A DNA stretch of 64,000 bases from the NCBI GenBank assembly GCA_036785375.1, contig JAWMAR010000020.1, forward strand, positions 5,146,001-5,210,000. The letters are read 5' to 3'. Positions within the stretch are counted from its first letter, which is position 1, and each line of letters starts with the position of its first letter. Below, piece by piece: positions 1 through 64,000 of this stretch. Origin of the DNA: Leucoraja ocellata (taxonomy: Eukaryota). The translations under genes were made by a program, and so were the position numbers. The notes under the pieces were generated by a model. The model saw only the letters and a list, made by a program, of their open reading frames with translations, searched no databases and was not told where the DNA came from.

Positions 1-159
1 CATTTCTCCTCAATAACACTCCCATGTTGGTCTACATGTTACCTACCTTCTCTTTGTAAAAACTATTTTGGAATTAAGACTTGAACGTAAAAATCCAATC
101 ATGACTTTATGTGGTAAAAGTCATTTTGTAAAATGGAGGCTGATATTAGTAAACGTTTG

Positions 160-2537
160 CAGCAATACATAGAAGTACCTACTAGAGAAGGGGCGGTGCT
201 GGACCTCCGGTTAGGAAATGAGACGGGTCAGGTGGCAGAGGTATGCGTTGGGGAACAGTTCGGGACCAGTGATCACAATACCATTAATTTCAATATAATT
301 ATGGAGAGGGGCAGAACTGGACCTATGGTTGAGATTTTTGATTAGAGAAAGGCTAACTTTGAGGAGATGCGAAAGGATTTAAAAGGAGTAAATTGGGACA
401 TTTTGTTTTATGGAAAAGATGTGGAAGAGAAATGGAGTACATTTAAAGGTGAAATTTTAAGAGTACAGAATCTTTATGTCCCTGTTCGGTTGAAAGGAAA
501 TAATAAAAATGGGAAAGAGCCATGGTTTTCAAGGGAAATAGGACACTTGGTTCAGAAAAAAAGGGAGAGCTACAATAATTATAGGCAGCATGGAGTAAAT
601 GAGGTGCATGAGGAGTATAAAGAATGTAAAAAGAATCTCAAGAAAGAAATTAGAAAAGCTAGAAGAAGATATGAGGTTGCTTTGGCAAGTAAGGTGAAAG
701 TAAATCCAAAGGGTTTCTACAGCTATATTAATAGCAAAAGGATAACGAGGGATAAAATTGGTCCATTAGAGAGTCAGAGAGGACAGCTATCTGCAGAGCC
801 AAAAGAGATGGGGGAGATATTGAACAATTTCTTTTCTTCGGTATTCACCAAGGAGAAGGATATTGAATTATGTGAGGTAAGGGAAACAAGTAGAGTAGCT
901 ATGGAAACTATGAGATTCAAAGAAGAGGAAGTACTGACACTTTTGAGAAATATAAAAGTGGATAAGTCTCCAGGTCCGGTCAGGATATTCCCTAGGACAT
1001 TGAGGGAAGTTAGTGTAGAAATAGCAGGGGCTATGACAGAAATATTTCAAATGTCATTAGAAATGGGAATAGTGCCGGAGGATCGGCGTACTGCGCATGT
1101 TGTTCCATTGTTTAAAAATGGGTCCAAGAGTAAACCTAGCAATTATAGACCTGTTAGTTTGACGTCAGTGGTGGACAAATTAATGGAAAGGATACTTAGA
1201 GATAATATATATAAGCATCTGGATAAACAGGGTTTCATTAGGAACAGTCAACATGGATTTGTGCCTGGAAGGTCATGTATGACTAATCTTCTTGAATTTT
1301 TTGAAGAGGTTACTCGGGAAATTGATGAGGGTAAAGCAGTGGATGTTGTATATATGGACTTCAGTAAGGCCTTTGACAAGGTTCCTCACGGAAGGTTGGT
1401 TAAGAAGGTTCAATGGTTGGGTATTAATGGTGGAGTAGCAAGATGGATTCAACAGTGGCTGAATGGGAGATGCCAGAGAGTAATGGTGGATGGTTGTTTG
1501 TCAGGTTGGAGGCCAGTGAGAAGTGGGGTGCCTCAGGGATCTGTGTTGGGTCCACTGTTGTTTGTCATGTACATCAATGATCTGGATGATGGTGTGGTAA
1601 ATTGGATTAGTAAGTATGCAGATGATACTAAGCTAGGAGGGGTTGTGGATAATGAAGTAGATTTTCAAAGTCTACAGAGAGATGTATGCCAGCTGGAAGA
1701 GTGGACTGAAAGATGGCAGATGGAGTTTAATGCTGATAAGTGTGAGGTGCTACATCTTGGCAGGACAAATCAAAATAGGACGTACATGGTAAATGGTAGG
1801 GAATTGAAGAATGCAGGTGAACAGAGGGATCTGGGAATAACTGTGCACAGTTCCCTGAAAGTGGAATCTCATGTAGATAGGGTGGTAAAGAAAGCTTTTG
1901 GTGTGCTGGCCTTTAAAAATCAGAGCATTGAGTATAGAAGTTGGGATGTAATGTTAAAATTGTACAAGGCATTGGTGAGGCCAATTCTGGAGTATGGGGT
2001 ACAATTTTGGTCGCCTAATTATAGGAAGGATGTCAACAAAATAGAGAGAGTACAGAGGAGATTTACTAGAATGTTGCCTGGGTTTCAGCAACTAAGTTAC
2101 AGAGAAAGGTTTAACAAGTTAGGGCTTTATTCTTTGGAGCGCAGAATTTAAGGGGGGACTTGATACAGGTCTTTAAAATGATGAGAGGGATAGACAGAGT
2201 TGACGTGGATAAGCTTTTCCCACTGAGAGGAGGGAAGATGCAAACAAGGGGACATGACTTGAGAATTAAGGGACAGAAGTTTAGGGGTAACATGAAGGTG
2301 AACTTCTTTACTCAGAGAGTGGTGGCTGTGTGGAATGAGCTTCCAGTGAAGGTGGTGGAGGCAGGTTCGTTTTTATCATTTAAAACTAAATTGGATAGTT
2401 ATATGGACGAGAAAGGAATGGAGGGTTATGGTCTGAGCGCAGGTATATGGGACTAGGGGAGAATACGTGTTCGGCACGGACTAGAAGGGTTGAGATGGCC
2501 TGTTTCTGTGCTGTAATTGTTATATGGTTATATGGTT
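160..2537 (+). mobile_element. CR1-clade LINE, 5'-truncated (end of endonuclease, RT, 3'UTR, (TATATGGT)n tail)
   Basis: ORFs 133-345 (SDH endonuclease motif), 367-2151 (KSPGP, NYRPVSLTS, DFSKAFDKVPH, GVPQGSVLGP, YADD) and 2160-2456 (RGH, FFTQRVV..WNELP). Stop near 345 and frameshift near 2150. Ends in GTAATTGTTATATGGTTATATGGTT. 5' boundary approximate. Confidence 0.95.
367..2456 (+). pseudogene. CR1 ORF2 reverse transcriptase, frameshifted near 2150
   Basis: RT motifs through YADD. The C-terminus continues in another frame, whereas the sister copy at 45362-46999 is uninterrupted here (ERRRLRGDLIEVFK). Confidence 0.9.
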
Positions 2538-2868
2538 AAAAGCAACTTTGTGCTGTCAAACAATATAAGGTATATATTGCAATAAACTGAATTTTGTTTA
2601 CATTTTAGCAATGGCAAGATAATGTGTGGCCGCCAGTCATTTTCAGTGCATGATATGGAGGTAGACAAACAGAGCTGGACAGGCCTTCACATGAGCTCAT
2701 AAATGGCCTCAGATTGGATGAGGTAACGATTGGATGCTATGATATAATTGGGTTCCTTGTAGCAGAAAAAGCCTGGAGCTCACCCTGGCCTGGATTAGTG
2801 AGCTAGGCTCAGCTACTCGGGGATGGAGAACTGGAAGTCGCCTCAAAAGCCCAGGGTTTAGGAGCAGC

Positions 2869-2961
2869 CTGAAGAAGGGTCTCGACCCAAAATGTCACCT
2901 ATTCCCTCTCTCCAGCGATACTGCCTGTCCCGCTGAGTTACTCCAGCTTATTGTGTCTATT
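2869..2961 (+). repeat. Non-autonomous Penelope-like 3' tail with degenerate hammerhead motif
   Basis: CTGAAGAAGGGTCTCGACCCAAAATGTCACC...CCCGCTGAGTTACTCCAGC resembles the PLE 3' end at 40443-40530. Confidence 0.75.
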
Positions 2962-3599
2962 TTAGGAGGTGAGTCGCTAGCTGTTGGCTCTGCCTCTGGT
3001 GATACCTGGCCTTTTAGGGGCAAATCTCTCAAACATGTTATAACATAGATGTTGGTAAATTGCCAGATGGTTGGAATTAGGATCTCCTCTTACATTGGAG
3101 ACCAAAACTCAACACAGTACTCCAGCTGTTATGTCTGCTGTGTTTAAAGTAATTATTTAAAGTAATATTGTAAAGTATGTCACTTTTTTACATTTTATCC
3201 ATTGCTTGCTTATCAGCATATCCTTTAATATAGTCGCACAATATGGTTTCAGATTGAACTGTCAATCTTAATACAAAATACCTTTTTTATTACGGTTATT
3301 TGTTCTAATGGTTCTCTGACACCAGTTAATTTGTAGAGCTTTCCTCATTACACAATATCAGATACTCATGTAGTCTCTTAACGTATTGATCGAGAAATCC
3401 ATCTCTTACTTGCTCCAAGACTTCCCCTCCACCATATACTACTGATTTGGTTTCCCAGTCTAAAATTATCATTGTATTATCTTTATTACATGGACCTCAA
3501 ATTTCTCGATTTATGTTATACCCTACAATATCATGATTGTTTCTGACCTGTAGATTGTTCCCATAAATCCATTATTATCCATTACAATTATTTCACTCA

Positions 3600-3840
3600 T
3601 ATACTTGTCCTCATGTACAGTATGATTCGACTGGCTAGCTGGCAACCCAAGTTTTTCACTGTATCTCGGTACATGTGGCAATAATAAGCTAAGCTAAGAT
3701 AAGCTGCCTAGGGAAAGCAGCCAACATAATCAAGTACCACTCACACCCTCGTCATTCTCTCTTCTCCCTTCTTGAGCAGAAGATAGAAAAGCTTGAAAAC
3801 AGGTAGCATCAGATTCAAGAACAGCTCCTTCTTGAACCAC
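3600..3840 (+). repeat. Degraded Rex/Babar-like LINE 3' fragments
   Basis: Similar to 63290-63700 (TTTTCACTGTATCTCGGTACATGTGGCAATAA tail; GCAGCCAACATAATCAAG...CACACCC). Confidence 0.55.
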
Positions 3841-5280
3841 TACAACAAACTGATAATTATATGCTCAACGTATCTCATTTGCTTAAAATTTAAGTTTATT
3901 TAATTCTTTGAATCTAAATTCCTACCTCCCATTGGAGGGATTCAAACTCGTGCCTGCATAATAAAGGGATATGGACATTTCCCTTAATAAAGGGATACAC
4001 TTCTCACTTATTCTTTCACACACAAGGCATCATATTTCAAGGAAACCTATGAGCAATGGGCTTCAGACAGAGCAAGGACAACAGCTGAGCAATCAACACT
4101 ATCACAATCCAATGCACAACATATAGTGAGCCACCAGCATTAATCTCCACTGGCTGAAGGCCAGCTCAGTGAAGCTGTATATGTTTAGGGGGTGAATGAG
4201 TGCACAGCCAGATTCAGCATGCAGCCAAGAACCAGCATCTTAACTATCAACGGCTGGAGCCATCTTCTGTAATTTCCTGCAACAGAACATGGAAGAGATC
4301 TGGAACCTTTTAAATGTGGATAGACCAGTGACGTTTCATGCATTAAAAAATAATCGATGGGCAACTTTGGTAGCAACTGACAAAATCTGCAAATGAAAAG
4401 CCATGTGAGTACATGTGATAGCTATATATGTGGCAATTGATTAAATTATTCCACTGTATTTAAGGCTTAGTTTACTGCATATTACTTCTGAATGTTCTAA
4501 TTAGTTCTCTGCATGGCTAGAGTTTATACTAATCTGGGATTTAAGTGGTAATTGTATAGATTCTTATTAATGACTTAGATTGTCTTCTCAGCATTATCTA
4601 TCAATGCTCGACGTCTTCACAATAGGGAAAAGTTCATGAGAATAGTGGGGAAAAAAACCTTCTAATAGCTGTTAAAATCTGATTGAAAGTTATCAAGATT
4701 ACAGGTTCCTTCAGTGTACCCTCAACACTGTTGCAATAGTTAATGCAAAGATTAAGTGACAGACTTGGAGATTTCGGACATCTCCAAGAAGGGAATTATT
4801 ACATTAAAAAAGATGTTTTGATTTTATTTTCTTGTTTTACCACACAATAATAGGTTAAACTGGGCTATAAATCCAAATTCATAAGGAATATTTGAATATA
4901 CATTATGGAATTAGAAGGGGGGTCACAGATTTCACAAACATTGAAGCTCTTTTCATATAATGTGTGGTTGCAGTAGATGCACTGCCTTACTACACTGGAC
5001 ACATGGCTCCAAAACTGACCCTGGCAACCTCTGTGTGGAGTTTGCACTTCCTGTGTCACAGCCAGATTGGTTTTAAAGACGAGTGAAGAATGTGGAACAT
5101 TGAGCCAATGTCCATGTTGCAGAAATGTAAAGGATAAAGTTAGAATAATTTTACTCCTGGCTTTGTAATATTTACTCTTGACTGCTCGGTCACAGTTTTG
5201 ACATCAGCTCAATGTTCCACATCAATAAATCTGTATTTCAATGACTTTGATAAATTGGTTGAAACTTATGATTCTTCTTT

Positions 5281-5638
5281 TTTTTTTTTTTTGTTTATTT
5301 TATTAGAAGTTAATACAGCACAAAACAGTACAGTGGAACCTAATTTTAGGTGCCAACTATGTAATACCGTAATCCATTCTATGTACAACCTCTAGTTTTA
5401 TGTTATAAGAAGGAAGTAAGCAGGACAAGAAAAAGAAAACAATAGAAAAAGGAAAAAGTGGAAAAATAGATGGTAGAGAGTAGAAAAACGTGAAGTGTGT
5501 ATATAAAAAATAAAAAAGGAAGAGAGAAAGTGGAAAGAAGCAATAGAAGAGAAGGCCCCTTAAAAGAGAATTTTTCAAATCTGTATTCGGAGATGTAGAT
5601 CTATCCGCGTCATGAACTGAAATCAGCAATCTTTACGT
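5281..5638 (-). mobile_element. Short 3' end of an L1/Tx1-type LINE (3'UTR plus poly(A))
   Basis: T-run followed by TTTATTAGAAG, as at the L1 end near 54910. Flanked by near-direct repeats TGATTCTTCTTT (5269-5280) and TGATTATTCTTT (5639-5650). Confidence 0.7.
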
Positions 5639-5950
5639 TGATTATTCTTTATTGCTAAAGTAACACTTGAACTTTGGCAGCTTGCCTGTTGTTAAGGGGT
5701 GAATATGTGTTTTGTTGACTGTAAAGCTCCTTTGCCAGTTGTACCACCTACCCCCCCGAGTAGAAGTAGTATCAACTCATGAACTTTCCTAACAGGTCAG
5801 AGATGTATTCCTCTGTGCTCAAAACCATTTCGTGCATTTGGTATGAAAGGCAAGATGCTTCTCCAGGAAGATCAGAGGCAGTTTGAACAAGCTTACTCCT
5901 GAGATGTTTGACAAGCTATGCCATGAGTTCCTTAATGTGGGTGAAGCCTG

Positions 5951-6240
5951 GTTTTAGTTTTTAGTTTTAGTGTTAGAGATACAGCATGGAAACAGGCGCT
6001 TGGCCTCACCGAGTCTGTGCTGACCAGCAATCACACAAACACTAGTTCTATTCTACAAAAGCCAATAACCTACAACCCTGCACATCTTTGGAATGTGGGA
6101 TGTAACTGGGTACCTAAACGAAATGCATGCGGTCACATGGCAAACAACCAAACTCTGTACAGACAGCACCCATAGTCAAGATCGAACCTGGGTACCTGGC
6201 ACTGTAAGGCAGCAACTCTACTGCTGCACCACTGTGTCAC
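5951..6240 (-). mobile_element. tRNA-derived SINE (HE1/V-SINE-like)
   Basis: Minus strand shows GTGGTGCAGCAGTAGAG (A box), GGTTCGATC (B box), conserved body and a CR1-like tail ending in CTAAA repeats. Confidence 0.8.
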
Positions 6241-6589
6241 TGGTCCTAAAGGGGATCATTTTACTGATAGTGGAAATGTACTGTGCATACACATTAGCAT
6301 TCTCCTGCTCACGATCTGAATACACTGGGCAGTGCCACCATGTACCCCCTGGCAATCGGACCGCCGTTGATCTCCGCTTTCTGCCTGATGGCAGCCATGA
6401 ATGCCAAGGTCTCCCTCTCCCTCACCACTGTCCTGCTCTCAGCCATGGTCTGCTCGACCTCATGGACGGAGGCCTTTTGGTCCACTGAGCACGCCAAATC
6501 TCAAGCACCCAGAAACACCAATCCTTTACTAACGCATTTTATTCTGTCCACATTCCCATCAATTTACATCATCACCCCCTGTCCCTCAG

Positions 6590-6822
6590 ATTCTAGCAGT
6601 CACTTTCACAAGAGGCAATTTATTTTGCCCATTCAACTTTGTTGCCTGCACAGCTTTGGGACATGGAAGGAAACGGAGCACCCAGAGGAAACTCACATGG
6701 CCGTGGAGACAACTTGCAAACTCCACACAGATGAGCACAGGGAGTCAGGATTGAACCTGGGTTGCTGGAGCTATGAGGAAACGGCTCCACTAGCTGCACC
6801 ACTGTACCACCTACTGTGCGGG
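6590..6822 (-). mobile_element. Older tRNA-derived SINE
   Basis: Minus strand has GTGGTACAGTGGTGCAGCTAG...GGTTCAATCC and the SINE body GGTGCTCCGTTTCC. Confidence 0.65.
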
Positions 6823-8811
6823 CCTTTGTGAAATGGGCCCTGCACACATTTTAGATGGAAAAAAATATTCAAAGACAAGGAGGATACGTTTTTTCATAGA
6901 GGGTGGGTGCTTAGGGTGGTGGTGGAGGCAGACATGGTAAGAAACTTTTGGATAGGCACATGGATATGCAGGGAATGGAGGGATATGGATTGCATGTAGG
7001 CAGACGAGATTGATATAACTGCATAATATTCGGTGTGGAAATTGTGGGCTGGAGGGCCTGTTCCTGTGCTGTACTGTGCTATGTTCTATGTTCAACAAAA
7101 GAGCTCTTTTGCTGCAATGCCAATGAGGTGGATGAGCTTCTTCAGATCAGCCAGCAACAGAACATCCATCTACCTGGAGTGCCCTGCTCTCAGCCATGGC
7201 CTGCCTGAGGTGATGTTTGATGAAGATCTACGCAGGCACTTTGTGGCCAGCGTTCTGCTCCTGGGAGGCTGGGTGCATTAGAGAGGCAGGTTAGTGACTT
7301 GCGACACAGTTACTTTACCTGACCCGCCTGATTGTCACTGCCTGCTTGCCGGTGACTATAGGGTGAGGCAAGAAGTAAAGGTGTAATGATCTGACTGTCG
7401 GGGAATGTGGAGTGGACGGGAGAGCGGGGATGGTGCAGACTGACTGTGAGAATGGGAGAGGGAGGGGAGAATATCACCGTCACTGTCCGTGAATGTAGAA
7501 GAGGGTGGGAAGAAGGGAGAGGAGTTATGTCTGGTTGTCAGTGAGTGTGGAAAGAGAGGGGGGGGAGGGCTGTTGCTATCTCCCTGTCATTGAATGAGAG
7601 AGTGTGAACTAGAGGAAAGGGACTGGTGTTACTTGTCTGGCTGTCAGGGTGAGTGAGGGGTTGGGGGGAGAGCAGGCGGGAGTAAGAGGAAGCGGGAGAC
7701 AGTGAGAGGGAGCGGTTGGCACTCTCATTCTCAGGGAATGTGAGTGAGAGGCACCTGGCTTCTGAGTGGTTGCCTCCACCCTAAGACTAGATTGTGTTTG
7801 CACAGCAGATCCCCCGTCCTGTGAAGTACAATGGCATGTTCATCTACAAGGCTGAAGCAATTGTTTATCTGGCACCCACCTACACAATGAGGGGCAATGA
7901 ACAATGTACAATTAGCTTACCAACCGCACATATCTGGGATGTGAGAGGAAAATAAAGGACCTGTAGGAAACGCACAAATGCACAGCAAGAATATGCAAAC
8001 TCCTGCAGACAGCATTGGAGTTGCTGGAACGGTGAGACAATAGTTGCACTAGCTGTACCACCACCACGAACAGTGTGACATCTTTCTGTCTCCGTTATGC
8101 TTTTGGATCATGGCTCCCCTGATTCTTTGAGTTCACCACCTTCAGCAAGCATCTCCTTGCCGGGCATTGGTTTGCATTGATCAATATTGGCATCATAACT
8201 TGTTTGTTTTATTTGCGCTATCCCAAGATCAGTGGCTTTCTTTAGGAGGACTCTACCCCTTAATCCTGAGTCAAGTAAAAATGTTCAGCGTTAACTGTTC
8301 ACAGCAATCCACAAATAATCCAATGTCGGTTGATCGCGGACTTGTAATCTGAGAACCTGCAGTTATATACAATGTTAGGAAAGTGTGAAAGAATACTAGA
8401 ACATGGAACATAGAACAGTTTAGCACAGGAACAAATCCTTCAGCCCACAATGTCTGTGTTGAGCATGATGCCAAGGTCAACTCTTATCTGACTGCATGTG
8501 ATCCATATCCCGACATTCCTTGCCTATCCGTATTCCTATCCAAAAGTCTTAAATGCCACCATCGTTTCCAATACTCCTGCTCTTGATGGCAATAGAAGAA
8601 TTGGTACCAGTTAGCAGTTTCATTTTTAGGTGGATTGCAAAGTGTTTGTAAAGTCAGTCTCTGCGGTTTCATCTGAAGCTGTGATGTAATGGAGTAAATG
8701 TCTGCCCTCGTGGCCAATGTGATCGAATGGCATCTTTACTTTCACCTGCCTGCCTTAACTTGTGTAGCCAGTTAAATATAACACTTGCTGTTGTTCAGTC
8801 TTTTGGCTGTT

Positions 8812-9020
8812 TTTATTTAGTTTAGTTTAGTTTAGTTTAGCTTAGTTTAGTTTTGTTTAAAAATACAGCATGGAAACAGGCCCTCCGTCCCTCCAAGTCC
8901 GTGATCCCTGCACACTAACACTATCCCACACACACACTAGGGACAATTTATAAGTATACCAAGCCAATTAACCTACAAACCTGTATTTCTTTGGAGTGTG
9001 GGGGGCAAACCAGAGCATCC
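8812..9020 (-). mobile_element. SINE 3' half with (TTTAG)n tail
   Basis: (TTTAG)n, ATACAGCATGGAAACAGGCCC and CCAATTAACCTACAAACCTG match other SINE copies in the window. Confidence 0.75.
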
Positions 9021-9195
9021 AAAGAGCCATATTAAATGGCATTTATACTGCGTGGTCAATACATTTTTTGTTTGATTTCCCCCAAGTCATAAAAACATTC
9101 TTCATTCTTGCTTAAATCTACAATTAATGTGCTGCACTATGTTCTTATGAGCATAAAATGCAAACTGTTCTTTTGTTATTGCTGCATGTGTACCA

Positions 9196-9500
9196 GTGGC
9201 TCAGCTAATAGAGCTGCTACTCTCAGCATTAGGGACTCGGGTTCAATCCTGACCACGAGGACTGTCTTTGTGCAACTTGTACATTCTTCCTATGTCCACG
9301 TGGCTTTCTCCTGTCCTAACGATGTGTTGGTTAGTACTGTAAAATTGCCGCTAGTCTTTAAGATGAGTGGTAGAATCTGGAGGAAGTCGATAATGATATG
9401 GGAAAAAAAAAGATGAATATAGGTTTACTGTAAATGGATGGTTGATGGGCCATAGGGCCTGTTTCCATTCAGTATCTTTCTATGACTTTAAGGCTCTATG
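9196..9500 (+). mobile_element. Degenerate tRNA-derived SINE
   Basis: GTGGCTCAGCTAATAGAGCTGCT...GGGTTCAATCCTGACC head and GGGCCTGTTTCC tail. Confidence 0.6.
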
Positions 9501-11834
9501 ACTAAGGTACATTTGCCATGGTAACCCAATCAACCATTTCAGAAGCAGTGATCTTGATTTTGTTGTCCTGTATGTTTTCTCTCAGTGTTGACAAACCCAT
9601 TGTGTTTGAATTGTACTCTGCAACATTGCGAGTACTTAATAGTACATATGTTATATCATGAGGTATCCACATCGTCTCAATGGTTTACTGATGTTTCAGT
9701 GTTAGGACTAACTTCCCCAGTTTCTGCATAAATTAAGATTTTAATCGAAGAAAACTTAACATGGAATCATTTTTGTGTAATTGTAAGCTCTTGCAGAAAA
9801 TTGCGTTCTACTGATCTTTTCTCATCTCCCTAATAACCCTTGCCGTGCTTTAGATCATAATCTGCCTTTGCAGCAGCTTACCAATGTTGTAAAGAGGCTC
9901 AATCTGTAAAGCCCCTCTGCTTTTACCAATCACATTCCTCTCCACAGAACCAGCTTAGTGAGTAAGTAGCTCAGGGTCTTTGTCTTCAACCTGCTTATAA
10001 AGTCAGCTTTGGAGACAAGGACATCACTGGCCACTGCCTCTCTCATTGAGCTGGCACTCATGATGCACTACTCAATATTTCATGGTCAGTGTATCATTGA
10101 ATATGTGGATGGATGGATTGAGTCGGTGATGTTGTCACAGCATCCTTGAAAAAGTGCGAATGCCTCCCAGTTCCTGGGCATCGCTGCTTAAAATGGAGGA
10201 GGGGCATTTGTATTAAGAAATTTAAGCCCATGTGTATGCAGTAGACAGAAGCCCAGAATAAAAGCATTCTGACCATGAGAGAGTCTGTAGGTTACCCATT
10301 GGCCTCATCCACCTCCTCAGAAGCCACAGGACCAGATTGGAAACAAGTCATCCTCGATTTTGAGGTACCGCGTGGGGAGATCTGTCCCATGACTCAGTTT
10401 CTTGGCAACATAGACAATAGACAACATCTCATCCTCAGTCTCCCATCTCACATGAGACTCTGCCTTTCTCCTCCGTCAGCTCCTTTCTCAATGAGGACAG
10501 CAATCGGTCAGTCAACCAGAATTCCCATTGATGTTAGACAACACAATTAAAAAGCAACAACTGTATCAGTGTATTCTCTTTGCTTTTCCACCATGAAAAA
10601 ACTGACTTCACACTGGACTTACAGAGGGGATTTTGCATTTATGTAATTGTGTTTTCAGTTTTGGTTTAATGTAAAATGCACTTCCTTGCCTAACGTTGTT
10701 AAATGACTGAGCCACTGATGCATTGAAATAAGTCAATGTGAATGAGGAATTCAATATGCGCATGAGGTTTGAATTTTTCACTAGACTGTACAAGTCAGCA
10801 TTATGTGAACACACAAAACCTCTGACTGCATTGCTACTGTAGTCTATTTTATGACATCTTACTTCCATGTTCATCCATACAGATGAATCATACAAAATCT
10901 CTTTATATTTTCAGCTGTTTCAATAGAATTACATTCTGCAAATCTGTTCCAATATTCAAAGAGTCAGCAGTATAGTATTAAAGAAAGTTAAAGGAACTAT
11001 TGCCCTGTGACTTTAATTATTTGATTTTTTTTCCTATAGCTATTGTTTAACTGGGCCATGAATTGACTTGAATACGACTCTCCTGAGCATTTAATCCACC
11101 TTTCCAAAGAGTATTACTGCTGATCCCTTAACTGCAATCATTCCATGAACACGGGTTTATCTAAAGATTTGCCGTGCTTAAACAGGATTAACCGCAAAGG
11201 CAGCAGTGACGTTATTGATAAACATTAGCAGAACATGAACATTATTTTTGCAGGGATGTTTCAATAATATCTTACCAAGCCTCTCCATAATCTAGTCAGA
11301 GTTTAGAAGATTTTTTTCTTAAACTATAAAAGCTTTCCTGCAGGTGCTAAATTAACAATCTTTAATGATGAGCTATGATTTTGCTACACATCATATCTGC
11401 TACATAGTTGAAAGAGCGTTGACAACTTATTGACTTTTCACTACTTTAATGTATGCTGTGCATATGCTTCTAATAATCTGGAACAATGGTCACCTCTAAC
11501 ACCAGCCTCAAATGCACCAGCACCATTGTCACCACCTATTCACTGAGCAGTTGTGACACTGCAGGGGATCTTGTAGGTTCAGTGTTAAAGTATTCATGGA
11601 GCCCACCATCCAAGGACTGCAAGAAGCTGTGAAGGTGGAGCAAGTGAAGCAACAAGGGTCAAGCAAGATTGGAAGGTAATGGAAAGGGTTTGCAATGAAG
11701 CTGGCCATTCTTTCAAGACTGTGATTATTTTTGATGCTAGGGCTTCCAAATGGGGAAGGCTGTCCCACTGAGGAACTGTTCATTCATTAAAAGTTCTCCT
11801 TTAGAGTGATACTGAACCAAGGTTTATATCTATG

Positions 11835-11945
11835 CAGACACAAGGAGCTGCAGATGCTATTTTACAGAAAAAGACACAAAGTCCTGGAGTAACAGTGAGT
11901 CAGGCAGCATCTCTGAAGAACATGAATAGGTGACGTTTCTTCAGA
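11835..11945 (-). repeat. Penelope-like tail repeat, hammerhead stem II deleted
   Basis: Reverse complement reads CTGAAGAAACGTCACCTATTCATGTTCTTCAGAGATGCTGCCTGAC. Confidence 0.6.
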
Positions 11946-12194
11946 TTATGCTGGTGTATCAGGGAGACTCAATGGTACTTTATTATTATGTGTCATTGAG
12001 TACAGTGAAATTCCTTTTTTTGCATAGATTTCAGTGACAATACTGCTGTACATTAGACACAATCTTACCAGGATAAGAGAGTAAGATAGTAGACCACACT
12101 GGTACACAAGAGTCACCATGTTTTAAGTGCCATCTTGGAACTTTAAAGCCAGATTTTTTTTTTAATGTTGGAGTCTTAGCGTGGCCATAACTAT

Positions 12195-12491
12195 TTAGAT
12201 GAAGGAATTAAATGTAAAATTTCCAAGTTTGTGGATGACACAAAGCTGGGTGGCAGTGTGAGCTGCGAGGAGGATGCTCTGCAGCTGCAGGGTGACTTGG
12301 ATAGGTTGGCTGCGTGGGCAGATGCATGGCAGATCATTTTCACTCGGAGAGTTGTGAATCTGGAATTTTCTCGGCACAAAAGGCAGTGGAGGCCAATTCA
12401 CTGAACCTATTCAGGAGAGAGTTAGATATAGCTCTGAAAGCTAATGGAATCGAGGGATATGGGGAGAAAGCAGGAACATGGTACTGATTTT
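12195..12491 (+). mobile_element. Old CR1 fragment, left part; interrupted by the DIRS element
   Basis: SKFVDDTKLGG motif and 3' region ending GCAGGAACATGGTACTGATTTT. It resumes at 17493, as shown by the uninterrupted paralog at 26160-26297. Confidence 0.8.
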
Positions 12492-12509
12492 ACTTCGGAG
12501 TCACGTGAG

Positions 12510-13190
12510 CTGGTGGAGAAGCTGCTCCACAATGATAAACTCTGGAGAAAGGAGCATTATCAGCACGAGTCCCATTTACAGACCATGCCAGCAGCCTCAT
12601 ACTCTGGGCAGCAATATGTCTTCCCCATGGAAGGGGGAAGTACATACGGGGATTACCCGGACTCAGAGTTTGGAAGCACAGGGGGGAACACTCCCAGGGG
12701 GGACTGGAGGAAGTACCCCTACAATCAACTAAATTTGCGATCTCCACAGCACTGGGAGCATCCTTGGATGAAGACCTAGCAAGTAACATCAACTACTTGG
12801 CGTCTCATCAACTCAAGGATCTTGTCATGGAAGAAACCCTAAACAGGTAAGCCCCACCATCAAACTGTGCTTCCCTCAAGGTACAAGCGGTGAACCGCAT
12901 AATTTGGGGACAAATAGGTCCCATAATCAGGAACCAGGAACTGAAGTTCCAAAAAGTGTTAAATCTGCTGGGGTCAGGAATCACTTTGTTTGCAGGAGGT
13001 GTGGAAGGAGGCATCCTCACTGAGCGGGAGCAGGATACCATGGCACTGCTATGTAATGCCCGTTTCGAAATAAACTGCATACGGAAAGAGGCTATAAAAC
13101 CGGCTATAAATTCGAAGTTTGCAGCACTTTGCAAAGCTAGCGACACCCAGCCCGCAAACTACCTGTTTGGAGAAGACCTGTCTAGACAAA
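12510..13190 (+). pseudogene. DIRS gag-like ORF1 remnant
   Basis: ORF 12890-13222 (..VNRIIW..ALLCNARFEINCIRKEAIKPAIN..YLFGEDL) lies upstream of RT. The LFG motif is typical of DIRS ORF1. In-frame stops are present. Confidence 0.6.
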
Positions 13191-13199
13191 CGAACCTCA

Positions 13200-14110
13200 C
13201 TTACAGGTGGGGGGAAGGTTGAAATACTTCTTAAAAGAATGGTGTTGGGTTACTAAGGATCCATTCATACTGCACAGTATAGAAGGATTCAAAATTTAGT
13301 TCAATTTAAATTTATCACCACCACCAACACATTCTAATACTCGCACATATGTCTTTTCCCAAAAAGAGACAATGGATATACAAAAAGAAATTGAAACGCT
13401 ATCTGACAATAATGTCATTGAGAGGTCATACACGGAACCTCACCAATTTATATCCAATATTTTTCCAAAAGAGAAAAAAGATGGAGAGATCCGTATTATT
13501 TTGGATCTTACAGAACTAAATACATATGTGCAATACAAACACTTTAAAATGGACAATTTTGGAACAGCAACTCAGTTGGTTTCCAAAAATGGCTATATGG
13601 CATGCATCAACCTAAAAGATGCATACTATTCGGTGTCTATTCACAAAGAGTATAGGAGATATTTGAAGTTTACCTGGATGGGTCAATGATGGCAATACAA
13701 GGCTCTGCCAAATGGGTTGACATCAGCCCCTAGACTGTTTACCAAATTACTTAAACCAATTCTGGGGCTGCTAAGATCTCAAAATCACATAGTCATGGCA
13801 TATTTTGATGACATCTTTGGAGTTACCAAAGAATTGGCGGAAGCAATAGTCAAGGCAACCAAAACCCTGTTTGAAAAACTTGGGTTCCTAATCCATCCAG
13901 TAAAATCAAAATTAACTCCTACCAAGGTAATTGATTATCTAGGATTTACTATCAACACAGTAACCATGTTGGTGACCTTGCCAAAAGGCAAACAAAAAGA
14001 CTTGCGGAAAGCCTGCAATGATCTGATAGAAAAAAACACAAACCAACTATCAGACAAACAGCAAGTGCTATTGGCAAATTGGTAGCTGCCTTTCCTGCAG
14101 TATGCTATGG
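13200..14110 (+). pseudogene. DIRS reverse transcriptase (disrupted)
   Basis: FISNIFPKEKKDGEIRIILDL, LKDAYYSV, LPNGLTSAPRLFTK, YFDD, YLGF. Stop at 13687-13689 and frameshifts. Confidence 0.9.
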
Positions 14111-15079
14111 ACCTTTGCATTACCAGTATTTACAGCGGGCATTGAACGAGCATTGAAATTGCATGCAGGTCAGTTTGGCAAATCAATGCGGTTACCAGCT
14201 GAAGCCATTATTGAACTACAATGGTGGATGACAAACATAAGACTCAGCTCAAGGGAAATCTTAATTAAGAGCCCTTCAGTGTTTCTCCAAACCGACGCAA
14301 GCGGGTTAGGATGGGGAGCCACTAACACAGCCAGGAGCTGTGGAGGCAGATGGAATGAGCAAGAGTCAACTGTACTGCAACAATATGGAATCAATTACCT
14401 AGAATTGTTGGGGGCACAATATGGACTCAAGTCTCTCTGTAACAACATGCAACATGTGCATGTTCAAATTCAGATTGATAACACTACTGCGGTAGCATAT
14501 ATCAATCACATGGGTGGTGTAAAATCTGTATCCTGTGACAAATTATCTAACCTCATTTGGCACTGGTGCATCGAGAGGGATATTTGGGTCATGGCAGTAT
14601 ATCTACCAGGAAGATATAACACGGTGGCAGATGCAAGGTCACGAATGTTTAATGACAACATAGAATGGATGTTGAATTGTACGGTATTTAATGAAATAAC
14701 TATACAATTTGGCACTCCAGATTTGGATCTGTTTGCATCTAGATTAAACCATCAATTACCCAGATATGTGTCCTGGGAGCCAGACCCAGGAGCAGAGTCA
14801 GTGGATGCCTTTTCCCTAAACTGGGGAGGAATGTATATTTATGTATTCCCTCCATTCTGCCTCATAAACCGATGCTTGACTAAAATCAAGCAAGACAAAG
14901 CCACAGGCATTTTAGTAGTACCAGATTGGCCTACACAAGCCTGGTTACCAAAAATACTGGGGATCATAGTCCAGCCATTAATGGTTGTACCTAAGAGGAG
15001 AGATCTCCTAGTAAACCCAGTTTCAGGGAGCAGCCATCCACTTTCTGACCGGATTGATTTGTTGGTTTGCAGATTCTGA
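14102..15079 (+). pseudogene. DIRS RNase H plus Dam-like N6-adenine methyltransferase domain
   Basis: RNase H motifs TDASGLGWG, INYLEL, IDNTTAVAYIN, NTVADARSR, then DLFAS...DAFSLNW...YVFPPF...VPDWPTQAW, the MT domain of DIRS1-like elements. Confidence 0.88.
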
Positions 15080-16046
15080 GGAGGCCATTTCAAGACATTG
15101 GATTATCCGAACGAACTGTGGATGTCATCACAAAGGCTTGGAGGGACATTACCAAAAAACAGTACGCCACTCGTATTAAGAAGTGGGACGCTTTCTGCCA
15201 TGCAAACGATATAGCATACAACACAGTTTGGATAACGGATATCTTGGAGTTCCTATCAACCCTGTACTATGACTATAAATTAAGTTATAGCGCAATCAAC
15301 AGTGCCAGATGTGCACTATCCTCCTATTTGACACTGGAGGCAGGGCACGGGCCGATAGGAACGCACCCCTTGTAATAAAATTCATGAAGGGAATTTACAA
15401 TTCGATACCCCCAAGGCCTAGATACACGAACACATGGGATGTGAGCATGGTACTGACCTTACTTCGTCAGTGGGGACAGCCAACGGCCTTATCTTTGTCT
15501 AAACTAACATTGAAAGTGGTAATGCTGATGGCGCTAATAACAGCCCAAAGAGTCCAGACACTACAAAAACTACGACTGGACTACATGACCAGCAACACGA
15601 ATAATATAACATTCGTTGTCAAGGACCTGATCAAACAGAGCAGGCCAGGAATGCCAGGGATGAAGATCCAGTTCCTGGCATATCCAGAGGACCTACGATT
15701 GTGTGTGGTAACACATTTACACCACTACCTGAGAGTCACGGAAAACCTCAGAGGCTCAGAACAATCGGTCCTCATCAGCCACAAGAAACCACACCAAAAG
15801 GTGTCGACACAAACTATCTCCAGATGGTTAAAGGAGGTAATGGTGGTAGCGGGAATAAATACTCATATCTTTAAATCTCACTCCACCAGGGCTGCATCTA
15901 CGTCGGCAGCAAGAACGATGGACATGCCCCTTGATGACATCCTAGCAGCTGCAGGATGGGTGAACGAAACGTTCCAGCGGTTTTATAATAAACCCATAAT
16001 CGGACCAGGGGTATTTGCTCGTGCCATCTTAAGTTCTGTTACCTAG
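15067..16046 (+). pseudogene. DIRS tyrosine recombinase (one frameshift near 15370)
   Basis: Catalytic R (AQRV), HSTR, GW and terminal Y (FYNKPI). N-terminal domain is ORF 15067-15375. Confidence 0.9.
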
Positions 16047-16242
16047 CTTTCCCACAGGTTTGGAGGGGAAGCAAATAAAACATTTATTTTTCCATTTATT
16101 TTAAAGCATCAGTGTCGTTACTAACTACGTTATGTCTGAATGCTTTAACAATAATCTCATTCATGGTCAATCCATTCAGTGAGTGATGCCTGGATTCGTA
16201 GCCGGCGTAAAATCACAAAGCTTTGAAATCTTCACGTAGTCA

Positions 16243-16341
16243 CTCACGTGACTCCGAAGTAAAATAGTAAGATTAAACGAGAACTTACCAGTTTGAAGTT
16301 TGATCTTGATTTTATGAGGAGTTACGATGAGCGAATACGTG
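16243..16341 (+). repeat. DIRS internal complementary region (ICR)
   Basis: 16243-16265 is the reverse complement of 12487-12509. 16273-16341 is the reverse complement of 16498-16566 with 2 mismatches. Confidence 0.9.
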
Positions 16342-16566
16342 CCCACCGCTCCCACCCTCATATTATCAAGGTCACATGGAAGTACTAATTTTTTTTCTTT
16401 TCACAATCTTACTATTCTCAGGTCTTCTCAGGTTAAATCTGTGATTTAACACCGCTGCTTTGAAGATTGACGCGCACGCAGACGGACGGCCCTTCTTCAC
16501 GTAATCGCTCATCGTAACTCCTCATAAAATCAAGATCAAACTTCAAACTAGTAAGTTCTCGTTTAA

Positions 16567-17469
16567 ACCATATAACCATATAACAATTACAGCACGGAAA
16601 CAGGCCATCTCGGCCCTACAAGTCCGTGCCGACACAACTTTTTTTACTTTAGTCCCACCTGCCTGCACTCATACCATAACCCTCCATTCCCTTCTCATCC
16701 ATATGCCTATCCAATTTATTTTTAAATTATACCAACGAACCTGCCTCCACCACTTCCACTGGAAGCTCATTCCACACCGCTACCACTCTCTGAGTAAAGA
16801 AGTTCCCCCTCATGTTACCCCTAAACTTCTGTCCCTTAATTCTGAAGTCATGTCCTCTTGTTTGAATCTTCCCTATTCTCAAAGGGAAAAGCTTGTCCAC
16901 ATCAACTCTGTCTATCCCTCTCATCATTTTAAAGACCTCTATCAAGTGCCCCCTTAACCTTCTGTGCTCCAGAGAATAAAGACCTAACTTATTCAACCTA
17001 TCTCTGTAACATAGTTGTTGAAACCCAGGCAACATTCTAGTAAATCTCCTCTGTACTCTCTCTATTTTGTTGACATCCTTCCTATAATTGGGCAACCAAA
17101 ATTGTACACCATACTCCAGATTTGGTCTCACCAATTGTACATTTTAACATTACATCCCAGCTTCTATACTCAATGCTCTGATTCATAAAGGCTAGCATAC
17201 CAAAAGCTTTCTTTACCACCCTATCTATATGAGATTCCACCAAGGAACTATGCACGGTTATTCCCAGATCCCTCTGTTCAACTGTATTCTTCAATTCCCT
17301 ACCATTTACCATGTACGTCCTATTTTGATTTTTCCTGCCAAGGTGTAGCACCTCACATTTATCAGCATTAAACTCCATCTGCCATCTTTCAGCCCATTTT
17401 TCCAAATGGCCTAAATCACTCTGTAGACTTTGGAAATCCTCTTCATTATCCACAACACCCCCTATCTTT
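16567..17469 (-). mobile_element. 5'-truncated CR1 LINE nested in the DIRS right terminus
   Basis: RT C-terminal ORFs 17082-17453 and 16727-17134, (ACCATATA)n tail, TSD GTTTAA at 16561-16566 and 17475-17480. The 3'UTR differs somewhat from the copies at 160 and 45274. Confidence 0.93.
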
Positions 17470-17492
17470 AGAATGTTTAATCTTGCTATTTT

Positions 17493-17570
17493 GGATGATT
17501 AGCCATGATCGTATTGAATGGAGATGCTGGCTCGCAGGTCCTAATGGCCTACTCCTGCACCTATTTTCTA
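17493..17570 (+). mobile_element. Old CR1 3'UTR, right part after the DIRS insertion
   Basis: GGATGATTAGCCATGATCGTATTGAATGG...GGCCTACTCCTGCACCTATTTTCTA matches 26213-26297. Confidence 0.8.
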
Positions 17571-20230
17571 GAAGAGGATTGAGGAATCTTCCCGATTACT
17601 TGTTCTAAATCTGTACTAAACACAAGCAGATTAACAAGACATGCATCTCATTGCTGACCTAGCTGTATGAGTGATGGCTACCACATTACCCTGTAGCTGT
17701 GATCCACAACTACCTCAGGTCCAGATTGACAATCCAAATCTTCTGAGGAGGACAAGTAACATGAAGGTGGAGATTTGGAACTTCCTGAGAGGCCCAGACT
17801 GTGTAGTATCCTCTTCTTACAGTTTAACTGAGAAATCTGGTGCCGAACGCAGACTGGATTACAACTAGCCTTGTAAATTGAATACAACTTGATTTCAGTG
17901 TACAAGAGAAACTCATGGTGAATTTGACAAATTTCAGAACATTTGTATTTTTTTAATTTAATTGCATTAACAATATGTTTTAAAGTATTTTATTGTTTTA
18001 ATGTTTCCAGTGTTTAAGAATTTTACTTATCTTTCAGTTTATTCTTGGTTGAATTAAAAATGTTTAATGATATGATTGATTTTAAAATATTTAATTACTT
18101 TTTAGAATGCTTGAGCAGTCTGTCAGTCATTGTTCTGCGCAATGTTTGACTTCTGTCAGTTGTTCAGACTAGGGGATCAGCCGATAAATGGTGCAATGTT
18201 ATTGCTGAGCAGACTATAGCTTTAAGGTCCTGTCTGGGAGGGTGTTGACCAAAATGATGGCCACACACTATCTACAATGAATACACTGGGACATCACCTG
18301 CCCTGCAGATGATAGAGGTACAGTAGGTGTAGTGTGGGAATGGCGAATAACGGAGACAGCTCTTAAGAATATAAGGATGAAGAGCAGTGGTGTGCCACTT
18401 GGTCACTCAAACATGCTTTACCGTTCATCAAAATCATGGCTGCTTTTCAAACTCAGCCCCATTTTGTTGACTGATCCCCATCTCCCTTAATTCCTTTGAG
18501 ATCCAGAATTCATTCAAGATTGGAGAATTCCAAAGATTCACATCTCAGGTCTTATGTACACTTTAGGAATTTTTTGAGTGGGAATTTTCTTCATCTCCAT
18601 GTTAAAAAATGGTGTATCTCTGACAGTTGCCACCTTGTCGTGGCGGAGAAGCTTGCGTGTGCATAAGATCCTGAGAAGGTTACCACCAGACCATACCTTC
18701 TGGAGGTATGCACCTGGCAGGGCCGTCCATGGCAGACAGAAGGTCAAAGGGGAATTTCCTGACAAACCATGGCCCGAGAAGAAAAGCTCAACAGTGAAAC
18801 AGGCAGAGAATAGTGGCTGGCCAGTGAATGGAGCATCATTTTTGCTGAGAATGCAGAAGAAGAGTGCTGTAGAAACAGACACCCAACCTGCTGTTGAACC
18901 TGGGCCTGGCTCTGTCAAAGACTGTGTGGTGGCAGTCCATGCGCCCGCCTCCACATCCACTTGGAGTGATATACCAAGTCTGTGACTCCAGTATCGGTGT
19001 CTACAGCTATCTCAAGCCCCACAGAAAGGACTAGCCAGGTGGAGAATCATACTCGACCTCAACTGATCTCTTAGGTCAAGACTGAATCCTCTAGTTCCAG
19101 ACTCCTTAGCCAAGGGAAACATTCTCTCTTTGAGCACTCTGTATCTTTTAGATGTTTCAATGTTCAGGAGAGTCGGAATGGGCAGAACCATGTAGCAGTC
19201 GGGATTGGATCTGCAGGTAACTGGCCATGCACCACTGCATTTTAAAAAGTTATTTAATGTAAGTGAAACCCTCGGGTCTTATTGAAAAGATGTGCAGAAT
19301 TTTAATCACAGGTATTGTTATATACTAATAGTAATAGAAATACCAAATTGTTATTGCAATAAATAATGTGAAAATATGTACAAAGTAAATGGCACAAGTT
19401 ATAGAGGATAATTTGGACATTGATTGAAAGCGTTTATGCAACAAAAATGAATCAATCTTGAGCTGTAAATCAACATAACCCCTCCCTCCCTTATGTTTGT
19501 TATAGCTTTCCAATGGACCCAACCTCACCTGTTCTCACTGTTGCCAAGGTCTCAGTTCTCACTGTCAATGTTCCCTGGTTGCCAAGTACTAAAAGGAAAG
19601 GCTGAAAACAAAATGGTTACAAGTATCTCCTGCTGGTTGTATTTAATACATGAAAGCTCTCGTGCTTTTACACCTCCTCACCGCACCTTTGTTCCTAAAA
19701 TAGTGCAGTGCCAAAAGAAGCAGTGTCCAGCCACTCTGCCATTTGCCAGCCGTTCCGTACTAATCTGCTATAATACTTACTCAGCGGCAGTGCGTGCAGA
19801 TTAATCTTTATTACTTATAGTTCCCTGGGGTGCAGACTTCTTATTGGTCTGATCAGTTCATCAGGTCTGCAACGTGCTCATCAATCTCCCTTGAACCTGC
19901 CTGTGCCGATGCTGTGATTAGCTTATCTGTCAGGACCCAGTGACCAGTAGTGAAGGGCTGAGCAAACCGCATAGAAGAGATGGCATCCCCCTTTATAAAA
20001 AAAAAAGAGAGTTGTCCCACATGAGCTATTATTTAAATGTTTTGGTGATAAATTTACAGAGGAAGTAAAATGCTTTAAAAGCCATTGACCCTTGTTCTAT
20101 TATGTCTCAGTGTCTGCGCTGCTGGACAGTTTACCCAGAGGAGTGCAGCTCTCCAGAAAGAGATATGAAACACTGCTGATGAAGATTTAGTGCAGAAGCA
20201 TGCTGGCTCTCTCTTTACCCTCTTAACCTC

Positions 20231-20570
20231 TGTATACATGTGTGTGCGCATGTGTTTGCATGCGAGTGTGTTTATGCAAGTGTGTGTGTGTCCACGTGTA
20301 TGCATGTGTGTATGCCTGTGTATGTATGTATGTGCGTGAGCGGGTGTATGCATATGTGTGCACGTGTGTGTGTGTGTGTCCATGAATGTGCATGTGCGGA
20401 AGTGTATACATGTGTGTGCGTGTGTTTGTGTGTGAGCCTGTGTATGCACAAATGTGTGTGTATGTGTATGCATGTGTGTGTGTGTATGTGTGCCTGTGCG
20501 TACTCACACATGCAAGCGGTGCATACGTTTAGGTACGCGTGTCAGTGGTTGTCGCTGTGCATGTGTGTGA
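20231..20570. repeat. Degenerate (TG/CA)n microsatellite
   Basis: Alternating purine-pyrimidine TGTGTG/TGCATG run. Confidence 0.95.
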
Positions 20571-21695
20571 GGCAGACTTGTGATTCTTTATCATACTTCA
20601 CCACCAGCCTACGGCATGGCTGTACTGTCGATCCACACTTGGTTTGCTTGTTAACTGGGTAAGAAATTTAAATTTACGTTGACATGCAAAACAAATGAAA
20701 TACGGTGAAGTGCACATGTCATTATTGCCACAAAGTGGTCGCACTCTCTGATCCACTGCCCCTTTTTCATTATAACGTGCACAGGTTCAATTTAAACACA
20801 AATACTCCCCTCTCTAAGCTTATACGCAGCAATCTGAAAATGTCACAATTGATTCACCATTCAGTAAAACAATGAACACAATGAAATTATAGTTTCTTTT
20901 AATAACATTCACAGTTAATAATATGGGATAAGCATTAAAATAATTTAAATTGTAATTTTAACATGGGTGTTAATAGCAGAGCTAATTCATCAATGAAAAG
21001 CATTAATTTGACAATCAGTCTGGGTACTGCAGTCTGGATTTTGCATGCTGTGCTGCAGTATGTTGTAGGAATATACTGTTTAAACCAGCTGCAAGACATG
21101 CATTACACACACATATGTTCTGTGACTGTGCAGAGGCCGAGTAGCATTGTCTTTACTGGCACTACATCAAGGGGAGTTACTCTGAAACTGATCCTTGTTT
21201 AAGGAATCAATGTAAAGTTACAACACGACCTTATGTTTTAGTTGTTAATGAAGGATCAGTCTATCATCACATATATGTCATCGTCGATTTTGTTTGAAAT
21301 ATTTATTGAGTGATATCTTACATTTTGTCATTGGAGGCAAGTGGACATTGTGAGAAAGTGTGACAGGGTTAAAGCTGGTGAGATGGGTTTACCTTTCTAG
21401 TTACAGTAACAGTTGAGCTATCCATGTGTAAAAAGGAGATCTCTAGGTGCCTTCTCCCTTCCGTTTCTTCCTCCTCCTCTGGTTGCTACTTTTCAGCTGC
21501 TCACCATATGGCTGGTGGCACAGGCTGCACTTCTGTGTTGGCAGAACAGTGCATTGTGAAGCAGGTCAGCACAATTTTTAACAAATACCAATTACTGCAG
21601 AGCATATCTAGAAAAGACCAGGCAGACGAGGCATTGTTTTAGTACCTCTGTGATCAGCTCTATCCAGTTTTGTATGTACAGCAAAAGCATGCCAT

Positions 21696-21768
21696 GTGAA
21701 TGAATGTGCGTGTATGCACGTGCATGCGTGTGTGCGCGTGCATGTGTGTACGCAAGTGTGTGCGTGTA
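21696..21768. repeat. Degenerate (TG)n microsatellite
   Basis: Direct reading. Confidence 0.85.
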
Positions 21769-22109
21769 TTGAAGTAAAATACCAAACTTTGAACGTGATT
21801 GAAATCATATATTTCCTTGTATTTAGTGTGCGCCATTATTTCACCTCGAATCTTGTTGAGTTTATTATCATATGCAAAGGTACAGTGGGGCAGTGAGCTA
21901 AAGGTGCAAGGATGAACTTGCTTGCAGCAGCATCACAGGCACATAGACTCAGCCAACACACAACATCAGTACAAAAAAATACAAGATGCTAGTGCAACAT
22001 ACAATTTGAAAAAACAAAACAAATCCATGGTGGTGTGAGACGTGGACCACAGTGTTCCTTTGCTCAGGTAGGATTCGGGCTGTGCAGGTTGGTTCAAGAA
22101 ACAAAAAGG

Positions 22110-22257
22110 TATGTTCTGTGCCTTTTCATACCTCTACTTTCCCTCTCCCCTGACTCTCAGTCTGAAGAAGGGTCTCGACCCAAAACATCACCTATTCCTT
22201 TTCTCCAGCGGTGCAGCCTGACCCGCTGAGTTACTACAGCATTTTGTGTCTATCTTT
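22110..22257 (+). repeat. Non-autonomous Penelope-like tail with hammerhead motif
   Basis: CAGTCTGAAGAAGGGTCTCGACCCAAAACATCACC...GACCCGCTGAGTTACTACAGC. Confidence 0.75.
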
Positions 22258-22518
22258 GGTTCAGCAACCTAATGGTTGAAGGAAAGTAGCTGTTCCTGAA
22301 CCTGGTGAAGTGCGACTTTAAGCTTCTCTACCTCCTGCCCTATGGTGGGAGCGAGTCATTATTTTCCAGTGTGTTAAACGTAGTTGACATTGATTATTGA
22401 CAGAAACATTGTTAAAATAGAAGCCTGGTTGTTAAAGCAACCAAATATCCCACCTCCATTACACAACTGATAACATTGAAACATTTGAGGTGGCTTAGCC
22501 TCTGGTTTGAAATGTTAA

Positions 22519-22600
22519 CCATATAATATAACCATATAACAATTACAGCACGGAAACAGGCCATCTCGACCCTTCTAGTCCGTGCCGAACACGTATTCTC
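22519..22600 (-). mobile_element. 82-bp extreme 3' tip of the young CR1 family
   Basis: Near-identical to the tail at 45281-45360. TSD TGTTAA at 22513-22518 and 22601-22606. Confidence 0.9.
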
Positions 22601-22729
22601 TGTTAATCGATCTTATTTCCCATCAAACTTAAAATAACGGATTTTTTTAGTATTATATTTACTGCCTCAAAAGCTCAAAAACAGATCTTTGGGTCAAATT
22701 TATCTACACCAGTGACACATGAGTATTTC

Positions 22730-23280
22730 CATTCCTTTTATCCACCCTTTCTGTTCCTTTCTCCCTATGACCATTTGTCAATGCGCCATTACCTCAATCA
22801 TTGGCTCACTGTCGCCCAAAAACCAAGTGGACGAGCCCCATAAATATCATGGCTACAAGATCAAAGTCTGGCAATATTGGAGTAACTCACCTCCTCCAAC
22901 CTAGGGCTGTTCCATCATCGACAGACATGAAATAGGAAGACAACAGAATACTCTCCAAGGCGTGGATGAATGCAGCACTAATAACTCCCAGTTTGACAGC
23001 ATCCAGGAAAACAGTTTGCTGTCTTTACACTCTATCGACCACCCTAAACATTCATTACCTCTATCACCAACGCACAGTGTCATGCCATCTATAAAATGCA
23101 ATGGAGTTACTCACTCAGTCCACTCTGACAGCACCTACCATCGACAACCTGCAAGATGGGTGAGGGCCCCACCACTTGCAGGCTCCCCTGCAAGTTACAA
23201 ACCCTGCCGACCTGGAAATAACTCATCCGTCATCCACTGTCGCTGTTCTTCAGTCCTGGAACTCACTCCCCAACAACACA
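22730..23280 (+). mobile_element. Ancient LINE (CR1/L2 group) RT C-terminal remnant
   Basis: Degenerate EYSP..WMNAA....LDSIQ-like coding. A related remnant is at 53170-53348 and 54211-54400. Confidence 0.45.
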
Positions 23281-24719
23281 TTAACATTTCTCATCCCACA
23301 GATGCAGCTGAACCTGACGAGTATTTTTAGCACTTGATATTTGATTTCAGGCACACTATCACCTTCCCAGATGATTTACAGTTGGGCAATAAATGCTAGC
23401 TGGTGCCACCTTGATCTGAAGAAAAGAACCTGCTGTCTGTATTCTCGGCAGTCTTTCCTGAAATCCCAATTGAATTTATCAGTGATTGCCTACGTTCTGT
23501 TTTTTGCACATTTTTCTTTTCACTGTCTTGTAGAATTTATCAGTAATTTTGTATGTGACGACACATCCTCACAAAGGTCCTCTCCAATCCGATACCTGAC
23601 ACCGACAGACAGGCAAAAAAGAAGCCTACTAGCAGAGCCTGGCTGCCAGGAAGCACCAGCCGTCTGGACCAAAGATCTGATAGTAGAGCAAGATGGCCTA
23701 CTCCTACGCAAAACACGTAGTACGGTCACGGGCAGATTCATGGGTGATTATAGGACCCATTTTAGAAACCAGCCTCCGCCATCTTGTCTGCTATAGGATC
23801 TTTGGTCTGGACTGAGCTGAAGCCCCATGCAAATGAGCCACAGGTGGGACCAATAAGTGGTTATTGGATCAACTCACCTGCACCTTGTCAGCTCCACTCC
23901 TTACTCACCCTGGAGAGAAAGAGAGAAAAAGGGAAACAATAAAAAAGCGAGAAGGAGAGAAGAAATGTTTATTAATTGTGTCTCCTCAGTGATAACTAAG
24001 GACTATCCCTGTGTACGGCCCTGGGCCTTCTTGTCACCATTGTCTATCTTTGGGAATAAACCATATTACGTGAGTTCATCCTGCTATGAATGTCAGTGTA
24101 GTCATTGTCAAGCCGGTGTCATGATCGATGCATCTGTACATATTATGTATGTGTGTGATGTCGAGTCTGTGCGATTGTAATGCTGCTGCAAACATTGTGA
24201 TTTTCATTGTGCACAGGACAACAAATTCAACTTGACTTGGCCTGACTGGAATCCAGATTGTATCTGGATGTCTCTGCATCTGGATCCACCCACCTACATT
24301 AACCTGATCCCAATAGGTTGGGCTGACTGCACTGGCACACTCTACCTGTAACTCTTTCAGCAAAGTGGAATGGGCTGTAGGTGGGAACAAGGCTGCAAGT
24401 GAGGCAAAGGCCTCGGGTGTTGAACCCAGAAGTCTTGCCCCTGGGAAGGCCTGATGGCCTTTGACAGCTTATTGCTGCCAAATGCCTTTGAGCTATTTTG
24501 GCCAGCTCTGCTTATTAAAATGTATAAATCATTTTAAAATGGGGGGGAAAAAAAGATTGAATGAAATTGGCAAAATAAATTATTCAAAATGTTACAGTAT
24601 AATAAAATGAACAAGTCATAGACTTTAAGGTTTAAAAAAAATAGTAGATACTTGAAATCCAAAATTAAATGAGCAAATATTGGAAACACTCAGACACCAT
24701 CTGTCAGAAGTGAGGGTTA

Positions 24720-24946
24720 AGGGCCTGTCCCACTTGCCAATTTTTTCGGCGATTATCAACATCATTGACTGTCGTATCAGGTCACCGAATAAATTGCGGC
24801 ATGATGCGGTGTGATGACAAATAAGATGTTTTTTTAAATGCCACAACGTTTTTTTTGTCGCCGCTGGATTTTGAAATGTTAAATCTTTTGGTAACACTGA
24901 TATGACGCCGGCAGTCGCCGAAAAAAAACGCAGTGGGACAGGCCCT
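24720..24946. mobile_element. PIF/Harbinger-like MITE
   Basis: TIR AGGGCCTGTCCCACT / AGTGGGACAGGCCCT, flanked by TTA (24717-24719 and 24947-24949). Confidence 0.85.
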
Positions 24947-25357
24947 TTAATGTTTTGGGTCTGAGACATTTTTATCTGTTTGATGAGTCTCACGATCATA
25001 GATGTCCCTTTTGATCAACCTACCCCTTCTCCACCTATCTTACTAAAAGTTAATTTGATTTCTCTCTTTCTTGATTCTCCTGAATGGTCTGGGACTGAAA
25101 CATTAATTTTATTTCTTTCCACAGGTGCTGCCGGACCTACTGCATGTTTTCAGATTAGTTATCTGCACATCCCTTTTCACTTGACGCAGATTTCCCCATT
25201 CAAGCGAGGCAACGTTGAGAGTTGAGCATGAGGTGAGATGAGCCGGCACTCAACCTCCAACACACCTCCGACGTTAAGGTTGTAATAGAAGTCAGGTCTG
25301 AGCTGACCAACTATGAGAGAGCATCAACCACAGAACTACTGGCCATAGACAAGCACA

Positions 25358-25668
25358 GGCGGCATGATGGCGCAGCAGTAGAGTTGCTGCCTTACAGTGC
25401 CCGAGACCCAGGTTCGATCCTGACTATGGGTACTGTCTATACAGAGTTTTCACATCTTCCCCATGACCTGTGTGGGTTTTCTCCGGATGCTCCGGTTTCC
25501 TCCCACACTCCAAAGTCGTACAGGTTTGTAGATTAATTGGTTAACGTAAAATGTGTACATTGTCCCTAGTGTTTGTAGGATAGTGTTAGTATATGGGAAT
25601 CGCTGGTCGATGCGGACCCAGTGGGCCAAAGGGCCTGTGTCCATGCTGTATCACTAAACTAAACAAAA
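25358..25668 (+). mobile_element. Full-length tRNA-derived SINE (HE1/V-SINE-like)
   Basis: A box TGGCGCAGCAGTAG, B box GGTTCGATCC (25411-25420), body, CR1-like tail GGGCCTGTGTCCATGCTGTATC plus CTAAA repeats. Confidence 0.88.
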
Positions 25669-26009
25669 CACTATCCCCTGCATGTGAACAGAATTTAGGT
25701 TGGGGGTCCAGCAATCTCTATCAGCTCAACTGCAATTTCTTTCTTTCCACAGTGAATAACTGTCAGTTCACATATATAACTCTGTTCAAACTACCTGGCT
25801 TAAATTCCCGGAGATAGTTTGGAGACATTTTACCAACTGACTGCTCTGTCCCTTGATGAAGACGAGTCCTCAAGATTGCACAGCAGTGGGAAATTAATCC
25901 TTCCAGGAGTGGAGCGGAGATTGAAATGCTTTCTTGGCACGAGGTTTACCACAGACATACAGTCAGATAAGCAATAGGATGATGATTGGATATCTATGCT
26001 GAGTATATT

Positions 26010-26298
26010 GAGATGAGGGAAAACCTTTTATCTCAGAGAGTGAGATGAGGAGAAACGTTTTCACCAGAGAGTTGTGTATCTGTGGAATTCTCTGCCACAG
26101 AAGGCAGTGGAGGCCAATTCACTGGATGTTTTCAAGAGAAAGTTAGATATTGCTCGTTGGGCTAATGGAGTCAAGAGATATGGGTAGAAAGCAGGAACTG
26201 GGTACTGATTTAGGATGATCAGCCATGATCATATTGAATGGCGGTGCTGGCTCGAAGGGCTGGATGGCCTACTCCGGCACCTATTTCCTATGTTTCTA
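26010..26298 (+). mobile_element. Old CR1 3' fragment
   Basis: CAGAGAGTTGTGTATCTGTGGAATTCTCTGCC (RVV.LWNSLP) and 3'UTR. Confidence 0.75.
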
Positions 26299-27535
26299 CG
26301 TGTAATGCTGAAGGATAAATACCAGGGAGAACCTCTCCTCTTCCAAATGATGCCACAGAAGCGTTTACATCTACGTGAGAGGACAGATGAGGATTTGGGT
26401 TCATTGTCTTATCAAAAGGGTAGCTCTCTGACAGCAAACACAGCCTTAGTATTACGCTGAAGCACCTGTCTGGGGCCTCTTGAACGGGGAAAGGGGTGTT
26501 TGTACCTTGTGCCTTAAGGCAAGATTGCTACTTACATAATGAAGCTCAACCCCAAATCTGAAATAAATTGCAGTGATATTTAAGAAATAAACCTTAGGCA
26601 GGACGTTCCAATTTGGCAAAGTTGGACAAAGATGCAAGGAATGGCATTAAGTGAAGACTATCATTTGTCAAATTGGAGGTGTAAATGTACAAGAATGAGA
26701 GGCATTCTGTTGTGTATCTATGCAGCAGTCGTGTGAATGAAAATATTAAAGAGCTCGCTGTGTGTTCGAGCTGCTGTTGTGCTGAGAGATACCAGCTGAT
26801 AACAGCATGTGTTCAGGCAATACCACAAGCTGTGGGGTTAGCGTTATTTATTCATCCAATATCCTCCTTGGGGATGGTTAAGTGACAGCCTCTCTAGGGA
26901 CCACAGCAGCATTCAGCAACAATGCAAGGAGCAGATTAAACCTCTATTTTGGCTTGGTCAGAGGATCCCAGTGTACACACAGAAACCGGCAGTGACTAAT
27001 GGGGCGATGGAGAAAGATTCTGTCAGATCACTGTATTAAAGACTTGATAAACATTCAGGAAGATTTGCACAGTAAGATATCTTATTCTACACTTTCCTGC
27101 AAAATGACAAATGGTTTTCCAGAGAAAGGACTCGTGATTTATCTGGAAATATCAATTGAAGGAAATCTCTCTTTTCTGCTTGCAATATTGCTAACACCGG
27201 GTGCTCAGAGGAAATGATTCCCCTGATTAGATTCTGCCTCTATTGCGTGACCTGTGTGGTTAAAGTGGTCTTTCACATATTGTATAATGGAGGAGAAAGC
27301 CAGTAAATATTGTAAAAGCACTTATGTACCAAATCTGACAGTGTAGGAGCACTCCATTGGGCTCTTCAGACCTCTGCCGATTTCTGAAATGCTATTTTAA
27401 CATCTTGTTTTCCAGGGTACTGCCTGCTAATTACCTTCCTTGTTATTTGTGGCTAAACCACTTGTTTATTCTTCCAATCTCATTGCTTGTGTTCACCAAA
27501 TGATACAATAGGCTCACATTTGTACAGAAGAATTA

Positions 27536-28537
27536 CCGTATTTCCAGGCAATGAAGACGCAATATTTTACCCAAAAATAGACACGAAAATTTACCTGCGT
27601 CTTGGAGGCCGAAAGTTAGGTTGCAAGAATGATGTTGCTGTACTGAGCGATAGCCAAGTCTATCCCTCATTGCTGGCAGCTGATAGGAAGCAGCTGTAAA
27701 GTGGGAAGCGGCTGTACAAGGACAACTCCATTGGGGGGGGAAGAGGTCCCTTCACAGCTTGTGGGGAGCCTGGCCCGAGTCGGCATGGGCAGGAGCGTTG
27801 AGAAGGTGGGGGTCGGGGATCTTGCCAGCAAATCACTCACTCACCGCTGCCGCGGCGCTCCGGGCGCGAAGGCACCGCATTATGTCCGGGGAGGGAAGTA
27901 GCTCGGGTGGCCGGACAGCGGAACCGGCCGCCACCTCAGCGCCTTCTGCCGGCCCGCTTACCTCTGGCAGTGCTCTCCCTCTGAACACCTCTCACCTGCC
28001 GCTCGCCGGCCTTGCTCATGTCAGCCGCTTCCCGCAAATCCTTAAATTCCGGCTGCCGCCAGGAGCAGGACATGGCCTCACTTGCTGCGCTGGGTGACAC
28101 TGCATGGCATTCACTGCCTGGACCGTGTCTTTCAATATAGACCGGACAGTGAGATCAGCTTAACAGCAAAGATCATAGAGCGGAGCGGGTCAGCGGGCTA
28201 TGGATAACCGGACAGTGGGCGGTGTAGCTTAACCGTGTCAGCGCGAGTAACCTCAATTGGTATTGTCATTCAATAAGATCACAACTGATTCACACCGCTC
28301 CTGTTTTTCCCACCATCTCTCCACCTGCCGTCACCCTCCACCCCCCCACCCATTCAGTCATTCAGAATGGAGGAGAACTGGAAGCCTTGCACAAATTGAA
28401 TTGTTACTTTCTTTATTTTTATTTTTTATTTGTATTTTTTTGAGCGTGAGAAATTCTATGTACCACCAGCCTTTATTCAAAATTTAGCAACTCAAAATGG
28501 GGGTGCGTCTTCGACGTGGGTGCGTCTTCGACGTGGG
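27536..28537. mobile_element. Non-autonomous Tc1/mariner (pogo/Tc2-like) remnant with GC-rich interior
   Basis: TA followed by CCGTATTTCC...AAGACGC at the left end. Subterminal GGGTGCGTCTT repeats at 28500-28530. Right TIR not found. Confidence 0.55.
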
Positions 28538-28857
28538 CTGGCAGGTCGATTAGTTACTGGAATTTATTTCATAGAATACCTGAGTGATAAAATAATCAAA
28601 TTGGAATGAAAAGGATTAAGTTTCCAGAGGAAAAAGGAGAGAGGATATTGGACTGTTGGGATTATTCTGGCGAAAAATGGTATCCTTCTGTCTCGTAGCA
28701 AGTAAATAAAATAGAAACATGGAATAATAGTTTAAACTGTGAGGCACCATTCTATGTTGCAGATGAATAAATGAGCTTCCAATGGGCGGCCTGTCCTCTG
28801 GTTTCTCAGTGTTATCATTGTGCTGTCAATTTCTATACCTCGTAGCATTCTATGCTT

Positions 28858-28950
28858 AAGATGGACACAAAATGCTGGAATAACGCAGCGGGTCAGGCAG
28901 CATCTTTGGAGAAAAGGAATAACTTTCCAGTCGGAACCCTTCTTCAGACT
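28858..28950 (-). repeat. Penelope-like tail repeat with degenerate hammerhead
   Basis: Reverse complement GTCTGAAGAAGGGTTCCGAC...GATGCTGCCTGACCCGCTG. Confidence 0.7.
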
Positions 28951-29319
28951 CAGCTTGTTGATACCAGTCTCCGTAAATCTGTAGGTGCCGTTTCTTCCAT
29001 CTCCTGGAGTAATTCCCCTTACATCTTTTTGGATAAGACAACTTTGAGTCCAGATAACAAATGAGTGATTGATATTTTATTGTCACATGTACTTGGTACA
29101 GTGAAATTCTTTGTTTTGCACACAGTACACATGTATGCAAAGTCGCTATGTAAAGGGCACTGACACAATTACAAATATATTCAGTATAGTCCTCCTCTTT
29201 CCTCTATGTTGTTGTCCCCCCCCCTCCCCCCCCCCCCCCTTGAGAGCTTGTTCTCCCCCCCCCCCCCCCCCCACCTACTTGAGAGCTTGTTCTATGTTTC
29301 CAAGCACTCTGAAACCTCA

Positions 29320-30500
29320 TCCTTAATAATTGGCATTCAACTTTTACCAACAACTGAAGTCAGACAAACTGTCTTATAATTTCCTTTCTTTTGCCTCACT
29401 CCCTTCTTAATCTTCCTAATGACCCCCAAGACACTCCTGCCATTGCTGCTCCACTGTCATTCTTGCCGTAATCCCATTCCAATTACCTTTAGTCAGCTTC
29501 TCCCTCATGTTAATCACCTTTACTCAACACTAATACCAATACATCTTATTTCAGCTTCTCCCACTTAAATTGAAGAGGGTTGAATTCCATCATATAATGA
29601 TCACTGCATCATGACAGTAGCCTCCTCGTGACGATCCCCGGAAACGATGACACGATGCACTCACTCTGTGACGCGTCGGGCGACCAATTCTGTCAACATG
29701 TTGGACGACGACAGAAGCCAACAGCGAGCTACACGTCATCTGACACGAGCGAACGATGATCACTGCCACCTCGGGATTCCTTTCCTTAAGCTCCCTAATC
29801 AAACCTAGTTCTTACACAACACTAAATCCAGAATTGCCTCTTCCTTAGTAGGCTCATCCCCAAATTGCTCTAAGAAGCCATCTTGTAGGTATTCTTCTCT
29901 TCTCTACAAATTCCTTCTCTTGGGATCCAGCATCAACCTGATTTTCCCAGACTACCAGCATATTGAGATCCCCATGATCACTGTAACATTACCTTTCTTA
30001 CATGCCCTTTCTATCTTCTGATGTAATTTGTACCTTACATCCTGTCTTGTTTTGGAGGCCTGTATATAACTTTCATCAAGTATTTTTACTCTTGCAGTTT
30101 CTTAACTGGCCACAAGGATTCCACATCTTCTGATCCTATGTCATTTCTTGCTAAGGATTGAATTTCATTTCTTACCAACATTTCTTACCCTCCTCCTCTG
30201 TTGACTTGGTTGTCTTTTTGAGAGGATGTGTATCCTTCGAACTTCTGTTCCAAGCTCTGAACCTCTTTCAGCCACGACTCTGTGATGCCCACAACATTGT
30301 ACCCGTCAATTTCTACTGTCCTATAAGCTCATTCACCTTGTTTAGTATACTGCATGCATTTAGATATAACACCTTAAATTCTGTATTCACCACCCCTCTT
30401 CTCAAATTGGTCCCCATGTTGCCTAATGTCAGACTCTTATCCCTTTCGAAACATCCTATCCTATTTCTTATTCTGCTTCCGTTCATTATCCTGAGGAGAT
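29320..30500 (-). mobile_element. Old, deleted CR1-like LINE (endonuclease region)
   Basis: Minus-strand FKVLYLNACSILNKVNEL (APE-endonuclease start), MGD-like and SDH-like segments, many disablements. Confidence 0.7.
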
Positions 30501-31772
30501 GATAGTCATATGCTTTGCCATCCACTTCATGGACCTAGATGCCAACTGCTCTTTTGAATCATCTGCAGATCTCTGCTGGATCATGTCCTGACTTATTCAA
30601 AGCTCAAGATAGACATGGAACTTGTAACATTCAATGTTGTCAACAATGCAGATACCTTGTCCAATTCTGGTTTCTGGCACTGTTTACTGAAAGCTTTGTC
30701 CCCTGACTGCTCTGCCAGTATTTTCTCCAGAGTTATTCCTGAACACTTCACACTGTGGACTAGATATATGCACAGATTTCAGCCGCTATTCACAAAGGAA
30801 CAGTTAGCAAACGCTGACGTCTTTTTATCTAAATTCAATCCTCACACCTCTGTACTAAATAGATGCACCTTGACCTACTTAACCACTGCTATCATGTTGT
30901 ACATTACATGTTTACCACAGCTCTGTTTGTCAATTACGTTTACAGACTAATATCTGTGGTTCAACAACCTAATTATACTTCCAGTCCCATGCTGAGTACT
31001 TGGCCAATGATACAATGGGTTCTCTTTGTACAGACTATAGATCATCAGTGAGTGATGTGGAACAAGTATAAAATGGTTCACATATTCTCAACAATATAGT
31101 TATCTGTTTATTCTTCCAATATATCAATTTCACTGCCTGTTAATCCTTGACCATTACTTATAATGGACCATTACACTATTTAATGATCCTCTGTATGTAA
31201 GAGTAAAATCTCCCTACCCCTTCCTTTGTTTTTTTAGTGGTGGTCATCCAGATAATAGCTATCTGACCGGATAAAGTAATGTCTCCTTGTCCTGAAATCC
31301 CACACAGTTGTAAGCACTTCTAACTGATAAGGAAATGCAGAATGGGGTAATCTTATTAATTAAGCTAATGCAATCAAGGATTACGTTAGGAATTACTTCC
31401 TCATACAAAAATTGTAAAATTCTGGGACTTTTTCCCAAAAATCTGTTATGGCTCAAGGTCCAACTGAAAACTTCAATCCACTGGGACCGATAATTTTTTT
31501 GTTTATCAAGAGGATTATGGAAACCAAACTTAAAGGCGGAGCCGAGATACAGATTTAACAATGGTGAAAAAGGCACAAGGATTGAATAACTTACTCCTTG
31601 TGACCTTTGCTGCTGTAATTGAAAGATCTCAACTTCTCAACATTTTATATTTATCTGCAACATCAAGTTTGGTTGAGCAACAAAGGCTGAATTGTAGCTC
31701 TCAGCATTGCTTTCCACCATTGTCCTTCAGATATTCAGACCTCGAAGAGTTTATTCAGCATTTGCTAAGTTA

Positions 31773-32122
31773 TGGACCTGCCCCACTTAAGCATTTTTTT
31801 TCAGTGACTGCCGGCGACTGTCATAATCGTAGCAGGTCACTGAAAAACTGGCGACTGGATCCCACTACGACAATGTCTACAACAACCTACCTCCAAGTCA
31901 ACGTCAAGCAGCACCCACGTCAGGCTACGATCGTTGCCGTTAAGCCCACGGGCGCCGACTGTCGCCGAAAGGTTTTGAACATTTCAAAATCCAGCAGCGA
32001 CTAGAAGAAAGGTATTACTTTGGGCGATTGAGGAGACCTTACAGGCGACACCCCGGCGACCATGTGGCGACAGCCTAGTCACCTTTAGTCACCTAAAAAA
32101 TTGCTTAAGTGGGACAGTGGCA
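31773..32122. mobile_element. PIF/Harbinger-like MITE
   Basis: Imperfect TIR TGGACCTGCCCCACTTAAGCA / TGCTTAAGTGGGACAGTGGCA, with TTA on both sides (31770-31772, 32123-32125). Confidence 0.75.
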
Positions 32123-33269
32123 TTAAACATCTTCCCTCTGCATTGCCAAGTAGCATTACATATTACACAGAGCTTTCTTGAGTCAAGGATCCATGACCAA
32201 GGGAAAATAAAGATCTTTTAACAAATGTTAAACATCTCATGGCACTTCACACTGACTTTCTGGGTAAATTACACACAGTGAGGTCTGACATACAGCGGTA
32301 AAATAAACAAATGCAAAACTTGTTCCAGGACATGAGGTGCCATAGAACCAGTTGCGTCGGCCTGAGACATGTGATTGGATTAGTTTCATCTAAAAGGCAG
32401 AGCTCCCAACTGTATAATTTTGCTTCAGAATTGCCCCTGAGAGACGGCCTTGATTTCTCAGGTGACTGGAATGAGACTGGATTTCTCAAACTTCCAATTG
32501 CGAGATGAGCACACTATCCACTGAGCGTAGAATCACTCACTAACATTCTCACCCAGTGCCTCCGGGAACCAGCTGCAAAGGCAAGACTTCCTTTTGTTCT
32601 TATTGCGCATTCACAGGATAACGTTAATGTTTCTGAACAATGCATACGGAGATATCCATCCACCTTTCATTAAGAGTTCATGTGGAAAGGGGAGCTGATA
32701 TGTCAACCATCAAGTAGAAGAGGGGGCTGAACCAAAGGGAAATGTTATTTAATTTAACATTGGAAAAGAAGGAATTGAAGTCCATTATTAATTTTCCTTG
32801 AAAGAAAAATATAAAAATGAGTTAATGGAGTCAGGGACTGAGGCGCCAAGTGAGGAGAAAGCTAATATTATCACTAAGTTCCAAATAGGGCCATGTTACA
32901 CCTCATTAATTTTAGTTCGGTTTCTAGATACTCTCGGGTCTCAAAGGGAATTTACTTCATTCGAAATGGTATGGAATGGGAAATGCTTTGAACACATGCT
33001 CCTCGTGTGGTTTAAGACTCACAGTATAAATAGTATCGTCTTATACTGAACCCTAAGTGACCTGTTTGGGCTCTCAAGCCAAAACGTGAATGCCTGAAGC
33101 AGGATATTTCAAGGTCATGTTGGCTCAGCATTTAATTGTTGCTGCATTTACGGTAAGGGACACGGGGCACAGTCTGTTGTGTGTGAGAATGTCTGGTTCA
33201 GGTGTGTTTGTGTGTAAGTGCGTGATTGTGGAGGAACCTATTTCTGTGAGAATGTGCGATAAAGCTTTG

Positions 33270-33480
33270 TGTTTGGAAAGGGGAGTGTGTGTGCATGTAT
33301 ATGTGTGTGTTTATGACTTTGTATGAGTGTATGTGTGTGCATATATAAGTGTGTGTGTGCATGCATGCGTGAGTGTATGTTTATGACTCTGTGTATCTAA
33401 GTGTATATAAGTGTGTGTGTGTGTGCGTGTATGAGTGTATATTTGCAAAGAGATTAAGGTGATTTTATGCATGTGTGTGG
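33270..33480. repeat. Degenerate (TG)n microsatellite
   Basis: Direct reading. Confidence 0.85.
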
Positions 33481-33769
33481 TGAGAATATTGTGAGAGTAT
33501 TTATGGATTCAGAAAGTCATGCAGCATGGACACGGGTCATGCAGCATGGACACGGGTGTTTCCGCTCACCGAGTCTATACTGACCATCAATCACACACCT
33601 ACACTTATACTACATTTTATTTCCCCCTCATTTTCCTCAATTCTTCCCAGATTCGATTCCTTGACCACACATTAGGGGCTATCTACGCAGTCAATTAGCT
33701 GAACAACCAGATTCAGATTAGTTTATGACCATACACACCCAGGGTGCAATGAAATTCCTTGTTCGCATG

Positions 33770-34650
33770 AAAGGCAGAAAGTGGTTGGGTAACCACCAGG
33801 AAAGCAAAAGGGAGTAGACAGAGATTGCAGGAATGCCCTGTGGCCATTCCCCTCAAAAACAAGTCTGCTCTTTTGGAGAGCAAGAGCCCCGCTGAGTTAC
33901 TCCAGCATTTTGTGTCTATACTCTTTTGGATACTGTTGGGCGGGGATGTCTGTTCAGAGGAGAGCAGCAGCAGCAGCAGTCATGTCTGTAGCACCAAGCT
34001 TGGCTCTGATGCACAGCAGGAAAAGATGATGTTAAACCGAGTGGCTCTGATGGGAGACTAGTCTGTGGCTGCAAACAGGACTACAGAATGGTGTCATGCC
34101 TCCCCATGCCTGCGTCCAGATGACTTTGAGCGGCTGAAGAACATTCCCAAGGGGGAGGGGAACAGCCAGACGTTGCCACATTGGTACATCGGTAGGAAAG
34201 GCATGAGGTCCAACAGTGAATATAGGTAGTTAGGCAGAAGTTTAAAAAACAGGACCTCAAGGGTAGAAGGGTAGTAATCTCTGGATTACACCCAATGCCA
34301 CATGCTAGTGAAGGAAGGGATGGAAAGATAGGGCTGATGAATGCATGGCTGAGGAGTTGACATGGGGGGCAGGGATTGAGATTTCTGGACAATTGGGATC
34401 TCTTCTAGAGCAGTGGAGACCTGTACAAGATGGACAGGTAGCACCTATATTGGAGAGGGGGCTGATATCGTGTTGTGTGGGTGTGCAAGTGTTACAAGGG
34501 GTGGTTTAAACTAGATTGGCCGGGGGATGTGATCCAGTGCAGTAGTAAGGCAGGCAAGAGGCTAGATACTGAAGGTAATGACAGCAAATACAGTAGTTAG
34601 GACAGGCAAGAGCAGGGCAGGGAGTGAGGAAAGACAGTTGAATTGAGTCA
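33770..34650 (+). mobile_element. Old CR1 ORF1 (esterase/SGNH-like) remnant
   Basis: Degenerate PVAIPLKNK, CLP, HIGT, VISGL.P, W...QG.RFLDNW motifs typical of the CR1 ORF1 esterase region. Confidence 0.6.
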
Positions 34651-35189
34651 CTTTTGTTTCTAGAGAGGGGGGAAGCCACATATGATGGCTGGGAGAGGAG
34701 AACTAAGGAGGAAAGCCTGCCATGGAGATCACGAGAAGAAGGCAGGCCATGGGACCAGGGAGGAGGAAAGCACCAAGGGGAGGGAGGTTGTTAACCAGTT
34801 GTGGGGAAGTCAGCAGGAGCTTTAGGAGAGGAGACTTGGCCCAGGGTTAGCATGGGAGAGGAGGAAGTGTGGAGTCTGATATCATAGTTGGGGGAGTGAG
34901 GGTGGGAATGTGGATCATTCCCAGGGTAAGGAAGAGCATTTGGAGATAGCAGATTTGCTGAAGAGAGTAAGAGAGCACTGGGAAGCTGCAAATTGGAAGA
35001 ATGGGAGGTGGGGCCAGAGTAAGGGGGAAGGTCTGGGAGCTGTATATGATGTGAGGTGGGAATGCGGTGATGATTTAAATACACTAGTTGTCTGACTGAA
35101 GGTCTCTCATTCCAGCATTTTGGAATAATGGGAGAGACCCGATGATAGACAACATGGTCCGAGATCCAATATAACGTTCCAGAAAGAAT

Positions 35190-35315
35190 GCAGGAAGGAA
35201 CTGCAGATGCTAGTTTACACTGAAGATAGACACAAAATGGTGAAGTTGCTCAGCAGGTCAGGCAGCATCTCTGGAGAAAAAGAATAGGTAACATTTCAGG
35301 TCGAGACCCTTCTTC
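35190..35315 (-). repeat. Penelope-like tail repeat with degenerate hammerhead
   Basis: Reverse complement GAAGAAGGGTCTCGACCTGAAATGTTACCTATT...GATGCTGCCTGACCTGCTGAG. Confidence 0.7.
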
Positions 35316-35894
35316 CTGCCAGAGTGCCATGTGAGGAATGGCGCCACCTGGGGGCACAAATTAAGTTAAGATGAGTGAATTGCGAAAGATTTACTCCTGG
35401 TTAAAACAGCTCTGCGCAGCTCTGAAAAAACACTACTACATTATGTAATTGAATTTCTGGGCCTTTCTGTTTAAAATGGGGCCACGTTACACTTCATTAA
35501 TTTCACCTAAGTGGAACAGAGATACATTTTGAAGTTGTCGTATCATTATACTTGTTTCAAAATTCGTCTGCTGATTATGTTAGCAAACACTTTGATCCAT
35601 GTGAAATAAAATGAGCTGCGTCTCTATCAAAGAAATGGAAAGTGAAGCTGGATAAATGCTTGAGGAAGAAAGGGTTATAAAGCTATATTAATTGTTGGAA
35701 GTATGTTTGAATGGAGCACTAAAAATGGCATAGACTGCTGGTTTAATAGCTTGTGTCTGCACTGAGCCCAGCATTTCTAACATGCCTTCAGTGGCCTCAG
35801 CTTCCAGCCAATGAACAGCTTGAAAAAGTGTTCATGTTATCATACAGATAATTTACATGCAACAAAGTGGTCCTACCTGGATTCCTTGTTTGAC

Positions 35895-36258
35895 GGCGAC
35901 ATTGATAAAGGGATTGCTGCATTGGTGCTACCTCCTGCACCCACACACAACTCACTGACTTCATCCATTTCACCACTAACTTCCATCCGGCACTCAAATA
36001 CATACACCTGGACCATTTCCGACATTTCCCTACCATTTCTAAGCCTCACTATCTCCAGTTCAGGTGATAGACTACTGACCGACATCTACTATGAATCCAC
36101 TGACTCCCATGGCTATCTGGACTACACTTCTTCCCACCCTGCTTCCTGTAAGGACTCCATCCCCTACTTCCAATTCCTCCGTCTACGCCGCATCTGCACC
36201 CAGGGTGAGGTGTTCCACACCATGGAATCGGAGATGTCCTCATTCTTCAGGGAACGGA
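35895..36258 (+). mobile_element. Internal RT fragment of the Penelope-like family
   Basis: Closely similar to 39262-39609 (YTWTISD.SLPFL.LTIS..GDRLLTDI.Y..TDSHGYLDYTSSHPASCKDSIPY). Confidence 0.88.
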
Positions 36259-37500
36259 GGAGAAAAGTATTTACACGTTAAGCTTTTAAACTGTGTGCCG
36301 GAAATTGCTACATTGTTCTCAAACAGGCATACCACAGGCTCTCCTGTCCATAAGGCTCACAGTATGAAAACATCGATAAAGAGTGAACAGCAAATCTATA
36401 CTTACAGATATACAACATTATTCTCCCTGTTCTCAAGGTGAAAGGTGTCCTTGCGTAATCCTTTCACTTTTTCAACAATAAGTTATATAACATCACTATG
36501 CATATTTTCTGAACAACAACTAATGTTCATAAGGCACCAATAATTTGTTCTGGTTTTCAGTCTTTTTCTTTTCACGGTCTTGTATAGTTTATGTGTAATT
36601 TAGGTATAATTCATATTTTTGTGCATTTGTCCCAGTCTATGTGCTTGTGATGCTGTCGCAAGCAATGTTATTTATTGCACCCGCAGCTTACCATACTTAA
36701 CCTGATGATTTGACAATTATAGATCTAGTCTGTTGACTGGTGTTTGGAGTCTTCCTGATCTTCTTGCAGGGTTAGGTGTTCAATTAGCTCTTCCATTCTG
36801 GATTTGATTCCAAGATCTGTTTCGTTGACAGACTTGCTTGGATTTCATACTTTCACTTCTCGAAGTCTGTGCTGTCACCTTAGGCGTGAATTCATAACTG
36901 TGTGGTTCAACATCAAGATTTGCTTTTATGTCTGTGTTTGATCTACATGCACAATTCACATTTTGTCACCAATTTCAACCAAATATCTCTTGGTTCCACA
37001 AAGCTGTGCTACTATTAGTATTGACCATATCTGTGAGGTTGGATTAATAGGAAGGTCAGGAACGCTCATATGCTCATTTTACTTTTTTTTTAAAAGCAAT
37101 CTTAGTGATTGGCATCACGGTGACATTTTTGATCCAATTGCTTCTGTTCAATCTTAGAAACCAAATTTGGTTTGACAAAGACTTGCATGTGTATGAAATC
37201 TTCCCTTCATCAAGCGTTCTGCTAGAGTGTGCCCTGTGGTCGTGTGCAAAGTTGGTCTGAACTTCAATAAGAAATTGGTCAAATGATGTTTCATGTTGAG
37301 CTTTGAGTTTCCCAGTCACACAGACTGGCCTCTCAGCCACACTATTTGAAGTTGGATGATAGAAAGGAGGATTTGTCCAATATCTCGCTGCTTCCTAAAG
37401 TGAGTGAACAGGGGAGATCAAATGTAAAGCAGAAACAAGCTGTTCAGATAACCCACAACATGAATATACAGATCTCAACTCATCATTAGTACATTCGGTT

Positions 37501-40326
37501 GTGGTACATAAGCCCATGTATTTCCCTTCAGTCCCCTTGGAAAGACTATCAATCAACATCAGGAGCTTTCCGGGGCTTTCCCAGCATGGCCGCTGCATCG
37601 CAACCCGCTCATCTCGTCGCCTTCCCGGGCTGGCCGAGCCTTGCCGCCCCGCCGACCATCTGCCCACCGGGACCTCCCACACATCGCCCGCGGACCCCGA
37701 CTCAACCGCCCATCTACGCCGAACATCGGGTCCGCTGACCCGCGCCACTGGACTCTCACCATCGGGTCCGCTGACCCGCGCCACTCCACCTCCCTCCAAC
37801 AACCCACAGCCGTCGCCTTACCTGGAGCCTGGACTCTCCACTGGGCCTGAAGCCCTCACGCTGCTTACTCCCACTCTCCTGGGTTTGACTCCACTGGGTC
37901 CTAGTGCCAGTCGACCCAGCCTGGTCTACCTCAGTGGCAGTTCGACTGAGTCTCCTCCCCCCACCCCCTCTAACTGTAAGTCTCCTCCCCCCACCCCCTC
38001 TAACTGTGTGGCCCCTGCTCTTCCCCACCCACACCACAGCCCTCTCACCCCCCCACCCCCTGACCACCCACCACCCCCCCACCACACATCGCCTCGTCCC
38101 CACCTGCCTTCCTCCGGCCCCAACCCCCATCCCTGTCGAGTGTTCACCATCCCCCCCGACCTCCCCCTCTCCAACACCGAATGGTCCGTCCTCAACAGAG
38201 GTCTTACCTTTGTCCCCCTCCGTCCCCACCTCAATGAATTCCGCGCCCACCACGACTTGGAGCGCTTCTACCGTCGCCTCCGCCTCACAGCTTTCTTCCA
38301 TGGGAAGGAGTCCTCGCCCCCCACTGATGACCCCTTTTCCCGTCTCCAACGCACCCCCTCCTCGTGGAACCCCCCTCGTGGCCAATTTCCGGCTTTAGAA
38401 CTTTTTATCAATAACTGCCGTCGCGACATCAACCGCCTCAACTTCTCCACTCCCCTGTCTCACTCCAATCTCTCACCACATGAACGTTCTGCCATCGACT
38501 CACTCCGCAACAACCCAGATTTGGTTATCAAACCCGCTGACAAGGGAGGTGCCGTGGTAGTCTGGCGCGCCGATCTCTACAAAGCTGAGGCCACGCGCCA
38601 ACTATCGGACACCTCCTCCTACTTACCCCTGGACCATGACCCCACTGACGAGCACCAGGCCACCATCTCCAGCACCATCACCAACTTCATCCACTCCAAT
38701 GCCCTACCCGACCGAGCCTCCAACCTCATCGTTCCCCAGCCCCGCACAGCCCGATTTTACCTTCTCCCTAAAATCCACAAACCTGATTGTCCCGGAAGAC
38801 CCATTGTCTCCGCCTGTTCGTGCCCCACCGAACTCATTTCCAAATACCTTGACTCCATCCTATCACCCTTGGTTAAATCCCTCCCTACCTATGTTCAAGA
38901 CACCTCAGACACTCTCCGTCGTCTCCGCGCATTCAATTCTCTAGGCCCTCACCCCCTCATCTTCACCATGGACGTCCAATCACTATACACCTCCATCCCC
39001 CACCACGATGGTCTCACAGCCCTCCGGTTCTTCCTCGACCAGAGAAGCAACCCATACCCAGCCACTGACACTCTCCTCCGCCTAGCGGAGCTGGTCCTTA
39101 CCCTCAATAACTTCACGTTCGACTCCTCCCACTTCCTCCAAATACAAGGCGTAGCTATGGGCACACGCATGGGCCCCAGCTATGCCTGCCTATTTGTAGG
39201 TTACGTCGAGCAATCCTTGTTCAATACATACCAGGGCCCCATCCCCGACCTCTACCTCCGCTACATCGACGACTGCTTTGGTGCCACCTCCTGCACCCGC
39301 ACACAACTGACTGACTTCATCGACTTCACCACTAACTTCCATCTGGCACTCAAATACACCTGGACCATTTCCGACACTTCCCTACCATTCCTTGACCTCA
39401 CTATCTCCATTGCAGGTGATAGACTTCTAACCGACATACACTATAAACCCACTGACTCCCATGGCTATCTGGACTACACTTCTTCCCACCCTGCTTCCTG
39501 TAAGGACTCCATCCCCTACTCCCAATTCCTCCGTCTACGCCGCATCTGCTCCACGGATGAGGCGTTCCACACGAGGACATCTGAAATGTCCTCACTATTC
39601 AGGGAACGGGTGTTCCCCTCCTCCACCATAAATGAGGCTCGCACCAGGGTCTCTTCCATACCCCACAACACTGCTCTCTCTCCCCATCCCCGCACTCGCA
39701 ACAAGGGCCGAGTCCCCCTAGTCCTCACCTTTCACCCCACCAGCCGTCACATACAAAAAGTAATCCTCCGTCAGTTTCGCCACCTCCAACGTGACCCCAC
39801 TACTCGCCACATCTTCCCATCTCCCCCCATATCTGCCTTCCGCAAAGACCACTCCCTCCATAACTCCCTTGTCAATTCTTCCCTTCCCTCTCGGTCCACC
39901 CCCTCCCCGGGCACTTTCCCTTGCAACCGCAAGAGATGCAACACTTGTCCCTTTACCTCCCCCCTCGACTCCGTTCAAGGACCCAAGCAATCGTTCCAGG
40001 TGCGACAGAGGTTTACCTGCATCTCTTCCAACCTCATCTATTGCGTCCGCTGCTCTAGATGTCAGCAGATCTATATCGGTGAGACCAAGCGGAGGTTGGG
40101 CGATCGTTTCGCCGAACACCTCCGCTCGGTCCGCAATAACCAAGCTGACCTCCCGGTGGCTCAGCACTTCAACTCCCCCTCCCACTCCGCCTCCGACCTC
40201 TCTGTCCTGGGTCTCCTCCATGGCCACAGCGAGCAGCACCGGAAATTGGAGGAACAGCACCTCATATTCCGTTTGGGGAGTCTGCACCCCGGGGGCATGA
40301 ACATCGAATTCTCCCAATTTTGTTAG
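37501..40326 (+). CDS. Penelope-like RT / GIY-YIG endonuclease polyprotein (uninterrupted; first ~22 codons are flanking DNA)
   Basis: IKPADKGG, FYLLPKIHK, GRPIVS, MDVQSLYT, GVAMG, RYIDD, LPFLD; linker CNRKRCNTC; NLIYCVRC..C..IYIGET..L..RF.EH endonuclease ending in GMN. Confidence 0.9.
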   Translation: MVHKPMYFPSVPLERLSINIRSFPGLSQHGRCIATRSSRRLPGLAEPCRPADHLPTGTSHTSPADPDSTAHLRRTSGPLTRATGLSPSGPLTRATPPPSNNPQPSPYLEPGLSTGPEALTLLTPTLLGLTPLGPSASRPSLVYLSGSSTESPPPTPSNCKSPPPTPSNCVAPALPHPHHSPLTPPPPDHPPPPHHTSPRPHLPSSGPNPHPCRVFTIPPDLPLSNTEWSVLNRGLTFVPLRPHLNEFRAHHDLERFYRRLRLTAFFHGKESSPPTDDPFSRLQRTPSSWNPPRGQFPALELFINNCRRDINRLNFSTPLSHSNLSPHERSAIDSLRNNPDLVIKPADKGGAVVVWRADLYKAEATRQLSDTSSYLPLDHDPTDEHQATISSTITNFIHSNALPDRASNLIVPQPRTARFYLLPKIHKPDCPGRPIVSACSCPTELISKYLDSILSPLVKSLPTYVQDTSDTLRRLRAFNSLGPHPLIFTMDVQSLYTSIPHHDGLTALRFFLDQRSNPYPATDTLLRLAELVLTLNNFTFDSSHFLQIQGVAMGTRMGPSYACLFVGYVEQSLFNTYQGPIPDLYLRYIDDCFGATSCTRTQLTDFIDFTTNFHLALKYTWTISDTSLPFLDLTISIAGDRLLTDIHYKPTDSHGYLDYTSSHPASCKDSIPYSQFLRLRRICSTDEAFHTRTSEMSSLFRERVFPSSTINEARTRVSSIPHNTALSPHPRTRNKGRVPLVLTFHPTSRHIQKVILRQFRHLQRDPTTRHIFPSPPISAFRKDHSLHNSLVNSSLPSRSTPSPGTFPCNRKRCNTCPFTSPLDSVQGPKQSFQVRQRFTCISSNLIYCVRCSRCQQIYIGETKRRLGDRFAEHLRSVRNNQADLPVAQHFNSPSHSASDLSVLGLLHGHSEQHRKLEEQHLIFRLGSLHPGGMNIEFSQFC
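37723..37785 (+). repeat. Two copies of CATCGGGTCCGCTGACCCGCGCCACT in the PLE 5' region
   Basis: Direct repeat (SGPLTRAT x2). A second 30-bp tandem duplication lies at about 37949-38008 (SPPPTPSNC x2). Confidence 0.85.
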
Positions 40327-40439
40327 TCCTTGCTGTCTCCTCCCCTTCCTCAGCCCCCCTGCTGTCTCCTCCCATCCCCCAGCCTTCTGGCTACTCCTCC
40401 TTTTCCCTTTCTTGTCCCCACCCACCCCCGCCCCCGATC

Positions 40440-40473
40440 AGTCTGAAGAAGGGTTTCGGCCCGAAACGTTGCC
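40440..40473 (+). ncRNA. Minimal type-I hammerhead ribozyme motif in the PLE 3' terminus
   Basis: CUGAAGA (40443-49), extra A, stem II GGGU-UUCG-GCCC, GAAAC then GUU, palindromic AACGUU stem III. Stem I is only about 2 bp by eye. Confidence 0.7.
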
Positions 40474-41142
40474 TATTTCCTTCGCTCCATAGATGCTGCT
40501 GCACCCGCTGAGTTTCTCCAGCTTTTTTGTGTAACATCAGGAGACTGTTCCCTCCTTTTTCATGAATGTCCTTTCTGAAAATGTCCAAGCAGATGATAAC
40601 CATGGGTGTAAAGGAATTTTTACTTACATGCGGCAAAAACGTGGTCAAATATTTAATCTGCTTATTGTTCAAACAATACCAGCAAACAAAACTTCTTGGA
40701 ATTGTTTTCACAGTGATTGTTGTTGTATGTTCAATACAAAGTTTGGGTAAAATCTCTTATCTCAAAATAATAGGTTTAACCACTCCATAACTTCACTTGA
40801 TGCAGCCTTGCTAATGTGACAACTTGTTACGACAAATGTGGAATAGGTTTGGTTCCTCATCTGTACATTGACTCAATTCTGTCCATCCTTCTCAGTGTCT
40901 GCTCTTCAGCACTGAGTTTTGTGGCATCTGTGATTTCAGATGCAGTCACTGGGAAATCCACATCAGTTGTGGTACAGAGCAGAGCAGCATCCTTGCAGCT
41001 CCCACACCTTGGGCTCAGTCCTGACCTGCATTACTATCCGTGTGCTGTTTTCACGTTTTACCTGTTACTGCATAGTTATCTTCTCATGCTCTGGTTTCTG
41101 CCAGGTCCTAAACACAAGAATGCTGATAGGTTAATTGGGTGT

Positions 41143-41880
41143 ATTGGATTGGATTGGATTCAATTTATTGTCATTGCACTTTTCAGTGCAACAAAATGGT
41201 TTAGCCTGCAGTCATAACATAGAATAAATAACAAACACTCAACACAGTTTAAAGTCCCAAAGTCATTGTCTCTTCCCTCCTTGCTCTCCCTCTGCGCTGA
41301 GGCAATCTAAGCCTCCGATGTTACGACCCCACCGGGTGATGGTAAGTCAGTCCCGCGGCTGAATCCGTGCTCCGCAAACGGACCGGTTCAAACTCCGCGG
41401 CCCGGGGTGGTCGAAGCTGCCGAAGCTGCCGCCCTCCAGTCCAGCGGACGCAGCTGTAGTTGCAGGAGCTCCGGAAAAACAGGTGACCACCTGTGAGCTC
41501 CCGACGATGTCGTCCACTGGCCCGAGGCCCAGCCTCCGAGGCTCCAAAGTCGGGTCGGAAGTTGGGTCGCACCGCAACCACAGCCCCGAAGTCGACTAGC
41601 CTCGCGATGGTAAATCCTGGCTCTGCCTCCGCAGCCTCGAGGTCGGTCGCAGTTGGAGGCCGCCAGCTCCGCGATAGGCCTCAGCGCAGACAGACACGGA
41701 GACTGGGGATACGGCAGGAAAGGTCGCATCCCCCTCCGAAGGAAGAGTCAAAAAACATACCACACCCACCCCCCACACATACACAACTAAATAAACCGAA
41801 ATAAACTGCAACAACGGGACAAAAGAAAACAAAAAATAGAAAAGACAACGGACTGCAGGCGAGCCGCTGCTGCAAGGCAA
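41143..41880 (-). mobile_element. GC-rich non-coding retroposon with (ATCCA)n tail, inserted in an older SINE
   Basis: Minus strand starts TTGCCTTGCAGCAGCGGCTCGCCTGCAGTCCGT and ends ATGACAATAAATTGAATCCAATCCAATCCAAT. No credible ORF. Confidence 0.7.
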
Positions 41881-42409
41881 CTTGTATGAGGGCAGAGTTG
41901 AAAGGGATGTGAGAGATGGAGAATAGATTACTTGGGAATTAAGGACTCTGGGAGCAAGACTGATGGGACTGCTTTAAGAGCTGGCATAAATTTGATCGGC
42001 AAAATGGTTGTCTATCTTTGTGAATATGAAAATAATGTAGTTACCTTGTAGACCACACTTTCACTTCCAACTTCAGAACATTCATGAGTCATTCTGAGTC
42101 ATTTGTAACTGTCACTGTATGTCATGTTGTTACTTGTGGGCGGAGCGCCAAGGCAAATTCCTTGTATGTGAATACTTGGCCAATAAACTTACTTACTTAC
42201 TTCATATGGTAACATATGGTAAAAGACCGTTCAAGAGAGTCTCGTCTGAGAAATCTTGGAGGTCAGGGAAATCACTGAGAGGGAGAAGAACGAGAAAATT
42301 GGAGGAATTTAGCTTATGGGGCATTTTGGTCTTTGAAATGCAGCAGCAAGCAAAGACAAGTTTTTGGCTTCAACAGTATTTTCACTAGTTAACCAGGTGA
42401 CATTAAAGG

Positions 42410-42650
42410 TTCCTTCTGTTTCACATCTTCTGCTTTAATCTCTGGCCTTTCTTACAACCATCTGCCTATTAAAACCTCCCTCACCTGTGTCCACTTATTC
42501 CCTGCCACTTCTTGTCCTGCCTCTCCTCTCTCTCAGTTTACTAACCCCCCTCCTTAATCTGAAGAAGGGTCCCAACCCGTAACGTCACCTGTCCATGTTC
42601 TCCGCAGATGCTGCATGACCTGCTAAGTTACTCCAGCACTTTGTGCCCTA
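42410..42650 (+). repeat. Non-autonomous Penelope-like tail with hammerhead motif
   Basis: CTGAAGAAGGGTCCCAACCCGTAACGTCACC at 42559, preceded by pyrimidine-rich sequence like the PLE 3'UTR. Confidence 0.7.
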
Positions 42651-43883
42651 CCTTAAAGTAACAATTCCCTTATAGGCAATTATTTTCCTGGACATTTTCA
42701 GAATCAGTTCCAACAGAGTGCTGCTCTGCTGTGCCTCTCTGACTGTGAAATGCAGCTAAACCAGTCTTCAGCGGTGGACAAAACTCTCTGGATGGAATTC
42801 CCACTGTCACTGCTTTCACACGCAAGTTCGAAAGTTCACCTTTGCATTCTCAACAGCCTTTACAGAATTCTGCAGGTACATGCACAAACTTTTAATAAGG
42901 CATAATCTAAAAAGGCAGCATATTGCTGTGTAAGGATATGTTCTTCAATGATCGAATCTGCCCTTGAACTGCGCCACCTATCTTGCAGATCCTTGTTCCA
43001 ATCATGTAGCTTTCTGGTGCTTTGACAGATTTGGATTAAAGTAATCTTCCAGTTTCTGCACAATATCTTTAAACAAGCCCCTTTTCACCTTGCCAGAGTG
43101 CCATTTCCTTCTGGCCAGTCTCCATTGGGAACATTGTTTCTTTCACATTCGCACATCACATCTGTTGGGGTGCTCGTGATATTACTTTACCCCTCAAAGC
43201 GCGTGCATATGTGTATATATATATATAAATTCAATATTTGTTTATTTTTTTAATTTCTTCTTTTTTCCCAATTGTTTCCAGCTGCCACTGATGATTAGTT
43301 TATGTTGCCTCTTGTTCCCGCTGCCCAGCGCTTCATTGTGACACGGCTGCATCAGATCTCTGGATCTTGATGAGAAACAGTGACTAGACTGGCCAACCCT
43401 GGTCATAAAGGCAAGATAGAATCCACCTTCACCTTTTCCGTTCATACACTTTCTAGCTGGTAGCTTTAATGATGACTTAGACACTTATCATTGAACAAAG
43501 TCATTATACCAAAAAATAAACTCAAAGCTGAAGAGAAATTAAATGTGTTTTAATATAAATTTGCAGAATGATGATTGCTGAAGGTGGCAAATACACATAA
43601 CTGATGAAGAATCTTGGACTATGAACTGCTTTCTTTCCACAGATGTCGCTTGTTTTGATTTTTTAAAATGCCAGTTTGTCTAAGCTTTCGGTTACCTGCC
43701 TTAATCTCTCTTTAACTGATGTCATATCCTGTCTGATTGCATCCTCTGGTATTTTGCTATGTTAAATACATTGTTTAAATGCAAGATGTTTTTGATCAAA
43801 CAAATTATATGGAGCCTTGTTTGGACAATCGGGAATGGCTTCATATTAATTTCCTGTCAGTGGGTTTAAACCAATTTGCCTGG

Positions 43884-43987
43884 ACTTACAGTGGTGTGTT
43901 GTCTTGACCTGTCAGGCCGGAGATTCCAGCCAGGCTCTCTGGAACAAGCCTGGAAACTACGTGATAGTCGTTGAGCTTTTATAAAAG
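43884..43987 (-). promoter_or_regulatory. Candidate TATA promoter plus short first exon and splice donor
   Basis: Minus-strand TATAAAAG (43976-43983), GTAAGT donor (43884-43889), non-repetitive context next to a GA tract. Motif-only evidence. Confidence 0.3.
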
Positions 43988-44014
43988 CACATTCACTCCC
44001 TGGTATCCCCCACA

Positions 44015-44200
44015 GAGAGCAAGGGAGAGAGAGAGAGAGCGAGAGAGGGGAGAGAAAAATAAAAGGAGAGAGTGTGTGAGTGAGAGAAAAATAAAAGGAG
44101 AGAGTGTGTGAGGGAGAGAGAGAGAGAGGAAGCGAAGGAGAGAGAGAGAGTGAGAGAGAGAGAGTGAGAGAGCAAGAGAGAGATGTGGAGAGAAAGAGAG
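44015..44200. repeat. (GA)n polypurine low-complexity tract
   Basis: Direct reading; includes a duplicated GAGAGAAAAATAAAAGGAGAGAGTGTGTGAG unit. Confidence 0.95.
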
Positions 44201-44589
44201 ATTGGAAACTGCAGCTAGGGAATGAATAGGAGGAATGAAGAATTGGAAAAGACAGGCTGAACAAAAACAAATTTTCTGCAAAAGGTTTCCCTGGAGATTG
44301 CCACTTAGATTGCACCATATTTGCACCACAAAATGAAATTTCTTCAAAACCCTCACGCCACAGTCTGTTTAAAATTGAATCATTCAATCCATCCTTAAGG
44401 GTCTGGACAACTTAAAATAAATTAAAATTTCAGATGAAATGCCAGCGTGAATTTTGTAAACCCTCCCTCTCATGTCCTTACAATTGAACCATGGGCTGGA
44501 CACTGAGGAGGGGTGCAGGGAACGGTGAAGGAGGGCGGATTGACGTTTGGATTCGGTTTTTCAGGGATTGAATGATCGCTTCAGTTTCA

Positions 44590-45100
44590 GCTGTGGGTTA
44601 ATGCAGTTTGGGAGGTGAACAAACGAGGAAAAATACAATGAAGTGGCGGAATATTGGGAGGTGCGGATGAACAGTGTGGAATGTATGTCCACAGCCCTTG
44701 AAAGGTAGCAGGCCAAGATAAAAGGTGTTTTTCAAAAGCATTTAGGAAGCTTTTATTTACTATGCAAGATATAAAAAATAAGATCAAGAGGGTTATGATA
44801 GGAATACATGCTTGCTAGGTTTTAGAATATTGTGTGGATTTCGCATCACCGCCTTACAGGGAAAAGCGATTGCTTTAGTCAAAAGAGATTCATGAGGATT
44901 TTGCCAAAACTGGAAAATTGTAGATATAACTATAAAACGGGGTGATTTTCTTTGGAAGAATATGAGCTGAGGAGAAACATAGTTGAGAAGAATAACATTA
45001 TGAGCAAACTAGATAGAATAAAGTGGAAGAACCCATTTCCCTAAGCAGAAGGTCAAAAGCCAGGTTTATAATTGGTAGAATTAGAGTGTGTCACTGTTTA
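44590..45100 (+). mobile_element. Highly degraded CR1 RT C-terminal fragment
   Basis: Vestiges of VHSPLKV..Q..KV..KA...L, LEYCV and RFMRILP. Confidence 0.55.
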
Positions 45101-45273
45101 CAGTTTTAGTTTATTTGAGTTTGGTTTATTATTGTCACGTGTACCAAGGTACAGTGAAGACTTTTTATTGTTACCTGCTAGCCAGGCAGCGTAAAGACTG
45201 TACATGATTACAATCTAGCCGTCCACAGTGAACTGAAACAGGATAAAGGGCATATTATTTAGTGCAAGATAAC

Positions 45274-46998
45274 CATATATAACCATATAACCATATAACA
45301 ATTACAGCACGGAAACAGGCCATCTCGACCCTTCTAGTCCGTGCCGAACACATAATCTCCCCTAGTCCCATATACCTGCGCTCAGACCATAACCCTCCAT
45401 TCCCTTCCCATCCATATAACTATCCAATTTATTTTTAAATGATAAAAACGAACCTGCCTCCACCACCTTCACTGGAAGCTCATTCCACACAGCTACCACT
45501 CTCTGAGTAAAGAAGTTCCCCCTCATGTTACCCCTAAACTTCAGTCCCTTAATTCTCAAGTCATGTCCCCTTGTTTGAATCTTCCCTACTCTCAGTGGGA
45601 AAAGCTTTTCCACGTCAACTCTGTCTATCCCTCTCATCATTTTAAAAACCTCTATCAAGTCCCCCCTTAACCTTCTTCGCTCCAAAGAATAAAGCCCTAA
45701 CTTGTTCAACCTTTCTCTGTAACTTAGTTGCTGAAACCCAGGCAACATTCTAGTAAATCTCCTCTGTACTCTCACTATTTTGTTGACATCCTTCCTATAA
45801 TTAGGCGACCAAAATTGTACACCATACTCCAGAATTGGCCTCACCAATGCCTTGTACAATTTTAACATTACATCCCAACTTCTATACTCAATGCTCTGAT
45901 TTATAAAGGCCAGCACACCAAAAGCTTTCTTTACCACCCTATCTACATGAGATTCCACTTTCAGGGAACTGTGCACAGTTATTCCCAGATCCCTCTGTTC
46001 ACCTACATTCTTCAATTCCCTACCATTTACCATGTACGTCCTATTTTGATTTGTCCTGCCAAGATATAGCACCTCACACTTATTAGCATTAAACTCCATC
46101 TGCCATCTTTCAGCCCACTCTTCCAACTGGCATAAATCTCTCTGTAGACTTTGAAACTCTACTTCATTACCCGCAACCCCACCTATCTTAGTATCATCTG
46201 CATACTTACTAATCCAATTTACCACACCATCATCCAGATCATTGATGTACATGACAAACAACAGTGGACCCAACACAGATCCCTGTGGCACCCCACTCGT
46301 CACTGGCCTCCAACCTGACAAACAACCATCCACCATTACACTCTGGCATCTCCCATTCAGCCACTGTTGAATCCATCTTGCTACTCCACCATTAATACCC
46401 AACCATTGAACCTTCTTAACCAACCTTCCATGAGGAATCTTGTCAAAGGCCTTACTGAAGTCCATATACACAACATCCACTGCTTTACCCTCATCAATTT
46501 CCCGAGTAACATCTTCAAAAAATTCAAGAAGATTAGTTAAACATGACCTTCCAGGCACAAATCCATGTTGACTGTTCCTAATCAGACCCTGTTTATCCAG
46601 ATGCTTATATATATTATCTCTAAGTATTCTTTCCATTAATTTGCCCACCACTGACGTCAAACTAACAGGTCTATAATTGCTAGGTTTACTCTTAGACCCC
46701 TTTTTAAACAATGGAACAACATGCGCAGTACGCCAATCCTCCGGCACTATTCCCGTTTCTAATGACATTTGAAATATTTCTGCCATAGCCCCTGCTATTT
46801 CTACACTAACTTCCCTCAATGTCCTAGGGAATATCCTGTCCGGACCTGGAGACTTATCCACTTTTATATTTCTCAAAAGTGTCAGTACTTCCTCTTCTTT
46901 GAATCTCATAGTTTCCATAGCTACTCTACTTGTTTCCCTTACCTCACATAATTCAATATCCTTCTCCTTGGTGAATACCGAAGAAAAGAAACTGTTCA
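45274..46998 (-). mobile_element. Young 5'-truncated CR1 LINE with uninterrupted RT reading frame
   Basis: ORF 45362-46999 (545 aa) nearly identical to the copy at 821-2456. (ACCATATA)n tail. ATAAC at both junctions (45269-45273, 46999-47003). It interrupts an older minus-strand LINE tail. Confidence 0.95.
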
Positions 46999-46999
46999 A
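45362..46999 (-). CDS. CR1 ORF2 RT domain (partial; lacks endonuclease and true start)
   Basis: All RT motifs including YADD, no stops. Confidence 0.85.
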   Translation of the reverse strand: MNSFFSSVFTKEKDIELCEVRETSRVAMETMRFKEEEVLTLLRNIKVDKSPGPDRIFPRTLREVSVEIAGAMAEIFQMSLETGIVPEDWRTAHVVPLFKKGSKSKPSNYRPVSLTSVVGKLMERILRDNIYKHLDKQGLIRNSQHGFVPGRSCLTNLLEFFEDVTREIDEGKAVDVVYMDFSKAFDKIPHGRLVKKVQWLGINGGVARWIQQWLNGRCQSVMVDGCLSGWRPVTSGVPQGSVLGPLLFVMYINDLDDGVVNWISKYADDTKIGGVAGNEVEFQSLQRDLCQLEEWAERWQMEFNANKCEVLYLGRTNQNRTYMVNGRELKNVGEQRDLGITVHSSLKVESHVDRVVKKAFGVLAFINQSIEYRSWDVMLKLYKALVRPILEYGVQFWSPNYRKDVNKIVRVQRRFTRMLPGFQQLSYRERLNKLGLYSLERRRLRGDLIEVFKMMRGIDRVDVEKLFPLRVGKIQTRGHDLRIKGLKFRGNMRGNFFTQRVVAVWNELPVKVVEAGSFLSFKNKLDSYMDGKGMEGYGLSAGIWD

Positions 47000-47176
47000 T
47001 AACGTCTGATTAAAGATAGTTCACAGTAGATGGGAAGTCAGGACCACACTGTTGCTGGTGAGAGAACGGTTCAGTTGCCTGATAACAGCTGAGAAGAAAC
47101 TGTCCCTGAAATTTGATGAGTGTAACACTAATAGAGGCTTCTAATAAGTGTGTAACTATAATAAGTGGGATTGCCT

Positions 47177-47337
47177 TTAGCTTAGTTTATTTAGATTAGA
47201 CATACAGTGTGGAAATAGGCCCTTTGGTCCATCGAGTCCGCACTGACCAGCGATCTCCGCACACTTACGCTACCCTAAACACATTAGGGACAATGTACAT
47301 TTATACCAATTAACTTACAAACCTGTATGTCTTTGGC
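47177..47337 (-). mobile_element. SINE 3' half
   Basis: (TTTAG)-type tail and GAGTCCGCACTGACCAGCGATC body. Confidence 0.7.
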
Positions 47338-49517
47338 GTAAAGGTTTATTGGCATGGTTTCTAATGAGTGTGCCACTACGTACAATGAGTTGAAGTGAGT
47401 ACGTCACCACGCGTACGTGCTAGCACATGCAGTGAGTTCTGATGAATGCATTGTCTATGTTTGCAGGAGATTTCTATTTGAAATGCATTCTACATACACT
47501 CAAAAAATCATTGATTGTATGAAGATCATTGGAGTAAATAAGTCAAATGAAGAGTAGCTGCACCCTTAATGCCCAGCTACGCACAGTCACCAGATGAGTT
47601 GGCCCCAGCCTGATTAAATTGCCCCTTTAAATCAGGACACAAGACAGCGAAAGCATTTTTCTTATATTAGGATGGCGAAGGATCTTTCTTTGGTGTGTGG
47701 CGTCTCGGCAGTGTGAACATATGGGCTGACGGATTTTACACTCTTCTTACTTGCTTCTCACATTGCAATCTGTGAGGGTGTGAGATGCTCAATTAATCCA
47801 AATGGGTTTTTTGGCTCGTGCGTTCTAGCATGGCAGCACTATCTAGGCGTCTGGGCACACCGCTTCTCTTCAAATCCTTAATAAATGGGACTGGTATTAA
47901 TCAGGAGCCAAGAACTCAGGCAACAAATGTCAAAGCAATCTCTGTAACTTACTGTAGGCCACCAATAGAGCAGGGGAACTGCCAGCTCTGATTCAACGAA
48001 GAATGGTTCAGCCACATTGCATTGACATGTGAACAATTGCTATATGTAGGATACATTTCAGCAGGTGTGAATCAGAAGGATTGTTTTACACTTTCCAGTA
48101 GGATGATGAGAAAATAAGACTTTCATTTGTATAGCAACATTCACTGCCACTGCAATTTGAGCAAGCTCCCAACATGTGACAATAACTTTTATATGTGATG
48201 TTGGCTGAGATGTAAACATTGGCCTGCCTTCAAACGACCCCTCAAGTGTTGGATTGTTCAGTAGCTAAAAGGGATTACGGGTTTAGACCATCATGACGCA
48301 GGTTAGGTTTACATTACCGATGATGTGCTGCAGTTAGTGTAGAACTCCTGCTCAGTACAAGAGGAAGCACATGCTTGGATATTTGGTGTATGTGCTTGCC
48401 TGAGGAGCCGATGATGCAAAGCAGATGAATAATATGCAGGATAATGATTAATAGGCTCCAAATCAAAATTGTTCCGAGTTTTAGCTGCCAGAGGGGGTAG
48501 CTGAGTCAGGTACTATCACAATGTTTATGAAACATTTAGACAAGTACGTGGATGCGACAGGTTTAGATGGATATGGGCCAAATGCAGGCAGGTGGGACTA
48601 GTGTAGATGAGATATGTTGGTCAGTGTGGGCAACGTTTTCATGCTGTGTGACTCCGCGACTCTTTGACCCTATGTAACCCTTGACATCCATGAAATAGGG
48701 CCATTTAGAATTTACTTTAATCTCATTTGATAGGTGACACCACTGAGAGCCCACCTTCTGTTCTGGTTTTGTGATCAACTCTCCAGAGTGGGTCTTAAAC
48801 TCAAAACCATTTGAAGACCAGAGCAAATACAGAAAATGTTCACCAGCTCAGGCATTATCTGTGGGAAGAGAATCAGAATTACCTTTCCAGATCAATGAGC
48901 CTTCATCAGAACTCAACGGAAAAGCTACATCTCACCCAGTGAGCCACATGAAGAACTTTATTAAAATATTTTTAAGAAGAATTCTCTCAGTTAGCAGTTG
49001 AGCCAGGGAGATAGATGCCCAAGGTAAGGCCTAACACTGAGCCGTGAGCTAATCTCCAGTTGTGGAGGACAAGGAAACAAAAATGATTTGGCCCCACATT
49101 TCCCCCCATGGTGTATATTGGACACAGTGAATGGTATGTAATGCATGATGGAGAACATGGTCAGGCTTCTCTCGGATGGATAGTCTACAGCTGCTCATTG
49201 AACACGAAGATACAAGCAGCTACTATCTACAGAGTCCAGCATAAACAGTCCCTTGATGAAAAATGGAAGAGGATTGTGAAAAATAATTTAACCATAATTT
49301 AATCTGGGTTCCCCCGGACTAAAAATAAGAACCATAAATTTCTTAATTTATACAGGTAACAGGCTAGCATTAGCCCTAACTGCCTATCACTCATAGTGCC
49401 CATCCAACTCTCATATTGTATACTTTCTCACAGCATAGATGGCTGCCATTTGTCCCATCAAAACTATGGAAGGTCTCGGAGTTTCCTTGTGATCACTCCC
49501 TGACACGCACACACTTA

Positions 49518-49751
49518 TGCCCCTGTCCCACTTAGGAAACCTGAACGGAAACCTCTGGAGACTTTGCGCCCCACCCAAGGTTTCCGTGCGGTTCCCGGAG
49601 GTTGCAGGTGGTTGCCGGAGGTTGCAGGTAGTGGAAGCAGGTAGGGAGACTGACAAAAACCTCCGGGAACCTCCAGGAACCGCACGGAAACCTTGGGCGT
49701 GGCGCAAAGTCTCCAGAGGTTTCCGTTCAGGTTTCCTAAGTGGGACAGGGG
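49518..49751. mobile_element. Palindromic Harbinger-like MITE with long (~70 bp) inverted arms
   Basis: CCCCTGTCCCACTTAGGAAACCTGAACGGAAACCTCTGGAGACTTTGCGCC... and its reverse complement ending GTGGGACAGGGG. TTA on the left; right TSD absent. Confidence 0.88.
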
Positions 49752-50056
49752 AACCTCTGCATGGTTCTCCTGCCACTCAACCTCATTAACAGCAATTTAC
49801 AGAAGCCAATTAACCTACCAGGTGGATCGGAGCATGTGGTGATGTCGTTCCTTTGGCTGATTCCAGTGCTTGTGGTGTAGTTCCTCACAGGATGCAGGGA
49901 TATCAGTGATGATGAAGAAATGTTGGTATACATCCAAGGCCAAATGGTATGTGAATCATTGATTTGGCAGAGCTCCCTTGTACCCACAGCCATGTACCCA
50001 CACCCACAAACAGGAAGTCATTATAGAGCCAATCCGTTAGGTTCTTCCTAAGCAAT

Positions 50057-50680
50057 GTTTAGTTTAGCTTAGAGATACACGTGGAAAGGCGACCAGCGAT
50101 CACCCGGACACTAGTTCTATCCTACACACACTAGGGATAATTTACAGGAGCCAATTAACCTGCAAACCTGCACATCTTTGGAATATGGGAGGAAGCCGGA
50201 GCATCCGGAGAAAACCCACACATGTCATGGGGAAGACATAAAAACTCTGTATAGGCAGTACCCATAGTCAGGATCGAACCTGGGTCTCTGGCACTGTGAG
50301 GCAGCAACTCTACTGCTGCGCCACAATGCCACCAGTGCTTGTCTGTGGCTAGTAGTTCTGTGGGTGATGCTCTCATAGTTGGTCAGCATATGGGAGGAAA
50401 CCAGAGCACCCGGAGAAAACCCACGTGGTTGCAGGGATAACTTACAAACTCCATACAGGCAACACTAGTAGTCAGGATCGAATCCGGATCTCTGGCGCTA
50501 TAAGACAGGAACTCTACTGCTTTACCACTGTGCCACCCCCAACCTGCATGTCTTTGGAGTGTGGGAGGAACCGACAAGTGTACAAACTCTGTACAGCCAG
50601 CACCCACAGGATAGGTCAGGATAAAACCCGGGTCTCTGGTGCTGTAAGGCAGTAACTCAGCCACTGCGCCACTGTGCCGT
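50057..50680 (-). mobile_element. Cluster of three same-orientation tRNA-SINE copies/fragments
   Basis: Three SINE heads (GTCAGGATCGAACC-like B boxes near 50270, 50475, 50620), each followed by A-box-like sequence. Confidence 0.8.
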
Positions 50681-52639
50681 GGTGATCACAAAATAACTGC
50701 CAAAGAGATGCAAGAACATTCCGTTTTCGAGAGCCTGATCTCAGTAAAACCATCAGTTGAGAAACAATAATGTTTCTGTTATGCTTTGTGTAAGATTGAA
50801 AACAGCAAACATTCAATGAATTTCTCATTACCTTGTTGAGATTGTGAGTGTGAGAGGAGGTACCTGGAACATGCTGCCAAAGAAGATGGAAGAAGCAGAT
50901 GCAATAGCATCAGAACTGAAACATGAGACAGACGCGTGAACAGGCAGGAAGAAGAGGGATATGGACCATGTGCAGGGAGGTGGCACAAGTTTGAGCTGAC
51001 ATTATGGTTGGCAGAGGCCTGCAGGGCAGAAGAGCCTGTTCTTGCACTATGCTCAATGTTCTATGTCCAATTATACTATACCTACAAGTAAAATTACTCA
51101 CATTAGAACAGGCATTAAATTCGTCCTGAAGATTTTTTAATATCTGTGGTCCAATGCCACGCTATGTACATTGACTAAGTAAGTTTTTACATCTCTTGGT
51201 AAGACTCATCTCAAATACTTTCCCATGCTTGTGTTTCTCCTCAGATTTATTTTCTTGTCACCTTTTGTCTTGTTTGTGGTGTATATCCCTGACTGATGAA
51301 GGAATGCATAACCTTAATGCAACTGCTACATGATTAGGCTGACAGTTGTCGCTGTTCTCTCTGTTTAAGACATGATCAGACCACGTCTCTTTCAAACAGA
51401 CCAGCTGGGTTGAGAAACCTACAGCCTGATAAAGAATGGCCTTTCTTTAATTACTGAGACTGGGAAGTAACAGATAATATCCCAAGAAGTGTTAACAAGA
51501 ACCATTTTCTCCGCACCTCCCACAGAAGTGTAAACACACGGGAGCAGAGAAGCAGAGATTAGGAAGGGGGGTTAAAAGTATCAGCAGATGTGGGGTTTTA
51601 GAAAGATCTTAAAGGCCGGAGATACAGAAAACAAAGTGATTCAGGATTGAAGATTCAGAGGGCAAAGCCACATGGTAAAAGTAGGAGGGAAGCAGAGTAT
51701 TAAGAGGGCTATGGAGACAAGTTAAAATTATACTCAATATTAAGAGTGGGGGATCTGTTTTGAAATTCTCATGTCTGCTATGTTAATGAAGCGATTTATC
51801 AATTATTATTTTAAACTTAGTGTTCCCTTTGGCAAGAACATCAGTGAGGGGTTTGCAATTAATGATCGGTGGTGAGGGGTTGAATATGCATCAATAGTGA
51901 GGGGCTTGCTATAAATTATCAGTGAGGGCCACAACTGTAGCCCAAATAATGATCCAGATAATCTTTCTGACCTAGTGTGAACTGATTATGTGCTTCCTGA
52001 ATGAACTGAAATCAAGTTACAGTGTATCTGGTCTCTTATCTGTTTTTTTAAATCTTGGTACAGATGCAGTGAGTGCTTTGCTAAAGCTGCATCTAAATGA
52101 GATGTAAATGGCGCTGATGCCTGACAGAGCGCGTGTCTCCTGGCAAGCCAGGGTGCTCCAGAGGGAGCACCAGCTTGGAGCGGCAAGTGGCAGCAACGGC
52201 TATTTCCTATGCCGTTTTATTCCTTTCTTATTTTCTGCATGTTCTGTGCGTTTACATTTCTGTCTCTTCTAGTCTTGCCTGCCATCGCGGCTCAATGTCA
52301 ACAAACATGTATTGGGTCACATCACAGTGCTCCCCTCCATAGGGCGTTCATTGGAGCGTGAAGCATTACTGCTGAGGCACGCATGCCATATATCTGTGCC
52401 ATCCATCTGAGAATGAAACATGGTACAGAAGCAAAGGCACTGTGCATGCTGGAAATCCTGAGGTGCAGAAAACAACAGCAATACTCAGCACAGCTGACAG
52501 CATCTATGGAGGGAGAAATGGAGTTAATATTTCATATCAATGCCCTTCAATCGGAACAGAAAACTGTTAGCTCAGACAAGTATACAAGTACAGGTCAGCG
52601 GCAGGATATTCTGTATCGAAGATACTTAATTGGAACATT

Positions 52640-53170
52640 GAACATAGAATAGTTCAGTGTAAGTACAGGCCCTTCGGCCCATCATTGTCCATGCAGATCA
52701 TGATGCCAAATTAAACTAATTCCCTCTTATCCCTCCATTCCTTGCATATCCATGTGCCCATCTAAAAGCCTCTTCAACATCACTATCATAGCTGCTTCCA
52801 CCACCTGACAGCATGTTCCAGGCACCTACTACTATCTGTGTAAAACATGTAAGCTTTGCCCCTATCATCTTAAAGCCATGTCCTATAGTTTTTGACATTT
52901 CCACCCTGGGATAAGGTTCTGACTGCCTGTAATAATTTTATAAACTTTGATCAGGTCTCCTCTCAGCTGCAGATGCTTCAGAGAAACAATCCAAAGCAGT
53001 CAAAACTTTCCTGTTGAAATTCACTCTTACAACCAATAGCTGATATTCACTCATAAAGACAATATTCTGATAATCACCTTCTGCTCTCATGCCAAAGCCT
53101 TCACATCCTTCCTGTAATGAGATGACCAGAACCACACACAGTGTTTCAAATGCAGCCTAACCAAAGTGTT
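52640..53170 (-). mobile_element. Old CR1 3' fragment
   Basis: Minus-strand GHGFK, VGAWNML and 3'UTR with GGGCCGAAGGGCCTGT. Confidence 0.7.
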
Positions 53171-53348
53171 ATAATTCCTGACACCTCAAGGCCTTTCTGC
53201 TATATTGAAAACATCAGAACTTGTGTGGATGAGGTCAGCTCCAGCAACACCCACGAACCCTGATGCCAAGCAGCCTGCTTGTGTCCCGATCCACCATCGA
53301 ACATTTAATTCCCTACACCACCAGCGCAACCTAGCTGGAAGGTGCATC

Positions 53349-54210
53349 GGTAGGCGGCGCGACTCTCGTCAGCAGCGGCCTCTGCAGCCCGTCCGCGTTT
53401 TTATTATTTTTTGTTTATGTTTCTATGTAGTTTTTGTTATTTTTTGTTGGGGTGTGTGTGTGGGGGGGTGGGGGTGGGGTGGGAGGGAGGGGGTAACTTT
53501 TAAATCTCTCCCTGCACGGGAGACCCGACCTTTCTTGTCGGGTCTCCGTTGTCGTTGGGGCTGCAACGAGGAGCGGCCTCCAACAGGAAGACCGGGGGCT
53601 CTGGTGCCGACGACTCACCTCACCGTCGCGGAGCTGGCCGAGTCCAGAGTGGGTGGAGCGGTGGTGGAGCGCTGCTGCTGCTGCGGCCCGACCTCTGGAG
53701 ATTCGGAGGCTGCATCTGCGGGTCTGGCGGACGGCGGCACTGGGAGCCCGCGGGTCCCTGGAGGGAGACCACTTTTCAGGGCTCCCGCAACGGCAACTTC
53801 TCCCGCCCGAGTTGCGGGGTTGAAGAGCTCCTGGAGCGGGGCCTTACAGCACCGCCCCGCGCGGCTTGGAATGGCCGCGGGACTCTGCGAGCGCACGCCG
53901 GGGGCTCTAACATCAAGACCCGGTGTGCGACCTTGCACCACCCGGCGTGGCTTTAATGGCCACGGGACAATCGCCATCGCCAGCCGGGGGCTTTGACTTT
54001 TACTCTGACATCGGGGGGGGGGGGGAGAGTGCAGTGGAGAGATAAGTTTTTTTGGCCTTCCATCACAGCAATGTGATGGATGTTTATGTAAATTATGTTG
54101 TGTCTTGGGTCTATTTGTTTGTAATGTATGGCTGCAGACACGGCATTTCGTTTGGACCTCAAGGGGTCCAAATGACAATTAAATTGAATCTTGAATCTTG
54201 AATCTTGAAT
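53349..54210 (+). mobile_element. GC-rich non-coding retroposon with (TTGAATC)n tail
   Basis: CpG-rich, ends ATGACAATTAAATTGAATCTTGAATCTTGAATC. CATC flanks both ends (53345-53348, 54211-54214). Related to 41143-41880. Confidence 0.75.
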
Positions 54211-54419
54211 CATCTACAAACTGCACTGCTGCTACTCCTCCAACCTACCCTGCCAACAACTCCCAAACCTAACACCTCTACTAGCAAGAAGGACAAGAGC
54301 AGAAGGTAATGAGGACACCACTAGCTGCACAGTAGGTTCTCTTTCAAATCAAGGGATTAATGAATAGACACTAGATGCTGGCTTGGGCACCAATACCTGG
54401 ATCACAAATAAATGAACAA

Positions 54420-54909
54420 TTTGATAAACAAATACAGCAGAAGTGGAGATGGTGGAGAGCTTCGAATTCCTATGCATTTCATTGTTCCATCCCGGGACAT
54501 ATGGCAATACAACACATTGATGCTACTGCCAAAAAAACACACCAATGCCTCTACTTCCATAAAAGATGAAGGAAGTTCTGCATGTCTCCAACTACTATTG
54601 CCAATTTCTCCGGATGCGCCATAAAAAGCATCCTATTGGGATGCCTGACAATTTGGCCTGTTCTGCCCAAGTCTGCATGAAATTACAGTGTTGTCGATAT
54701 AGCTGAGTCCATCAAGCAAACCAGCCATCGTCACCATCCACACTTCACACTGCCTTGGGAAAGCAGTCAATATAATAGAAAGCAGTCAATATAAAGTGTA
54801 AGACCACTTACACTTGGTCTTCCCTCTCGTCCCCTCTCGTGTCCAGCAGCAGATACACATGCTTAAGGCATGAAACACCAAATTGAAGACCAGCATCCTT
54901 TCTGCTTTT
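54420..54909 (+). mobile_element. Old Rex/Babar-like LINE fragment interrupted by L1
   Basis: AKKTHQCLYF motif, similar to 62960-63440. Resumes at 57011 (ATCAGACTATTGAA). Confidence 0.65.
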
Positions 54910-56995
54910 TTTTATTTTATTTTTTTATTTATTAGAAGTACAGTAAATTACAATAATACACATCAGATATATCTTATTACATTTGTTGTACCACTTCGTT
55001 TTTCGAGCTTTAAAAAAGATAGAAATAAAAGAAGGAAGGAAAGTGAGCAAGAATCGTGAAGGTGCAGGAAAGTGTTGGGAAAAGAAAGCCCCTTAAGGAA
55101 GAAGTTAGGGAAGGAAGTAAAGAAAGGAAATAAGACCCTAGAAAGAAAAGAAAAAAAAGGAAAAATAATCGCTCTATTGTAATACAAAACTCACAAAAAA
55201 GGATATACCAACCATGTTTTTTTTTTTAAATTTATTTTATACCCCCCGTTACCAGATCCTGGTACCATTTATATTTTAAATTACTATTGCACCTTATGCT
55301 TGTAATAGTTCCATAAATGCAGACCACGTCTTTTGGAAGTGGTCTGCTTTGCCTGCTAGGAGGAGTCTCATCTCTTCCAAGTGTAGTGTTTCGAACATGT
55401 TTGAAATCCACATTTTTATTGGTGGTATTGGAGCATTTTTCCAAAATTTGAGTATAAGCTGTTTTCCCATTATTAGCCCGTAATTAAGTAAGTTCTTTTG
55501 AAACACGTTTAATTCAGGGTTACCTTCCGATATTCCAAAAATGATCCATTCTGCTTTTGGTACAAGTTTTATTTTAAATAATTTTGTGAAGATTTCAAAT
55601 ATTTCGTTCCAGAATTTTTGGATTTTTATACAAAAAACAAAAGAGTGCGCTATGGTAGCTTCTTGTGACTGACATTTATCACAAATGGGTGAAACATTGG
55701 GGAAAAGTTTATTTATTTTAGTTTTTGAATAATATAGTCCATGTAATGTTTTAGATTGAATTAGAGTATGTCGTACGTTGATCGAGCATTTATGCACATA
55801 TCGTAAGTGTTTATCCCAGCTCTCTTTTGAAATTTTTATAACTAGTTCTTGTTCCTAGTCTCTTCTAATACCATCGGTTGTAGGTATTTCTATATTTAAA
55901 ATAATGTTGTATGAGTATGATATTAGATTTGCTGATTCAGCCTTTGTCTTCATGGCTTCATCCAATAAGTCTGGGGGCATGTTATGATAGTCTTTTGGGT
56001 ATTTTTTCAGATAGTCACGGATTTGAAGATATTTAAAATATTGACTATTTTTCAAATTATATTTCAGTTGTAATTGTTGAAATGATAATAATTTTCCTAA
56101 CTCATACAAGTCTCCGAGCATTTTGATTCCCATTCTTTCCCATTGTGTAAATGATGTATCTATAATTGAAGGTTTAAACGATGGGTTATTGACTATTGGC
56201 ATTAAAAGAGATAGATTTCTTAATTTTAGATTCTGTTTTATTTGTTTCCAAGTTCTAATTGTGCTATGTATCATTGGACTTTTATTATAATTTTTGTTAT
56301 TCAGATTCATTGGCGAGAGGAGAGTCGCTCCTGTATTACACGGAGAGCAGTCCTCTCTCTCCATTACAATCCAGTCCACCTGCTGGGCAGAGTTGTCCAG
56401 CAGGTGAATCATATTTTTAATATTTACTGCCCAATTATAGTACATAAAGTTAGGGAGCGCTAGACCACCCATCTCTTTTGGTTTACTAAGATGTGCTCTT
56501 TGTATTCTGTGGGATTTATAATCCCATATAAAATTTGTAATGTCTGAGTCTAGTTTTTTGAAAAACTTTTTTGAAAGATATATTGGAATTGATTGAAATA
56601 AATATAGGATTTGTGGTAAAAAGATCATTTTTATAGCATTTATTCAACCTATTAAAGACATCGGGAGCGTTTTCCAGAATTTGATTAGATTATTTAGTTT
56701 CTTAAGTAAGGGACTATAATTGGCGTTAAACAGCGTGATAGTTTCTAGTGATTTAAATTCCTAAATATTTAAATTTTTCTGTGGCTATTTTAAAGGGGAA
56801 TTTCAAGAGATGTGTTGAGTCTTTCGGTTTTATCGACATCATTTCACATTTGTTCCAGTTTATTCTGTATCCTGAGAAAGATCCAAAGTCCTCAATTAGA
56901 TTTAATATGTTTGGTATACTGATTTGGGGTTTTGTGATATACAGTAATACATCGTCTGCATATAAGGATATTTTGTTATTTGAATATTTTGTATT
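54910..56995 (-). mobile_element. 5'-truncated L1/Tx1-clade LINE (RT C-terminus, CCHC domain, 3'UTR, poly(A))
   Basis: Minus-strand YADD (~56950-56961), FKYLG, LPQILYLFQ, GGLALPN, CDKC..ATIAHSFVFC. Exact 15-bp TSD ATCCTTTCTGCTTTT at 54895-54909 and 56996-57010. Stop codon near 55855. Confidence 0.93.
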
Positions 56996-58450
56996 ATCCT
57001 TTCTGCTTTTATCAGACTATTGAACCAACCTCTTGTAAACTAATGAGAGTCCCAATCTCCAAATCTACCTCATTTATTGACCTGCCCGAGTTGAATTCCA
57101 AACACTGGATTGGGATGCGATCAAGCAGAGACAGACCCCCTGTATATTAGGAAGTAGCACACTTCATGCTGTGAGAGCCTACTATTGTGCGAGTGGCCCA
57201 CAGAGAGTTTGGTTTACACATATGTGACTACAAAATATAAAAGTGACAACTAAGTGTGTGCTGGAACACAGAACACAGAACATGAGAACGGTAGGAACAG
57301 GCTCTTTGACCCATCATGTCTGTACCAAACGTGATGCCAATCTAACTAATCCTATCTGCCTGCAGATGGTATAAATCACTTGCCATCTCCTACCTCACCC
57401 CTCACACTCAACTCTTTCTGCTGCCAACTTCCCTCTACAAGTCCTGATGCAGGGTCTCTCCTTGAAACAGTGACCATCCCTTTCTCTACAATTGTTGCCT
57501 GACCAGCTGAACTCCCCCAGTCACTTGATTTTGCTGCCTGCATCCCTCTGTTCCCTGTTTGTTCATGCACCTATCTAAATGCTTATTAAATATTGATATT
57601 AAACACAGTTGAAACCATTACATGTGACTGAAATCATTCCATGCCTGAGCAAATGCACAGAGGACCAGCAAGAAAGATGACGTCTCTGATTTTCAAAAAT
57701 GTTTCATTTTCATTGCAATTTGGTCATGCAGAGTACACAAACATGAAGCTGTCGGATCTAATATCCAGCCAAATTATTTTTGAAAAATGCAGATAAAATA
57801 CGAAGGGGAGGAAAGAATATAAGAGGGTGGAGGGCAGAAGGAGAAAGTGCAGAAGGCAAACAGGAATGGTGATGGGACAAGTCAATACACAAAATGTATA
57901 AAGGGATCGTGACAGAAGAAACTGTAGATGTTGGAATCTTGAGCAACACAATCCTCAGACTCCAAGTGACAAGGTTCCAACCCAAAACATTATCTATCTA
58001 CCCCCTCCACAGATGCTGGTAGATCCACTGAGTTCATCCAGCACTTTTGCTCAAGTATCAAGGGGTTATGTCAAATATTAATGAATGCTGAATTTAAGTG
58101 AAGCCTTTTTGGTGTGGTGTGGAATGATGAAGATCTATCTTACTCTGAGCTTGAATAGATCAAGGGCAGCAAGATCAATGGAAGTGAGAGAGGATAATAC
58201 CATCTGTGTTTAGACATCTGGCCTTGGGCTGAATTAATATGTTCATCACCAAAGGTTGGGTCCTCCAATGCAGTAAAGGCCACCTATTCCAGCTCTTAGT
58301 CCAGCAGAGTCTCAAATCATTCCTGGGTTCAAGTCCTTCTCTTCCTCTAACTTCTTCCCTGTGATTCATTGGGTAAATAGAGTGAAGTTACCCTTTATGG
58401 AAGGCAGTAACTTTAAACAAGACCACAAGTTTCTATCATACCATGTACCA

Positions 58451-58768
58451 GGGCAGCACAGTGGCATAGCAGTGGAGCTAGTGCCTTACAATGCCAGAGA
58501 CCCTCTACCAGGAGTTCAATCCTGACTATGGCTGGTGTCAGTACCGGTTTTGTACGTTCTCCAGTGGCTGTGTGGGTTTTCTCTGGGTGCTCCGGTTTCC
58601 TCCCACATCCCAATGACTTGCAGGTTTGTAGATTAATTGGCTTCTGTAAATTGTCCCTAGTGTGTAAGATAGAGCATGCATACGGATGATTGCTGGTCAG
58701 CACAGTCTCGATGGGCCACAGGGTCTGTTTCCACGCTGTATCTCTAAACTAAACTAAACTAAACTAAA
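58451..58768 (+). mobile_element. Full-length tRNA-derived SINE
   Basis: GGGCAGCACAGTGGCATAGCAGTGG, GAGTTCAATCC, body and (CTAAA)n tail. Confidence 0.85.
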
Positions 58769-60959
58769 TGTGATAGAAACCAGCTGTGTAAAGTACACAT
58801 CATACAAATGTATATACAGTTGTATGAAGGCCCTCTACCAGCATAGCTTAGGGTCTCAACTTTTAAAAACGCCCCACAAAACCTCTTAAATGTTTCACTT
58901 GCTTTCCTAAGTGAAACATGAAAATCCCAGAACATCTCATCAGGAGGCAGTGGTGAGCTGTTGTTGGGATTCCATCAGGATGCTGGGCATCTACATGGGG
59001 CGGGTGGCTTGATTCAATTTGCACAACACTCGGCACATCAGGTTGAGTAGCATCCTAGGATCCAAACTTGATTCATTGGTCGGAGACAGAGGGTAACATC
59101 TGAGGCCAGTGATGTATTACAGGGATCAGTGCTGGCATCATTACAGTTAGTTATTTACATTAACTGAGACTAAGATTGTGGTGGGGAAGGTGACAAGGAA
59201 AGTTGGTAGCTCTGAACGGTCTGTAAGCTCACTCCTGAGCACTGGGATAGCAGCCTAAAGTTCCGTGATCGGCTTGGGAAGCAGGTAAAGGTGACCTCAG
59301 TGCTGGAAGTGACAGATAGCATGATTGTGGTGGTCATGGGTTGTGGTGTTGGTGGAGGTGGCCAAGGGACGCCTCACAGCACCCGGGTGAGCGAGGGAAT
59401 CAAACGCAGCCTACGGTGGCTGCACATAATGGTGGTGCAATGAGCCCACGGCAGGCCGACCTCTACTTCATTGATCCAGGACAATAGACCTTAAAATGAG
59501 GATATAAGGAGTTGCATCTCTCCCTGGGCTAATATTGGACTTTTCTGAGACTTGGAAATTGCAAGTTGGCACTGGATCATTCCAACTTTCTGCATGCTGT
59601 TCCTGAAGAGGGTCTATTGAGCTCATGTGTTGTATGATTTGATAGCATGCTGAACAAGTTTTTCAACGTATCTCGGCACAAGTGACAATTTAAAAAAAAA
59701 TTGAACCATTGAAGAATCCTCAACACTTAAGTTTAAGTCGAAGACTGGAGCATCAATATACATTATGTTTCTGCTTTTAGATCTAAGGGGTCATAGGTCA
59801 CCCATTTAAGATAGTGAGGAGTTGAAATGTTTTTTCCTTTATAGGATCATGAGTGCTTCGAATTCCCTTCCCAAGCAGAGGCTATTGACTTTTTCGGACA
59901 AACACTGATAGATTCCGAATGCAGAGAAAGATGGAAGGCAACCAAACATAAGCGGGAATGTGAAATTGAGTTAACAGTCAGATCAGCCGTGATATTAGTG
60001 AAGGGGGGAGAGCGCTCGAGGGCTAAGTGACCTACTCCTGCTCCCAATCTGAATGTTTGTATGTGTGCTTGTAAAGCAGCAAGTCACCACATTTATCATG
60101 TCTTGGCAGATCTTCTAATGTATTATAAAAATAGACAAGCACAACCAACATCACTTGCTTAAAGGGTAATTTGTTAATACAATCCTCTCGAATTGCAATT
60201 GCATTTTATACAGTTTTTGTTCAATGTTGTGCATTTTAAAATTATTACTTTTTAATATAGTGGAATGCAAAAAATTACTATATGCAGGTTATTTTGGGTC
60301 ACTCCAGAAATTCGACTGCCTGCTTCAGGACGCAAATCTCCCTTGTGCCCTGACTAAAGATTGCTTCAGGGGACAGGTGATATTCCTCCTGCAGTGAACC
60401 AGGAGCCTCCGTAGAGCCAGGAAAATAATCAAAGACCCCTTCCATCCTGGACAGTCACTGTTCAACCTCCTGACCTCTGGTAGGCGGTACAGGTGCGTCA
60501 AAAGCCGGACTCAAGAACAGTTTCTTTCCCTGAACCATTAGAACTCTAAATTCCTCAACTATCCACACAACACGAGAATGCTGTCATCAATTCCACTATA
60601 AAACAGACCACTCAGTTAATATTTCCTCTTTTTTAAAATCCTTTAAAGTATTTACTAAATTTAAAGTGTAATATTCTCCCAGTGCAAAATAACGTATAGA
60701 ATGCACTGGACGTGACTTTGTCTTGTTTGGATGTTTTGGTTACACTGATCAGGAGTAGCACTCCTAATTACATTGTATTTCTAAGTACAATGACAATAAA
60801 GGCTTATTATTATATGGAATATTCAGAAAAACACGGGCATCTTTGAATCCTCTGTGGACATCCCGGCTTTTCCAGCAGAGCCTGAGGCTCGGAGGCCTGC
60901 TGGATAACTTGGTAACTTGCTCCATCCTCACAATGGTGAGGCTGCACCCTGCTGTAAAA

Positions 60960-61301
60960 ATATACTATTAAGCTGAAAATAATGCTGAGAAGATTTATGA
61001 AGATGTCACCAAGACTCCAGGGCCTGAGATACAGGGAGAGGCTGTGTAGGCGAGGACTTTATTCCGTGAAGTACAGTGGGCTCTGGAGTAGAAGCTTCGT
61101 CATTGATCCTGTTTTGTTTTGCATTTCTTTGGATTTGCACATCATCAAATAGAGTGCAGAGAAGGTCTACGAGGTTATTGCCAGGATTAGAGGGCCTGAG
61201 CTATAGGGAGAGGTTGAGCAAGCTAGGACTTTATTCCTTGGCGCACAGGAGAATGCAGGATGATCTTGTGGAGGTTTATAACATCATGAAGCAGGCACGG
61301 A
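60960..61301 (+). mobile_element. Two CR1 RT C-terminal fragments
   Basis: RVQRRSTRLLPGLEGLSYRERLSKLGLYSL..RRM..DL.EVY.IM. Confidence 0.75.
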
Positions 61302-61491
61302 NNNNNNNNNNNNNNNNNNNNNNNNNNNNNNNNNNNNNNNNNNNNNNNNNNNNNNNNNNNNNNNNNNNNNNNNNNNNNNNNNNNNNNNNNNNNNNNNNNN
61401 NNNNNNNNNNNNNNNNNNNNNNNNNNNNNNNNNNNNNNNNNNNNNNNNNNNNNNNNNNNNNNNNNNNNNNNNNNNNNNNNNNNNNNNNNNN
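61302..61491. other. Assembly gap (N run)
   Basis: 190 consecutive N. Confidence 1.
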
Positions 61492-62004
61492 GCAAACTGT
61501 ATTGATAGATCATGATTGACTCCAGGTGGCTATTTTATTTCAAGAGTTAAAATGTAATGGCAAGTATTATAAATGGCACATATAAAAGAAAGCTAACAAA
61601 CCAAAGAAGAAACCATAATTGTTGGTATAATTTTCAGTAGCACTCATCACCTGTTTGTCTTCTGGTTTAGTTGTGAACAGGTGTGTTGTTGTCTTGTGGA
61701 TCGAAAGAAATTACCTGTTAAATTGAATGTGATTACTAACAATCGGAAACAGCTTTTATAAAGCGTGAATTGCTACATTATTATATGCATACCATTCAGG
61801 TTCTGGAAAGTCAGTTTCATACAGTCGTGGAATCATACAGAGAAAAATCATGGGTGATGTTTCTGGTCAGGACCCTTCTTCAGACTTCAACCACTAGAGC
61901 TGCTGCCTCACAGCACCAGAGACCAGGGTTCAATCCTGACTTCGGGTGCCATCTGTGTGGAGATTGCCCATTCTCCCTCTGACCATGTAGGTTTCCTCTT
62001 GTTC

Positions 62005-62097
62005 GAACAAGGGACTCGACGCGAAACGTCACCCATCCTTTAACTCCAGAGAAGCTGCCTGACCAACTGAGTTACTGCAGCACTTTGTGTCTATCTT
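62005..62097 (+). repeat. Penelope-like tail repeat (opposite-strand fragment at 61853-61887)
   Basis: AAGGGACTCGACGCGAAACGTCACC...GCTGCCTGACCAACTGAGTTACT. Confidence 0.65.
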
Positions 62098-62954
62098 AAT
62101 GTTTGGAGTTTTAAATAATCCTAACGTCAGATGGGAGTGGTGCCCCCAGGCCCACAGCCAGTGCAAAGAAGCAGCGCTAAATCCATCTCAACTCTCTGCC
62201 TGTTAACCTACCAGCCCTACCTGGACTTACGGGAACGACGGCCCAGGCTTACGACCAACGCAGCGAAGCAGCTCTAAATCCAGCTTAACTCTGCCTGTCT
62301 CACCGGATCAGATCTCCATTTCCATTTCATCTACCTGCCCTAGCTTGATATCACTCATAGAATATGTTCCCAGACAAGCATTTAACAAGAAATATTCAGC
62401 AGATCAAGCAGCAACTATGAAGGGGAAACAGTATGTGCTTCAAATCAATAATCTTTCATTTGAACCAAGACCTTTCTGCGAGGTGGTGAAGCAGCAGTTT
62501 AACTCAAGAAAGCAAAGGTTGTCTGATAAGGAGATCAAGAATGAGTGTGTGTACTAATGAAGGGTCATTGACCCAAAATATTAACTCTGTTTATCTTTTC
62601 ACATATGCTGTCTGACCTGTTGAGTATCCCCAGCATTTTCAGTTTAGATTTACAGCATTCACCGCTTAGTTTTTCTTTACAAAAAGGTATCAAGCTCAGT
62701 CTTCCAATTTTAATTGTCGACATTCAAAGTCTTTTAAGTAAGAAAATTCAAGATTTCTGCTCCCCTTTGTATGAAAAAGCATGATAAATCGAGCACCGTA
62801 ATCTTGATCACACAGAAGACACCCAATTCCGGAATCTGTACAAAACAAACTGCTGGAGGAATCCTGCAGGTCAGGCAGCATCTGTGGAAGGAAATGAACA
62901 GAGGAAGGGTCTCAAGCCAAATTTGCATCTGTACATTTCCCTTAACAGTATCTG

Positions 62955-63701
62955 GTTTGCATTGACAGCGCAGAAGTGGAGATGGTTGAAAGATTCAAAT
63001 CCCTAGGAGTAAATTTACCAACAATTTCTCCTAAACCATCCATGTTGAAGCAATGGCCAAGAAAGCACACCGACGACTCTACTTCCTTAGAAGGCTGCAG
63101 GGGTTCGGCATGTCCCCAACAACTCTCACCAACCCACAGATGTGGTGTAGAACGCATTTTAACGGGATGCATCAGAGCACGGTTTGGGAACAGCTCCATC
63201 CAAGACCGCAAGAAATTGCAGAGAATTGTGGACGCAGCCCAGACTATCACACAAACCAATCTTCCTTCCATTTAATCCATTTAAACCTCATGCTGCCTTG
63301 GTAAGGCCAGCAGCATAATCAAGGATGAGTCACACCCTGGCCACTCCCTCTTTTCCCATTTCCCATCAGGCAAAAGGTTCAGAAGTGTGAAAACGCACAC
63401 CTCCAGGTTCACTGACATTTTCTTCCCAGCTGTTATCAGGCCACTGAATCATCCTACCACAACTAGAGAGCAGTCTTGAACTACTATCTACCTCATTGGA
63501 GACCTTCGGACTATCTTTGACCGGACTCTACTGGCTTTATCTTCCACTAAACGCTATTCATGTTATTCACTTTATCATGTATCTGCACACTGTGAATAGC
63601 TCAATTTTCATCATGTATTGTCTTTCCACTGACTGGTTAGCATGCAACAAAAGCTTTTCACTTTACCTCGGTACACATGACAATAAACTAAACTAAACTA
63701 A
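62955..63701 (+). mobile_element. Rex/Babar-like LINE 3' end
   Basis: VERFKSLG, AKKAHRRLYFLRRL..FGMS, ILTGCI.A.FGN...QDRKKLQRIVDAAQTIT, tail ACATGACAATAAACTAAACTAAAC. Confidence 0.8.
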
Positions 63702-64000
63702 GATTCTGCCTGATACGCTGAGTTCCTCCGACAGTTTTTATTTGATCTAAGTTTTTGGAATTACCTGATAAGTATTAACATTTTGCAGCAAAAACGTGAT
63801 CAGAAATGCAAATTACATTTTTTAAAGGATTGTGATCGCTATTTAAAACACTGGCAAGGTGGATATCCCAAAATCCATTGACAGCCTTTCATTTTCATAA
63901 ATCATGCCCTGCTGAGATGAAGTATGCTCTCAAGATGATTGCTGTCGAAAGTAAAAGATATCTCAGTCATTTTGATGGAGCAACTCTCCCAATAGCTCTG

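Follow-up and report, generated by a model that had tools for sequence, protein, structure and literature searches.

The window analysed here, the whole stretch of 64,000 nucleotides from Leucoraja ocellata, contains on its forward strand a Penelope-like element (PLE) that was inserted with a target-site duplication (TSD), has lost part of its 5′ region and carries a hammerhead ribozyme motif near its 3′ end (Table 1). The reading frame is open across the reverse transcriptase (RT) and GIY-YIG endonuclease domains, however about 1 kb of the 5′ end is missing, including the start codon and the upstream hammerhead, and no in-frame ATG precedes the RT core, so that the earlier note overstated the case in calling the element ORF-intact. 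Other copies reach about 1 kb further upstream than 37570, through an ATG, which follows an upstream hammerhead at a distance of 164 nt, and a 37-nt tail. Owing to the truncation, the window copy has one hammerhead in its sole terminal repeat (pLTR), no start codon and no upstream repeat, and this sets it apart from a transposition-competent full-length element, which would have both an upstream pLTR and a start codon.

Table 1. Features of the Penelope-like insertion and its surroundings (positions in the window).
Feature	Position	Strand	Remarks
Left TSD	37555..37565	+	8-11 bp; first 3 nt also match the element 3′ end
Filler	37566-37569		
5′-truncated Penelope-like element	37570..40535	+	~99% identical to other copies
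Open frame without start codon	37570..40326	+	longer copies start ~1 kb further upstream
Reverse transcriptase core, YIDD intact	38773..39288	+	RVT_1, E 2.1e-6, 28.1 bits, just below cut-off of 29.6
CX4CxxC linker, Neptune/Nematis type	39922..39948	+	motif; PMC8557442
GIY-YIG endonuclease with CCHH residues	40030..40302	+	PF01541, E 7.9e-4, 20.1 bits, just below cut-off of 22.6
Pyrimidine-rich 3′ UTR	40327..40435	+	
Start position of many short family copies	40437..40446	+	peak 40441; Inr-like or splice-acceptor-like sequence
Minimal type I hammerhead	40441..40472	+	predicted cut 40470/40471
Predicted hairpin at the 3′ end, where family copies mainly terminate	40500..40535	+	optional 37-nt tail absent here; PMC11167929
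Right TSD	40533..40543	+	
Nearest same-strand relative, older subfamily	42559..42586	+	GAAA box broken, ACGU intact

Both domain scores lie just below the curated Pfam cut-offs, and the motifs add support to them. A single ORF with RT and, at its C terminus, a GIY-YIG domain bearing CCHH residues, together with partial tandems, inverted 5′ copies, a 30-40 bp tail and a TSD, is the organization of endonuclease-positive (EN+) PLEs. The same RT, CX2-5CxxC linker and C-terminal GIY-YIG with CCHH, as well as 5′ truncation, partial tandems, inverted 5′ copies and a tail of 30-40 bp, are described for EN+ PLEs of the Neptune clade (PMC8557442), and judging from its sequence the element is likely of Neptune type, with a linker that is also common to Nematis.

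The hammerhead core CUGAAGA occupies 40443-40449 (C3 at 40443, A9 at 40449), 116 nt behind the TAG stop at 40324-40326, which the earlier note had estimated at about 115 nt. It is directly followed by an extra A at 40450, a stem II of 4 bp (GGGU/GCCC, 40451-40462) with a UUCG loop, the GAAA box (40463-40466) and an ACGU palindrome (40466-40469) forming a stem III that has no loop, in which C15.2-G16.2 lie at 40467-40468 and U16.1 at 40469, while H17 is the U at 40470. Stem I consists of one U-G and one G-C pair (40441-40442 with 40471-40472), then two mismatches, and positions 2.3/1.3 and 2.4/1.4 are mostly unpaired across 156 family copies as well. The letters, the loop, the extra A and the stem I of about 2 bp are thus as the earlier note had given them, and so is the predicted cut after 40470. 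Its palindromic, loop-less stem III also stands, except that the AACGUU named there is too long, since the outer A14-U17 pair is not part of stem III and the stem proper is ACGU.

A CUGANGA core with GAAA, U16.1 and an H17 (here U), a stem II with G10.1-C11.1 and an additional nucleotide after A9, and a palindromic 15.2-16.2 lacking loop 3 are the hallmarks of the minimal hammerheads (min-HHRs) of PLEs. The motif is hence a real copy of this minimal ribozyme, as the earlier note had recognized. A descriptor search, which had been proposed there as a check, matched once in the window under strict settings, where 100 Markov simulations would predict 0.06 matches. An Rfam scan of 35000-45000 gave no hammerhead family at E ≤ 10 and a PDB sequence search gave 0 matches at E ≤ 0.1.

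Hammerheads of PLEs are already known (PMC4209133), and the motif is ordinary in kind. The min-HHRs described there from metazoan pLTRs, including the fish elements Xena, Poseidon and Neptune, share the same core, the extra nucleotide between 9 and 10.1, G10.1-C11.1, the loop-less palindromic 15.2-16.2, the position in the terminal repeat and the occurrence of many lone copies from truncated elements. The window motif differs in having U at H17 and a stem I of 2 bp, as in D. virilis, in contrast to the 4-5 bp of other min-HHRs (PMC4209133). In Poseidon of Anolis carolinensis (PAc), too, the hammerhead sits close to where pLTR and ORF meet, a tail lies between the two 3′ ends, which are its two priming sites and are matched here by copy ends at 40533-40537 and around 40572, and there are no reads at the cut site (PMC11167929). 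Differences from PAc are that the ATG lies 164 nt after C3 in this family and inside stem II in PAc (PMC11167929), and that a Cys linker is present in the window element. Non-LTR retrozymes also contain a type I hammerhead related to that of PLE pLTRs (PMC7229834; bioRxiv 10.64898/2026.07.22.740005), but the window motif resides in a coding element, is not part of an array of short tandem units, and has the minimal, not the canonical, form. Identity with a retrozyme was rejected, as short non-coding tandem units with a hammerhead in each are not what is found here. Among the publications listed by our literature search (related work: PMC6765202, PMC7229834, PMC6155905), none dealt with this family or with the peak of copy starts described below; such variants may be covered by the supplements of PMC4209133 or by Lunse et al. 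2017.

The family is very young and abundant. It is judged young since all 40 scored matches to the last 341 nt (of 636 candidates) are 99-100% identical and the exact 28-mer of the window copy, the U17 form, is found 28,189 times in the genome. The C17 sister form of this 28-mer has 7,762 exact copies and an older form 21,383, with 0 matches for each control, and the core pattern has 192,874 matches genome-wide against 254 for its reversed control. About 4,000 and 9,000 motifs are given for coelacanth and Xenopus (PMC4209133), which were counted with other descriptors and are not strictly comparable. A profile search detected 143 related matches across 310 kb of DNA that had not been selected, and the window itself holds 15. 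The intact core, which the earlier note had implied to be special, is therefore shared with tens of thousands of identical copies, and the single motif matters little. A very young vertebrate family in which C17 and U17 forms exist as sister subfamilies, and whose copy ends are sharply mapped, makes a convenient test system, for which the truncated locus in the window is not the best copy to assay.

In a comparison whose sample was enriched for pattern-selected loci, older subfamilies have U-A at 10.4-11.4 and 2.1-1.1 together with C17, and the young subfamily has U-G at both and mostly U17. The changes at paired positions preserve pairing (U-A to U-G twice), H17 changed from C to U, and none falls in the hammerhead core, which is kept in all subfamilies and suggests selection for cutting in the source elements. 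U17 and the two U-G wobbles are thus the state of a subfamily, and decay of the window copy was ruled out as the origin of U17 by the subfamily-wide recurrence of its 28-mer. Inserted copies, on the other hand, decay without visible selection. The full descriptor survives in 28 of 156 copies that were taken without a pattern (out of 353 extracted), and stem II has no pair that covaries above shuffles, in a set of decayed copies that gives little power. The stem changes are one-sided subfamily changes only, and a covariation signal at 15.2-16.2 is likely a CpG effect. Of the two things that the earlier note had proposed to look for in stem II, conservation was found, as subfamily sequence, and covariation above shuffles was not.

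For the monomer, the active fold is predicted at -2.6 kcal/mol and the minimum free energy fold at -8.0 kcal/mol, and stem II has a probability of about 0.01 in the predicted ensemble because GGGU pairs with sequence past the cut site. Nearest-neighbour models always rate hammerhead folds too low, and in older subfamily C, too, the predicted fold disfavours stem II (P 0.14). An extra-stable UUCG loop was considered and dismissed, as it is closed by U-G and the hairpin reaches -3.7 kcal/mol, compared with -3.4 in the older subfamily and -6.3 for a C(UUCG)G control. In the predicted dimer, the duplex grows from 4 bp (-3.1) with C17 to 6 bp (-5.7) with U17, because U17 pairs with A14, and this added pair would likely weaken cutting further. 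GUU is a permitted triplet, GUC and GUA being the fastest (PMC3138052). In published systems, a min-HHR of Schistosoma was uncleaved as a monomer and weakly cleaved as a dimer (PMC4209133), the anole PLE hammerhead required protein to cleave, and insertion in vitro did not depend on that hammerhead (PMC11167929), and eight of nine Xenopus retrozyme dimers were uncleaved (bioRxiv 10.64898/2026.07.22.740005).

Activity at the locus is doubtful, because stem I has 2 bp, the predicted fold competes and no intact partner lies nearby, and also because no covariation was detected in the 156 copies and less than about 0.5% of copies start at the cut site. The earlier note was right to point to a partner copy, which would be needed. 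It is conceivable that a host transcript reading through the window copy is cut there, with another transcript or the older relative at 42559 serving as dimer partner, and that host RNA is affected in this way. The core is intact, the same-strand relative 2.1 kb downstream of the hammerhead has retained its ACGU, and RNA reads from the same species or a relative contain the family in abundance, but the GAAA box of that partner is broken, stem I has 2 bp and a competing fold is predicted, so that we consider this highly improbable.

Tandem copies show what the source elements may look like. Two of them (L061 and L126) have a hammerhead in both pLTRs at a spacing of 3952 and 3985 nt, respectively; source-like copies thus carry two hammerheads about 3.95-3.99 kb apart, and the ATG follows the upstream one at 164 nt. 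Several other arrangements were noted. At L126-L127 (G000:C1:8664505-8672502) three hammerheads follow each other at 3985 nt in full head-to-tail units. Short tandem arrays of the pLTR and the ORF start occur at G000:C205:4350756-4351696 (372-nt units), C9:3394689-3395483 (299) and C13:10639151-10639959 (204), of which those of C205 and C9 retain whole hammerheads and have a retrozyme-like look. Tandem 66-nt repeats derived from the element 3′ end, without the CUGA half of the hammerhead, are found in L072 (5859-8054), and at least six copies at multiples of about 35.3 kb in G000:C29 (47528-259740) suggest a large tandem duplication.

The 3′ ends of fetched copies fall at 40533-40537 or around 40572, and 40500-40535 is the likely start of reverse transcription for the family. 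Among the first 100 of 65,759 anchor matches (the anchor lies downstream of the motif; counts are by eye, with duplicates included), 33 copies extend past 40430, 46 start at 40437-40446, with 17 at 40441, where stem I begins, and 21 start at 40447-40483, with 3 at 40471; 79 therefore start at or before 40446. Genome-wide junction patterns gave 285 matches at 40471, 139 at 40466 and 380 at 40476, of which plain flank junctions made up about 29, 45 and 11 by eye in each first 100. Allowing for the pattern letters, this leaves roughly 240, 130 and 85 junctions, so that 40471 exceeds the two positions beside it by two-fold at best, with anchors that differ in length. Since the majority of copies extend across the cut site and hardly any begin at it, the copied RNA is likely to have been mostly uncut. 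The family is seen in transcripts in three RNA runs of the same species or a relative, mostly as short copies embedded in other RNA, and no start pile-up was seen at the cut site in these runs, whose libraries are insensitive to such ends.

A cycle built around cleavage has been proposed for min-HHRs (PMC4209133), in which dimers in tandem sources would cut, the unit-length RNA would be ligated to circles, and RT around the circle would yield partial tandems, making the window copy a dead product of a process with the ribozyme at its centre. The core conserved across subfamilies and the weak junction excess at 40471 fit such a cycle, and so do the copies with a tail-ORF junction. In the first 100 of 214 such copies, counted by eye, 57 continue beyond the hammerhead in the upstream direction and about 5 begin at its 5′ edge, a pattern that a circle or long read-through would produce. 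Read-through of existing tandems or template jumps would yield the same pattern, however, the RNA reads have no start pile-up in their insensitive libraries, and the hammerhead is unneeded for insertion in vitro (PMC11167929), which leaves this cycle rather unlikely.

The peak at the 5′ edge of the motif invites another explanation, namely that the motif is mainly structural and that its 5′ edge is the 5′ end of the copied RNA, either a transcription start or a nuclease-protected boundary, from which priming about 95 nt downstream would give a SINE-like mini-element. In addition to the 46 starts above, TSDs abut or overlap the 5′-edge starts of several short copies (123 junctions in 110 fetched loci, a non-random sample), jumps in contigs of run X15 land at 40433-40442, and the density of related matches in unselected DNA is in line with this. 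The sequence at this edge resembles both an initiator (compared with PMC3846280 and PMC2377424) and a splice acceptor, and in D. virilis a splice acceptor adjoins helix I (PMC4209133), but an intron from 40322 to an AG at 40440-40441 had no such joint among the joints listed for the three RNA runs, possibly from a related species. The peak belongs to short copies, because copies with the tail-ORF junction seldom start there, and early fall-off of RT at the C-rich tract would explain it equally well. We therefore hold the structural explanation only tentatively, as one that is probably not correct. The alternatives discussed here are not mutually exclusive at the family level. A bolder combination, more speculative still, is that the amplifying family tuned its hammerhead down through the inhibitory U17 dimer pair, that the uncut fold became the 5′ boundary of an RNA of about 95 nt copied tens of thousands of times, and that the ribozyme fold was kept for structure. 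If true, the C17/U17 sister pair with its unequal exact copy numbers would be a natural test of the role of PLE hammerheads, whose function is described as an open question (PMC8557442, PMC11167929).

We favour, with a probability of about 0.72, that the hammerhead at the locus is a passenger in a truncated insertion from a young PLE family, likely of Neptune type, and is likely not cutting, and that slow cutting by dimers with the help of protein could occur in the tandem sources of this family, whose copied RNA is nevertheless likely to be mostly uncut. Following published work, the two motifs of a tandem source would pair through ACGU, probably helped by the element protein, and would be cut slowly after H17; we infer further that the RNA used for copying would be mostly uncut and that U17 likely weakens cutting through the extra A14-U17 pair. 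Against the passenger reading stand the core conserved in all subfamilies and a GUU triplet that is permitted (PMC3138052), the undervaluation of hammerhead folds by folding models together with the like misfolding of older subfamily C, the rough two-fold junction excess at 40471, and the possibility that copies spanning the cut site could come from circles that were cut and re-ligated.

The window contains other repeats as well. Between 2864 and 62901 there are 14 further, mostly decayed relatives of the hammerhead-bearing end, and an older related PLE RT fragment at 36002-36257 is 89% identical to 39354-39609. Two LINE RT copies in opposite orientation, at 346-2151 (+) and 45362-47020 (-), are 96-97% identical and are presumably CR1/L2-like. 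RNase H-like and tyrosine-recombinase-like frames at 14030-16046 are, judging from their motifs, a likely DIRS-type element, and LINE C-terminal frames at 55294-56643 (-) are, on the same footing, assumed to be L1/Tx1-like. Elsewhere in the genome, the window insertion with its flanks recurs at 99.6% identity on another contig (L001/L032, G000:C678), as an allele or a segmental duplicate, and an intronless open frame that adjoins a PLE tandem (L057, 1-830) is presumably GPCR-like, judging from its motifs.
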